A stretch of DNA of 64,000 nucleotides from an uncultured Verrucomicrobiae bacterium (lineage in GTDB: Bacteria > Chlamydiota > Chlamydiia > Chlamydiales > Rhabdochlamydiaceae), in the NCBI GenBank assembly GCA_963731265.1, contig CAVSUE010000001.1, forward strand, positions 224,001 through 288,000, written 5' to 3'. Shown here one piece after another: positions 1 through 64,000 of the stretch. Both the position numbers and the translations under genes were made by a program. Position 1 is the stretch's first letter, and the number at the start of each line of letters is the position of its first letter. The notes under the pieces were generated by a model that saw nothing but the letters and a program-made list of their open reading frames with translations, did not search any database and was not told where the DNA came from.

Positions 1-2213
<2,213 letters not shown>

Positions 2214-2409
2214 CTTTATTTTTCATCAACGACATGGAGATCTTAAGAACGTGTCATTGATGGCGCTGTTAAATCCGTGCATAGGAAGGTTTTGTAAATC
2301 AAGACCCGACGAAGCGCGGTCATATCGCCAGTGTGAAACTTAAAGCAAATCTCAAGCGTCAATTTTCATGAGTGAAAGTCTTTTAAGACTCTATCGACAA
2401 TCAAGTTTT

Positions 2410-2524
2410 CTTGGTGGCAATAGAGAAGGGGAAATACCTGATCCCATCCCGAACTCAGAAGTCAAGCCCTTCCTCGCCGATGGTACTGTACGCAAGAGTA
2501 TGGAAGAGTAGGTCGCCGCCAAGT
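2410..2524 (+). rRNA. rrf: 5S ribosomal RNA
   Basis: CTTGGTGGC...GATCCCATCCCGAACTCAGAAGTCAAG...GCCGATGGTACT...GAGTAGGTCGCCGCCAAG; complementary ends; follows 23S. Confidence 0.96.
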
Positions 2525-2533
2525 TTTTTTCCC

Positions 2534-2570
2534 GCCTCAGCTAGCGCAAGCTCGCTGAGGCTTTTTTTTT
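2534..2570 (+). terminator. Rho-independent terminator of rRNA operon
   Basis: GCCTCAGC...GCTGAGGC stem followed by T9. Confidence 0.9.
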
Positions 2571-2676
2571 AGTAATGCGCTACTGAAAGCTTGGTGAATC
2601 AAGTTTTAGCTCGCCATTCCCCGCATTTCCTTCTATTGTTCCCTGATCAGGAATTATTCCTTCTCTAAGCAAGGCT

Positions 2677-3276
2677 CTATTTAATCCCCAACTTCCACAT
2701 GTTTGCGCAGTAAAGATTTACTGCGTCGTCATTAAGGCGGACTCTAGTAAGGACTTTTTCCCTTAATTGAATCCGTATGGGTTTTTTGTTGTCTGATGTA
2801 TTTTCCGTACTCTTTTTATTCATCTTTGTATTTTTATTCTCTTGAATTTCACTTATTAGTGCCGCCTTTATCACCTTCGGCATATGATAAACTCCACCCA
2901 GTACCGCTTTACATAAATTATACCCGAGCCGCGGAGTGCTTTTGTATCCGACTGTTGGTGCAAGTAAGATATCCTTAAACGCCTGAGCGCATTTGTAGAC
3001 CAGAATCCCCAAGAAGGTTACATCAACTTTTAAACCTTGGGAAGAAAACTCTTCTAGGCCCTCGACATATTTGCCTGCATTTAAGGACAAACCCACAAGC
3101 AGGCTTTTACCTATAACCTTAATTGTCTGTACAGCAAAAGCTGTGATATATACAGCAAGGCGGCCTACAGAATCAGCCCTTCCAATTGACCACCTGCAGA
3201 ATCGGTTGTCCAAAATATTTGTTGAGGTTTGATCAACGGGACGATTAAATGAAGTAGCGGATCTAATAATGCTCAT
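2677..3276 (-). CDS. hypothetical protein, possible secreted effector
   Basis: 199-aa ORF, AAGGAG SD and good promoter upstream; Ser/Thr-rich N-terminus; no recognised domain. Confidence 0.7.
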   Translation of the reverse strand: MSIIRSATSFNRPVDQTSTNILDNRFCRWSIGRADSVGRLAVYITAFAVQTIKVIGKSLLVGLSLNAGKYVEGLEEFSSQGLKVDVTFLGILVYKCAQAFKDILLAPTVGYKSTPRLGYNLCKAVLGGVYHMPKVIKAALISEIQENKNTKMNKKSTENTSDNKKPIRIQLREKVLTRVRLNDDAVNLYCANMWKLGIK

Positions 3277-3296
3277 ACATTTCTCCTTTTATTTTT

Positions 3297-3326
3297 ATTA
3301 TATCATAATGATAATTTTAAATGCAA
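3297..3326 (-). promoter_or_regulatory. sigma66/sigma70-type promoter
   Basis: Minus strand TTGCAT-N18-TATAAT with extended TGn, 20 nt above the ATG at 3276. Confidence 0.65.
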
Positions 3327-3537
3327 ACTTTATATAAATTTATTAAAAACAGTTGAAAATCAATAGTTTGTGCTTTGGGCTATTTTATAATGTCGCGAAT
3401 TAATCTTTATTTAGGCTTAATTATTCAATTAACTTTACAGCTTTGTTTTTTCTAGTAGCAGTGCGTGGAGTTAGGAGCTTAAGTAGCTAAATGTTAAGAA
3501 ATTACGTGCAAAATATCTAATGCCACTTATAAAGAGG

Positions 3538-5058
3538 TCAGTGTTCAGGCTTTATTGGAAAGGAAACGGGCTGAAATTGGGATGGAACCTTCTGTCTACG
3601 GATCGCTTCTTCATAAGAAATGTGGATGATTTTTTTGATGATATTGAGATCCAAATCTTTATCGCAGTCTTGTCTTCTGGGCAGAAAAAATTGAAATGAT
3701 GTCTTGAAATAACCGTTATTTATTATGCTGTTCTCAGAAAAAACATCCTCGCCTAAGCAAGAAAACATTGTATCTATAGCGTTTTTTTCCGTTTCAGAAA
3801 GTTCTTCAAACAGCTGGTTCGATTGAGCTTTTAGATATTCATGAATTTTTTTAGCGCTTCTGTCTGATAAAGAATGCATGATTGAAAATAACTTTGGACG
3901 ATTGGTTTGGCTTGCCTCCTGTTCGCAGCCAATACTATTTAGATTTAACGCTGAAAATAGCGGCTCGTGAGTTGCGGAATGCAACCGGTATTTTTCTCTT
4001 ATAAACGCTAAGTATTCTGATGCGTTTTCACAATTTTCTAATTCATTTGCGTTTTCAAAAATTGCCTTGGACACAAATTCTGTTATTTGTTGATTTAATG
4101 CGGCTTGGAGGACGTCTAACATGCTTTTAATTCTTGGAGTATGGCAAAAGTGACTGATCGAAGATAGGATTTGAGACAAATGGTCTAATGCACGAGCAGA
4201 ATTTTTAAGATATTTTTTTTCGAATTTTCGTATTCGTTCGTGTATATTATCGACGTCGTCCGGAGAGGTGATTATCTTGAGGCCTTTTGGTGTTTGCGGG
4301 GCTTGGCAAATGTCCTTATTAAAGGCCTTCTTTATTCCATTGTTAAATGTATCCTCGAAATTCCGAAGCGTTTGATCATCGTCAAACAGGCTTTCGTAAC
4401 TCCTTTGTCTCAGAAAAGGGTCTATCGAGTCCAACTCTCTCTGTATTTGGGAAGGTATTTTGCCTGTGGGTGTGGTGCCAAAATATTTCTGATAAATTTT
4501 CTCGTCTATTTGGGCTTCTGTTAAAACGAAAATTTTTGAAAGGACTCGATTTAATTTTCGAAAATCTTCTTTCGAAGTGTAGAGCTCCTTTTTTGCAGCT
4601 TTGTGTACCTCGTTGAAAATGGAGATTCTTTCATTGCCTAGTTGTGAAATACACAAACAAGCTGGCGTTGTGCCGTTCAGTTTTTTTTTGATTTCTTCTT
4701 CGTTTTTTAGGATATATCGAATTTCGTAAAGATCGTAAGAAAGAAACCTTGTTTGTAAATCTTTGTTCCTTTTCTCAATCTTTTCTGGGTCACTCGTTGG
4801 GTCGGAGATGGAGAGTGCTGCTGCATCTGTGAGTAGGTAGCCAAACGTATCGGCTTTTTGAGCATGTAAGCGATCTCTCAGTATGCTTTTGATGGCCTCC
4901 TTTTGGAAGCTTCCCAGAAATCCAGTTTGCCATTGAAGATTTTTAAAAACTTTATTTACGGCTTCATCCAAATCAGATGTTCGCAGGTTGTCTGTCTCGA
5001 GCTGATCAATTTGTTCATGGATTTTAGATCCGCAAAATAATTTAATTATGAATGCCAT
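3538..5058 (-). CDS. hypothetical protein (AT-rich, possible effector)
   Basis: 506-aa ORF, low GC, TGnTATAAT at 5081-5089 upstream; no recognised domain. Confidence 0.75.
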   Translation of the reverse strand: MAFIIKLFCGSKIHEQIDQLETDNLRTSDLDEAVNKVFKNLQWQTGFLGSFQKEAIKSILRDRLHAQKADTFGYLLTDAAALSISDPTSDPEKIEKRNKDLQTRFLSYDLYEIRYILKNEEEIKKKLNGTTPACLCISQLGNERISIFNEVHKAAKKELYTSKEDFRKLNRVLSKIFVLTEAQIDEKIYQKYFGTTPTGKIPSQIQRELDSIDPFLRQRSYESLFDDDQTLRNFEDTFNNGIKKAFNKDICQAPQTPKGLKIITSPDDVDNIHERIRKFEKKYLKNSARALDHLSQILSSISHFCHTPRIKSMLDVLQAALNQQITEFVSKAIFENANELENCENASEYLAFIREKYRLHSATHEPLFSALNLNSIGCEQEASQTNRPKLFSIMHSLSDRSAKKIHEYLKAQSNQLFEELSETEKNAIDTMFSCLGEDVFSENSIINNGYFKTSFQFFLPRRQDCDKDLDLNIIKKIIHISYEEAIRRQKVPSQFQPVSFPIKPEH

Positions 5059-5186
5059 ATTACTTCTTTTATTTGGCTCTATTATATCATTTTAAATGTT
5101 TAATAATTGCTATATTCATTTTTTTTTAAAATATTTAGGTATAATTAACAGAGAATGAAGGACTTGGATATACAGAAGGAGATATG

Positions 5187-5230
5187 AAAAGGCCAAGAAG
5201 CATAACCTCTTGGCTTTAAGAGCATTAAAA
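5187..5230 (-). terminator. terminator hairpin, copy 1 of a ~40-bp direct repeat
   Basis: GCCAAGA...TCTTGGC stem preceded by an A-run on + strand; near-identical to 6533-6576. Confidence 0.7.
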
Positions 5231-6445
5231 CTGCGATAAGAGCTTTACAAGCGCGCTATGGGGAGCGCTTGTCACGTTCTTGCCCATAGGGAGCAGGATA
5301 TCTCCAGGATGAATGACATAGCCGGGGCTAATCTTCTTTTTTAAATCATTCTCTAGCGTGAGGATGCTTTCGGCCATGGCCGGCTTCGGCGTGGAAGAGG
5401 TCTTAACTTCAATGGGGATGATTTTTCCTTGCTCTTCGATCAGGAGATCCACTTCAATTCCTGAAGAAGTGCGCCAGAAGCAAATTTGAGGATCGATCCC
5501 TTGATTGGATAGTCTTTTGAAAATCTCGGAAAAGACAAAAGTCTCAAAAACGGCTCCGGCCATAGGTCCCGAAGCCAAATGTTCCGGATCACGAAGGCCA
5601 GTCAAATAGCATAGTGTGCCGACATCCAAAAAATAGACTTTAGGGGTCTTCACGAGGCGTTTGTTAATATTTGCGAAATAAGGCCGAAGGATAATGATTT
5701 GATAGGTGGCCTCCAAAACCCCTAACCACGATTTGGCCGTATTGACGGAAACCCCGATATACTTGGCGACATCAGAAATCTGAAAAAGTTGGCCGCTTCT
5801 TAATGCCCCCGAACGCAAGAAGATTTGAAATTGGGTCAAATCTCCGATTTGCCGGAGATTGCGAATATCTCTTTCTAGATAAGTCTGAATATAACTGCTC
5901 TGCCAAAGTCCCGCATCTTTTTCTGGATGTTCGCATAGTTCTGGATAGCATCCGCGGAGCATCAATTGCCAAAACTCCACCAAAGGAAGTTTGGGACGAT
6001 CCTCGCCACCACTAGGACTTGCCCAGGCAAAAGGATTTTCCGCTCTTCCAATCATTTCAATATGTGAAAGGGGGAGAAGTCTCAGCCTGGCAGCTCTTCC
6101 CGCTAAGCTTTCGTTGACTTGTTGCAAAAGAAGGAGATTTTGCGAGCCAGTCAAGACCGTAGGTGTTCCTATTTTCGTCGGTTTTTTCCTTAATATAAAA
6201 GAGCACATCAGGAGCATATTGAATCTCATCGAAAATCACTGGCGGCGGATAAAGTTCGATAAAGCCTCTTGGATCAGCTAGTCTGACATCAGGGGGTTCC
6301 AATGAAATGTATTTGTAGCTCTTGAAAGGTGCTTGAGGAGAGTGGTTTTGCCTGCTTGCCGCGGCCCTGTTAAAACAACTGCTGGAAATTGTTGGGCAGT
6401 TTTTTTTAGAACAGGCTCTAAAGATCTGGGGATATAATCAGTCAT
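5225..6445 (-). pseudogene. AAA_14 / DUF4143-type ATP-binding protein, frameshifted
   Basis: MTDYIPRSLEPVLKK...GPRQAGKTT (Walker A) from ATG 6445; FDEIQYAP (Walker B) in a second frame; LTGSQ...ESLAGR...KRLVKTPKVYFLDVG...EVDLL..IPIEVK in a third frame. Confidence 0.85.
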
Positions 6446-6446
6446 A

Positions 6447-6483
6447 TCCTGCAATTTTGCATTTTGAATGCAAAATTGCAGGA
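6447..6483. promoter_or_regulatory. perfect 17-bp inverted repeat directly above the ATPase start codon
   Basis: TCCTGCAATTTTGCATT-TTG-AATGCAAAATTGCAGGA. Confidence 0.6.
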
Positions 6484-6532
6484 AGAGAGTTTTTCCAGAA
6501 AATTAAAAAATTTTATATATGCTGGGGCAAGA

Positions 6533-6576
6533 AAAAAGCCAAGAAGCGAACCTCTTGGCTTTGAGAGCATTAGAAA
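6533..6576 (-). terminator. terminator of RRM gene, copy 2 of the direct repeat
   Basis: AAAAAGCCAAGAAGCGAACCTCTTGGCTTTGAGAGCATTAG; hairpin plus U-tract on minus strand. Confidence 0.75.
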
Positions 6577-6579
6577 ATA

Positions 6580-6939
6580 TTAATGTTCACGACGGGAGCG
6601 GAAAGGACGGTCTCCACCACGGAAGCCGCCACGTTCTCCACCACCACCACCGCGATCGTCTCTGCGAGGAGCGCGTGGTTGTTCAGGGCGAGCGTCGTTG
6701 ACGATGAGGGTACGGCCATTGAGAGCTTTACCGTTCAATCCTTCGACAGCTTTTCTAGCATCATCACCATTTTCCATCTCAACAAAGCCGAAGCCTTTTG
6801 ACATGCCGGTGAATTTGTCTGTAACAATCCGAACGGAAGCGATCGGACCAAAGGCAGAAAACAGTTCGTGGAGCTCTTCTTCAGTTGTGCTGAATGGAAG
6901 GCTTCCAACATACAGTTTTTTATTTGCAGCTTGATTCAT
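6580..6939 (-). CDS. RRM-domain RNA-binding protein with Gly/Arg-rich tail
   Basis: RNP2 LYVGSL, RNP1 KGFGFVEM, RGG-rich C-terminus. Confidence 0.95.
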   Translation of the reverse strand: MNQAANKKLYVGSLPFSTTEEELHELFSAFGPIASVRIVTDKFTGMSKGFGFVEMENGDDARKAVEGLNGKALNGRTLIVNDARPEQPRAPRRDDRGGGGGERGGFRGGDRPFRSRREH

Positions 6940-7246
6940 ATTTCTCCAATAATAGAAATGTACTTAGCTCGTTGATGTTGAGGGGGTTGGGAAGAATCAT
7001 TTTTTGTTCGCAACTCCTAACTAGGAGCTAAGTCGTTTGTAGTTAAAACAACGTTGACTCGGGATCTGGTCACCACCGGAACAAAAAACTGCACGCTGGG
7101 ACAAAACACGGGAAACGTTCGAGTTATTGTTCAAGACCATTGCCTTTAAACTTTAACTTACATTTAAGTTATCAAATCGGGGAATGGATGTCCACCGAAA
7201 ACCTCCTGTTTCCAAAAAAGATTAAAATAATTATTACTAGATGGAA

Positions 7247-7419
7247 TACCGAAATGAGCTTAAAAGTTGGGAGTTGGGCAAGCAGACGCCCTGAATTTGA
7301 GCCAGGCTTTGCCGGCGGCGCGAAGCAGCACAACTTAAATAAGTTGTGCGATGCAGGCGGGCTCAAATGCAGTGGCTGCTCGACGACGGCAAAAATCAAC
7401 TTTTGAGCTCATTTCGGTA
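7247..7419. mobile_element. MITE-like palindromic element (family A), TA-flanked
   Basis: TA-CCGAAATGAGCTTAAAAGTTG ... CAACTTTTGAGCTCATTTCGG-TA (1 mismatch); central hairpin GCACAACTTA-AA-TAAGTTGTGC. Confidence 0.7.
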
Positions 7420-7439
7420 TATTGCTAAGAGGGATTTTT

Positions 7440-8147
7440 ATGCTTCATGTGCGGATTTTGACGTTATGCGTGGCGATTCTTGGATCGGTGTTGGGTTTTT
7501 GCGATGAGCAGAATCTATGGCTGATCGAGCAAGATTTTGTCAAATTCGGCAAAAAGGAGGTCTATGAAAAACTGAAGAAGGAAATGCTGAGCGAACAGTT
7601 CGGGCCTTTTTCCGCCTATGCTATGCAGGAACAGGACTCGATGCAATACATCTATTTGATTCCTGTTAAGGATTTTAACGGGCTCGGCGATTTCATAGGC
7701 AAAAAAATGGAACTTGAGGATGGGTTAAGTGCAGAGGAACGCCTTCCCTATGTCAGCACGTTGAATTTTACGATGCAAAATTTGATGCGATTTTTGCCTG
7801 ATTGCTCGTATGTCCCTCAAACTGGAGAGAATTTGGCCGCATTTCGTTGTTTGTATTTTTATGTGTATAGCATTGTACCGGGCAATGAAACGGTTTTCGA
7901 AGCGCAACTGCATAAAATTGCAGAGGAGCAAGCAAACGCGGAGGGCCATTGCATCCGTTGCTGGAAGATCGTGATCGGCGGGGATGTGCCTAAATATGCC
8001 GTAGCCGTTTTTGGCTTTGATGAGAAGCGAGTGAAAAAGGATGCGGAGGATCTCGAATTAATCACTCCCCCCTTGAAAAATTTACTGCGTTCTCAAAAAC
8101 AAGGGGGCGCCGTCTTAAGGAAAGATCTCTCTAAACAGATGCGTTAA
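7440..8147 (+). CDS. exported hypothetical protein
   Basis: Signal-peptide-like N-terminus, GAGGGG SD before ATG 7440; two loosely similar halves, possibly dimeric alpha/beta-barrel-like. Confidence 0.75.
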   Translation: MLHVRILTLCVAILGSVLGFCDEQNLWLIEQDFVKFGKKEVYEKLKKEMLSEQFGPFSAYAMQEQDSMQYIYLIPVKDFNGLGDFIGKKMELEDGLSAEERLPYVSTLNFTMQNLMRFLPDCSYVPQTGENLAAFRCLYFYVYSIVPGNETVFEAQLHKIAEEQANAEGHCIRCWKIVIGGDVPKYAVAVFGFDEKRVKKDAEDLELITPPLKNLLRSQKQGGAVLRKDLSKQMR

Positions 8148-9006
8148 TTGTATAGCGTGGGATGTTGAGGAGGGGCCACTCCTCATTGTGCGTATAAGCG
8201 CGGAGAAGTTCCATGATGCGGTTCGTGCGGGGACCTACTTTGCCGTCTGCGATGGGAAGCGAATCGATCTGAATGACAGGCATGACTTCTTTGTTGCTCG
8301 AGGTGACAAAGGCTTCTTGCATATCTTTGATCTCTTCGTATTTGAGTGGATGCAGTTGGATCGGAAAGTGAGGAGCGCATAGCTTCAAGACAACTTCGCG
8401 AGTGATGCCGATCAGCACTTCGTCGGAGCAGCAGGTATAGAGGACATCGTTTTTAAAGGCGAAAAAATTGCTGGTCGTCGCTTCTAAAATTTCGTCGCGC
8501 GCGTTGACGTAAAGGACTTCTTGCGCGTCGGATGCTTTTCCTTGCTGCATCGCCATGATGGCGGGAGTGTAGTGGGTGGTCTTGCTCATGGGGAGGCTGC
8601 GATTTAGGCGGGTCGTAACGACTTTAATCCCGTTCGCGAAAAAATCCTTGGGATAAGTGTAAAGAGGATAGGCAAAGACAATTAAATTTCCTTCCGGATT
8701 GGGCGTGAACTGGTCTTTGCTGATACCGCCCGTCACGAGAATTTTAATGCTGGATTCACCCCTATGATGGGCGGTTTTGACGCTATGAAGAACGATCTCT
8801 TGAATCTCGGGCAGTGATTTTGGCAGGGCGAGGCCAATTTGTTCGGAAGAGTATTTGAGGCGCAGCAAATGATCCCAGAGATGAAAAGGGCGGCCATTGT
8901 AGGTGCGCAAGTAGTCAAAGATGCTGAAGCCTCTCAGAATAGAAAGATCGAGAATCGAAATTTTGGCGTCTTCTTCTTTTACGTATGTTCCGTTAATATA
9001 GTACAT
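8131..9006 (-). CDS. class IV aminotransferase (D-amino-acid / branched-chain type)
   Basis: YYINGTY, RGFSIFDYLR, DHLLRLKYS, EATTSNFF, LIGITR, EAFVTSS motifs; start moved to ATG 9006 because the longer ORF runs into a repeat element. Confidence 0.9.
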   Translation of the reverse strand: MYYINGTYVKEEDAKISILDLSILRGFSIFDYLRTYNGRPFHLWDHLLRLKYSSEQIGLALPKSLPEIQEIVLHSVKTAHHRGESSIKILVTGGISKDQFTPNPEGNLIVFAYPLYTYPKDFFANGIKVVTTRLNRSLPMSKTTHYTPAIMAMQQGKASDAQEVLYVNARDEILEATTSNFFAFKNDVLYTCCSDEVLIGITREVVLKLCAPHFPIQLHPLKYEEIKDMQEAFVTSSNKEVMPVIQIDSLPIADGKVGPRTNRIMELLRAYTHNEEWPLLNIPRYTINASV

Positions 9007-9054
9007 GATCGTTTTCCTTGTCCCAAATTCCACTTTAACACAAAACAGTCTCTT

Positions 9055-9174
9055 GAACCTATCCCAGAAGTGGAAAAGCATGCTTTTTGAGTCTTGTTCC
9101 ACACCTTTTAATGCCGCTTCTTGGCCTAGTGCCCCGTTTCAAAAATCAAATTTTTCGAATTCTGAGATAGGTTC
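9055..9174. mobile_element. MITE-like palindromic element (family B, internally deleted copy)
   Basis: GAACCTATCCCAGAA ... TTCTGAGATAGGTTC; homologous in inverted orientation to 61581-61741. Confidence 0.75.
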
Positions 9175-9231
9175 TTTGATCATTTAAAAAATAACTTGCA
9201 CGTTTTTTTCCAACCACATATTTATTTATCT

Positions 9232-9444
9232 ATGGCTTTGAAAGAAACGATAACTACGATGCGACAACACCTCAACGACCTTTCTCAAAACTTGGAAAAG
9301 GCGACGGGAGGCAATCGAGCGGCCGCGCAAAGAGTGCGCACGGGAACGATTCAATTTTCAAAAATCGCTAAACTGTTCCGGAAGGAATCGGTCGACGCGG
9401 AAAAGAAACCCAAAAAAAAGCGGAAAATCCGCCAAGTCATATGA
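9232..9444 (+). CDS. hctA: histone H1-like protein Hc1, short form
   Basis: MALKET...LEKA..GNRAAAQRVRTGTI...AKLFRKESV is the chlamydial Hc1 N-terminal domain; next to rlmD-yajC. Confidence 0.85.
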   Translation: MALKETITTMRQHLNDLSQNLEKATGGNRAAAQRVRTGTIQFSKIAKLFRKESVDAEKKPKKKRKIRQVI

Positions 9445-9494
9445 ACTTTTCTCCCCTTTCTTTCATTGTTTTTTTATATTAAGCTTCTTCTGTT

Positions 9495-10892
9495 ATGGGA
9501 AGTAAAGTTTCTATTTGTATTGATCATTTTAATCGACGGGGGTGGGGCGTAGGCCATTGCGACCATCCGGGCAAAGTGGAACTGATAGGTACCCTCCCGG
9601 GCGATGAGGTCTTGGCGGAGCTCCATCGTAGAAGACGGGGGAAATCGCGCGGCACTGTGTCCGAAATTGTCCGCGCCTCATCTTTGCGTGTTGAGCCTCG
9701 TTGTCCCCACGTTCCTCATTGCGGAGGATGCACCTGGCAGCAAATGCAGTACTCCGTCCAACTTGAAGAGAAGGAGCGCAGGGTAAAGGCGGCGTTTGCT
9801 GAGCTTATCGCTGCACACCAGCCTGAATGCAAGCCGATCATTGCTTGCGACGAGCCTTGGGGCTATCGCAACAAGATGGAGTTTTCTTTTTCTCAAAATC
9901 GGGCAGGCGAGCGTTTTTTGGGATTGATCCTTGCAGGGACCAGGGGCCACGTGCTCAATTTGAAGGAATGCCATCTTGTCTCGGACTGGTTTATGCCCCT
10001 GCTGAAAAACGTGCGGGTGTGGTGGGAGCAAAGCGGACTTGCCGCTTACCGGATGAACGACACGGGTACGCTCAGAACGCTGATTGTGCGAGAAGGCAAA
10101 AGGACCGGCGACAAGCTTGTCATGTTGACTGTTTCCGGCAATCCCGCTTTTGCACTTTCTAAAATAGAGCTCAGCCGGTTCATCGATACTGTCAAGGCCT
10201 CTGTTCGGGAAGAAGAATGGCCCAGGCTGAGTATTTTTTTACGCGTGCAGCAGATACTCAAAGGGAGCCCGACACAATTTTTTGAGATGCACCTGCATGG
10301 CCCTGACCATTTATTGGAAAAAATGCAGATTGAGGGCCAAAGAGAGCTGGTGTTTAAGATCAGTCCGACCTCTTTTTTTCAGCCGAATACCTTTCAGGCG
10401 GAGAAACTTTATTCCGAAGCTTTGAAGATGGTCTCTTTTCCTAAAAAACATGTCCTGGACCTCTATGCAGGCACGGCAACTTTGGGGATCGCGATGGCCA
10501 TGCAGGCGGAAAAAGTCACTGCCATCGAGATTAACCCTCATGCGTGCTTTGACGCGGAAAGCAATAAAGAATTGAATCAGCTCCGTAATTTGGAGATTTT
10601 ATGCGGAGATGTCGGCAAAAAACTCGAAGAAATACGTAAGAGGCCGGATTTTGTTCCCCCAGATTTGATCGTCGTCGATCCCCCCCGGACAGGATTGGAT
10701 CCATCGGCATTGGACCATCTTAAATCTTTGCGGCCTAAAGAAATCCTTTATGTCTCCTGCAATTATGAGACCCAGGCCGCTAATGTTCAAGAAATCGGTA
10801 AAGCAGGGTATCGTTTGGCCCAAATCCTGCCATTAGATCAGTTTCCCCACACTCCCCATATAGAAAATATTTGTTTGCTTGATTTCAGGTAG
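9495..10892 (+). CDS. rlmD: 23S rRNA (uracil-5)-methyltransferase RlmD
   Basis: TRAM-like start, CPHVPHCGGC Fe-S motif, YRNKMEF, SFFQPN, DLYAGTA, VDPPRTG, YVSCN, DQFPHTPHIE. Confidence 0.95.
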   Translation: MGSKVSICIDHFNRRGWGVGHCDHPGKVELIGTLPGDEVLAELHRRRRGKSRGTVSEIVRASSLRVEPRCPHVPHCGGCTWQQMQYSVQLEEKERRVKAAFAELIAAHQPECKPIIACDEPWGYRNKMEFSFSQNRAGERFLGLILAGTRGHVLNLKECHLVSDWFMPLLKNVRVWWEQSGLAAYRMNDTGTLRTLIVREGKRTGDKLVMLTVSGNPAFALSKIELSRFIDTVKASVREEEWPRLSIFLRVQQILKGSPTQFFEMHLHGPDHLLEKMQIEGQRELVFKISPTSFFQPNTFQAEKLYSEALKMVSFPKKHVLDLYAGTATLGIAMAMQAEKVTAIEINPHACFDAESNKELNQLRNLEILCGDVGKKLEEIRKRPDFVPPDLIVVDPPRTGLDPSALDHLKSLRPKEILYVSCNYETQAANVQEIGKAGYRLAQILPLDQFPHTPHIENICLLDFR

Positions 10893-10959
10893 GTTTTCCG
10901 GCAACCTAGAGAAAGTTTCACTTTTAAATAAATTTTTTCTTTTTTTAAGGATGGCATAC

Positions 10960-11361
10960 ATGAAAAAACTAGTTTCTTTTCTCGCGAGCGGAACTTTTTT
11001 AACGGCTGCATTGCCGCTTTTTGCCGAAGAAGGCGAAGCAGCTCCAAGCGCTGGCGGCGGTAACATGATTCAGACAGTGATCATGATCGCAGTCGCCCTT
11101 GTGTTCTTTTATTTTATCCTCTGGCGACCAGAGCAAAAAAGACGCAAACAAATGGAAAAAGTGCGCAGCTCGCTCAAAAAAGGCGACCGCATCACGGCCA
11201 TGGGTATCATTGGCACCGTTGTCAAAGTCCAGGAAAATACGATCATTGTTTCTCTCTACGACGGGGCAAAAATGGAAATTTTGAAAGCAGCGATCACAGA
11301 TGTGCAATCTTCTGCTGAAGAAAAAGCGGAAAAATCTGTAGAAGTAAGCGAAAAGAGCTAA
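10960..11361 (+). CDS. yajC: preprotein translocase subunit YajC
   Basis: FFYFILWRPEQKRRK...LKKGDRITAMGIIGTV; start could be 10951. Confidence 0.95.
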   Translation: MKKLVSFLASGTFLTAALPLFAEEGEAAPSAGGGNMIQTVIMIAVALVFFYFILWRPEQKRRKQMEKVRSSLKKGDRITAMGIIGTVVKVQENTIIVSLYDGAKMEILKAAITDVQSSAEEKAEKSVEVSEKS

Positions 11362-11391
11362 ATTATTTCTATCTTTCAGAAAAAAAGCCGG

Positions 11392-21400: not shown

Positions 21401-24266
21401 AACAGGAGGCAATGTTACCACAAGCGGTATATTGACTTTAGGCAACAATAGGACAGCGACCTCTTATGCCGGCGCTATCACTGGGACAGGGGGCATTACA
21501 AAAACAGCGACCCAAAGCCAAACTCTAACGGGCTCTAATCTTAACACTTATTCAGGAACCACGACAATTAGTCAGGGAACGCTTGTAGCAGGGGGAGGCG
21601 ATGTTCTGTCTCCAAATTCCATTGTTGCTTTCACAAACAATTCAGGTACACTGGACATGTCAGGAATGGGTGACAGTAACACAATTGCAGGCCTTTCAGG
21701 CCCAGGAGGCAATGTTTTGTTGGGCGCCAATACATTGAGTTTGGAGAATACGACCAACACTTCTTATGGCGGCGGTATCACTGGGGCGGGCGGGGTCACT
21801 CTTGCAACATCAACCATGTCTATCTCCCAAACTCTAACAGGCGGGGGGCGTAACACCTACTCAGGACCCACGATAATCAATTTGGGAACTCTTACTGGAG
21901 CGGGAGGGAATGCCTTGTCTCCCAACTCGATTGTTCTCTTGTCAAATACTCCAGGAGCTACACTTAACATCCTGGAGGATAACCAAATTGCCGGTCTTTC
22001 TATAGGCGGAACAGCAGGAGGCAATGTGACCCTGACTCGCACATTGACTTTAGGCAACAACACGACCGCGACCTCTTATGCCGGCGCTATCACTGGAACG
22101 GGCGGGATCACTAAAGTAGGAACAGCTACCCAAACTCTAACGGGGGGCGGTCTTAACACCTACACAGGATTCACGACAATCAATGCGGGAACTCTTCAAG
22201 CAGGCGCAACAAATGCCTTGGCGGGCAGTTCGGTTGTTTCCTTTGCAAACGTTTCGGGGGCTACGCTCAATATTACAGGGTACGATAACGCAGTTGGCAA
22301 TATTTCAGGGGGCGGGTCTACAGGAGGTAATATCATTTTAGGAGCGAATACTTTAACATTTGGTGCCAATACTTCACCGACCTTCTATGCTGGATCGATC
22401 AGTGGCACGGGAGATATTACTAAAGTAGGCTCAGGCAGCACGTCTCTTTCCGGAAACAATACTTTTACAGGTCAAGTAATGATTTCAGGAGGAACGTTAG
22501 CCATTGATGAGATCAGCGCGATAGACACTAGCGCTGGCGTGACCGATAATGCAATTCTCGCCTTCAATTTTCCTGGAGCTGGGACTTATAGTAATGACAT
22601 CGTCGGATCAGGGGAGGTTATCAAAAACCAGCCTTCCGGCGTCCTGACTCTGACAGGAACAAACGACTTCGGTCCTTTTGTGATCAATAGTGGAACGGTG
22701 TACATCAATGGTGGAGGGACGACAACGACTGAGACGACGATTGAGCCGGGAGCTCTCTTGCGGGGCAACGGGCCTCTAGCAGGCGCTACCATCACCAATT
22801 ATGGAACCGTTTACCCAGGAAATTCGATTGGGACTTTAGATCTGATAGGCTCTTACATTGAAGCTTCCGGATCCACTTTGGAAATTGAATTGAGCCCTCA
22901 ACCTGGAGTTACAGATCTCTTAAATATTGCAGGCACAATGACTATCGACCCCAATGCCACTCTTTTTTTGATGCCAGACCCAGGAATGTACGCAGCGACA
23001 AGTGTTTATCAGATCGTGGCGACAACAGGGGGTGTAACGGGAGCATTTGATAACGTTGTCGGCAACAATTTCGGCCTGGTTAAGTTTAATGTGGATTATA
23101 GAAACAATGGGATTTTCCTCGAGGCTGCGTTCTCAACTTTTGTTAGCGCTGCCGCCCCTGGAAATCCTACAAGCGTAGCTACTTATCTCGACACATTGAC
23201 CCCACCTCCCGGTTCCGATCTTGCCTTTGTTTTCAATATTTTAAGGACTCTTGGCCCCACGCAGTACAATGCAGCTTTGGATCAGCTCGATCCTGCTCCT
23301 TATAAAGGTTTGAGTGTTGCGCAACAAGAAAACGTATTTAGACTCGGCAACGGCCTTACTCATCATCTCGATGATTTCATCAACACAGCTTGCCGAAGAG
23401 ATGTCGATCGGAGAAAAAACTTCGAACTATGGGCCGATGTGTTTGGAGATTGGTCAAAACAGCATAGCCAACACGGTCACTTAGGCTACCACTCCAAAGG
23501 AGGGGGAGCTCTTCTTGGGGGAGATTACTCATTTACCAACAACTTTCTCTTAGGATTGGCAGGAGGATATACCTACAGTGATGTACACTCGAGCGAATCA
23601 CGTGCGAAGGGTCATATTAATAGCTACTACGGAGCCCTCTATACTTTGCTACATGGCCATCATTTGTTCCTGGATTTAGCTTTTATCGGTGGTTATGATC
23701 AATTTGATGAGTCTCGCAAAATCAAATTTTCTTCCATTTACGTCGGAGGCATCGATCGAAGGGCGCATACAGACCATCATGGCTGGAATGTTGACGGTCA
23801 CGCAGGCGCAGGAGTGATTATCGATCAATGGAAGGCCCTTGAAATACGCCCGTTCATTTCTTTTGATTATTTGTTCCTACACGAAGATGGATTTAAAGAG
23901 AGCGGAGCGAAAAGCCTCAATCTTGAAGTGCGTCATTCCGATTACTCCATGCTGAGAAGCGAAGCCGGTATCAATTTGGCAAGGTGCTTTAGAGGCAAAC
24001 ATGGATTGGTGATCCCCGAGGTTGGCTTCAGTGTCATTCGTGAAAATCGATTCTCCGGAAGACACTATCGCTCGAACCTTGTCGGTGAACCCGGTTCGTT
24101 TGTTGTCAGTGGCCTATATCCTGATCGAACCTTATACCATCCAGCGGCCGGGCTCACTGGCGCATTTTGCGACGACAGGCTAGCCTTCTCTGTCTACTAT
24201 GATGGAGAATTTGGACATCACTATTCCGATAACGCAGGAACAGCAGAACTCTCATGGAGATTTTAA
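18426..24266 (+). CDS. Gly-rich autotransporter with passenger-associated beta-strand repeats (copy 1)
   Basis: Signal peptide, DDGSTGSLRQ, poly-Gly region, repeated G.(L/I)TK.G.GT.TL.G..NTY.G.T.I..GTL, PGNSIGTL linker, beta-barrel ending in SWRF. Confidence 0.93.
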   Translation: MASTFTFKKAIQSLLYYSICSAAVPLFSMDRQVTTTADDGSTGSLRQVINATNGSGGAPGDTITFTVGGTITLASPLTPITQQNVVMNTNGNAITLNGGGTYSGLFIWPTAQSFILNNTVNGSFTSLNTASIGGSGGTNAGGALGAGGGIFVPAATEVTIQGITLTNCKATGGAGGPPNSGGGGFLGGGGGMSSSFGGTVTGGTAGGGGGGGFGMASGGGGSGDSGGGGGGIGVGNSGGNSLGGTVEGAGGGSDAGAGGNAPALIAGNGSTGTSGSGGGGGGGVNDGGASGTGSSGGGGAIGGFLVANFGGNGGPILGGFGGANPGTTGTSGGGGGGVGGGGGGTGGNGGAGGYSGGGGGGGEVAAAVQTTGGAGGFGGGGGAGSNQGGAGGFGGGGGSYTTMPGTAGAGGGNFGGHGGSSPGLGGGGGGGAGLGGAIFIDQTGYLTVRGLIISGSTISGGAAGDLASGSLPGEASGIDIFIRATGTMNFAQSNTVTLSSSNSINSDTATGGGAGGIVMSGTGILVFGAQNFYAGSTDFEGGTTQVSADNQLGLSQNPLYFGTYQGNGTLEITANGFSSARSVQLGTFGGTIETDPSVTATFSGPITNYMSQTGALTKSGTGTLVLSDASNTYSGGTNFTAGTVQISSPGDLGNSSGVLTFTNAAILEFTAGFATNTLSSPITLGGSGTGSGGTLQTDTGVTATLSGAITGNGQLTKQGTGTLTLSGTSNTYHGQTNLLVGTVASAASNNLSPNSVVSFSGASAGASLNVTAGSGTTNTIGGLTGGTASIGSVMLGANILALNTSTSLSYGGSITGSTGGITKTGGGTQTLTGTANVYSGLTTINQGTLAAGATNALSATSIVTFSASDPTATLTISGFNNTVAGLAGGGVSAGTVNLGANTLTINNTTASSFAGAISGTGGITKTGTAPQTFTGVGRNIYQGVTTIDAGTLTAGAMNALSPNSIVTLLNVAGATLNITANNQIAGLSGGGTTGGNVTTSGILTLGNNRTATSYAGAITGTGGITKTATQSQTLTGSNLNTYSGTTTISQGTLVAGGGDVLSPNSIVAFTNNSGTLDMSGMGDSNTIAGLSGPGGNVLLGANTLSLENTTNTSYGGGITGAGGVTLATSTMSISQTLTGGGRNTYSGPTIINLGTLTGAGGNALSPNSIVLLSNTPGATLNILEDNQIAGLSIGGTAGGNVTLTRTLTLGNNTTATSYAGAITGTGGITKVGTATQTLTGGGLNTYTGFTTINAGTLQAGATNALAGSSVVSFANVSGATLNITGYDNAVGNISGGGSTGGNIILGANTLTFGANTSPTFYAGSISGTGDITKVGSGSTSLSGNNTFTGQVMISGGTLAIDEISAIDTSAGVTDNAILAFNFPGAGTYSNDIVGSGEVIKNQPSGVLTLTGTNDFGPFVINSGTVYINGGGTTTTETTIEPGALLRGNGPLAGATITNYGTVYPGNSIGTLDLIGSYIEASGSTLEIELSPQPGVTDLLNIAGTMTIDPNATLFLMPDPGMYAATSVYQIVATTGGVTGAFDNVVGNNFGLVKFNVDYRNNGIFLEAAFSTFVSAAAPGNPTSVATYLDTLTPPPGSDLAFVFNILRTLGPTQYNAALDQLDPAPYKGLSVAQQENVFRLGNGLTHHLDDFINTACRRDVDRRKNFELWADVFGDWSKQHSQHGHLGYHSKGGGALLGGDYSFTNNFLLGLAGGYTYSDVHSSESRAKGHINSYYGALYTLLHGHHLFLDLAFIGGYDQFDESRKIKFSSIYVGGIDRRAHTDHHGWNVDGHAGAGVIIDQWKALEIRPFISFDYLFLHEDGFKESGAKSLNLEVRHSDYSMLRSEAGINLARCFRGKHGLVIPEVGFSVIRENRFSGRHYRSNLVGEPGSFVVSGLYPDRTLYHPAAGLTGAFCDDRLAFSVYYDGEFGHHYSDNAGTAELSWRF

Positions 24267-24329
24267 GAACCGAATAAATGGCAGTCTCTTCTTGCAAAAG
24301 AGCAATTCTTTGCTCTTTTGCAAGTCTCC
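20550..24329 (+). repeat. 3780-bp direct repeat, copy 1
   Basis: Matches 26797-30576 (offset 6247); only one difference noticed (24128 A / 30375 C, synonymous). Confidence 0.92.
24291..24324 (+). terminator. 15-bp perfect hairpin after autotransporter 1, part of a dispersed repeat (family C)
   Basis: CTTGCAAAAGAGCAA-TTCT-TTGCTCTTTTGCAAG; also at 30538-30571 and degenerate at 31573. Confidence 0.65.
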
Positions 24330-24554
24330 GCAGCCTCTGCCTCTGCGCCCGCTGCACATCTGAAATTGCCATTCGCCAACTTATGCATCTCACATGGGCT
24401 CAAAAATCGAAGACAAATAAAGCCGCAGAACTTTGTAGATAGGGTCATTCGGTTTTAAAAATGTTGAATTAAAATTTCTTATTGATCTATAAAAAAATCA
24501 TTCGATGGTAAACCCATAAATATGCGGGTTTACCAGCGAATGCCGGCAAGTTTA

Positions 24555-24641
24555 TTAACTCGGCTGTCAAAACGTGACAAGATACGCCAGCTAGGCAAAG
24601 CCGCTGCAAGCAGATTGTCACCTTTTGACAGCTTATGATAA
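24555..24641. mobile_element. 87-bp MITE-like insertion with TA duplication (family D)
   Basis: GCTGTCAAAACGTGACAA ... TTGTCACCTTTTGACAGC; absent from the paralogous leader at 18371-18380 (GTTTAAAGTC). Confidence 0.8.
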
Positions 24642-24693
24642 TAAAGTCATTGGCCGAAGGAATGGCCCCTAAATCAACTTTTGGAGAGCAGCG

Positions 24694-27600
24694 ATGGCAT
24701 CAATTTTTACATTCAAAAAAGCAGTTCAATCCTTACTTTACTATTCTATCTGTTCAGCAGCCGTGCCGCTTTTTAGTGCGGATCATTCTGTTACGAATAA
24801 CAATGATAGTGGGGCAGGATCGTTGCGAGCGGCTATTACTGCTGCAAATGCTGGTGCTGCCGGTGATACGATTACTTTTAATTTAAGTAGTTCGCCTTCT
24901 GGCATGATTACATTGCTGTCGCCATTAACTCCGATTATTCAGCAAGGGGTAACCATGAGTACAAATGGTTTCAATGTTATATTGAATGGAGGTGTCGCGA
25001 ATGTACCCACTTTTTCTGGTCTTTTTATTTGGCCCACTGCGGGAAGCTTTACTCTTAATACCGCTGCAGGAGGAACCTTTTCTTCAGAATATACCGCTTC
25101 TATCGGAGGAAATGGAGGAACTAATGCTGGAGGAGGTCTGGGAGCAGGAGGAGGTATTTTTGTTCCTCAAAATACTTCAGTCGGGATTCAGGGAATTACT
25201 TTCACAAATTGCCAGGCACTAGGAGGATTCGGCGGAGCTCCCAATTCCGGCGGAGGAGGTTTTCTCGGAGGTGGGGGTGGCATGAATCAAGGAAATGGCG
25301 GGGTTGTGACCGGAGGAACCGCAGGCGGAGGCGGGGGCGGGGGGTTTGCTGCAAATGGTGGTGGTGGGTCTGGAGATGGTGGTGCTGGCGGTGGCGGAGT
25401 GGGCGTTGGCAATGTGGGGGGAGATACCTCCCCCGGATCTGTAGAAGGAGGCGGTGGAGGATCGGATAAAGGCGCTGGGGGGGATTCAATCGGAGGCGCC
25501 CAAGGTGGTAATGGAAATACCGGAACGAAAGGTACCGGAGGACTGGGGGGTATCGCTGGCATTGGAATGAATCCAAATGGGGGAAATGGAACGGGCACAA
25601 GTGGAGGCGGGGGAGCTGCTGAAAATTCTCAACCAGCAACTGGCGGAACTGGAGGTTTGGGGGGACACGGAGGAACTACTTTAAGCGCTTTATCTTCTGG
25701 AGCTGGCGGGGGGGGCGTTGGTGGCGGCGGCGGTGGAACCGGGGGTAATGGAGGTGCTGGCGGATATGCCGGCGGTGGGGGTGGGGGTGGCGAAGTTGGA
25801 GCAACATCTTCTCAAACAACCGGAGGGGCTGGAGGTTTCGGCGGTGGAGGAGGAGCCGGCTCCAATCAAGGTGGCGCTGGAGGATTTGGTGGTGGCGGTA
25901 GTAGTTACACAACGACCCCAGGTACAGCTGGTGCGGCGGGGTTCTCTGGTGGATACGGCTCCTCTACTCCTAACGGAGGGGGTGGCGGCGGGGCCGGATT
26001 GGGAGGAGCCATTTTCATTGATCAAGGGGGTACACTTACCGTATCAAATTTCCTTAATATAACTAATAGCTTCGCTGAAGGGGCCGCAGGTGGGGGCACA
26101 GGGGGACCTGGATCTTCGGCGGGCACGGATATCTTCATCAGGAAGAGCGGGACGATGAATTTCGGAATCAATCAGCCTAATTCATACACTGTTTCCAATC
26201 CCATTGAGAGCGATGCTAACGGCGTAGGCGGAGGGACAGGCGGAATAGTGATGAGCGGAACTGGAATATTAGTTCTTGCTACCCCCAATTCCTATGCAGG
26301 TAGTACCGATTTCGAGGGTGGAACGACACAAGTTTCTGCGGATAACCAGCTAGGCCTATCACAAAACCCTTTAGTTTTCGGAACTTCTGGAAATGGGACT
26401 TTAGAATTAACATCTACTTTCACTTTTCCCACAACTCGTACCGTGACAATCAATGGAGCGGGAGGAACAATACAGACCGATCCCTCCGTAACGACTACAG
26501 TTAGCGGCCCCATTTCCGGAACTGGAGCGTTAACAAAATCTGGGACGGGAACACTTGTTCTTTCTGATGCTAGCAATACCTATAGTGGCGGAACGAATTT
26601 CACGGCGGGCACGGTTCAGATTTCCAACCCAGCAGATTTAGGTAGCTCCGCTGGAGTCCTTACTTTTACGAATGCCGCTACTCTCGAGTTTTTAGCGGGA
26701 TTCTCTCCCACCACTTTGGCATCCCCCATTTCCTTAGGCAGTGGAGGAGGAACTCTACAAACTGATACGGGTGTGACTGCGACCCTAAGCGGTGCAATCA
26801 CGGGAAATGGTCAGCTCACTAAACAAGGAACAGGAACACTTACTTTATCTGGCACATCGAACACCTACCACGGACAAACAAATCTTCTTGTCGGAACCGT
26901 TGCCTCTGCAGCGTCTAATAATTTATCTCCGAACTCTGTCGTATCTTTCTCAGGGGCGAGTGCAGGAGCTTCCCTGAATGTTACCGCAGGATCTGGTACA
27001 ACAAATACAATTGGTGGTCTAACCGGAGGCACAGCTTCGATTGGCAGTGTTATGTTGGGAGCCAACATATTGGCTTTAAACACCTCCACGAGCCTGTCTT
27101 ATGGAGGGAGTATAACGGGATCAACGGGCGGAATCACTAAGACTGGAGGAGGCACCCAAACTCTCACAGGCACTGCTAACGTTTACTCAGGGCTCACGAC
27201 AATTAACCAAGGGACTCTTGCAGCAGGAGCGACAAATGCTTTGTCTGCCACCTCCATTGTGACTTTCTCGGCGAGTGATCCAACAGCTACACTCACTATC
27301 TCCGGATTTAATAATACAGTGGCGGGCCTTGCAGGAGGCGGCGTTTCGGCGGGGACTGTTAACTTGGGCGCCAACACATTAACTATCAACAACACGACCG
27401 CATCTTCTTTTGCGGGTGCTATCTCTGGAACAGGCGGAATCACTAAAACAGGTACAGCCCCCCAAACTTTCACGGGCGTCGGTCGCAACATCTACCAAGG
27501 AGTCACGACAATTGACGCGGGAACCCTTACTGCAGGTGCGATGAATGCGTTATCTCCCAATTCCATTGTTACCTTGTTAAATGTTGCAGGAGCTACCCTC

Positions 27601-30513
27601 AATATCACAGCTAATAACCAAATTGCCGGCCTTTCTGGAGGAGGAACAACAGGAGGCAATGTTACCACAAGCGGTATATTGACTTTAGGCAACAATAGGA
27701 CAGCGACCTCTTATGCCGGCGCTATCACTGGGACAGGGGGCATTACAAAAACAGCGACCCAAAGCCAAACTCTAACGGGCTCTAATCTTAACACTTATTC
27801 AGGAACCACGACAATTAGTCAGGGAACGCTTGTAGCAGGGGGAGGCGATGTTCTGTCTCCAAATTCCATTGTTGCTTTCACAAACAATTCAGGTACACTG
27901 GACATGTCAGGAATGGGTGACAGTAACACAATTGCAGGCCTTTCAGGCCCAGGAGGCAATGTTTTGTTGGGCGCCAATACATTGAGTTTGGAGAATACGA
28001 CCAACACTTCTTATGGCGGCGGTATCACTGGGGCGGGCGGGGTCACTCTTGCAACATCAACCATGTCTATCTCCCAAACTCTAACAGGCGGGGGGCGTAA
28101 CACCTACTCAGGACCCACGATAATCAATTTGGGAACTCTTACTGGAGCGGGAGGGAATGCCTTGTCTCCCAACTCGATTGTTCTCTTGTCAAATACTCCA
28201 GGAGCTACACTTAACATCCTGGAGGATAACCAAATTGCCGGTCTTTCTATAGGCGGAACAGCAGGAGGCAATGTGACCCTGACTCGCACATTGACTTTAG
28301 GCAACAACACGACCGCGACCTCTTATGCCGGCGCTATCACTGGAACGGGCGGGATCACTAAAGTAGGAACAGCTACCCAAACTCTAACGGGGGGCGGTCT
28401 TAACACCTACACAGGATTCACGACAATCAATGCGGGAACTCTTCAAGCAGGCGCAACAAATGCCTTGGCGGGCAGTTCGGTTGTTTCCTTTGCAAACGTT
28501 TCGGGGGCTACGCTCAATATTACAGGGTACGATAACGCAGTTGGCAATATTTCAGGGGGCGGGTCTACAGGAGGTAATATCATTTTAGGAGCGAATACTT
28601 TAACATTTGGTGCCAATACTTCACCGACCTTCTATGCTGGATCGATCAGTGGCACGGGAGATATTACTAAAGTAGGCTCAGGCAGCACGTCTCTTTCCGG
28701 AAACAATACTTTTACAGGTCAAGTAATGATTTCAGGAGGAACGTTAGCCATTGATGAGATCAGCGCGATAGACACTAGCGCTGGCGTGACCGATAATGCA
28801 ATTCTCGCCTTCAATTTTCCTGGAGCTGGGACTTATAGTAATGACATCGTCGGATCAGGGGAGGTTATCAAAAACCAGCCTTCCGGCGTCCTGACTCTGA
28901 CAGGAACAAACGACTTCGGTCCTTTTGTGATCAATAGTGGAACGGTGTACATCAATGGTGGAGGGACGACAACGACTGAGACGACGATTGAGCCGGGAGC
29001 TCTCTTGCGGGGCAACGGGCCTCTAGCAGGCGCTACCATCACCAATTATGGAACCGTTTACCCAGGAAATTCGATTGGGACTTTAGATCTGATAGGCTCT
29101 TACATTGAAGCTTCCGGATCCACTTTGGAAATTGAATTGAGCCCTCAACCTGGAGTTACAGATCTCTTAAATATTGCAGGCACAATGACTATCGACCCCA
29201 ATGCCACTCTTTTTTTGATGCCAGACCCAGGAATGTACGCAGCGACAAGTGTTTATCAGATCGTGGCGACAACAGGGGGTGTAACGGGAGCATTTGATAA
29301 CGTTGTCGGCAACAATTTCGGCCTGGTTAAGTTTAATGTGGATTATAGAAACAATGGGATTTTCCTCGAGGCTGCGTTCTCAACTTTTGTTAGCGCTGCC
29401 GCCCCTGGAAATCCTACAAGCGTAGCTACTTATCTCGACACATTGACCCCACCTCCCGGTTCCGATCTTGCCTTTGTTTTCAATATTTTAAGGACTCTTG
29501 GCCCCACGCAGTACAATGCAGCTTTGGATCAGCTCGATCCTGCTCCTTATAAAGGTTTGAGTGTTGCGCAACAAGAAAACGTATTTAGACTCGGCAACGG
29601 CCTTACTCATCATCTCGATGATTTCATCAACACAGCTTGCCGAAGAGATGTCGATCGGAGAAAAAACTTCGAACTATGGGCCGATGTGTTTGGAGATTGG
29701 TCAAAACAGCATAGCCAACACGGTCACTTAGGCTACCACTCCAAAGGAGGGGGAGCTCTTCTTGGGGGAGATTACTCATTTACCAACAACTTTCTCTTAG
29801 GATTGGCAGGAGGATATACCTACAGTGATGTACACTCGAGCGAATCACGTGCGAAGGGTCATATTAATAGCTACTACGGAGCCCTCTATACTTTGCTACA
29901 TGGCCATCATTTGTTCCTGGATTTAGCTTTTATCGGTGGTTATGATCAATTTGATGAGTCTCGCAAAATCAAATTTTCTTCCATTTACGTCGGAGGCATC
30001 GATCGAAGGGCGCATACAGACCATCATGGCTGGAATGTTGACGGTCACGCAGGCGCAGGAGTGATTATCGATCAATGGAAGGCCCTTGAAATACGCCCGT
30101 TCATTTCTTTTGATTATTTGTTCCTACACGAAGATGGATTTAAAGAGAGCGGAGCGAAAAGCCTCAATCTTGAAGTGCGTCATTCCGATTACTCCATGCT
30201 GAGAAGCGAAGCCGGTATCAATTTGGCAAGGTGCTTTAGAGGCAAACATGGATTGGTGATCCCCGAGGTTGGCTTCAGTGTCATTCGTGAAAATCGATTC
30301 TCCGGAAGACACTATCGCTCGAACCTTGTCGGTGAACCCGGTTCGTTTGTTGTCAGTGGCCTATATCCTGATCGCACCTTATACCATCCAGCGGCCGGGC
30401 TCACTGGCGCATTTTGCGACGACAGGCTAGCCTTCTCTGTCTACTATGATGGAGAATTTGGACATCACTATTCCGATAACGCAGGAACAGCAGAACTCTC
30501 ATGGAGATTTTAA
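24694..30513 (+). CDS. Gly-rich autotransporter with passenger-associated beta-strand repeats (copy 2)
   Basis: Same architecture as copy 1; divergent N-terminal ~700 aa, identical C-terminal ~1240 aa. Confidence 0.93.
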   Translation: MASIFTFKKAVQSLLYYSICSAAVPLFSADHSVTNNNDSGAGSLRAAITAANAGAAGDTITFNLSSSPSGMITLLSPLTPIIQQGVTMSTNGFNVILNGGVANVPTFSGLFIWPTAGSFTLNTAAGGTFSSEYTASIGGNGGTNAGGGLGAGGGIFVPQNTSVGIQGITFTNCQALGGFGGAPNSGGGGFLGGGGGMNQGNGGVVTGGTAGGGGGGGFAANGGGGSGDGGAGGGGVGVGNVGGDTSPGSVEGGGGGSDKGAGGDSIGGAQGGNGNTGTKGTGGLGGIAGIGMNPNGGNGTGTSGGGGAAENSQPATGGTGGLGGHGGTTLSALSSGAGGGGVGGGGGGTGGNGGAGGYAGGGGGGGEVGATSSQTTGGAGGFGGGGGAGSNQGGAGGFGGGGSSYTTTPGTAGAAGFSGGYGSSTPNGGGGGGAGLGGAIFIDQGGTLTVSNFLNITNSFAEGAAGGGTGGPGSSAGTDIFIRKSGTMNFGINQPNSYTVSNPIESDANGVGGGTGGIVMSGTGILVLATPNSYAGSTDFEGGTTQVSADNQLGLSQNPLVFGTSGNGTLELTSTFTFPTTRTVTINGAGGTIQTDPSVTTTVSGPISGTGALTKSGTGTLVLSDASNTYSGGTNFTAGTVQISNPADLGSSAGVLTFTNAATLEFLAGFSPTTLASPISLGSGGGTLQTDTGVTATLSGAITGNGQLTKQGTGTLTLSGTSNTYHGQTNLLVGTVASAASNNLSPNSVVSFSGASAGASLNVTAGSGTTNTIGGLTGGTASIGSVMLGANILALNTSTSLSYGGSITGSTGGITKTGGGTQTLTGTANVYSGLTTINQGTLAAGATNALSATSIVTFSASDPTATLTISGFNNTVAGLAGGGVSAGTVNLGANTLTINNTTASSFAGAISGTGGITKTGTAPQTFTGVGRNIYQGVTTIDAGTLTAGAMNALSPNSIVTLLNVAGATLNITANNQIAGLSGGGTTGGNVTTSGILTLGNNRTATSYAGAITGTGGITKTATQSQTLTGSNLNTYSGTTTISQGTLVAGGGDVLSPNSIVAFTNNSGTLDMSGMGDSNTIAGLSGPGGNVLLGANTLSLENTTNTSYGGGITGAGGVTLATSTMSISQTLTGGGRNTYSGPTIINLGTLTGAGGNALSPNSIVLLSNTPGATLNILEDNQIAGLSIGGTAGGNVTLTRTLTLGNNTTATSYAGAITGTGGITKVGTATQTLTGGGLNTYTGFTTINAGTLQAGATNALAGSSVVSFANVSGATLNITGYDNAVGNISGGGSTGGNIILGANTLTFGANTSPTFYAGSISGTGDITKVGSGSTSLSGNNTFTGQVMISGGTLAIDEISAIDTSAGVTDNAILAFNFPGAGTYSNDIVGSGEVIKNQPSGVLTLTGTNDFGPFVINSGTVYINGGGTTTTETTIEPGALLRGNGPLAGATITNYGTVYPGNSIGTLDLIGSYIEASGSTLEIELSPQPGVTDLLNIAGTMTIDPNATLFLMPDPGMYAATSVYQIVATTGGVTGAFDNVVGNNFGLVKFNVDYRNNGIFLEAAFSTFVSAAAPGNPTSVATYLDTLTPPPGSDLAFVFNILRTLGPTQYNAALDQLDPAPYKGLSVAQQENVFRLGNGLTHHLDDFINTACRRDVDRRKNFELWADVFGDWSKQHSQHGHLGYHSKGGGALLGGDYSFTNNFLLGLAGGYTYSDVHSSESRAKGHINSYYGALYTLLHGHHLFLDLAFIGGYDQFDESRKIKFSSIYVGGIDRRAHTDHHGWNVDGHAGAGVIIDQWKALEIRPFISFDYLFLHEDGFKESGAKSLNLEVRHSDYSMLRSEAGINLARCFRGKHGLVIPEVGFSVIRENRFSGRHYRSNLVGEPGSFVVSGLYPDRTLYHPAAGLTGAFCDDRLAFSVYYDGEFGHHYSDNAGTAELSWRF

Positions 30514-30576
30514 GAACCGAATAAATGGCAGTCTCTTCTTGCAAAAGAGCAATTCTTTGCTCTTTTGCAAGTCTCC
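26797..30576 (+). repeat. 3780-bp direct repeat, copy 2
   Basis: Matches 20550-24329. Confidence 0.92.
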
Positions 30577-30770
30577 ACAGCCGATCTAATTGACTCTGTA
30601 CGCATTTCAAGTTGACAATACCCGATCAGAAACTTCGAGGGGAAATAGTTAAAAATTTTTTTAATCGCCTCTTATATTTCATAACATATTGAAAATCATA
30701 ATTTTATTTATTTAATTGAAATAATTAACTGATTTTAGTTATAATTTTATTAAAATAAATTAGGTTTATT

Positions 30771-31499
30771 ATGATGATTTTAGTTCGTTATTCAGTTGAG
30801 CCGAGGGTGTTTCATCATCCAGTCTCTTTGTATCGAGTTTCCCCGCACCGTTTTTTTGTGCGGCCATTTGATCTTTTTACTCAGCGAGATGTTCCTTCCT
30901 TGCTTCTTAGAAGAAATCTAATGAACTATCACACTGCAGAGCTTTCTTCGGTGCTGATGCGCCCTCATCAAATGAACTATTTCCCTTTATTCCGCGGTCA
31001 TTTTTCTCCTCCACCTCGAAGCCGCGCAGAGGTTCACGATCCCCAAGCTGACTTGAGAAGGGCATACGGAATTTCAGAGAATGAAGACCTCTATGGCGGA
31101 ATTGTTCAACGGACAAATGAGAATCGACACGCTAATGCGGTCAAAAAGAATACCGATGGCGGCACTTATCTCAAGTCCGTCGTCGAAAACCACCTGCAAT
31201 CTTTATCGGATAAAGACAAAGCAGAATTTAAAAAGAAAGTTGGAGAAAGTGACCCGGAAATCTTTATTGAAGTTCCTCGCCTCGCTGTAAAAAAGGCCAT
31301 CTCTTCTACTACAGCGTTGACGAAGAGCAATACGCCTCTTTTTATGCACAAGCACTTAGACCAGCTCGAGCAATTGCGTAAAAAACAAAATCAGCTTCAG
31401 CAGCAAGAACTTTGGAAGCAATGTTGCGACATCGCGACATCTCTTGCTCGGGAATCCGACTGCATTGCCAGTATGCAAAAGGCGTTATCCACATCGTGA
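30771..31499 (+). CDS. hypothetical protein
   Basis: 242-aa ORF behind an AT-rich region with TATAAT; start uncertain. Confidence 0.65.
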   Translation: MMILVRYSVEPRVFHHPVSLYRVSPHRFFVRPFDLFTQRDVPSLLLRRNLMNYHTAELSSVLMRPHQMNYFPLFRGHFSPPPRSRAEVHDPQADLRRAYGISENEDLYGGIVQRTNENRHANAVKKNTDGGTYLKSVVENHLQSLSDKDKAEFKKKVGESDPEIFIEVPRLAVKKAISSTTALTKSNTPLFMHKHLDQLEQLRKKQNQLQQQELWKQCCDIATSLARESDCIASMQKALSTS

Positions 31500-31572
31500 T
31501 TCAAAGGGCTTCCTCGGCATCTACATTTTCCAGCTGAGTGCATAGAGAATGTGCTTGCACATTCCCTGTCCT

Positions 31573-31640
31573 CTTGCGAAAGAGCGATTCAACGCCCTTT
31601 TGAAGTATCCGCAGCAGCAAGGGCTGCGCCTGCTGCAAAT
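31573..31640. repeat. degenerate copy of family C repeat
   Basis: CTTGCGAAAGAGCGATTCAACGCCCTTTTGAAGTATCCGCAGC...CTGCGCCTGCTGCA aligns with 24291-24357. Confidence 0.6.
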
Positions 31641-31644
31641 TCTA

Positions 31645-31766
31645 AGTCTGCCTACGATCACGCTTGGCTTTGATTCGATTGTCTAGTTCATTCTGTCCTG
31701 CGGAAGCAACTCAAAGCCAAAAGCAAAAACTATCAAAATCAAAATAACCGTGATCGTACACAGACT
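31645..31766. mobile_element. MITE-like palindromic element (family E)
   Basis: AGTCTGCCTACGATCACG ... CGTGATCGTACACAGACT terminal inverted repeat (2 mismatches). Confidence 0.6.
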
Positions 31767-31820
31767 CTATCTTTCAAAAAACAGCAGCAATCGCGTATTC
31801 TGCGGATAGAGGGAACTCCT

Positions 31821-33455
31821 ATGCGCATTCTTGTCGCTCAAATCAATCCGATTGTCGGAGATTTTGAAGGCAATACTCGAAAAATTATTCAAGCTTTGGA
31901 CCATGGCCGGACGAAACAAGCCGACATCGTTGTCTTCTCCGAGCTCGTCCTATGCGGGTATCCTCCCGAGGATCTGCTTCTGCATTCCTCTTTCATCGAA
32001 GCCAATCAACACTTTTTAGAGAAAATCGTTCAAGCTTCTTCACGGCTGATGGCCGTCGTCGGCGTCGTCAGGCGCAATCCTGCGAAGCGCGAGAAACTGA
32101 TCTTCAATAGCGCTGCGATCATTTCCGATGGAAAGCTGCTGGGTTTTGAAGATAAGCAATTACTGCCGACGTACGATGTTTTTGATGAGCGTCGTTATTT
32201 TGAACCGGGGATCTCCACAAAAATTTGGGAGCTGAAAGGAAAAAAAATCGGCGTGATGATCTGCGAAGACATTTGGCAGCACGCGGGAATTGTCAGCGAT
32301 ACGGATTATGCGAATGATCCTGTCCTCGACTTCAAATCGCTGAAACCCGATGTTGTCTTCAATATTTCTTCCTCGCCTTATCAATTCCAAAAACCGAGCA
32401 CTCGCGTCAAAGTCTGTGCCAAGTGCGCGACGACGTTGAAATGTCCTGTCATTTTATGCTGTCAGGTGGGAGCGAATGATCAGCTCGTTTTTGACGGCTA
32501 TAGTCTTTATGTCAATTCCAAAGGGGAGCTTGTGCGAACCGCGAAAGGGTTTGAAGAAGATGAAATGCTCATCGACCTTGACCAGCCCGCTCATCCTTCC
32601 GCGTTTTCTTACGACCCCCTGCATGATCTCTATCAAGCTCTTGTTCTGGGAGTGCGCGATTATTTTCATAAGCAAGGCTTCAAGAAAGGTTGTTTTGGAT
32701 TGTCGGGGGGGATCGATTCCGCTCTCGTCGCCTGCATTGCCGTCGAGGCGCTGGGCAAAGAAAACGTGCTCGGGGTCACAATGCCTTCCCGCTACAGTTC
32801 TAAGGGGAGCGTCACAGATTCTGAAGTTTTAGCACGCCGGTTAGGAATCGAACTTCAGCAAATCCCTATCGAAAAACCTTTTCAAGCCTTTCTCGATTTG
32901 CTTGAACCTTGCTTTAAAGGTAAACCGCAAGATATTACCGAAGAGAACATGCAAGCGCGGATCCGAGGAATGATCTTGATGGCGATCTCGAATAAGCATG
33001 GCTACATCGTCATGAGCACAGGGAACAAGAGCGAAATAGCGCTTGGCTATTGTACTCTTTACGGAGATATGGCAGGCGGGCTCGGGGTCATTTCCGATGT
33101 GACCAAGCAACAGGTGTATGCTCTGGCGCGGTGGATCAATCGGAATCAAGAGCTCATTCCGCAGTCCATCATTGACAAGGTGCCTTCCGCAGAACTCCGG
33201 GCCCATCAGAAAGATACAGATTCACTACCGGAATACGACACCGTCGACAAAGTCCTCCAAGGCTATGTCGAGGATTATTTGACGCCTGATGAAATTGCGA
33301 AGAAACACACCATTCCTATTGAAATTGTCCTCGATTTGATCCATCGCATCCATCGTGCCGAATACAAGCGACGGCAAGCGCCTCCTGGAATTCGAGTAAG
33401 TAAGAAGGCTTTCCGCGTGGGAAGGAGTTATCCGATTGTTCAGAGCTGGATGTGA
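31821..33455 (+). CDS. nadE: glutamine-dependent NAD+ synthetase
   Basis: Nitrilase domain (ELVLCGYPPEDL, KQLLPTYDVFDE, ICEDIW) plus GLSGGIDS, ENMQARIRG, TGNKSE, EYKRRQAPPG. Confidence 0.96.
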   Translation: MRILVAQINPIVGDFEGNTRKIIQALDHGRTKQADIVVFSELVLCGYPPEDLLLHSSFIEANQHFLEKIVQASSRLMAVVGVVRRNPAKREKLIFNSAAIISDGKLLGFEDKQLLPTYDVFDERRYFEPGISTKIWELKGKKIGVMICEDIWQHAGIVSDTDYANDPVLDFKSLKPDVVFNISSSPYQFQKPSTRVKVCAKCATTLKCPVILCCQVGANDQLVFDGYSLYVNSKGELVRTAKGFEEDEMLIDLDQPAHPSAFSYDPLHDLYQALVLGVRDYFHKQGFKKGCFGLSGGIDSALVACIAVEALGKENVLGVTMPSRYSSKGSVTDSEVLARRLGIELQQIPIEKPFQAFLDLLEPCFKGKPQDITEENMQARIRGMILMAISNKHGYIVMSTGNKSEIALGYCTLYGDMAGGLGVISDVTKQQVYALARWINRNQELIPQSIIDKVPSAELRAHQKDTDSLPEYDTVDKVLQGYVEDYLTPDEIAKKHTIPIEIVLDLIHRIHRAEYKRRQAPPGIRVSKKAFRVGRSYPIVQSWM

Positions 33456-34129
33456 TGGGAATCGTGTGTGATTTCCTTTAGAACTTTGCAAAGCATCGAA
33501 AGATTGAGCTTTCCGGTGTTCGTATTTTGCGGGCTGGGGTGGTAGCAAGTATAGACGGTGGGAAACCCTTCGATGAGATGTTTTTCGCCATGGCAAAAGC
33601 GGTTCGGGATTTTAGGCCCCCCTTGAGTTTTGACGTAATGCAAATATGCCTTAAAGGCAAATCCGCCAAGTGCAAGGACGGCTGTGATGTTTTTCAATAA
33701 AGCAAACTCAGCGAGCAAGTAGGGAAAACAATTTTTTTGCTCCAGGGGAGTTGGCCGATTGTCAGGAGGAACGCATTTAACCGCAGCAGTCATGTAGCAG
33801 CCATGCAATTTGAGGCCGTCATCGATTCTTTCCGATGTTGATTGGTTAGCAAAGCCTTCTTGGTGCAGTCCTTGAAATAAAAACCGCGCGGAGGCATCTC
33901 CGGTGAAAATCCTGCCTGTGCGGTTGCCGCCTTGAGCAGAAGGGGCAAGTCCCAAAATCAACAGATAAGCATGGGGATCGCCGAATCCAGGCACTGGCCT
34001 TTTCCAATAGGCACATTGTCCCTTCTCTGGAACGTTTTCTCGAAACTTAACAAGCCGAGGGCACAATCGGCATTCCGTCACACAGGCGTTGAGCGCCTTA
34101 AAGGATTGGTACATCAACTTTCCTGCCAT
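33440..34129 (-). CDS. uracil-DNA glycosylase, family 5 (UdgB-like)
   Basis: CRLCPRL, GLAPSAQGGNRTGRIFTGD, KCVPPDNRP, YHPSPQNTNTG. Confidence 0.92.
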   Translation of the reverse strand: MAGKLMYQSFKALNACVTECRLCPRLVKFRENVPEKGQCAYWKRPVPGFGDPHAYLLILGLAPSAQGGNRTGRIFTGDASARFLFQGLHQEGFANQSTSERIDDGLKLHGCYMTAAVKCVPPDNRPTPLEQKNCFPYLLAEFALLKNITAVLALGGFAFKAYLHYVKTQGGPKIPNRFCHGEKHLIEGFPTVYTCYHPSPQNTNTGKLNLSMLCKVLKEITHDSHHIQL

Positions 34130-35082
34130 ATCATCGGAAGGATATTTTTCAGCTCGGTTTCACCCATTTTAAGCATCATGAGGCGGTCAAAACCCACAGC
34201 CACGCCACAACAATCGGGAAGCCCGGTTTCTAAAGCCTCTAAGAACAGTTCATCGACTTTGAGGGCATCTTTGCCGGCTTGCACTCTGGCTTGATTGGAA
34301 GCTTGGAGGCGCCTGCGCTGTTCAGCGGCATCGGTCAGTTCGTGATACCCATTTGCCAGTTCGATGCCGCGATAATACACTTCGAAACGGCAGGCGACAT
34401 GTTCCCTATCGGGAAGGCAAACCGTTTTGGAAAGAGCGGCCTGGGTTGCTGGAAAATGGCTTAAGACGAACAATTCGTTAATTCCTAATTGAGGCTCGGT
34501 GAGAAAACTGACAAGCAGCTGTAACAGAGTATCTCTATCCCATTCTTTTGCATCTGCAGGAAGGTCAAGGCCGCCCCTTTTCGCACAGTCAAGCAGCTCG
34601 GAAAAAGAGGCTGTTAAGTAATCGATAGCAAGAAAATCTTTAAGCGTTTGCCGGTAGCTTAGTGTCCGTTGCGGGAGATCGCCGAGAAAGAGTTGGATAA
34701 AGGCAATCGTCTCTTCAATCATTTCGGGGAAGCTCATTCCTATCCGGTACCATTCCACCATGGTAAATTCAGGATTATGCAGCGGCCCGATCTCTCCGTC
34801 CCGGAAAACATGGCTGATCTGATAAATATCGGGAGCGCCAGCAGCGAGCAGCCGCTTCATGCCATATTCCGGCGACGTGTGCAAATAACCTGTCTGGTCA
34901 TTTTTAAGGGACACTTTCATGACGTCGATATGAAGATCGACCGGCGCGCTTTGCGAAAGCGCAGGGCAATCGACTTCCATCACATTTCTTTCGGCAAAAA
35001 ATGCGCGCGCTTTTTGAAGCATGCGTGCGCGCTCTTGCAGGAATGAAATTTTACTGATTTCAGACGCGGGAAACGTATTCAC
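34114..35082 (-). CDS. epmA: EF-P lysine aminoacylase EpmA (GenX)
   Basis: YLHTSPEYGMKRLLAAG, HNPEFTMVEWYR, IELANGYHEL, GVAVGFDRL; adjacent to efp. Confidence 0.95.
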   Translation of the reverse strand: MNTFPASEISKISFLQERARMLQKARAFFAERNVMEVDCPALSQSAPVDLHIDVMKVSLKNDQTGYLHTSPEYGMKRLLAAGAPDIYQISHVFRDGEIGPLHNPEFTMVEWYRIGMSFPEMIEETIAFIQLFLGDLPQRTLSYRQTLKDFLAIDYLTASFSELLDCAKRGGLDLPADAKEWDRDTLLQLLVSFLTEPQLGINELFVLSHFPATQAALSKTVCLPDREHVACRFEVYYRGIELANGYHELTDAAEQRRRLQASNQARVQAGKDALKVDELFLEALETGLPDCCGVAVGFDRLMMLKMGETELKNILPMIWQES

Positions 35083-35623
35083 CTGTTCGCGTGTCCACTT
35101 TGATGATTTGCCCTTCTTCGATGAAGATAGGAACTTGGATTTTTGCCCCGCTTTCGGTCAATGCTGGCTTCAAGACGCGCCCTGAAGTATCGCCGCGCAA
35201 TCCCGGAGCGGTCTCGATGACCTTCATCTCCATGAAAGTGGGAGGCACGACTTCGATGGGCAAGCCCTTGTAGAAGACAATCGCATAGGCGATCTCTTCC
35301 ATCAGCCATTGCATCCGGTCTTCCACGATCGAATTGGGCACCGTGAGCTGCTCGAACGATTCATCGTGCATAAACACAACGCCGTCACTTTCTTTGTAGA
35401 GAAGGCGCATCTTTTTCTCTTCGACGTCCGCAGCGCCGACCTTCTCGCCGGACTTGAAGGTTTTTTCCACAACACGGCCTGTTAAAAGATGTTTTAATTT
35501 AATGCGGTTGAAAGGCTGCCCTTTGCCAGGCTTGACAAATTCATTGCTGACCACAGTGTAGGGCTCCCCTTCAACCTCGACTTTGTACCCGCCTCTTATA
35601 TCGCCCGTGCTATATTGCGCCAT
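35060..35623 (-). CDS. efp: elongation factor P
   Basis: VKPGKGQ loop, PGLRGDT, VPIFIEEG..IKVDTRTGEYVSR. Confidence 0.97.
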   Translation of the reverse strand: MAQYSTGDIRGGYKVEVEGEPYTVVSNEFVKPGKGQPFNRIKLKHLLTGRVVEKTFKSGEKVGAADVEEKKMRLLYKESDGVVFMHDESFEQLTVPNSIVEDRMQWLMEEIAYAIVFYKGLPIEVVPPTFMEMKVIETAPGLRGDTSGRVLKPALTESGAKIQVPIFIEEGQIIKVDTRTGEYVSRV

Positions 35624-35726
35624 GCTGCTATTCCTTTTAGGATAAAAAGCACAATTCTGATGGGAGAGAATTTAAAAAGCAAGCCTTCGAAGATGGGCCC
35701 AAGCGGCACAATGACAATAATTTATT

Positions 35727-36788
35727 TTAACGGCCTCTGGGCTGAGTGTTCCCGGAGAAAAAACGGTCGATCATTTGCTGGATTCGGTTGCGCTCCGCGG
35801 ACAGGCCTGACAGGTTATCGCGGAATTGTTGGTTATTGACTTGCAAGCTGGAGACCGCATCCCGCAAGGAAGCGTCGAATTGGTTTCTGAGCTGAACGAG
35901 GGCCCGATGAATGGCCTCGAAATTGGCGCGCTCTTGGGCGTATTGAATTTGAAGAGCATGCAGTTGAGAAGTGGCCTGCGCGGTCTGTTGATGAAGAGCG
36001 GAGAGCTCTTGAATCCTTTCGTGAACGCGATTGTCAGCGCGCAGTTCCGCCAAATACCCTCTGAGTTGTTCGAGCTGTTGTCCGATTCCCTGCTGTTGGG
36101 ACGCGAGGTGGTTGCCGATCTGCTCGCAGAGGGAGCGGGAAGCCTGGATCTGTTGATCGAGCACTCTTAGACTTTGATCGAATCCTCGGACGTTGTGGTG
36201 CAAATGAGAATTTTCCTGTTGAAAACGGACAATCTCTTCCCGGATTTTCTCAGCGCTTTCGCGGAGCTGAGTGACCTGGAGCGTCAACAGGGTGACTTGC
36301 TGCGTGAGCCGTGTATTGGTTTGACGAAAGGCCTCATTCGTCGCCTGAAGGTCGCGGTTGGTCGCTCGAAATGCTTCATTTGTGCGCTGTAATTCCCGAA
36401 TGCTCTGCGAAAGGCGCTCGTTTTCTCTCTCTAAATTTTGAGCGACGTGTTCTAATCGATCTTTAGTCTCTCTTAATTTTTTTACCGTTTCTTCCAAATC
36501 GGTTAAAGTCTCAAAGCGGCGCATGTAAAAGGCCCCAATCCCGGAAGCGAGAGCGACAATGGCAAATGCTGCGCATAGGATGGGCGATGAGTTAAGACAA
36601 GTGATCACGCAGCATGAGATGGCAATGATCGTGCTGCAGTCCATCAGGATCACTTTCCAATTGCTTGTCACACGATCGATGAGAGGGGAGACGTAGCTCT
36701 TGAATTTTTCCAAAGGATGGAAATTGAACAGAGGGCAAAAATATGCCGTCTGATGACATACATGCTTGAGAGGAGACCAGGCTTCCAT
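35727..36788 (-). CDS. inclusion-membrane (Inc/IncA-like) coiled-coil protein
   Basis: Bilobed hydrophobic segment of ~45 aa followed by a long heptad coiled coil; GGAGG SD before ATG 36788. Confidence 0.75.
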   Translation of the reverse strand: MEAWSPLKHVCHQTAYFCPLFNFHPLEKFKSYVSPLIDRVTSNWKVILMDCSTIIAISCCVITCLNSSPILCAAFAIVALASGIGAFYMRRFETLTDLEETVKKLRETKDRLEHVAQNLERENERLSQSIRELQRTNEAFRATNRDLQATNEAFRQTNTRLTQQVTLLTLQVTQLRESAEKIREEIVRFQQENSHLHHNVRGFDQSLRVLDQQIQASRSLCEQIGNHLASQQQGIGQQLEQLRGYLAELRADNRVHERIQELSALHQQTAQATSQLHALQIQYAQERANFEAIHRALVQLRNQFDASLRDAVSSLQVNNQQFRDNLSGLSAERNRIQQMIDRFFSGNTQPRGR

Positions 36789-36893
36789 AGGACCTCCGAA
36801 AGGGTAAAAAAAGAATAGGATTATAAGAATATTTACGCAATTTTTTTTGCAATTGTTGAACATTGAATTGAATTGGGATATGATGAGAGGTTA

Positions 36894-37041
36894 AGAGACT
36901 GACCACAAACTCAGCTTCTGTCGCTTTCCGAATTCTTTTTGCGGGGGTTGTATTAAATGCGTATGCTACCCCGCAAAAAGAATCGAAAAGCAGCCAAAAT
37001 AATCCCAAGAGCGACGAAGGCTGGGTTTGTGGTCAGTCTCT
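36894..37041. mobile_element. MITE-like palindromic element (family F)
   Basis: AGAGACTGACCACAAAC ... GTTTGTGGTCAGTCTCT (17-bp perfect); inner ATTCTTTTTGCGGGG...CCCCGCAAAAAGAAT. Confidence 0.72.
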
Positions 37042-37054
37042 AAGGGAGCAAAAA

Positions 37055-37870
37055 ATGGCCGGAGAAGTTACTGAAGCGCAATTCGCGAAGGACACCCTGG
37101 AACGTTATTCGGGATGCCTAATCGCGGATTTTCACTCTAATCTTTTGCTCACCAATTTTCCGCGCTATGTCGATTATTTCGCCAAAACGCGCAATATCAA
37201 AGTGATCGAAGGCTCGATGTTCAAAGTCGCCCATTGCGCCAAGGACGATGTGAGCATTCTCGATTTCAAAATCGGATCGCCCGCTGCTGCCCTGGTTGTC
37301 GATCTCTGCTCTTTCATGCCCATCAAAACCAGTCTTCTCTTAGGCATGTGCGGAGGATTGCGGCGGCGCTACCAAATCGGGGATTACCTCGTTCCTGTGG
37401 CTAGCATCCGCGGCGAGGGGACCTCCGACTTTTACTTTCCTTCCGAAGTTCCTGCCCTTTCGAATTTTTTGATGCAGAAGGCTGTGACCGAAATCCTCGA
37501 GGTGCAAAAGGCTGTTTATCACATTGGGATCACTTATACGACTAACATGCGTTTTTGGGAGTTCAACGAAGAATTCAAAAGCCGGTTGAAAGCCACCAAG
37601 GCGCAAGCGATCGAGATGGAATGCGCGACTCTATTTGCAGCGAGCTACAAACGCAAATTCACTTTGGGCGCGCTTTTGCTTGTTTCAGATCTCCCCCTAA
37701 ACGCGGATGGCATTAAGACCAAGCGCAGTTCTGAATCTGTTTACGATCGGTACATGGCCGATCATGTAGAAAAGGGGGTGGCCATCTTAAAAACTGCTCG
37801 AAACATGCAAGAGCAGCATATTAAAGGCGCCTACCATCGCAATATCGGCATGGGCTCGCCGAAGTCTTAA
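37055..37870 (+). CDS. amn: AMP nucleosidase
   Basis: LLLTNFPRYV, KIGSPAAALVVDL, LGMCGGLR, IRGEGTSDFY, AIEMECATLF, LLVSDLPL. Confidence 0.93.
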   Translation: MAGEVTEAQFAKDTLERYSGCLIADFHSNLLLTNFPRYVDYFAKTRNIKVIEGSMFKVAHCAKDDVSILDFKIGSPAAALVVDLCSFMPIKTSLLLGMCGGLRRRYQIGDYLVPVASIRGEGTSDFYFPSEVPALSNFLMQKAVTEILEVQKAVYHIGITYTTNMRFWEFNEEFKSRLKATKAQAIEMECATLFAASYKRKFTLGALLLVSDLPLNADGIKTKRSSESVYDRYMADHVEKGVAILKTARNMQEQHIKGAYHRNIGMGSPKS

Positions 37871-37910
37871 AGTCTTATGGAGAGTTTGAGCAGAAATTCA
37901 CCTTACCGGG

Positions 37911-37931
37911 AAGGCGATCTTTCGCCTTTTT
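37911..37931 (+). terminator. terminator after amn
   Basis: AAGGCGA-TCTT-TCGCCTT followed by Ts. Confidence 0.55.
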
Positions 37932-37961
37932 ATCTGCGTCTGCGTTGTAAATTCTCATCTT

Positions 37962-38201
37962 TTACTTATCTTCTTTTATTAGCTTTATCGATCTTTGATT
38001 GAGGTTTTCTAGATTTTTTTCATCGTACAAACAGACAGTGATTTCTTTTTGATAATCAGCGCTTGATAAGTGAGAATGTTGTAGTTTTGGGTTGTCTAAT
38101 AATTGATTTAAATAACCTCGTAATTGTACAGCCTCTTCTTTAGTTAAGAAGATACTAACATTGTCTAGTTTTTTATCAGATTCATCATCTAAAATTCTCA
38201 A
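37962..38201 (-). CDS. small protein, putative immunity protein
   Basis: 79 aa, TTG start with AGGAGG SD overlapping the upstream stop; directly follows a toxin-like C-terminus. Confidence 0.65.
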   Translation of the reverse strand: MRILDDESDKKLDNVSIFLTKEEAVQLRGYLNQLLDNPKLQHSHLSSADYQKEITVCLYDEKNLENLNQRSIKLIKEDK

Positions 38202-38212
38202 AATTTCACCTC

Positions 38213-38499
38213 CTATTTATGTGGAACATCGATCGGATATACTCTACTGATTTCTTGCCATTCACCATCAACAAGGTGCTCAAGATGTAAGTGGGGACTT
38301 TCATGAGGAGCTGGTCTGTTAAAATCAAATCGCACTTTCCTTAGCCCATCTTTAGAAAGAAAAACGGGGTCTCCCGCTTTATTGCGGATAAATTGCGTGC
38401 CTTCTCCTAGCCAGTTAGAAATCTGTTTTTCTAAGTGAACAACTTCTGCGATTTTTGCCCCGCTCTCAAGGCCAGCTGCTGATTCAAGAAGAAAAGTTT
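38213..38499 (-). pseudogene. 5'-truncated polymorphic-toxin-like C-terminal domain
   Basis: Open frame with no start, cut by the IS3 end: ...ESAAGLESGAKIAEVVHLEKQISNWLGEG...SKDGLRKVRFDFNRPAPHESPHLHLEHLVDGEW...PHK*. Confidence 0.65.
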
Positions 38500-38589
38500 T
38501 GACCTTGCCCCCTTTTTTGGTCCGGGCTAAATGCGAAAAATCGGGTTATTTTTTCTTGAGATTGCCCATTTCTCGAGATAAAGTTTAGC

Positions 38590-39450
38590 CTATACACACT
38601 CCAGTTTTGGACTAAAGTTTTCGAGCTCCCCGAAGCCCCGAGCATAGCCGCCAAATAGCTCGGCGAGGGGCGGGGAAGCGAGCCACTTGCTCGCCTCAGC
38701 GAACTCTCGGGGTGTTGCATTTTTTAACGAACTGTGAGGCCTTTGCTCATTGTAATCTATTCGCCATGCTTTGCCTTCATCTGTGCGTCTTCTAGAGACA
38801 GGAACCCAGTGCTGATTCAGGCATTCTTGGCGAAACCTGCTATTAAAACTCTCAATGAAAGCATTATCTGTAGGCTTTCCCGGCCTGGAAAAATCTAGCT
38901 TAATCCCTTGTCCGTAAGCCCATAAATCAAGCTCCTTTGAAATAAATTCTGGCCCATTATCCACTTTAATAGCTTCCGGTCGGCCATGCTCTTTAATCGC
39001 TTCTTCTAAAAAACGCACTACATCCGTTCCTTTGCATGAAACTCCCACTCCGATCCCAGGGCTTTCCCTTGTAAAATTGTCCACGATCGTCAAAAACCGA
39101 ATTCGGTGTCCGTTATACAGCTCATCTGAAACAAAATCCATACTCCAACATTCGTTCTTTTTCCCGGCTATTACTGGGTCTCTTCTCGTTTTAATATTAA
39201 CTGTTCTTCTTGGAACTTTCAATCGCATTTGCAGGCTTTCCTTACAATACAGACGGTAGATTCTTTTGTGGTTCACGGACCACCCTTCCCGCTGCAACAA
39301 AGTGTGAATCCGACGATAACCATAGCGTACACGGATTGATGCGATTTCTTTGACCCGTTTAACTAAAAATGCCTGATCTCCTCGAATTGACTTGTAACGG
39401 TGCACAGATCGGCCAATATGCAGCACTGCACAAGCTCTTCTTTCGCTCAC
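38590..39450 (-). CDS. IS3 transposase OrfB (DDE)
   Basis: YGYRRI, WSMDFVSD, DNGPEF, PGKPTDNAFIESFNSRFR, YNEQRPHSSL; short compensated frameshift near 38770-38806. Confidence 0.9.
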   Translation of the reverse strand: MSERRACAVLHIGRSVHRYKSIRGDQAFLVKRVKEIASIRVRYGYRRIHTLLQREGWSVNHKRIYRLYCKESLQMRLKVPRRTVNIKTRRDPVIAGKKNECWSMDFVSDELYNGHRIRFLTIVDNFTRESPGIGVGVSCKGTDVVRFLEEAIKEHGRPEAIKVDNGPEFISKELDLWAYGQGIKLDFSRPGKPTDNAFIESFNSRFRQECLNQHWVPVSRRRTDEGKAWRIDYNEQRPHSSLKNATPREFAEASKWLASPPLAELFGGYARGFGELENFSPKLECV

Positions 39451-39500
39451 TCGATGAACGAGAACTAGCTCTTTGACTAGTTCTCGTTGGAGAGCAGGCT

Positions 39501-39767
39501 TTAAAGCTTTTTTGAAAGCACCTCTTGCAGCATGTATTTGTCTAGATTCAAATCAGCTACAAGCTGCTTTAATCGACGATTTTCCTCTTCCAATTGTTTT
39601 AACCGTCGAAGTTCGGAAGGCATCAGCCCACCATATTTCTTCTTCCATTGGTAAAATGTTGCCTGCGAAATGCCAAGCTTGCGACAAATTTCGTCGATAA
39701 TGGTTCCGTTTTCTGCCTGTTTCAAAGCGAAAACTATTTGCTCTTCCGTAAATTTGCTTTTCTTCAT
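39501..39767 (-). CDS. IS3 transposase OrfA (HTH)
   Basis: KFTEEQIVFALKQ...ICRKLGISQATFYQWKKKYGG...LKQLEEENRRLK. Confidence 0.93.
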   Translation of the reverse strand: MKKSKFTEEQIVFALKQAENGTIIDEICRKLGISQATFYQWKKKYGGLMPSELRRLKQLEEENRRLKQLVADLNLDKYMLQEVLSKKL

Positions 39768-39847
39768 CGAAAATCCCTTTGTTTCTAAAAACTTCTAGAA
39801 TGGGATTTTTCGCATTATTTTTGGACCATTTTTTGGGGAGCAGACCA

Positions 39848-40030
39848 TTCATCGAATTCTTGTTCGATAGCGCTTTTGTGTTATTTTTCTTACTATGATT
39901 TTCAAGGCCGGGGAGATGTTCGATTACAAATTGTCGGAGACTGATTCCCTCTTTGGCAGCTAACATTTTGTGCTGGTTGCGGGAAGTCGATTGCCAGTCG
40001 AATAGTTTCCTGCTTTTCCTTACTTGGCAT
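39848..40030 (-). pseudogene. ribbon-helix-helix / antitoxin-like gene remnant
   Basis: MPSKEKQETIRLAIDFP then frame break to HKMLAAKEGISLRQFVIEHL; GAGGAG SD; 3' end cut by IS3. Confidence 0.5.
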
Positions 40031-40162
40031 CGATTTTACTCCTCATTCTGAATCTGATGGTGCCGTATTGCCTTAAATAAGACGACTGTCACTGGAATGT
40101 CTACAAAACGCTTGAATTTTTTATATCTTTTGTTTATTTATAAGTAATAATGAGATGTTATC

Positions 40163-40951
40163 ATGTCTAAAATATTGATATTGTCAATTTTTCTCATAAT
40201 TAGTGCTCTCGCTTTAAATGCAGATCTCCCTTGGGATAATGCCTACCAACAGTTTTTGTTGAAAAAGGTGGGAGAAAAACTTCCTGAGATAAGCAACTAC
40301 CCTATTTTCCAATACCCCAATAAAAATCATGATAAAGCTATGGCTTTTGAAAATGGAAAAATACTTCTTTTTGGTTATGGAAGCCTCATGAGCCCAGATC
40401 TCGCTCGTAATAAAAAATGTATTAAACAAGAAAACCTGATTACATTGCGTCCGGCGATTTCTTTCGGAATGAAGCGGCTATTTAATATAAGAGCTACCGT
40501 TTTAAAGACACTTACTTCAAAAACCCTAGAACCAAAAGAAAGATGTTTTCTCAACCTCATTCCTACTACAGATTATCATTGCGTCACCAATGGGATCGTT
40601 GTAGAAGTCGATCAGGAAGATTTAACCCGATTAGTCGCTCGAGAAGTTGGTTACGACCTTGTGCCAGTATTTGTAGCTTCTTGGGAAGATGCAATCAAGC
40701 AAAGCGATGCGATAAAAATCGAGATTGCCTATACGTTCAGTGCATCCGTCGAACTGCGCGATCATGTCTCTTACACATCCAACGAGTTGTATCCCATTCG
40801 TTGGTATGCCTCTATAGTCGATGAAGCAGCAAAGTTTTATGGCCCTCTTTTTTGGAACACATACCAAAAAACCACTTGGCTGGCGGACGGCACCACTCTA
40901 ATCACCGATTGGCACGGCACTTTTGATGCTCCTCTCAATATTAAGGAATGA
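40163..40951 (+). CDS. exported gamma-glutamylcyclotransferase-fold-like protein
   Basis: Signal peptide; LFGYGSLM motif; NG.V..V...DL..L..REVGYD pattern. Confidence 0.7.
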   Translation: MSKILILSIFLIISALALNADLPWDNAYQQFLLKKVGEKLPEISNYPIFQYPNKNHDKAMAFENGKILLFGYGSLMSPDLARNKKCIKQENLITLRPAISFGMKRLFNIRATVLKTLTSKTLEPKERCFLNLIPTTDYHCVTNGIVVEVDQEDLTRLVAREVGYDLVPVFVASWEDAIKQSDAIKIEIAYTFSASVELRDHVSYTSNELYPIRWYASIVDEAAKFYGPLFWNTYQKTTWLADGTTLITDWHGTFDAPLNIKE

Positions 40952-40973
40952 GCTGGCATAGGCCCTGCAAAAT

Positions 40974-42008
40974 CTAAATAGTTCGAAAGAGCTTCAGGCA
41001 GAAATTTCCTTGTGAGAGGGGAATAGTGTATTCGCTGTTCATTTTCATCGCCAATGAACCGCCTCCAACAGCGCAGGTCCATTTTTCGTGGAGCGCCCAG
41101 TTTGCTTGATAGGTATATCGAATCGACCGTTGGAGAGGATGGGCCGCTGTTGAACCATTGGCTTTTTTCTCAATGACATTGAGCACAGGAGAAGACCAAG
41201 TGAACGATTCCCTACAGTCTAAGTTGAGGCGTGGAGATGGATCAATTTCATTGTCTGAATAATCGAAAATAAATTCCTGTGATCCGATGTCATATTCTAG
41301 ACAGAGTTTCTTTCGGTCGATTGTGAATCGGATCTCCCTCAGAAGCCCCAGTTCAAGTTTTTGCAAATTCATGCGATTTAATTCGGGAGGTAAGGGAAAA
41401 GTAGAATTATTCAGGATGATCGGAGAATATTGGCATCTTGATGGGTCCTGCTCAGTCAATTCTAAAGCAGGAGAGATTGCCATGGCTTTGTATAGCTCTA
41501 AATTGATCGGATTGAAGTGATAAAACTCTATGGGTTTCCAATGAAAAAAGGCGCTTATGAAATTAGCGACTTTCACGAGAGCTGTCGTCAATAAACTTCT
41601 CTCATTTGCCTTTTCGAATTCTTTGTTTAAACTGTTCAAATTGTTTTCAAGCGTAGTAGCACCGGCTTGGCCGGTAGCGTGGATTTCTCGTTTGAGCAAG
41701 TGTAAATCGGGACTTAATGGATTTTGAACCTGCACTTCGAGTTCTTTTAAGCGTCGATGGGCGGCAATCAGGTTTTGATCTTGTGAGAAAGGAAACCCCC
41801 GTTTTAGACGCTCAAAAAAGGAATAAGTCACAAAGTCAACTTTTCCTTGATTGTCGACATGGGCTTGAATATTTTTTTCATTCCAAAATTCAAAAAATGA
41901 AATCGTCGAATACTTTAAGCCTCCATCGGGTAATTTTTCGATATCCAATCCTTTAAGAAACAGCCTCTGATGATAGAATTCTTTTGCAAAGACAGCACTT
42001 GTAGCCAT
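40974..42008 (-). CDS. hypothetical protein
   Basis: 344-aa ORF directly downstream of mfd; no recognised domain. Confidence 0.75.
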   Translation of the reverse strand: MATSAVFAKEFYHQRLFLKGLDIEKLPDGGLKYSTISFFEFWNEKNIQAHVDNQGKVDFVTYSFFERLKRGFPFSQDQNLIAAHRRLKELEVQVQNPLSPDLHLLKREIHATGQAGATTLENNLNSLNKEFEKANERSLLTTALVKVANFISAFFHWKPIEFYHFNPINLELYKAMAISPALELTEQDPSRCQYSPIILNNSTFPLPPELNRMNLQKLELGLLREIRFTIDRKKLCLEYDIGSQEFIFDYSDNEIDPSPRLNLDCRESFTWSSPVLNVIEKKANGSTAAHPLQRSIRYTYQANWALHEKWTCAVGGGSLAMKMNSEYTIPLSQGNFCLKLFRTI

Positions 42009-42022
42009 GGAGATACTCTATA

Positions 42023-45000
42023 TTATTTTTTTGTTTTGAGCCCGAAACCTTCGATGAGAGCGGCAATCACTTGCTTTTCTAATTCATCGGGCTTCTTTGT
42101 TTTTGGCAGGGGCAGGGTTTTTTTCACGAGGGTTTTGCCACTTTGCCGCTCTGCGGTAAAGGTGACGTTCTCGAATTTCAGCAGGGTAAAGTGGTGCGAA
42201 GAGGCGAATAGGCGCAGGCGAGTGAGGTGGTAAAGCCACAACACTTGAGGGGGATAGGGGCCGAAACGGTCTTTGAGCTCGGCGAGGATGGCGTCCACCT
42301 CATCTGTAGAAATGGATTCGCCGAGGCGATGATAGATCTCCATGCGCAGCGATGTCTCATTGATGTAGGCTTCGGGAAGGCTTGCGTCGAAGGAAAATTC
42401 CATCTTGGCTTCGGTAAAGGAAGGGGCGCTTTTGTTCTTGAGGGCGTCGATCGCTTTTTTGAGCAATTTGCAGTAAAGATGAAAGCCGATGGAGGAGATC
42501 TGGCCGGACTGCTGCGTGCCGAGGATGTCGCCGGCGCCGCGGATCTCGAGATCTCGCATGGCGATTTTCATGCCTGCTCCAAATCCGGAGGATTCGGTGA
42601 GGGCATGGAGGCGTCTTCGTGTGAGTTCGGGGAGCTCGCGGGCTTTGGGGACGAGAAAATAAGCGTAAGCGGGGCGGTTCCACCGTCCGACGCGGCCGCG
42701 CATTTGATAAAGGTCTGCGAGGCCGAATGTGTCAGCGCGGTCGATGAGGATCGTGTTGGCATTGGGAATGTCGATCCCGTTTTCGATAATTGTTGTAGCG
42801 ACGAGGACATCTGCTTGCCCACTTTTAAAGGCATGGAAGACGGAATCGAGCTCGTCGGCTGACATTTGGCCGTGGCCTGTGACAACGCGTGCTTCAGGAA
42901 GCAAGCTTTGGATTTCTTCTGTGATGCGGAAAATCGTCTCGACGCGATTATGGATGAAAAAGGCTTGCCCGTCGCGTGAAAGCTCTCGTAGGAGGGCATT
43001 TTTGATCAATTGCGCATCCCGTTCGGCAATCATCGACTTGATCGGCAGACGGTCCTGAGGGGGAGTATTGATGACGGAAATTTCCTTAGCTCCGATGAGT
43101 GACAAATAAAGTGTGCGGGGAATCGGCGTTGCGGAGAGCGTGAGGCAGTCGACGCCTGTCTTGATCCGTTTCAAATGCTCTTTCGCGCGAACGCCAAAAC
43201 GCTGTTCTTCGTCGATGATGAGCAAACCCAGATCTTTAAAGACCACGTCTTTGCTGATCAGACGATGGGTCCCTATCAAGATGTCGACTTGGCCATTCGC
43301 CGTTTTCTTCAATGTGTCGGTGATTTCGCGGCTGGAGCGGAAGCGGGAGACGACGCCGACCTGGATAGGAAAATTGGCCATGCGGGCGGAGAATGTTTCA
43401 TGATGTTGCATAGCCAGCACGGTGGTCGGGACGAGGACGGCAACTTGTTTCTTTCCGTCGACGACGGCTTTGAAAGCCGCGCGCATGGCGACCTCGGTTT
43501 TCCCGTAGCCGACATCGCCGCAAATCAATCTGTCCATCGCTTTCGTCGATTGCATGTCTTCTTTGATCGTGGCAATCGCATTGAGCTGATCGTCCGTTTC
43601 GACAAAGGGAAAATCGGATTCGAATTCCTGGACCTCCGACGAATCCGGTTGAAATTGAAAGCCGCCGTGCACAGCGCGTTCCGCATACATGCGGATCAAT
43701 TGGTCTGCATAGCCGATGATCGCTTGCTGGGCGGCGACGCGTGTCTTTTGCCAGCGGTTTGAGCCGAGTTGGCTTAGCGTCGGGATTTCTTCTTTAGCGC
43801 CGATATAGCGGCTCACGAGGTGCGATTGGGAAACAGGAACGTAGAGCTTGCTGTTGTCCGCATATTCGAGAAGCATGTACTCGGTCGGCGTGCCCACATG
43901 GTTCGGCCGTTTATCAATTCCTAAGTATTTGGCGATGCCGTTGTGAAAATGCACGACGACGTCGCCTGCCACCAGTTCATGGAAATCGGATGCCGGAGTG
44001 TGGTAGGTGTTGCGCCATTTTTGACGGCGAGGTTTTAGCCGATGATTGAGTTCCGTCATCGGGACAATAGCGATTTGAGCGTCTTCCAAAACAAATCCGC
44101 TCGATAGATAGCCGATGTGATACTCTGTATTCATTGGGAGAGAAATTTGATCGGACTGTACCCTGGACACAAAGGCGTTTTTTTCCGATTCTGTGGAGCA
44201 GATGAAATGCACTTCGAGCTCGGTTTTGCTAAAACGATTTAACGCATGAAGAACCTCTTCTTGCGTTGAAGCAGCTTTATTTTCAGAAAGAGAAAAAAAG
44301 TCGGCAACGGGAATGAACGGATGCAAGCACCGCTTACTTTTGATCTCGCGGTCTAAAATTTGAAAAGTCAATGGCTGTAAAGGATCTTTGCCGCTGTAAA
44401 AAGCCCGTCCGACTTTTTTTTCCATGTGAACTTCCGATAATTCTTCCATCCGTTCTGCCGTCCAAAAAAGGCGGTGTAACGATTCGGTCTGCGTGAAGAA
44501 ATCTTCAAACGATACAAAAAAGGAACTATTCCCCCCGAGTAAATTTTTCAAGGCCACCCAATGGTCCTCAATCGCCAGTAGATCGTTGAAAATGATCACG
44601 GTCTCTTTGCCGAGATAATCTAGGAGAGTGCAAAGCGTCTTGTCTTTTTGGAGCAACGCCGTTTCGGAGGCGGGGGGGAGAAGGAATTCATTGGCCTTAG
44701 CAATGGATTTTTGCGAGACAGAATCGAAGGTGCGGATCTGCTCGATGTCGTCGCCGAAAAATTCAACGCGGTAAGGATCCAGAGAAGAAGGGGGAAATAT
44801 GTCGAGAATGCCGCCCCGCAACGCGTATTCCCCTTTGTCGGATACAACGGGTCCGCGCCGATAGCCTAAACTGGAAAGAAGCGCGGGGAGCGAAGCAAAT
44901 GCAAGAGCAGTTCCTTTTTTCCAAATCGCCGTTTGAGGTTTAAGGCTTTTGGGCGTTGGAAGTTTTTGCAAAACGGCTTGCAGAGGCGCCAAGACGACAT

Positions 45001-45346
45001 GGGGTGAAGAAGCGGTCATTAAAGCATGTAGGACTTGCAACCGCTTGCCGACGAGATCGGGGCTGGGAGCGATTTCTTCACCGGGCAAAGTTTCCCAAGA
45101 TGGGAAATCAACTAATGCGGGGAGGGGAAAAAAGCTCAAATCTTCATATAAGCGGTCGTCCGTGCTGCCGCCGATGACGAGAATATTTTTGCCGGTTGCC
45201 TTGGCGATCAGCCAAATGAGCGCTGCTTTAGGCCCTTCCCAAAGCTCTTCGATTAATAACGAGGGTTCTTGCCGAACAATTTCTAAAAATTGCGCGAGGT
45301 TGGCACTTTTTAAAAGCGTCTGGTTCAAATCTTCGTGGCGAGCCAT
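42023..45346 (-). CDS. mfd: transcription-repair coupling factor
   Basis: RGGILDIF, CarD-like [44 protein letters not shown]. Confidence 0.98.
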
Positions 45347-47958
45347 TGTCGTGCTTTATCCAACGCTTCTGATAGTTTTTCAGGGTTTTTTCCGCCCGCC
45401 TGGGCCGATTCCGGCTTTCCGCCGCCGCTTCCTCCAATCGTTGGAGCAATCTCTTTGATCAGCTGTACGGCCTGAAGCCCTTTTTGGATAAGGTCTTGAG
45501 ACACGCGAGCGAGAAGTTGGCAGCGGCTGTCGCCCTTCATCCCGAGGAGGACAACTCCTGAGCGCAGGCCGACGATCAAATCTTCCGCAAGTTCCGGCAG
45601 AAGCTCTGATTCAACGGAGACAATTTCTGCGATGCACGAGACAGAGCCTATTTTTTCCGCTTTAGAGAGCAAATCTTTTGCGAGTTGCTTTGTAGAAGCT
45701 TTCTTAAATTGTTTGAGCTCGTGCGAAAGAAGTTTATTCTCTTCGAGAAGAGATGTCGTGCGTTCGAACAATCTAGCGGGCGATACTTTCAATAGCTCGG
45801 CGGCTTTTTCTGCATTGTCTTCATTTTCGTAAGTGAATTTTTCCGCTTCTTTGCCTGTCACGGCCTCTATGCGGCGAACGCCTGCGGAAATGCTGCCTTC
45901 TTTGACGATCCTGATCAAGCCGATTGTGCAGACATTGTTTGTATGCGTGCCGCCGCAGAGCTCTTTGGAAAATTCGATATCGATCACCCGGACTTTAGAG
46001 CCGTATTTCTCTCCGAAAAACTGTTTGATCTCAGGATGGCGCTGAGCCTCTTCGTAGGAGAGTTCATACGCTTTTACGGGAACCCCTTCGCGGATTTTTT
46101 CGTTAACGAGGATTTCAATCTGTCTGATTTCTTCTTTCGAGAGCGCTTTGTGGTGATTGAAATCGAAGCGGAGACGTCCGGTCTCCACGAGAGAGCCTGC
46201 TTGGCGGATGTGAGGTCCGAGAACTTTTTGCAAGGCCCAATGCAAAAGGTGAGTGGCAGTATGGTTGTTGCAAATTTCTTGGCGCCGTTTTGCGTCGACT
46301 TCGGCGTTAATCGGCTCGCCGAGGATCAAAACGCCCTGTTCCATCCGGCCGATGTGGACAATTACTCCAGTGTAAGGCATGTGGCAATCATTGACTTTGA
46401 ACCGCCCTTTTTGGTGTGTCAACACTCCTGTGTCTCCGATTTGTCCCCCTTTCTCTGCATAAAACGACGTGCGGTCGAGAATCACCATGCCCTCTTGCCC
46501 TTCATGGATAGATTCGACAAATTTCCCATCGACGACGAGCGCCATAATGGTTCCTTCAGCGCTTGTCTTCTGATAGCCTAAAAATTCGGAGGCGCCGTGT
46601 TTCTCCACATAGTTTTTAAATAAACTTTCCTCGACTTCCTGCACATGGACGGTTTGAGCGCTGCGCGATCTTTCTTTTGCTTGTTCTTCGAGAAGTTCAT
46701 AAGCGTCGAGGTTGACTTGCAGTCCTGTATCCTTCGCAATGAGCACAATCTCTTCAATCGGAAACCCATAAGTATCCTTAAGCTTGAAAGCATCGGCGCC
46801 CGTGATCTGCTTTTGCGGGTTTTTGTGAGCCTGGTCGATGATACTATTCAAAATATTTCCGCCGCGCTTGAGCGTGCGGATAAATGCTTCTTCTTCGAGG
46901 GTGATCACCTCGGCAATACGAGCTTGGGAAGCGACGAGCTCCGGGTAATCGGGCCCCATCGTTTCAATGAGCCTCGGCAATACCTTTGCCAAAAAGGGCT
47001 CTTGCATGCCGAGCATGCGGCCATAACGGACAGCTCTCCGCAACAATTTTCGTAAAATATACCCCCGTTCCACATTGCTCGGCTGAGCGCCGTCGGCCAT
47101 CGCAAAAGATAGGGATCGAATGTGATCGGCAATCACATGAAAAGCAGGGGCCAGTTGTTGATCCGCAGGATTGTATTTTTTTCCGCTCATGTTTTCGATT
47201 TGCGCAATGAGACCGCGGAGAACATCTGTCCCAAAAAGAGTATCGACATCCATCTTGAGTGCGGCGACACGCTCTAACCCGGCGCCCGTATCAATCGACT
47301 GCTTAGGGAGCACCGCCATTTTTCCGACCGCGTCGCGGTTAAACTGCATGAAGACGAGGTTCCAAAATTCAAGAAAACGGGTGCCTTCGAGATCATCTTT
47401 AGGGGAGGTGGCATCCCCATATTTCAGACCGCGGTCGTAATAGAGCTCGGAACAAGGGCCGCAGGGGCCGGTATCGCCCATCGCCCAAAAGTTATCTTTT
47501 TCATCCATACGGACGATCTTTTTTTCAGGGACGATCTGTTTCCACAGTTCAAACGCCTCGTCATCTTCCCGAAATACTGTGATCCAAATTTTTTCTGCAT
47601 CAAAACCGAAGATCTTCGTCGATACTTCCCAAGCAAAGGCAATCGCTTCCTTTTTAAAATAATTTCCGAATGAGAAATTACCGAGCATTTCAAAAAAAGT
47701 GAGATGGCGCGCCGTATGGCCGACATTGTCCAGGTCGTTATGTTTGCCGCCGACGCGGATGCATTTTTGCGATGTCGCCGCGCGCGCGTAGTCCCGGTTG
47801 CTTCTGCCCAGAAAAACATCTTTGAACTGGTTCATTCCCGCGTTCGTGAATAGCAAAGTGGGGTCATCATGCGGCACGACGGAAGAGGAGGCGACGACAG
47901 TGTGGCCATGTTCTTTAAAATATTTGAGAAAGTTGCGGCGGATCTCTTGTGAAATCAT
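45325..47958 (-). CDS. alaS: alanine--tRNA ligase
   Basis: [57 protein letters not shown]; start set at MISQEIR. Confidence 0.98.
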
Positions 47959-48102
47959 ATCAATTCCTGAAAATCGAGAATGAGAATAGGAGGATACCAT
48001 AAGGAGAGAGCGATTGTCAAAAGATCAGGATTAAAAAAATATTTTTAACACGTTCCCTCGGAAATTTTGTTGAGAAAGGATATTTTAATCTGTTTAATTT
48101 AA

Positions 48103-48141
48103 AACCGAAACACCCTTTGCTAGGAAAAGGGTGTTTCGGTT
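48103..48141. promoter_or_regulatory. 16-bp perfect inverted repeat in leader of EamA gene
   Basis: AACCGAAACACCCTTT-GCTAGGA-AAAGGGTGTTTCGGTT, 14 nt before ATG 48156. Confidence 0.55.
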
Positions 48142-48155
48142 ACATCTCATAAACT

Positions 48156-49052
48156 ATGGAAAAAAGATTAGGAAATAAAGGTCTCCTTCTTCTGCTTTTA
48201 TGCGCTTTGTCTTGGGGCCCGGCTTATTTATTCATCAAAATCGCAGTCCCTGAAATTCCTCCGCCAACCCTTGTTTTTCTTCGTGCAGGCATCGCATGGT
48301 TGATTCTTTATTCCATTTGTATTTTCCAGAAAAAGGGGGCGTTCAATTGGAAAGAGTATTGGAAGCAGTACGTCATTCTAGGCATTACATTCAACGCCAT
48401 TCCCTTCTACCTCGTCAGCTTTGGTGAGCTCTATATTTCCAGTTCCCTTGCGGGTGTTCTCTATAGTTTCACTTTAATTTTTACTGCGATCCTAGCCCAT
48501 TATTTTGGAAGGCATGACCCCTTAACAAAAAATAAAATCATTGGAATTTGTTTGGGGATGGCCGGTCTTGCGACGATTTACTTGCCGATCGTTTTGCATG
48601 AAAATATAAAAAGTGGAGTTGGAGCATTGATGGTCATCATTGCCTGTTTGAGCACCAGCATTGGGACAGTCTACGCTCGAACACATCTCCAAAAAGTCTC
48701 CGGGATGACTTTGTTAACAGGGCAGCTAGCTGTAGCAACGGCGATTTTTTTTCCATTCGCTTTGTGGATCGATCGGCCTTACAACTTGGCAATTCCCTCC
48801 TTTCCCTCAATCATCGGAATCATCGGACTGTCTGTGATTTGCACAGTTGCTGCTTATCTATTGTATTACAAGACGATCCAGCTTTGCGGACCGACTTATG
48901 CGACTTTTTCTCTACTATTGCTGCCTCTCGTTGCGATGATTTTAGGTTTCTTCATACTCGATGAGCAGCTCACTTGGAATATTTGGGTGGGGACTCCGCT
49001 TATTTTGATGGGGGTTTTAGCTGTGAATCCAATTTTTAACAAAAAATTGTAG
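48156..49052 (+). CDS. EamA/DMT family transporter
   Basis: About ten hydrophobic segments; WGPAYLFIK...PP.LVFLR, ISSSLAGVL, LLPLVAMILG...LDEQL. Confidence 0.92.
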   Translation: MEKRLGNKGLLLLLLCALSWGPAYLFIKIAVPEIPPPTLVFLRAGIAWLILYSICIFQKKGAFNWKEYWKQYVILGITFNAIPFYLVSFGELYISSSLAGVLYSFTLIFTAILAHYFGRHDPLTKNKIIGICLGMAGLATIYLPIVLHENIKSGVGALMVIIACLSTSIGTVYARTHLQKVSGMTLLTGQLAVATAIFFPFALWIDRPYNLAIPSFPSIIGIIGLSVICTVAAYLLYYKTIQLCGPTYATFSLLLLPLVAMILGFFILDEQLTWNIWVGTPLILMGVLAVNPIFNKKL

Positions 49053-49144
49053 CTCATCAGAACCTCATTCCATTGCAAAGCTTCTAAATATTGTCTTTTC
49101 TCTGTATGATTCTCTTTTAAAAAAATGTTGAGGGAGTCAGTCAC

Positions 49145-51133
49145 ATGGACGCAGAGTTAAAGAAGCATTTGAGCAAAATCGCCAACACCATCCGCGAGCT
49201 TTCGATGGAAGCGGTCCAAAAGGCCAATTCGGGGCATCCGGGTTTGCCGATGGGCTGCGCTGAATTCGGAGCCTATCTCTATGGCATTCTGCTTCGCCAT
49301 AATCCCAAGAATCCGAAATGGCTGAACCGCGATCGGTTTGTTCTTTCGGCCGGCCACGGCTCGATGCTCCTGTATTCTCTGCTGCATTTATCGGGGTTTG
49401 GCCTGTCGATGGACGAAATCAAGCGATTCCGGCAGATCCATTCCAAGACGCCTGGCCACCCGGAATACCATGTGACTGCCGGAGTGGAAGCGACGACAGG
49501 TCCATTGGGGCAGGGAGTCGGCAATGCTGTCGGGCAGGCTCTCGGGTTGAAAATGCTGGGCGCCCGCTTTAATGGCGACGAGTTTACCCTCTTCAACAGC
49601 AAAGTGTACTGTTTGGCCGGCGACGGTTGCATGATGGAAGGGGTGTCGTCAGAGGCCTCTTCGCTGGCGGGACATTTGGGACTGGACAATTTGGTGCTCA
49701 TCTACGATGCGAATAAGGTCACCCTGGACGGATTTCTAGCCGAATCGGGCTCTGAGGACACGAAGCTTCGCTATTTGGCATATAATTGGGACGTCTTCGA
49801 GTTAGACGGCTATGATTTCGAACAGATGGACAAAATTTTCATGCATATCCGCGACAATCAGACGAAGCCGACTCTTGTCATTATGCACACCATCATTGGG
49901 AAAGGCTCTCCCAATAAATCAGGAACCCACAAAGTGCATGGAGCGCCCCTTGGCGTCGAAGAGGTCGAGGCAACGAAAAAAGCGCTTGGACTTCCCGAAG
50001 AAGAATTTTATGTGCCGCAATCCGTCTATACTTTTTTTGAGCAGAAGCTCGCCAAAGATACGGTCTTGGAACAAAAGTGGAAGGACATGTATCGCCGTTT
50101 CATGGAAGGCAAGCCCGATTTGGCAAAAACATTCACGGAGATGGTGGAAAAGAAACTTCCCGACAATCTCGAAGAACAGCTCAGAAAAGTCGAAATCAAG
50201 AGTCCGATGGCCACGCGTAGTTCTTCGCAAGCGGTCTTGGATAAACTGGGGGAACTTCTTCCCCAGCTGATAGGGGGATCGGCTGACCTTTCCGAATCAG
50301 ATAAGACATGGATGAAAAAATATCCGCCGATTTCCAAAGGAAATTTTACCGGACGCAACATCAAATTCGGCATCCGCGAGTTCGGCATGGCAACAGCGGC
50401 AGCTGGCCTGGCTGAGACGGACATGATCGTGCCTTTCATTGGGACTTTTTTGACATTTTCCGACTACATGCGCAATGCGGTGCGATTGGCCGCTCTTTCA
50501 AAAATTCAAGTGATTTACCAGTATACGCATGATTCGATCTTTTTAGGCGAGGACGGACCAACCCATCAGCCGATCGAACATCTTGCGGCGTTGCGCGCCA
50601 TGCCCAATCTTCACGTCATTCGTCCTGCAGATAGTTGGGAAGTGAAAATGGCTTGGATTGCCGCCTTGCGCTATCGCGGCCCTACAGCGATTGTGCTCTG
50701 TCGTCAGAACCTTCCGGAAATTCCCACTTGCAACGTTCCCTATGATCAAGGCATGGCTAAAGGAGCCTACATCGTAAAAAAAGAATCCGGAAAGGCGGAT
50801 TTTGCGTTGATGGCAACAGGATCGGAAGTTTCTCTAGCCATGGACGTTGCTGCTGCTTTGGAGAAAATCGGCAAACATGCCCGTGTGATTTCGATGCCCT
50901 GTTGGGAGCTTTTCGAACAGCAAAGCGATGATTACATACGATCGATCGTCGGAGGAGATTTGGGGCGGCGTGTCAGCATTGAGGCTGCGGTCAGCTTCGG
51001 CTGGTCTAAGTGGATCGGTCCTGAAGGGATTGCAATTTGCATGGACACTTTTGGGGAATCAGCGCCGATCAGCGATCTGGCGGCCGAGTACGGATTTACC
51101 GTCGACTCAATTTTGGACAGACTATTAACCTGA
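49145..51133 (+). CDS. tkt: transketolase
   Basis: SGHPGLPMG, RDRFVLSAGHGS, TPGHPE, GDGCMMEG, THDSIFLGEDGPTHQP. Confidence 0.98.
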   Translation: MDAELKKHLSKIANTIRELSMEAVQKANSGHPGLPMGCAEFGAYLYGILLRHNPKNPKWLNRDRFVLSAGHGSMLLYSLLHLSGFGLSMDEIKRFRQIHSKTPGHPEYHVTAGVEATTGPLGQGVGNAVGQALGLKMLGARFNGDEFTLFNSKVYCLAGDGCMMEGVSSEASSLAGHLGLDNLVLIYDANKVTLDGFLAESGSEDTKLRYLAYNWDVFELDGYDFEQMDKIFMHIRDNQTKPTLVIMHTIIGKGSPNKSGTHKVHGAPLGVEEVEATKKALGLPEEEFYVPQSVYTFFEQKLAKDTVLEQKWKDMYRRFMEGKPDLAKTFTEMVEKKLPDNLEEQLRKVEIKSPMATRSSSQAVLDKLGELLPQLIGGSADLSESDKTWMKKYPPISKGNFTGRNIKFGIREFGMATAAAGLAETDMIVPFIGTFLTFSDYMRNAVRLAALSKIQVIYQYTHDSIFLGEDGPTHQPIEHLAALRAMPNLHVIRPADSWEVKMAWIAALRYRGPTAIVLCRQNLPEIPTCNVPYDQGMAKGAYIVKKESGKADFALMATGSEVSLAMDVAAALEKIGKHARVISMPCWELFEQQSDDYIRSIVGGDLGRRVSIEAAVSFGWSKWIGPEGIAICMDTFGESAPISDLAAEYGFTVDSILDRLLT

Positions 51134-51284
51134 GTTTTCATAGTATCTTGCCAGACCTTTTGGGCGCTTTTTGCAAATTTTGCCGCGTCCATAGGTGCCT
51201 CCAGCTATTGAACGCGCCAAAATTTGCAAAAATCACCTCGAAATCTAGGGCCAATCTACTATAAAATGAACCCAAAACTCAGGT
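51128..51284. mobile_element. MITE-like palindromic element (family G, copy 1)
   Basis: ACCTGAGTTTT ... AAAACTCAGGT; inner TTTTTGCAAATTTTG...CAAAATTTGCAAAAA; inverted homologue at 56131-56295. Confidence 0.78.
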
Positions 51285-51290
51285 TCTTAC

Positions 51291-52310
51291 ATGAATCATC
51301 TACTCCTAAAAGCCCTTGGGTGCGAACAAGTCGCGCGTCCGCCCGTTTGGCTCATGCGCCAGGCGGGACGCTACATGCCCCAGTATCGCGCAATTCGAGT
51401 AAAACACTCCCTTTGGGACATGTTCCATCGGCCCGAACTTGCCGCGGCAGTCACAAAACTACCCCTTGAGCTCCTAGGCGTCGATGCCGCGATTTTATTT
51501 TCCGACATCCTCGTCATTGCGGAAGCTGTAGGGTTGTCTGTCCAGTTCCCAGAAAAAGGGGGGCCGCGCATAGAGCCGACGATCAAAACGGCTTCCCAAG
51601 TTGCTTCCCTTGTGTATATCCCCGTCGAACAATCGCTTTCCTATGTTTTTGAAACCATCAAACGGGTTAAGCGGGAGATCGATGTTCCTCTCATTGGTTT
51701 TTGCGGTGGCCCGTTTACGGTGGCGAGTTATTGTCTTGATACGATCAACCACGCGGCATTTGAACAGACAAAACGGTGGATTAAAGAAGACCCTGCCACT
51801 TTACATCAGCTCTTAACAACTCTTACACATGCGACCATTGCGTATCTAAAAGCGCAAATCGACGCAGGGGTGGATGTGATACAAATTTTCGATTCCTGGG
51901 CTAATATTTTGGACGATGATGCGTTTGCTGTTTTTTCGATTGCCTACTTAAAGCAAATCCTCGAGGCCCTGAAGCCAACCGGTATTCCCGTGATCCTCTT
52001 TTGCCGCGACTCCAGCTTGCGTGCGGAAAGTTTGGCCGAGATCAAGCCTGCCGGGATCAGTTTCGATTGGCACCTTCCCATGCACGAGTTGCGCCAAAAA
52101 GTGCCGATGCCGATCGCCGTGCAAGGAAATTTCAATCCTGAATTCCTTAAATTGCCGAAAGAAGAAATTTCCAATGAAGTTGAAAAAGTTATCTCCTCTA
52201 TGCAAGATGAGCGTGGCTTCATCGTCAATCTCGGACACGGAGTGACGCCAGATATTCCTCTTGAAAATGTCCAGCATTTTGTTAAGGTTGTAAAAAACTG
52301 CAATGCATGA
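51291..52310 (+). CDS. hemE: uroporphyrinogen decarboxylase
   Basis: PVWLMRQAGRYMP, DAAILFSDIL, IGFCGGPFT, QIFDSWA, NLGHGV. Confidence 0.97.
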   Translation: MNHLLLKALGCEQVARPPVWLMRQAGRYMPQYRAIRVKHSLWDMFHRPELAAAVTKLPLELLGVDAAILFSDILVIAEAVGLSVQFPEKGGPRIEPTIKTASQVASLVYIPVEQSLSYVFETIKRVKREIDVPLIGFCGGPFTVASYCLDTINHAAFEQTKRWIKEDPATLHQLLTTLTHATIAYLKAQIDAGVDVIQIFDSWANILDDDAFAVFSIAYLKQILEALKPTGIPVILFCRDSSLRAESLAEIKPAGISFDWHLPMHELRQKVPMPIAVQGNFNPEFLKLPKEEISNEVEKVISSMQDERGFIVNLGHGVTPDIPLENVQHFVKVVKNCNA

Positions 52311-52319
52311 GGTTTGAGC

Positions 52320-53723
52320 ATGTTTGTCCGATTTCTTTCTCTCCTTTTACTCCTCTCCCATTCGATTTTCGCTGAATATCAAAAAGTGGTCGTCATTGGA
52401 GCAGGGCTCGCAGGTTTGACAACGGCCCTTCGCTTGCAGCAGCTAACGGGACAACCTGTAGAAGTTTACGAAGCGCGCGAAAGGCCGGGGGGAAGAATTC
52501 TGACCGCCTATTTTTACGATTCGTATGAAGAGCTCGGAGCGAAATTTCTGTGCGTGACGGAAGCCGTCCGGCTGAAAGCCCTGATTCGGGAAATGGGATT
52601 AGAAATTGAAACCACGATGAGAACGGTCTCCGATCGAAAATATGTCTACCAAGGGAAGGTAGCGCCCTATTATTCCCCGTTTCTCAACACTCCCGCTTCC
52701 GACCAATCGACGTATGATCAACTTAAAGAAGCGGCGGCCGAGGGGAAGAATTTAGGCGCCGTTTTGGATGCTTTTTTCCCGAAACAGACCATCCCGCGCC
52801 ATTTGGCAGAAATTCGGATGCGCGGACTCGAAGGGAAGGATACAAAGGAGTTATCTACCGCTTATGTCGACAATTTTTGGGATTACTACAATCGGTGCAG
52901 CTTGATCGCGCATGGAGAAGATCACTTCCATATTCACCAGGAGAGCATCAAAGGAGGGAACAGCCTTCTTCCGGAAAACTTGACTAAACGGATGAAAGAT
53001 CATGTGCATTTCGGCCAGCCCTTGCGGAAAATTTCTCTGACCCACGATCGAAAATATCTTTTGGAATTCCCGAATAACAAAACAGTCACAGCGGATTATC
53101 TTGTCCTGGCCATTCCCTGTTCGACTCTGCGGGATGTTCAGATAGAAAAGGGAATTATCCCTGCTGATCAATGGAAAGCCATTAAAGCATTGCAGTACGG
53201 TACAAATGGACACATTTTGCTGGGTGTGAAATTGGGCAATGACAGCTCCGAATATTCCGTCACCGAAGATGCGCTCGTGTGGTTCAATAGCGACCGGAAA
53301 ATTTTGACGCTCGCCTATGGAGGCAAGCCGGGAGTTTTTGATTCCCACTCTTCAGAAGGTGTCAATAAACGTATCCACGAAGAGATGGCGGCGCTGAAAC
53401 TTCTTTTCCCGTCTATTACCTATTCGGGGAGGAAACGGGCCGTCAGTTGGGCGATGGAAGAATTTTCAAAGGGGAGCAACAGCAGCTGGGGCCCGGATCA
53501 GTTTGATCTCTACAATGAAAAAATGGAGATGATGGGGGAGACGGTCCGGAAGGTCTTCCGTCCCGTTCAAAACCGCCTCTTTTTTGCCGGCGAACATGCC
53601 GCCATCGATCATCCTGCGACGATGGAAGGGGCTGTAGAGTCGGGTGAATCGACAGCGCGGATTGTGGCCCAGATTGTCTCCCCTCCCGCAAAAGAAAAAG
53701 AAACTACAGGTCCAGGCTCTTGA
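52320..53723 (+). CDS. exported flavin monoamine oxidase family protein
   Basis: Signal peptide; VVIGAGLAGL, EARERPGGRI, ELGA, FFAGEH...TMEGAVESG. Confidence 0.88.
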   Translation: MFVRFLSLLLLLSHSIFAEYQKVVVIGAGLAGLTTALRLQQLTGQPVEVYEARERPGGRILTAYFYDSYEELGAKFLCVTEAVRLKALIREMGLEIETTMRTVSDRKYVYQGKVAPYYSPFLNTPASDQSTYDQLKEAAAEGKNLGAVLDAFFPKQTIPRHLAEIRMRGLEGKDTKELSTAYVDNFWDYYNRCSLIAHGEDHFHIHQESIKGGNSLLPENLTKRMKDHVHFGQPLRKISLTHDRKYLLEFPNNKTVTADYLVLAIPCSTLRDVQIEKGIIPADQWKAIKALQYGTNGHILLGVKLGNDSSEYSVTEDALVWFNSDRKILTLAYGGKPGVFDSHSSEGVNKRIHEEMAALKLLFPSITYSGRKRAVSWAMEEFSKGSNSSWGPDQFDLYNEKMEMMGETVRKVFRPVQNRLFFAGEHAAIDHPATMEGAVESGESTARIVAQIVSPPAKEKETTGPGS

Positions 53724-53756
53724 TTATTATTCAGAAACTGTTAATATGAATGAATA
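53718..53756 (+). promoter_or_regulatory. candidate tandem ARG boxes
   Basis: TTGAT-TATT-ATTCA (53720) and TTAAT-ATGA-ATGAA (53741), 21-bp period; imperfect, in AT-rich DNA. Confidence 0.35.
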
Positions 53757-53782
53757 TTATGTTTTTTATAGGAGCAACAATT

Positions 53783-53881
53783 ATGAATCCGCAAGAACCG
53801 TTAAGACGGCTTTCCTCCTCACCCGCTTTTTTCAAATCTTTGAAACATAAGTCTCTCAAAGCTGCTTTCAAGCGAAAGTAA
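53783..53881 (+). other. candidate leader ORF MNPQEPLRRLSSSPAFFKSLKHKSLKAAFKRK
   Basis: AGGAG SD at 53770, weak hairpin over the last codons, T-run after the stop, 54 nt before the symporter. Confidence 0.4.
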
Positions 53882-53935
53882 CCTTCTTTTTTTGTAATTA
53901 CTTTTTTTTAATTTCTAGCTTTTTCGTGGAGAATT

Positions 53936-55285
53936 ATGTTTCATTCTATTTTTGATTGTTTGTCTTACATCGATGCGTTTTTTTGGAGCTATCTCGGTTT
54001 TTCCTGCATTGCTCTTTTAGGTTGTTATTTCACCATTAAATCCAATTTTTTTCAAATCCGCGCTTTGCCGGCGGCCCTAAAGACATTTTGGGGCTTTATG
54101 AAAAACAAGTCTTCGGTAGGGGTAGGAACCCACCCCCTCAAAGTCTTTTTTTCTTCGGTCGGCGGGATGATCGGCGTAGGCAATATTGCCGGTATTGTCA
54201 CAGCTTTGCAAATCGGCGGCCCCGGGGCCTTATTTTGGGTGTGGATGGCGGCTTTTTTAGGATCGTTGATCAAATACTCAGAAGTTTTTTTAGGGCTGAA
54301 ATACCGCGTCGCGAACGAGAAAGGCGGATACGATGGAGGTTCGATCCATTTATTGCGCCGGGCTTTTCAAAAAAAATGGATTGGCACGGCGGCTTGCGTG
54401 CTCATGTGCATCTATGCTGCTGAGGTGTATCAATTTTCCGTCTTGTCGCATTGCATTGCGACAAATTGGCAAATTGAACATATCCTCGTCGTCGTTGCTT
54501 TGCTCATTTTAATTCTTTACACCGTACTCGGGGGAATTAAAAGGGTCGGAAAAATTTGTTCCTGGCTGATGCCGTTTTTCACAGGTATTTATCTTTTGAT
54601 GGGCTTTTACGTGATCGGGCATCACCTTCCCGAGCTTCCTGCGTTACTAGGAGAAGTGCTCTCTTCGGCTTTTACAGGGAGCGCCGGACTCGGAGGTTTT
54701 GTTGGGAGCACGATGATGCTTGCCATGCAGCAGGGAATATCCCGTTCTGTCTATTCATCTGATATTGGAATTGGGTACGATTCCATCATTCAAAGCGAAA
54801 CCAGCGCGGTGCAGATTGTCCAACAGGCTCGCTTGTCCATGCTAGGCGTCTTTATCGATAATTTGGTCTGCACTTGCACGCTTTTGATCGCATTGACTTC
54901 AGGATTTTGGAATGCAAGCCCGATGATCGACTCGGCCATGGTCATTCAAAAAGCCCTCGATGTCCATTTCCCGTGGCAGTCTGTGTTCATGCCGATCTTT
55001 ATCTTCGTCCTTGTGTACACCACAATGATTTCCTATTTGTTCGCAGGTGTCAAATGCGCTCGCTTTCTGCATCCGCTCTATGGGGAGAAAGTGTACCTTT
55101 TCTTTGCGGCCGCATTCTTGTTCTTTTTTTCTTTCTTCGACCCGTCGAAGGCGTTGCTCACGATGTCGCTTGCAGGATGCGCTCTTGTCTGCCTCAATTT
55201 GACAGGCATATTCCGCTTACGCCACGAGGTCTCTTTCGAATTAGAAGAGGAAAGCCCCTTGCTGTCCGAGTTTGAACAGGGATAA
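53936..55285 (+). CDS. alanine/glycine:cation symporter (AGCS family)
   Basis: GGMIGVGNIAGIVTALQIGGPGALFWVW, YDGG, GGIKRVG, GISRSVYSSDIGIG. Confidence 0.93.
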   Translation: MFHSIFDCLSYIDAFFWSYLGFSCIALLGCYFTIKSNFFQIRALPAALKTFWGFMKNKSSVGVGTHPLKVFFSSVGGMIGVGNIAGIVTALQIGGPGALFWVWMAAFLGSLIKYSEVFLGLKYRVANEKGGYDGGSIHLLRRAFQKKWIGTAACVLMCIYAAEVYQFSVLSHCIATNWQIEHILVVVALLILILYTVLGGIKRVGKICSWLMPFFTGIYLLMGFYVIGHHLPELPALLGEVLSSAFTGSAGLGGFVGSTMMLAMQQGISRSVYSSDIGIGYDSIIQSETSAVQIVQQARLSMLGVFIDNLVCTCTLLIALTSGFWNASPMIDSAMVIQKALDVHFPWQSVFMPIFIFVLVYTTMISYLFAGVKCARFLHPLYGEKVYLFFAAAFLFFFSFFDPSKALLTMSLAGCALVCLNLTGIFRLRHEVSFELEEESPLLSEFEQG

Positions 55286-55301
55286 ATTTTTGTTTCCCCT
55301 A

Positions 55302-56105
55302 TCACCATTTTGCTACAGGCGGCATCGAGCAAAGGATCGCTTCGGGATTCCCTCCGGAAAGAAAACCAAATTTAGTTCCGCGGTCATAAAGCAGGTTGAA
55401 TTCCACATAATGCGCCCGCGCGTGCAGTTGTTTCTCCTTTTGTTCAGGAGTAAAAGGCATTAGGATGCGGCGATCATAAATGGGGAGGATCGTCTCTAAA
55501 AACGTATCTCCAACGCGCTTCCATAAAGCAAAATCCTTTTCAAAATTTCCCGTCCGGTAGTGATCGAAAAAAATTCCGCCGACACCGCGCTCTTTTTGCC
55601 GATGAGGTAGATAAAAGTATTCCTTCGCGTTTTGCGAAAATGCGGGGTAGATCTCTTCTCCGAAAGGATCGAGCGCTTTTTTTGCGGTTTGATGAAAATG
55701 CAAAGTGTCTTCTTCATAGGCAAAGCCCATAGGCGTTAAATCATAGCCTCCGCCAAACCAGCTCTTTTCCTCGGTCTCGATGTAGCGGATATTGAAGTGG
55801 ACTGTCGGAGCATGAGGATTGAACATGTGCGTGATGAGACTGACCCCCGTGGCAAAAAATGGACCTCCCGCATCAGCCATTGGGAATTGATCGCCACTGA
55901 CGCCCGACCAATTGACGGCGGCCTTTTCGAATAGAGTGCCGCGCACCACCGCCATTTCTCCGCCGCCTTTACCCTTCTTATAATCCCATTTTTTACGCTC
56001 AAAACTTTTAGAAGGCTCATAATTTCCAAATGCTGCGATGATTTTTTCGCGCAATTCTTTTAGATACATCTCAATCTCATCTTTCAATTTATTCCTTTGA
56101 ACCAT
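55302..56105 (-). CDS. hemF: oxygen-dependent coproporphyrinogen III oxidase
   Basis: FEKAAVNWS, PTVHFNIRY, WFGGGYDLTP, RGVGGIFFD, YVEFNLLYDRGTKFG, SMPP. Confidence 0.96.
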   Translation of the reverse strand: MVQRNKLKDEIEMYLKELREKIIAAFGNYEPSKSFERKKWDYKKGKGGGEMAVVRGTLFEKAAVNWSGVSGDQFPMADAGGPFFATGVSLITHMFNPHAPTVHFNIRYIETEEKSWFGGGYDLTPMGFAYEEDTLHFHQTAKKALDPFGEEIYPAFSQNAKEYFYLPHRQKERGVGGIFFDHYRTGNFEKDFALWKRVGDTFLETILPIYDRRILMPFTPEQKEKQLHARAHYVEFNLLYDRGTKFGFLSGGNPEAILCSMPPVAKW

Positions 56106-56130
56106 AAACTCTTCCTCTAGCGGGTTAATA

Positions 56131-56295
56131 ACCTGAGCTTTGGGTCCATTTTAGAGTAGATTGCGGTAGATTTCGAGGTGATTTTTGCAAATTTCGGCGC
56201 GTACAATAGCTGGAGGCCCTATGGACGCGCCAAAATTTGCAAAAAGTGCCCGAAAGATGCGGCAAGATGCTGTGAAAGGAACTCAAAGCTCAGGT
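56131..56295. mobile_element. MITE-like palindromic element (family G, copy 2), TA-flanked
   Basis: TA-ACCTGAGCTTTG ... CAAAGCTCAGGT-TA; reverse complement aligns with 51128-51284. Confidence 0.78.
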
Positions 56296-56308
56296 TAATA
56301 GGTTAAAA

Positions 56309-57679
56309 ATGATGCAAAAAAAACAGGTTACCATTTTAGGGGCTGGGATATCAGGTTTGTCGGCCGCGTGGTATTTGACTCGAACAGGGCTTCCTCTCGA
56401 GATCACCATTCTGGAAAAAAGTTCTCGCGCAGGCGGATGGATGCATACCGATCATACGACAGGTTTTCATTTTGAAAAAGGGCCGCGCACTTTTAAAGTG
56501 GATAAATGTCCTTCGACTCTGCGCCTGATCGCCGAGTTAGGGCTTCAAGGAGAGTTGATTTGGTCGGATGCAAAACCCCATCACCGTTACCTGTGGCATG
56601 ATGGAGAATTGCATCGATTTCCCACAAATCCATTTTCTTTTTTGGTTTCACCAATTACCAAAGGTTTTCTGAAAGCATTGATGACGGAATGGAGAAAGCC
56701 GGTTAAATTAACCGACGAAACAGTTTGGGAATTTGTCTTAAGAAGGTTTAATTACGATGTCGCCCGTCTTTTTTTTGATCCGATGGTGGTGGGCATCTTT
56801 GGCGGCGATATCCGCAAGATTTCCGTCCGGGCCTGTTTTCCGAAATTGAAACGTTGGGAAGAAACTTATGGATCGGTGACAAAAGGCTTTTTTGCAGAAA
56901 TGAAGGCAAAAAAAGGGTTATCCCCCTTTTCTAAAGATGTAGAAGGATTACCTCTCTCGGCAATTTTTTCTTTCCAGTCGGGAATCGAGCAGCTTCCGCA
57001 GTCCATCGTCAATCAAATCCCTGCTAAGGTATGTTACCAGCAGCAGGCGAAGGAAATTTTCCTGGAAGACGGCCGTGTTGGAGTGAAAACGGAAAAAGGA
57101 CAGTTTTTCAGCGATTTTCTTTTCTGCGCCCTTCCGGCGGCTGAAACAGGACGTCTATTTGAAAACCTCGCCCCGGAGATCTCAAAAGAATTTTCAAAGA
57201 TTCCTTGTCTGGGCGTGGATATTGTCAATTGCGCCTATGATGGCCAAGTTCTGCCGGTCCAAGGGTTCGGATATTTGACGGCGACACACGCGCATGAAGA
57301 CGTCTTGGGCGTCATCTTTGATTCTTCCGTCTTTCCCCTGCACAATCGATCAAATCAGGAAACCCGGCTGACGATCAAGTTAGAAGAAACGGGCCGCAGT
57401 GAGGAAAAAACAATCGAAGCAGCCCTTAAGGGACTCCGCCGCCATCTCGGCATTTCCCAGATTCCAAAATGCGTCTCGTTTATACGAACCGTGATCCCTC
57501 AATACGGCGTCGGACATCTCGAAAAAATGGCAGAACTGAAAAATCACTTATGCTTAAAACTCCCCCAATTTCAACTCGTGGGAAATTATTTGGAAGGGAT
57601 CAGCGTGAATAGTTGCGTGGAGCGAGCGAAAAGAGCTGTGGAAGAGTGGGAAAAAAGGATAGGCGATGGCTCCTCTTGA
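56309..57679 (+). CDS. hemG: protoporphyrinogen oxidase (HemY type)
   Basis: GAGISGL, RAGGW, FEKGPRTF, DPMVVGIFGGD, GFGYL, IPQYGVGH, GNYLEGISVNSC. Confidence 0.93.
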   Translation: MMQKKQVTILGAGISGLSAAWYLTRTGLPLEITILEKSSRAGGWMHTDHTTGFHFEKGPRTFKVDKCPSTLRLIAELGLQGELIWSDAKPHHRYLWHDGELHRFPTNPFSFLVSPITKGFLKALMTEWRKPVKLTDETVWEFVLRRFNYDVARLFFDPMVVGIFGGDIRKISVRACFPKLKRWEETYGSVTKGFFAEMKAKKGLSPFSKDVEGLPLSAIFSFQSGIEQLPQSIVNQIPAKVCYQQQAKEIFLEDGRVGVKTEKGQFFSDFLFCALPAAETGRLFENLAPEISKEFSKIPCLGVDIVNCAYDGQVLPVQGFGYLTATHAHEDVLGVIFDSSVFPLHNRSNQETRLTIKLEETGRSEEKTIEAALKGLRRHLGISQIPKCVSFIRTVIPQYGVGHLEKMAELKNHLCLKLPQFQLVGNYLEGISVNSCVERAKRAVEEWEKRIGDGSS

Positions 57680-58115
57680 TCTTATCGAAGCTTTAAAAAA
57701 TCTTCTTAAAAGCAGAAAAGCCACAACGCAAGACGCTATTTGCTCATCGCTTGAGAAACAAGGGTATGACATCAATCAAACAAAAGCGTCTAGGTTACTT
57801 AGAAAAGTTGGAGCCATCAAGGTAATCAACGCGAAAGGAGAGACCGTCTATTCTCTTCCTCGCGAGCCCGCTCCGCCTTCGATGGATACCCCTATTAGGG
57901 ATTTGATCCTCGATATCACATCCAATGAAACAATGGTCGTCATTTTTACAAGTCCCGGCTCCGCTTCCATGGTGGCACGCGTTCTCGATTATCATCAACT
58001 CTCTACAGAAGTTCTAGGGACAATCGCCGGGGACGACACGGTTTTTGTTGCTCCTAAGACGATTAAAAACACCCACAAACTGGCCGAACAGATTAAAAAG
58101 CTCCTGAAAGACTGA
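57666..58115 (+). CDS. argR: arginine repressor
   Basis: TQDAI...GYDINQTKASRLL, VVIFTSPGSASMVARVLD, LGTIAGDDTVFV. Confidence 0.95.
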   Translation: MAPLDLIEALKNLLKSRKATTQDAICSSLEKQGYDINQTKASRLLRKVGAIKVINAKGETVYSLPREPAPPSMDTPIRDLILDITSNETMVVIFTSPGSASMVARVLDYHQLSTEVLGTIAGDDTVFVAPKTIKNTHKLAEQIKKLLKD

Positions 58116-58128
58116 ATATTTATTCAGA
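58111..58128. promoter_or_regulatory. ARG box overlapping argR stop codon
   Basis: AC-TGAAT-ATTT-ATTCA-GA matches the TGAATwwwwATTCA core exactly. Confidence 0.55.
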
Positions 58129-58172
58129 TTTTCGGTAGCCAACCCTGTGATTCTTAGAAAATTATGCTTTTA

Positions 58173-58211
58173 TTTGCGTAAATATGCTATCTTAGTGCAT
58201 AATATTCAGCA
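58173..58211 (+). promoter_or_regulatory. promoter (TTGCGT-N18-CATAAT) overlapped by tandem ARG-like boxes
   Basis: TGCGT-AAAT-ATGCT (58175) and TGCAT-AAT-ATTCA (58196), 21 bp apart. Confidence 0.45.
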
Positions 58212-58213
58212 TT

Positions 58214-58288
58214 ATGTGCCAATTGTTGATTAAAAATTCAGTCCCCTCTTCTTGTTTATTCCTTCGGCGCCCTCTCGGGCGCAGCTAA
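58214..58288 (+). other. candidate Arg leader ORF MCQLLIKNSVPSSCLFLRRPLGRS
   Basis: CGG CGC codons on the left arm of GCGCCC-TCTC-GGGCGC, stop, then T-run. Confidence 0.45.
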
Positions 58289-58344
58289 TCTCTTTTTTCT
58301 CATGTAAATTTTTTTTAAATCAATAAACATCAAGGAATAAACAT

Positions 58345-59322
58345 ATGTCTACTATAACCCCTTTCCAAGCAGGGCCTTTTCCAAACAACGATATTTTGCA
58401 TTACGGCTTGCAATTTATTGATATTGCTGACATTGCCTCTTCCGCTCTGGTCTGCAAGGCATGGGAAGCCGCCGTGCAATACCATCACATTTGGCTGCAA
58501 CTGTTCGCCAATGAAAAAATCCCCCGTATCGAGGGAAGAACAACAACAGCGAAGGAAGACTTCAGGTTTATGCGATCCATCACCTACAGCGCACAAAAAA
58601 GCGGCTGGATGGGAAAGTTTGTCGGTGTTGTGCCGAAAATCAGCGCAAATGTCTTCGAACTCTTGAAGACGGCAATGGATCCCTATGAACCTGACAAAAA
58701 AATGAGCGAAACGTTTGTGATTGTTGTTGAGCCTACAAACTTCCATGTCCCTTATCATGCAGGTTTGTTCGACGACCTTGTCAAAAAGGGTGACTTCGAT
58801 ACAAAAAGTGAAGAGGTTGGCAGCTTCAAGAAAAACGGAATACTGATCCCTTATTCGCTTAAAAATTTGAAAATTCTTGCTGGATATGCAGCTGCCAAAA
58901 AAGGGAAGGGGCCTGTTTTCAACCACGCGTATCTCGGGGCTGAGAATTTGCAAAAGATCCTGGACCAATGCAGTGCAATTGCCAAAACAGTTCGTGTGTC
59001 CATCATGCGCATCGAAGTTCCTCCACAAAGCTGCAATGAATCGTATGATCAACAAAAAGGACTCCTTGAAGAAAAGGGACTCGAGATGGTCTCGTTGTGT
59101 ACTCGATTTTACTTTAATTTGGGTAAGCACATCTGCCGCGACAAGCAAGCAGAGTCTTCATCGATCTTTTCTCAGACATCCGATGAAGTCGAACTCGGCG
59201 AGAATCTTTCTCCCGTAGTGATTTCTGAGCCTGGCTTCCCTGGGGGAATCTGCTTCCATTTCTCAAAGTCTGCTTTGGAGGAGGTTGGCGCCGCCTCGGT
59301 CGTTAGGGGACCCGGCCATTAG
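58345..59322 (+). CDS. F-box-like domain protein, putative effector
   Basis: FPNNDILHYGLQFIDIADIASSALVCKAWEAA....IWLQLF fits the F-box pattern; AAGGA SD. Confidence 0.8.
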   Translation: MSTITPFQAGPFPNNDILHYGLQFIDIADIASSALVCKAWEAAVQYHHIWLQLFANEKIPRIEGRTTTAKEDFRFMRSITYSAQKSGWMGKFVGVVPKISANVFELLKTAMDPYEPDKKMSETFVIVVEPTNFHVPYHAGLFDDLVKKGDFDTKSEEVGSFKKNGILIPYSLKNLKILAGYAAAKKGKGPVFNHAYLGAENLQKILDQCSAIAKTVRVSIMRIEVPPQSCNESYDQQKGLLEEKGLEMVSLCTRFYFNLGKHICRDKQAESSSIFSQTSDEVELGENLSPVVISEPGFPGGICFHFSKSALEEVGAASVVRGPGH

Positions 59323-59339
59323 GGATCGGTAGAACGATC

Positions 59340-59379
59340 TTTTTCTGCGGTGCGGCTAGCGAGGCGCACCGCAAAAAAA
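59340..59379. terminator. hairpin after F-box gene
   Basis: TTTTTC-TGCGGTGCG...CGCACCGCA-AAAAAA; T-run before and A-run after extend the stem. Confidence 0.5.
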
Positions 59380-59423
59380 TCTTGTCTTTCTGGAAAATCA
59401 GGCGAGATGATACGCTCTCTATT

Positions 59424-59498
59424 ATGAAGCATTTGAATTTCTTTTATACCTACTCTGCCGCATCCGCCTTCTCAGCACCGCAAAGGTGCTGTAATTAG
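59424..59498 (+). other. candidate Ala/Ser leader ORF MKHLNFFYTYSAASAFSAPQRCCN
   Basis: SAASAFSA run ending on the left arm of CAGCACC-GCAAA-GGTGCTG, stop, T6; 54 nt before the symporter. Confidence 0.5.
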
Positions 59499-59552
59499 TT
59501 TTTTCTCCCTAATTTATAAAACCGTCCAGAAGAACTAAAAAAAGGAATTTGT

Positions 59553-60893
59553 ATGGATGTAAAAGGGCTGCTTGAAAGTTTTAACCATTATTTCACACTT
59601 GGGGCCGTTTTCCCGGCCATCCTTGCCGTCGGACTCTATCTCACGCTGAAGCTGCGCTTTGTGCAAGTTTCGCAGCTCAAAAAAAGCTTTAGCAGCTTGA
59701 CGAGCAAAAATCTCGAGGGCAAAGGGAATATCAGCCGTTTTGCCGTGCTCTCCACGGTGTTGGCGGGAAATTTTGGGACGGGGAATATTTCCGGGATGGC
59801 TGTGGCCCTTGCCTCAGGGGGCCCTGGTGCGCTGGTATGGATGTGGGTCATGGCTTTCTTTGGGGCGGCCATTCAGTATGCAAGCTGCATTTTGGGCATC
59901 TCCTATCGCCGCAAAATGCAAAATAATGAATATGCAGGCGGTCCGATGTATTATTTGCGCGACGGCCTGGGCTATAAAAAATTAGCTATGCTCTTTTGCG
60001 TCTTTGCGATTTTTGGGGCGGTCACCGTCGGTAATTTTGCTCAGATCAATTCAATCGTGCTGCCCCTGCAAAAAATAGGTTTTAATCCACTGTACACGAG
60101 TCTTGTCATTGCCGCGATGGTCGGCTTTGTCATCTTGGGTGGGATCAAACGGCTATCGAATTTCGCTTCCTTGATCGTTCCTTTTAAAGCCCTTCTTTAT
60201 TTGGGGACCGCTGCAGTGATCATCGGCATGAACTACGATCGAGTGGGGGATGCTTTGGGCCTGATGGTCCGCCATGCATTTGGCTTTTCCGCTGCTGCCG
60301 GCGGGATCATGGGATTCAGCGTTGTAAAAATGATCACCACAGGTTTTGACAGGGGGCTATTTGCCACCGATGCAGGGACGGGGATCGTGCCCATTCTGCA
60401 GGCCAATGCCCGGTCCGATCACCCCGTCATGGATGGGATTGCGACCCTTGTCGCGCCGCTCATGGTCATGATTGTTTGCACGGCGACCGGCCTCGTGCTC
60501 ATTTTGACGGGGGCTTGGTTGGATCCCGGCCTGCAAAGCACGAACATGGTCACATTTGCTTTTTCGAAAGGCCTAGGCACGCCTGTGGGCGGCTATATCG
60601 TCATCATCGCTCTCGTTTTTTTTGCGTATACGACGATTTTGGCTTGGTCATATTGCGGCGAAAAAGCTTTAGAATTTCTAGTCGGTCCCGACAAACGAAA
60701 ATGGTTTCGCTACACCTACATCGCCCTTGTGCCGATCGGAAGCGTGATGCGCGTCGATATGATCTGGACGCTGGCGGACATTGCGATCACATTGATGCTG
60801 TTCATCAACATCATCGGGGTGATGGGCCTTTCCAGGCAGGTCATCAATTCGAGCAGAGAGTTTAAGGCATCGTTGCCGGTAGAAGGCACATAA
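59553..60893 (+). CDS. alanine/glycine:cation symporter (AGCS family)
   Basis: GNFGTGNISGMAVALASGGPGALVWMW, YAGGPMYYL, GGIKRL, RGLFATDAGTG, FFAYTTILAWSYCGE. Confidence 0.94.
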   Translation: MDVKGLLESFNHYFTLGAVFPAILAVGLYLTLKLRFVQVSQLKKSFSSLTSKNLEGKGNISRFAVLSTVLAGNFGTGNISGMAVALASGGPGALVWMWVMAFFGAAIQYASCILGISYRRKMQNNEYAGGPMYYLRDGLGYKKLAMLFCVFAIFGAVTVGNFAQINSIVLPLQKIGFNPLYTSLVIAAMVGFVILGGIKRLSNFASLIVPFKALLYLGTAAVIIGMNYDRVGDALGLMVRHAFGFSAAAGGIMGFSVVKMITTGFDRGLFATDAGTGIVPILQANARSDHPVMDGIATLVAPLMVMIVCTATGLVLILTGAWLDPGLQSTNMVTFAFSKGLGTPVGGYIVIIALVFFAYTTILAWSYCGEKALEFLVGPDKRKWFRYTYIALVPIGSVMRVDMIWTLADIAITLMLFINIIGVMGLSRQVINSSREFKASLPVEGT

Positions 60894-60898
60894 TCTGT

Positions 60899-64000: not shown

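Follow-up and report, generated by a model that had tools for sequence, protein, structure and literature searches.

Three short ORFs in the 64,000-nt stretch of chlamydial DNA analysed here (the window) precede two genes of the alanine/glycine:cation symporter family, AGCS#1 and AGCS#2, and one F-box-like gene, which raises the question of whether they are genuine leaders and, if so, what a ribosome translating them would sense. The initial annotation read them as alanine- and arginine-sensing attenuators of one architecture. Its description of the frames is accurate: each has ATT directly 5' of its ATG, ends 54 nt (ORF1 and ORF3) or 56 nt (ORF2) before the next gene and is followed by a T-run (Table 1), and in this genome ORF2 and ORF3 are exactly 24 codons long and devoid of a Shine-Dalgarno sequence (SD). 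Among relatives, whose leaders run to 18-24 codons, neither the ATT nor the exact length is kept, and both traits are therefore probably incidental. All three frames are kept before the orthologous gene in related Chlamydiota and stay open through sequence divergence and indels, so the caution that short ORFs arise by chance does not hold for them; in most members of the genus 53-63 nt separate the leader stop from the main start. With somewhat more confidence than doubt, we favour the account, taken as a whole, that ORF1-ORF3 act in cis as true leaders of the three downstream genes and would mediate ribosome-dependent attenuation acting mainly on access to the ribosome-binding site (RBS).

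Table 1. Leader ORFs, associated elements and downstream genes (positions within the window, except for the DAACS leader)
Feature	Position	Strand	Remarks
SD AGGAG of ORF1	53770-53774	+	8 nt upstream of ATG; read from sequence
Leader ORF1	53783-53881	+	32 codons; peptide ends Lys-Arg-Lys-stop; upstream of AGCS#1
Anti-RBS segment of ORF1	53839-53857	+	Leu-Lys-His-Lys-Ser-Leu codons; complementary to AGCS#1 SD and start codon
Weak A/U-rich hairpin on last ORF1 codons	53863-53880	+	-6.2 kcal/mol, z -0.65
C/U-rich tract after ORF1 stop	53882-53893	+	T-run 53887-53893; similar C/U tracts in relatives
AGCS#1 translation-initiation region	53926-53943	+	SD GGAGA, ATG at 53936; pairs with 53839-53857
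AGCS#1 (alanine/glycine:cation symporter family)	53936-55285	+	PF01235, TIGR00835
argR	57666-58115	+	PF01316 and PF02863
Perfect ARG-box-like palindrome	58113-58126	.	overlaps argR stop codon
Promoter-like site before ORF2	58174-58203	+	-35 TTGCGT, 18-nt spacer, -10 CATAAT; ends 10 nt before ATG
Leader ORF2	58214-58288	+	24 codons; without SD; precedes F-box-like gene
ARG-box-like site, 1 mismatch	58227-58240	.	inside ORF2
Anti-SD stretch of ORF2	58253-58264	+	12/12 pairs with 58332-58343
ORF2 GC hairpin	58267-58282	+	6 bp, 4-nt loop; ends 3 nt before stop; -13.0 kcal/mol, z -3.12
C/U tract after ORF2 stop	58289-58301	+	T-run 58293-58298; read from sequence
SD region of F-box-like gene	58332-58343	+	partner of ORF2 anti-SD
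F-box-like protein gene	58345-59322	+	PF12937 at E 3.9e-4, below curated cut-off
Extended -10-like box TG-n-TACGCT	59408-59416	+	ends 7 nt before ORF3 ATG; read from sequence
Leader ORF3	59424-59498	+	24 codons; without SD; precedes AGCS#2
Ser/Ala-rich run SAASAFSA	59454-59477	+	just 5' of and on hairpin left arm
ORF3 GC hairpin	59473-59491	+	7 bp, 5-nt loop; ends 4 nt before stop; -13.0 kcal/mol, z -4.22
CTCCC tract after ORF3 stop	59499-59509	+	T-run 59499-59504; read from sequence
SD AAGGA of AGCS#2	59542-59546	+	read from sequence
AGCS#2 (alanine/glycine:cation symporter family)	59553-60893	+	PF01235, TIGR00835
DAACS leader	before PF00375 transporter gene at G000:C1:192360		Thr-rich; same class as ORF2/ORF3

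Two kinds of leader

The shared architecture holds for ORF2 and ORF3, which on sequence grounds form one class with a fourth leader elsewhere in the genome, upstream of a DAACS transporter gene, but not for ORF1, which belongs to a separate, SD-led family. In the class the predicted promoter lies close to the frame, with 6-10 nt between the end of its -10 box and the ATG, so the mRNA is predicted to be leaderless or nearly so; the frame itself has 18-24 codons. Small amino acids are enriched in one run of the coding part (Thr for the DAACS leader, Ser/Ala for ORF3), and a pyrimidine-rich stretch is able to pair with the SD region of the downstream gene; a GC hairpin of 5-7 bp reaches to the stop codon or contains it and is followed by a C/U tract, with the main gene ~55-60 nt further downstream. 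Of the 594 intergenic short ORFs in a census of the genome, only three (ORF2, ORF3 and a new locus) have a stop-codon hairpin and a T-run together with a -10-like hexamer placed 6-8 nt upstream of the start codon. About 10 of 13 DAACS leaders and all six ORF3 leaders of the genus have TAnnnT upstream of the in-frame ATG, at a distance of 6-8 nt, against a background of 29 of the 594; the extended form TG-n-TAnnnT is found 7-8 nt before the ORF3 ATG in the same six, and the -35/-10 arrangement before ORF2 recurs in the relatives G003 and G002. The motif scan, under its own criteria, listed neither the candidate ORF2 promoter nor the candidate extended -10 element of ORF3.

The DAACS leader, present at 13 of 16 orthologues, gives a strong amino-acid signal. 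Threonine makes up 26.7% of its residues (background 4.5%) and a fraction of 0.14-0.35 of each peptide, the 99th percentile of the null being 0.167, with contributions from each of the four Thr codons (ACC 41, ACG 16, ACT 9, ACA 4). The conserved Thr run covers exactly the left arm of the hairpin, on which the initial annotation had placed control codons, and the stretch just 5' of it. ORF3 follows the same plan: by eye its leader is found at 12 of 61 other chlamydial orthologous loci (six genus members and six other lineages), and an automated scan of the AGCS#2 loci returned a short ORF with a stop-codon hairpin at 13 of 61. Serine (21.7%, 2.2-fold over background) and alanine (11%, 2.0-fold) are both enriched in the family, so that alanine does figure in the run, as had been proposed, but not on its own. 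The enrichment is modest, and pyrimidine-rich anti-SD stretches favour UCN codons anyway.

ORF2 had been linked to argR and to arginine. ARG-box-like sites do lie at the locus: one of only two perfect matches in the genome (58113-58126) precedes ORF2, and one with a single mismatch lies within it. The leader is kept in three of four syntenic orthologues (G000, G003 and G002; not G005), and argR is not next to the F-box orthologue in G002 and was not found in G001-G003. Since the leader is present in G002 without argR nearby, ORF2 is assigned to the F-box-like gene and not to argR. This gene is one of 13 matches in the genome, members of a paralogue family, and none of the nine other G000 paralogues examined has a leader of this type. 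ORF2 contains no clear codon run, and its downstream gene is not a transporter. Its Arg-Arg codons are a by-product of the GC hairpin arm, just as the Arg-Arg-stop of the DAACS leader is the GC-rich arm itself.

ORF1 stands out by its peptide. Most family members are preceded by SD-like purine runs, and the peptide is kept along its whole length across at least eight GTDB families, with the pattern Leu-Lys-Arg-Lys ... Lys-Arg-Lys-stop and an N-terminal motif common to distant members. The C-terminal Lys-Arg-Lys-stop is found in 17 of 17 listed peptides, and the last Arg codon is CGA in 11 of 11 aligned rows and in other codon lists; at locus L191 the frame ends one codon early through a change of CGA to TGA. 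Variation is greatest at third codon positions: entropy summed over 14 codons of 11 rows, after exclusion of six indel-bearing rows, is 6.44 at the first, 6.97 at the second and 9.71 at the third. The family was recognised by eye at 18 of 59 distinct AGCS#1 loci; a six-frame profile search of 400 genomes of the order matched 29 of them, once each, and the 19 matches with a checkable position are all immediately 5' of an AGCS#1 orthologue. A database of 5.8 billion proteins holds no match to the peptide, which means that it is unannotated and is not proof of function. Comparison of orthologous upstream regions, the check first suggested, recovered the ORFs, but not the Ala-Ala pair of ORF1: relatives have Val-Ala, Val-Thr, Val-Ser and others in its place. 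Neither Ala-Ala nor Arg-Arg is supported as a control codon pair. The distribution of leaders is patchy, 49 of 61 AGCS#2 loci and 41 of 59 AGCS#1 loci being without one by eye.

Hairpins and pairing with the downstream ribosome-binding site

A hairpin over the last codons, claimed for all three leaders, is borne out for ORF2 and ORF3, where 3 and 0 of 200 shuffles are as good, and is significant against shuffles in the DAACS leader too. The ORF1 hairpin, matched by 49 of 200 shuffles, is no better than chance. In G003 the ORF2 stem carries a compensatory C:G to G:C change and in G002 it is a different stem; ORF3 relatives have at least seven different stem sequences at the same place, with the stop codon in the loop in three, and in G002 a 1-nt deletion in the ORF3 loop is accompanied by restoration of the frame. 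The local hairpin of distant ORF1 relatives, between the Phe-Val and Lys-Arg-Lys codons, is stronger.

Pairing between leader and downstream RBS is a further feature, absent from the initial annotation. ORF2 forms 12 perfect pairs with the SD region of the F-box-like gene, equalled by 9 of 1138 genes and by 0.05% of the null; G002 keeps 12 bp with a different sequence, and G003 about 8 of the 12 pairs. Twelve Watson-Crick pairs with at most one mismatch join ORF1 to the AGCS#1 RBS (16 of 1138 genes; 0.35% of null pairs), an interaction that appears in minimum-free-energy folds and in RNAduplex. Within the genus it is the Leu-Lys-Arg/His-Lys-Ser codons that pair with the SD and AUG of AGCS#1, and five members show compensatory changes in the SD half. 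ORF3 makes only 9 pairs in G000, a weak result reached by 12% of the null, and its pairing is clearer in G003, G001 and G013. By duplex energy as calculated with RNAduplex the three loci are ordinary, ranking 322, 488 and 867 of 1138 genes.

A swap test compared the duplex energy of each leader with its own RBS to that with the RBSs of relatives, and because the sequences compared are themselves related, significance here and in the other tests is overstated. Self-pairing was favoured for ORF1 within the genus (-17.11 vs -13.69, p ~0.0006) and for the DAACS leader (-13.65 vs -11.70, p ~0.0002), and in these two cases the predicted leader:RBS pairing covaries. The difference was not significant in the ORF3 family (p ~0.11), and the test has no power for ORF2, whose family has only three members. 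In 11 distant members of the ORF1 family a leader's own RBS and those of the others give equal energies (-9.38 vs -9.36, p 0.48); the pairing cannot, therefore, explain the conservation of the peptide across the family.

A candidate mechanism and its alternatives

Attenuation read by a ribosome is the likeliest role of the leaders, through which translation probably signals a shortage of amino acids, but in a different way from the alanine and arginine sensing of the initial annotation. A ribosome lingering at the masking stretch or on the codons immediately 5' to it, as it would when the cognate aminoacyl-tRNA is short, would keep the RBS open, and more transporter would be made; a main gene left untranslated would then also be exposed to Rho. 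The hairpin, with its U-rich tract ~10 nt on, would more likely serve as a pause, timing or helix-stabilising element than as a terminator. The proposal resembles an arrangement described for mycobacteria, in which ribosomes stalled in leaderless poly-Cys short ORFs block an RBS-sequestering duplex (bioRxiv 10.1101/834739). As for leaderless transcripts in chlamydiae, one report gives them for 5 of 437 genes of Chlamydia pneumoniae (PMC3333780).

The minimal transcription attenuator of the initial annotation, in which the stop-codon hairpin and U-tract terminate unless a ribosome stalled at hungry codons blocks the hairpin and permits readthrough, is unlikely. It shares with attenuation at the RBS the logic that hunger yields more transporter, and the two could coexist. 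A GC hairpin and U-rich tract are kept in the ORF2, ORF3 and DAACS-leader families, the Thr and Ser/Ala runs occupy the left arm and the codons just before it, and the motif scan listed the ORF3 hairpin as terminator-like. However, the U-tract begins 4-10 nt past the stem in every member, separated from it by the stop codon and a spacer, and a canonical terminator is missing. ORF1 fits still less well, its hairpin being at shuffle level and its alignment having no stable consensus fold (RNAalifold, -0.48 kcal/mol). In the genome at large the 60 nt behind stop codons are no richer in hairpins than gene interiors (490 vs 525 of 1968), and hairpins with an immediate T-run are rare (39 at gene ends vs 21 in genes). 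A ribosome at the stop codon would also cover the hairpin, and with no antiterminator stalling would make little difference; nor do Ala-Ala and Arg-Arg find support as control codons.

That the ORF1-family peptide itself acts, either as an arrest sensor of the TnaC/SpeFL kind near Lys-Arg-Lys-stop, where stalling would respond to a small molecule, or as a small basic partner protein of the transporter, is rather improbable. Its full-length conservation, the constant CGA codon, the N-terminal motif and the single match per genome beside AGCS#1 speak for such a role, as do the failure of RBS pairing to generalise to distant members and the downstream arm of the local hairpin, which is invariant although its pairing partner differs by lineage. 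Yet this conservation partly coincides with RNA pairing, and the peptide is short, low in complexity, Ser-rich and unmatched in the protein database. In E. coli, moreover, basic residues at the C-terminus help termination and do not impede it.

We consider it very improbable that the leaders are constitutive translation enhancers, from which finishing ribosomes are handed to, or unmask, the main start ~55 nt on with no amino-acid sensing. Boosting of expression by leader genes through reinitiation has been proposed in print (PMC4833913), and the narrow stop-to-start gap in the genus, an SD mask that translation of the leader by any ribosome would lift and the missing codon run of ORF2 would all suit it, but the strong Thr run of the DAACS leader with its synonymous turnover is hard to explain without sensing, and the 86-169 nt that separate leader and gene in distant members of the ORF1 family are at odds with a fixed hand-over distance. 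Very little credence is due to the view that the frames are accidental and the conserved features solely non-coding elements such as operators or structured 5' UTRs: part of the conserved N-terminal codons of ORF2 overlaps the ARG-box-like site and much conserved sequence coincides with RNA helices, but no Rfam family matches the leaders, the frames and their fixed-place ATG persist despite diverged N-terminal halves and indels, and conserved Thr, Lys and Arg positions show synonymous turnover.

Leader ORFs and the genes behind them

The region encodes, in this order, hemE, an amine-oxidase-like gene, AGCS#1, hemF, a protoporphyrinogen-oxidase-like (PPO-like) gene, argR, an F-box-like gene and AGCS#2, where AGCS stands for alanine/glycine:cation symporter. 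Three short ORFs directly precede AGCS#1 (ORF1), the F-box-like gene (ORF2) and AGCS#2 (ORF3), exactly where the initial annotation had placed them. In each of them ATT precedes the ATG, a T-run follows the stop codon, and the distances from stop to gene are 54, 56 and 54 nt, respectively; ORF1 has an AGGAG Shine–Dalgarno (SD) sequence, and ORF2 and ORF3 have none. Hairpins had been proposed at all three stop codons. Those of ORF2 (z -3.12, 3 of 200 shuffles equally good) and ORF3 (z -4.22, 0 of 200) are significant against shuffled sequences, but that of ORF1 is not (-6.2 kcal/mol, z -0.65, 49 of 200). The view that these are leaders with a common architecture, probably read by the ribosome, is upheld, while the amino acids assigned to them have to be abandoned and the output mechanism probably has to be replaced.

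A census of the whole genome holding the window (G000) returned 594 intergenic short ORFs with an ATG start and 15-50 codons that lie 30-140 nt before a gene, using crude gene calls made in this analysis. A hairpin at the stop codon is present in 66 of these, eight of which (at six loci) also carry a T-run, and the hexamer TAnnnT lies 6-8 nt before the ATG in 29. All of these features together are found only in ORF2, ORF3 and a fourth leader that precedes a DAACS transporter gene. The DAACS leader begins with TG-n-TATAGT, 7 nt and the ATG, and its 21 codons include five for Thr. It ends Arg-Arg-stop because these codons form an arm of the GC hairpin, as in ORF2; the hairpin (arms ACCGGC/GCCGGU) abuts the UAA and is followed by a C/U tract and a 61-nt gap, and a stretch of the leader is complementary to the SD region of the next gene at 9 of 9 positions. 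The DAACS carrier has no NCBIfam match and only family-level names in Atlas.

Coordinates of the leaders, genes and ARG-box-like sites (window positions unless a contig is named)
Feature	Coordinates	Remark
ORF1	53783-53881	leader before AGCS#1
AGCS#1	53936-55285	
hemF		minus strand, between AGCS#1 and the PPO-like gene
argR	57666-58115	
ARG-box-like palindrome, perfect	58113-58126	overlaps argR stop codon, before F-box-like gene
ORF2	58214-58288	leader before F-box-like gene
F-box-like gene	58345-59322	PF12937, E 3.9e-4, under the curated cut-off
ORF3	59424-59498	leader before AGCS#2
AGCS#2	59553-60893	
DAACS leader	G000:C1:192360-192425 (L223:1374-1439)	outside the window
DAACS transporter gene	C1:192487-193638	behind the DAACS leader; PF00375
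ARG-box-like palindrome, perfect	G000:C1:1250915	about 560 nt before a leucine-rich-repeat protein gene

Peptides and their conservation

The DAACS leader is kept in 13 of the 16 orthologues found on searching 61 relatives. Thr makes up 26.7% of the residues of this family against a background of 4.5% (5.9-fold), its share per peptide is 0.14-0.35 where the 99th percentile of the null is 0.167, and all four Thr codons occur, with three to seven Thr per 18-24 codons. This Thr run is the clearest sign that the leader class reads an amino acid. A conserved run of regulatory codons, the classical hallmark of attenuators, is seen in the DAACS leader only and not for the codons that had been named in ORF1-ORF3. 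At one locus (L234, genome G420) the hairpin and the Thr codons are in place and the ATG is out of frame beside a T homopolymer, either a frameshift or a sequencing error.

Comparison of upstream regions among relatives, which had been proposed as a check on the attenuator idea, revealed that the ORFs are kept but gave no support to Ala-Ala and Arg-Arg as control codons. AGCS#2 was searched in 41 relatives and in one genome per GTDB species, which yielded 61 further chlamydial loci. All six genus members with an AGCS#2 orthologue carry a homologous ORF of 19-24 codons with conserved N-terminus, hairpin (arms GCACC/GGUGC) and stop region; one has lost 1 nt of the loop and regains the frame upstream, and one has its stop codon within the loop. 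Six more lineages have an ORF of 16-22 codons at this place, 53-70 nt before the gene except for one at 132 nt, where the start of the main gene is uncertain. The stems comprise at least seven different sequences at the same position; in three cases the loop contains the stop codon, and otherwise this follows the stem by 0-9 nt. By eye, a leader of this type precedes 12 of the 61 loci; a rule-based automated scan detected a short ORF with a hairpin at its stop at 13, nine of them with at least 15% Ser, where the same scan of G000 retrieved 50 (hairpin at stop) and 12 (plus Ser) of 402 genes with an upstream short ORF. The leader peptides are short and of low complexity, and those of the ORF2 and ORF3 families are variable. 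SAASAFSA in ORF3 had been taken as an Ala control run; the family is enriched about twofold in both Ser (21.7%, 2.2 times background) and Ala (11%, 2.0 times), and not in Ala alone. At locus L011 (genome G004, reverse strand, near 1426) the leader directly precedes the C-terminal part of AGCS#2 (query residues 253-440), and the gene is truncated or the contig misassembled. The loci of the closest relatives (L098-L101) come from records titled Verrucomicrobia; these are probably mislabelled bins, because the records of all more distant orthologues name Chlamydiae or Chlamydiota.

The ORF2 leader is present in two relatives, G002 and G003; the G003 hairpin has a compensatory C:G to G:C change, and the G002 leader has a different stem. 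It is absent before nine other F-box paralogues of G000 and in G005. The paralogue family of the F-box-like gene counts 13 matches in G000 and 12 in G002. In G002 argR does not adjoin the F-box orthologue, and no argR was found in G001-G003. Since the leader occurs in G002 and G003 without argR nearby and other F-box paralogues lack it, ORF2 belongs to this F-box gene. Its Arg-Arg codons, proposed earlier as control codons, turn out to be part of the GC arm of the hairpin, and the family has neither a clear residue enrichment nor a codon run. ArgR as a link to these codons is rejected, given that G002 has the leader without nearby argR, and the link is further undercut by the second perfect ARG box, which precedes a leucine-rich-repeat protein gene and no arginine gene. 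A genome scan with an ARG-box consensus gave only two perfect matches in G000, and a site with one mismatch lies inside ORF2. Because of the boxes at the argR stop codon and in ORF2, ArgR may control the ORF2/F-box promoter in this species, separately from the leader. The genes downstream of both perfect sites are eukaryote-like.

ORF1 differs in kind. AGCS#1 was searched in 41 relatives and, across the order, in 400 genomes, 213 of which gave a match, and 20 more upstream regions were added; an SD-led ORF of 25-55 codons is present at 18 of the 59 distinct loci read. The C-terminal half of the peptide is conserved as Leu-Lys-Arg-Lys, three variable residues, Val, two residues, Lys-Arg-Lys and stop, and distant members share an N-terminal motif. 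A profile of 15 peptides, run in six frames against the 400 genomes (E <= 0.01), matched 29 genomes once each, and all 19 matches with a comparable position lie directly upstream of an AGCS#1 orthologue. The family is unannotated, since its alignment found no match in a collection of 5.8 billion proteins at E <= 0.01. Summed codon entropies over the last 14 codons are 6.44, 6.97 and 9.71 for positions 1, 2 and 3 (11 rows, six indel-bearing rows left out), so that third positions vary most; the final Arg codon is CGA in all 11 rows of the codon alignment. The C-terminal motif is conserved over at least eight families with synonymous codon changes, and ORF1 is the only leader with the conservation at the amino-acid level near the stop that marks arrest leaders. 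The Ala-Ala pair once read as its control codons is not conserved in relatives; the family is rich in Ser (20%, 2.0 times background) and Lys (12%). There is no stable conserved fold, as the RNAalifold consensus of the ORF1 alignment amounts to only -0.48 kcal/mol. A metagenome scan with AGCS#1 gave 324 pattern matches, none of them confirmed, and four Chlamydia-genus-like genomes contained no leaders of the present types. An ORF1-type leader does occur in a Rhabdochlamydia-like genome, and ORF3-type leaders occur in Parachlamydiaceae-like genomes.

Start, hairpin and predicted masking of the ribosome-binding site

All six genus ORF3 leaders and about 10 of the 13 DAACS leaders have the hexamer TAnnnT, often after TG-n, with 6-8 nt between its end and an in-frame ATG, compared with 29 of the 594 intergenic short ORFs; the -10 element of ORF2 ends 10-12 nt before the ATG. 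Neither the ORF2 box nor that of ORF3 came up in a promoter scan that applied fixed criteria of its own. Because -10-like hexamers lie 6-10 nt before the ATG and an SD is lacking, the pattern fits leaderless or near-leaderless mRNAs for ORF2, ORF3 and the DAACS leader, ORF1 being SD-led; leaderless mRNAs exist in C. pneumoniae, according to the available text of that study (PMC3333780). The ATG, frame and stop of these putatively translated leaders are kept in relatives. Rfam covariance models gave no match at the leaders (window 50000-64000 and DAACS leader) at E values up to 10.

It had been supposed that the hairpin and U-tract terminate transcription. An intrinsic terminator is a GC hairpin followed immediately by a U-tract, but the U-tract begins 4-10 nt past the stem in every member, and only 59473-59491 is listed as terminator-like under a loose rule. 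MFE folds and RNAalifold gave no antiterminator alternative. In G000 hairpins follow stop codons no more often than they occur within genes (490 versus 525, of 1968), hairpins with an immediate T-run are rare (39 at gene ends, 21 in genes), and canonical terminators are scarce across the genome. Hairpin-stabilised pauses such as those of the his and trp leaders combine a weak hybrid with a hairpin that lies about 10-11 nt upstream. As the leader hairpins match this geometry, a role in pausing or timing, or in stabilising a masking helix, appears more likely than the less likely termination.

In MFE folds a stretch of each leader, just 5' of the small hairpin, pairs with the SD of the main gene, and the resulting helix encloses the small hairpin and the U-rich spacer. 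Overall the leaders are predicted to sequester the SD, though not at all loci. RNAduplex energies did not discriminate genome-wide (mean -14.4 for real and -14.1 for swapped pairs; the three loci rank 322, 488 and 867 of 1138 genes), and helix-length statistics were therefore used instead. The ORF2 helix has 12 of 12 pairs, and 12 perfect pairs occur in 9 of 1138 genes (null 0.05%); G002 keeps a 12-bp helix with a wholly different sequence, and in G003 the helix is weakened. The ORF1 codons for Leu-Lys-His-Lys-Ser-Leu pair with the SD and AUG of AGCS#1 in a helix of 12 pairs with at most one mismatch (16 of 1138 genes, null 0.35%), with compensatory changes across five genus members. The duplex becomes weaker when ribosome-binding sites are exchanged between members of a family, both for the DAACS leader (p ~0.0002) and for ORF1 within the genus (p ~0.0006), p-values that overstate the evidence because the compared sequences are related. 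ORF3 in G000 has only nine pairs (null 12%; family swap test p ~0.11), and the ORF1 helix is not general, as self and cross energies are equal in 11 distant members (p 0.48). If a ribosome occupies about 15 nt on each side of its P site, one stalled at the putative sensor codons would cover the masking stretch in the DAACS leader and at the Ser/Ala run of ORF3; ORF2 has no such run. The Ser codons of the leaders are mostly UCN, the serine-sensitive codons in the accessible part of a B. subtilis sinR study (PMC3862929), and pyrimidine-rich anti-SD stretches favour UCN anyway.

Known leaders and a possible regulon

The closest known system is the leaderless polycysteine short ORFs of mycobacteria (Ms5788A), which act as translational attenuators (Canestrari et al., bioRxiv 10.1101/834739). 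As far as the available text of that work describes them, the two have in common a leaderless short ORF as first cistron (here deduced from sequence), a stretch pairing with the SD region of the next gene, one design at several loci per genome and, as proposed here, ribosomes stalled for want of aminoacyl-tRNA that would hold the ribosome-binding site open. In contrast to the Cys codons and biosynthesis genes of that text, the leaders of the phylum Chlamydiota, known from their sequences, are enriched in Thr or Ser/Ala, precede uptake systems and an F-box-like gene, and add a GC hairpin at the stop and a C/U tract. The classical leader-peptide transcription attenuators of enterobacteria, thrL, hisL and trpL, resemble the DAACS leader in having about 20 codons with a run for the sensed residue; unlike them, the chlamydial leaders have no terminator/antiterminator pair of alternative hairpins, a U-tract apart from the stem and, except for ORF1, no SD, and they precede transporter genes rather than biosynthetic operons. 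In ermC and cat, too, a ribosome stalled on the leader remodels the RNA and frees a masked SD, as proposed here, but with a drug- and peptide-dependent stall and two tandem hairpins, in the available account (bioRxiv 10.1101/834739). The chlamydial leaders would instead use a single long-range helix enclosing a small hairpin, with tRNA charging as the presumed signal. TnaC and SpeFL are ligand-sensing arrest peptides, and ORF1 alone resembles them in its conserved peptide with an invariant C-terminus at the stop before an amino-acid-related gene; it has no sequence similarity to either, and its spacer is short and U-rich with no obvious Rho-loading site. In the same phylum, tryptophan-codon-dependent attenuation through trpL and the YtgR WWW motif is described in the available text on Chlamydia trachomatis (PMC7755916), likewise with stalling on codons of a scarce residue as the signal; genes, amino acid and architecture are different. 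A full-text literature search covering part of the journals found no published description of the present leaders.

It is conceivable, if improbable, that environmental chlamydiae possess a ribosome-read hunger regulon, or 'ribulon', that jointly comprises uptake, an F-box effector and the ORF1 arrest peptide. The state of tRNA charging would be signalled by leaderless ORFs with many Thr or Ser/Ala codons, which would switch on two AGCS carriers and one DAACS carrier together with a host-directed F-box effector, whose gene sits behind ArgR boxes in G000; amino-acid starvation of the bacterium would then directly trigger host protein breakdown, much as with Legionella AnkB (PMC4259488), and the ORF1 family would add a new arrest peptide, one that senses a ligand and serves a transporter. 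Chlamydiae depend on the host for many amino acids; only a few regulators are known in them, and hardly any attenuator with an assigned function. In the accessible part of a 2010 survey, a function was associated with almost none of the predicted chlamydial attenuators (PMC2965389). If the leaders themselves act by the attenuation proposed above, they would show how obligate intracellular bacteria adjust the uptake of amino acids straight from the charging of tRNA, and leaderless-ORF translational attenuation, so far described in mycobacteria, would extend to a distant phylum and could govern transporters rather than biosynthetic operons. The comparison also adds an unannotated, order-wide peptide family ending Lys-Arg-Lys-stop, which provides a concrete experimental handle in cultivable relatives.

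Two further features deserve mention. A strong GC hairpin after the F-box-like gene (59340-59379) is flanked by a T-run 5' and an A-run 3' and thus has a canonical terminator tail on neither strand; the matching place in G002 has a GC hairpin without a T-run. The dispersed 14-mer CCAAANCTCAGGTT occurs in 31 copies in G000, compared with four for the reversed control, often as intergenic, MITE-like inverted pairs about 150 nt apart; one pair fills the intergenic region between hemF and the PPO-like gene (56130-56296), and one copy lies just before hemE (51272-51285).
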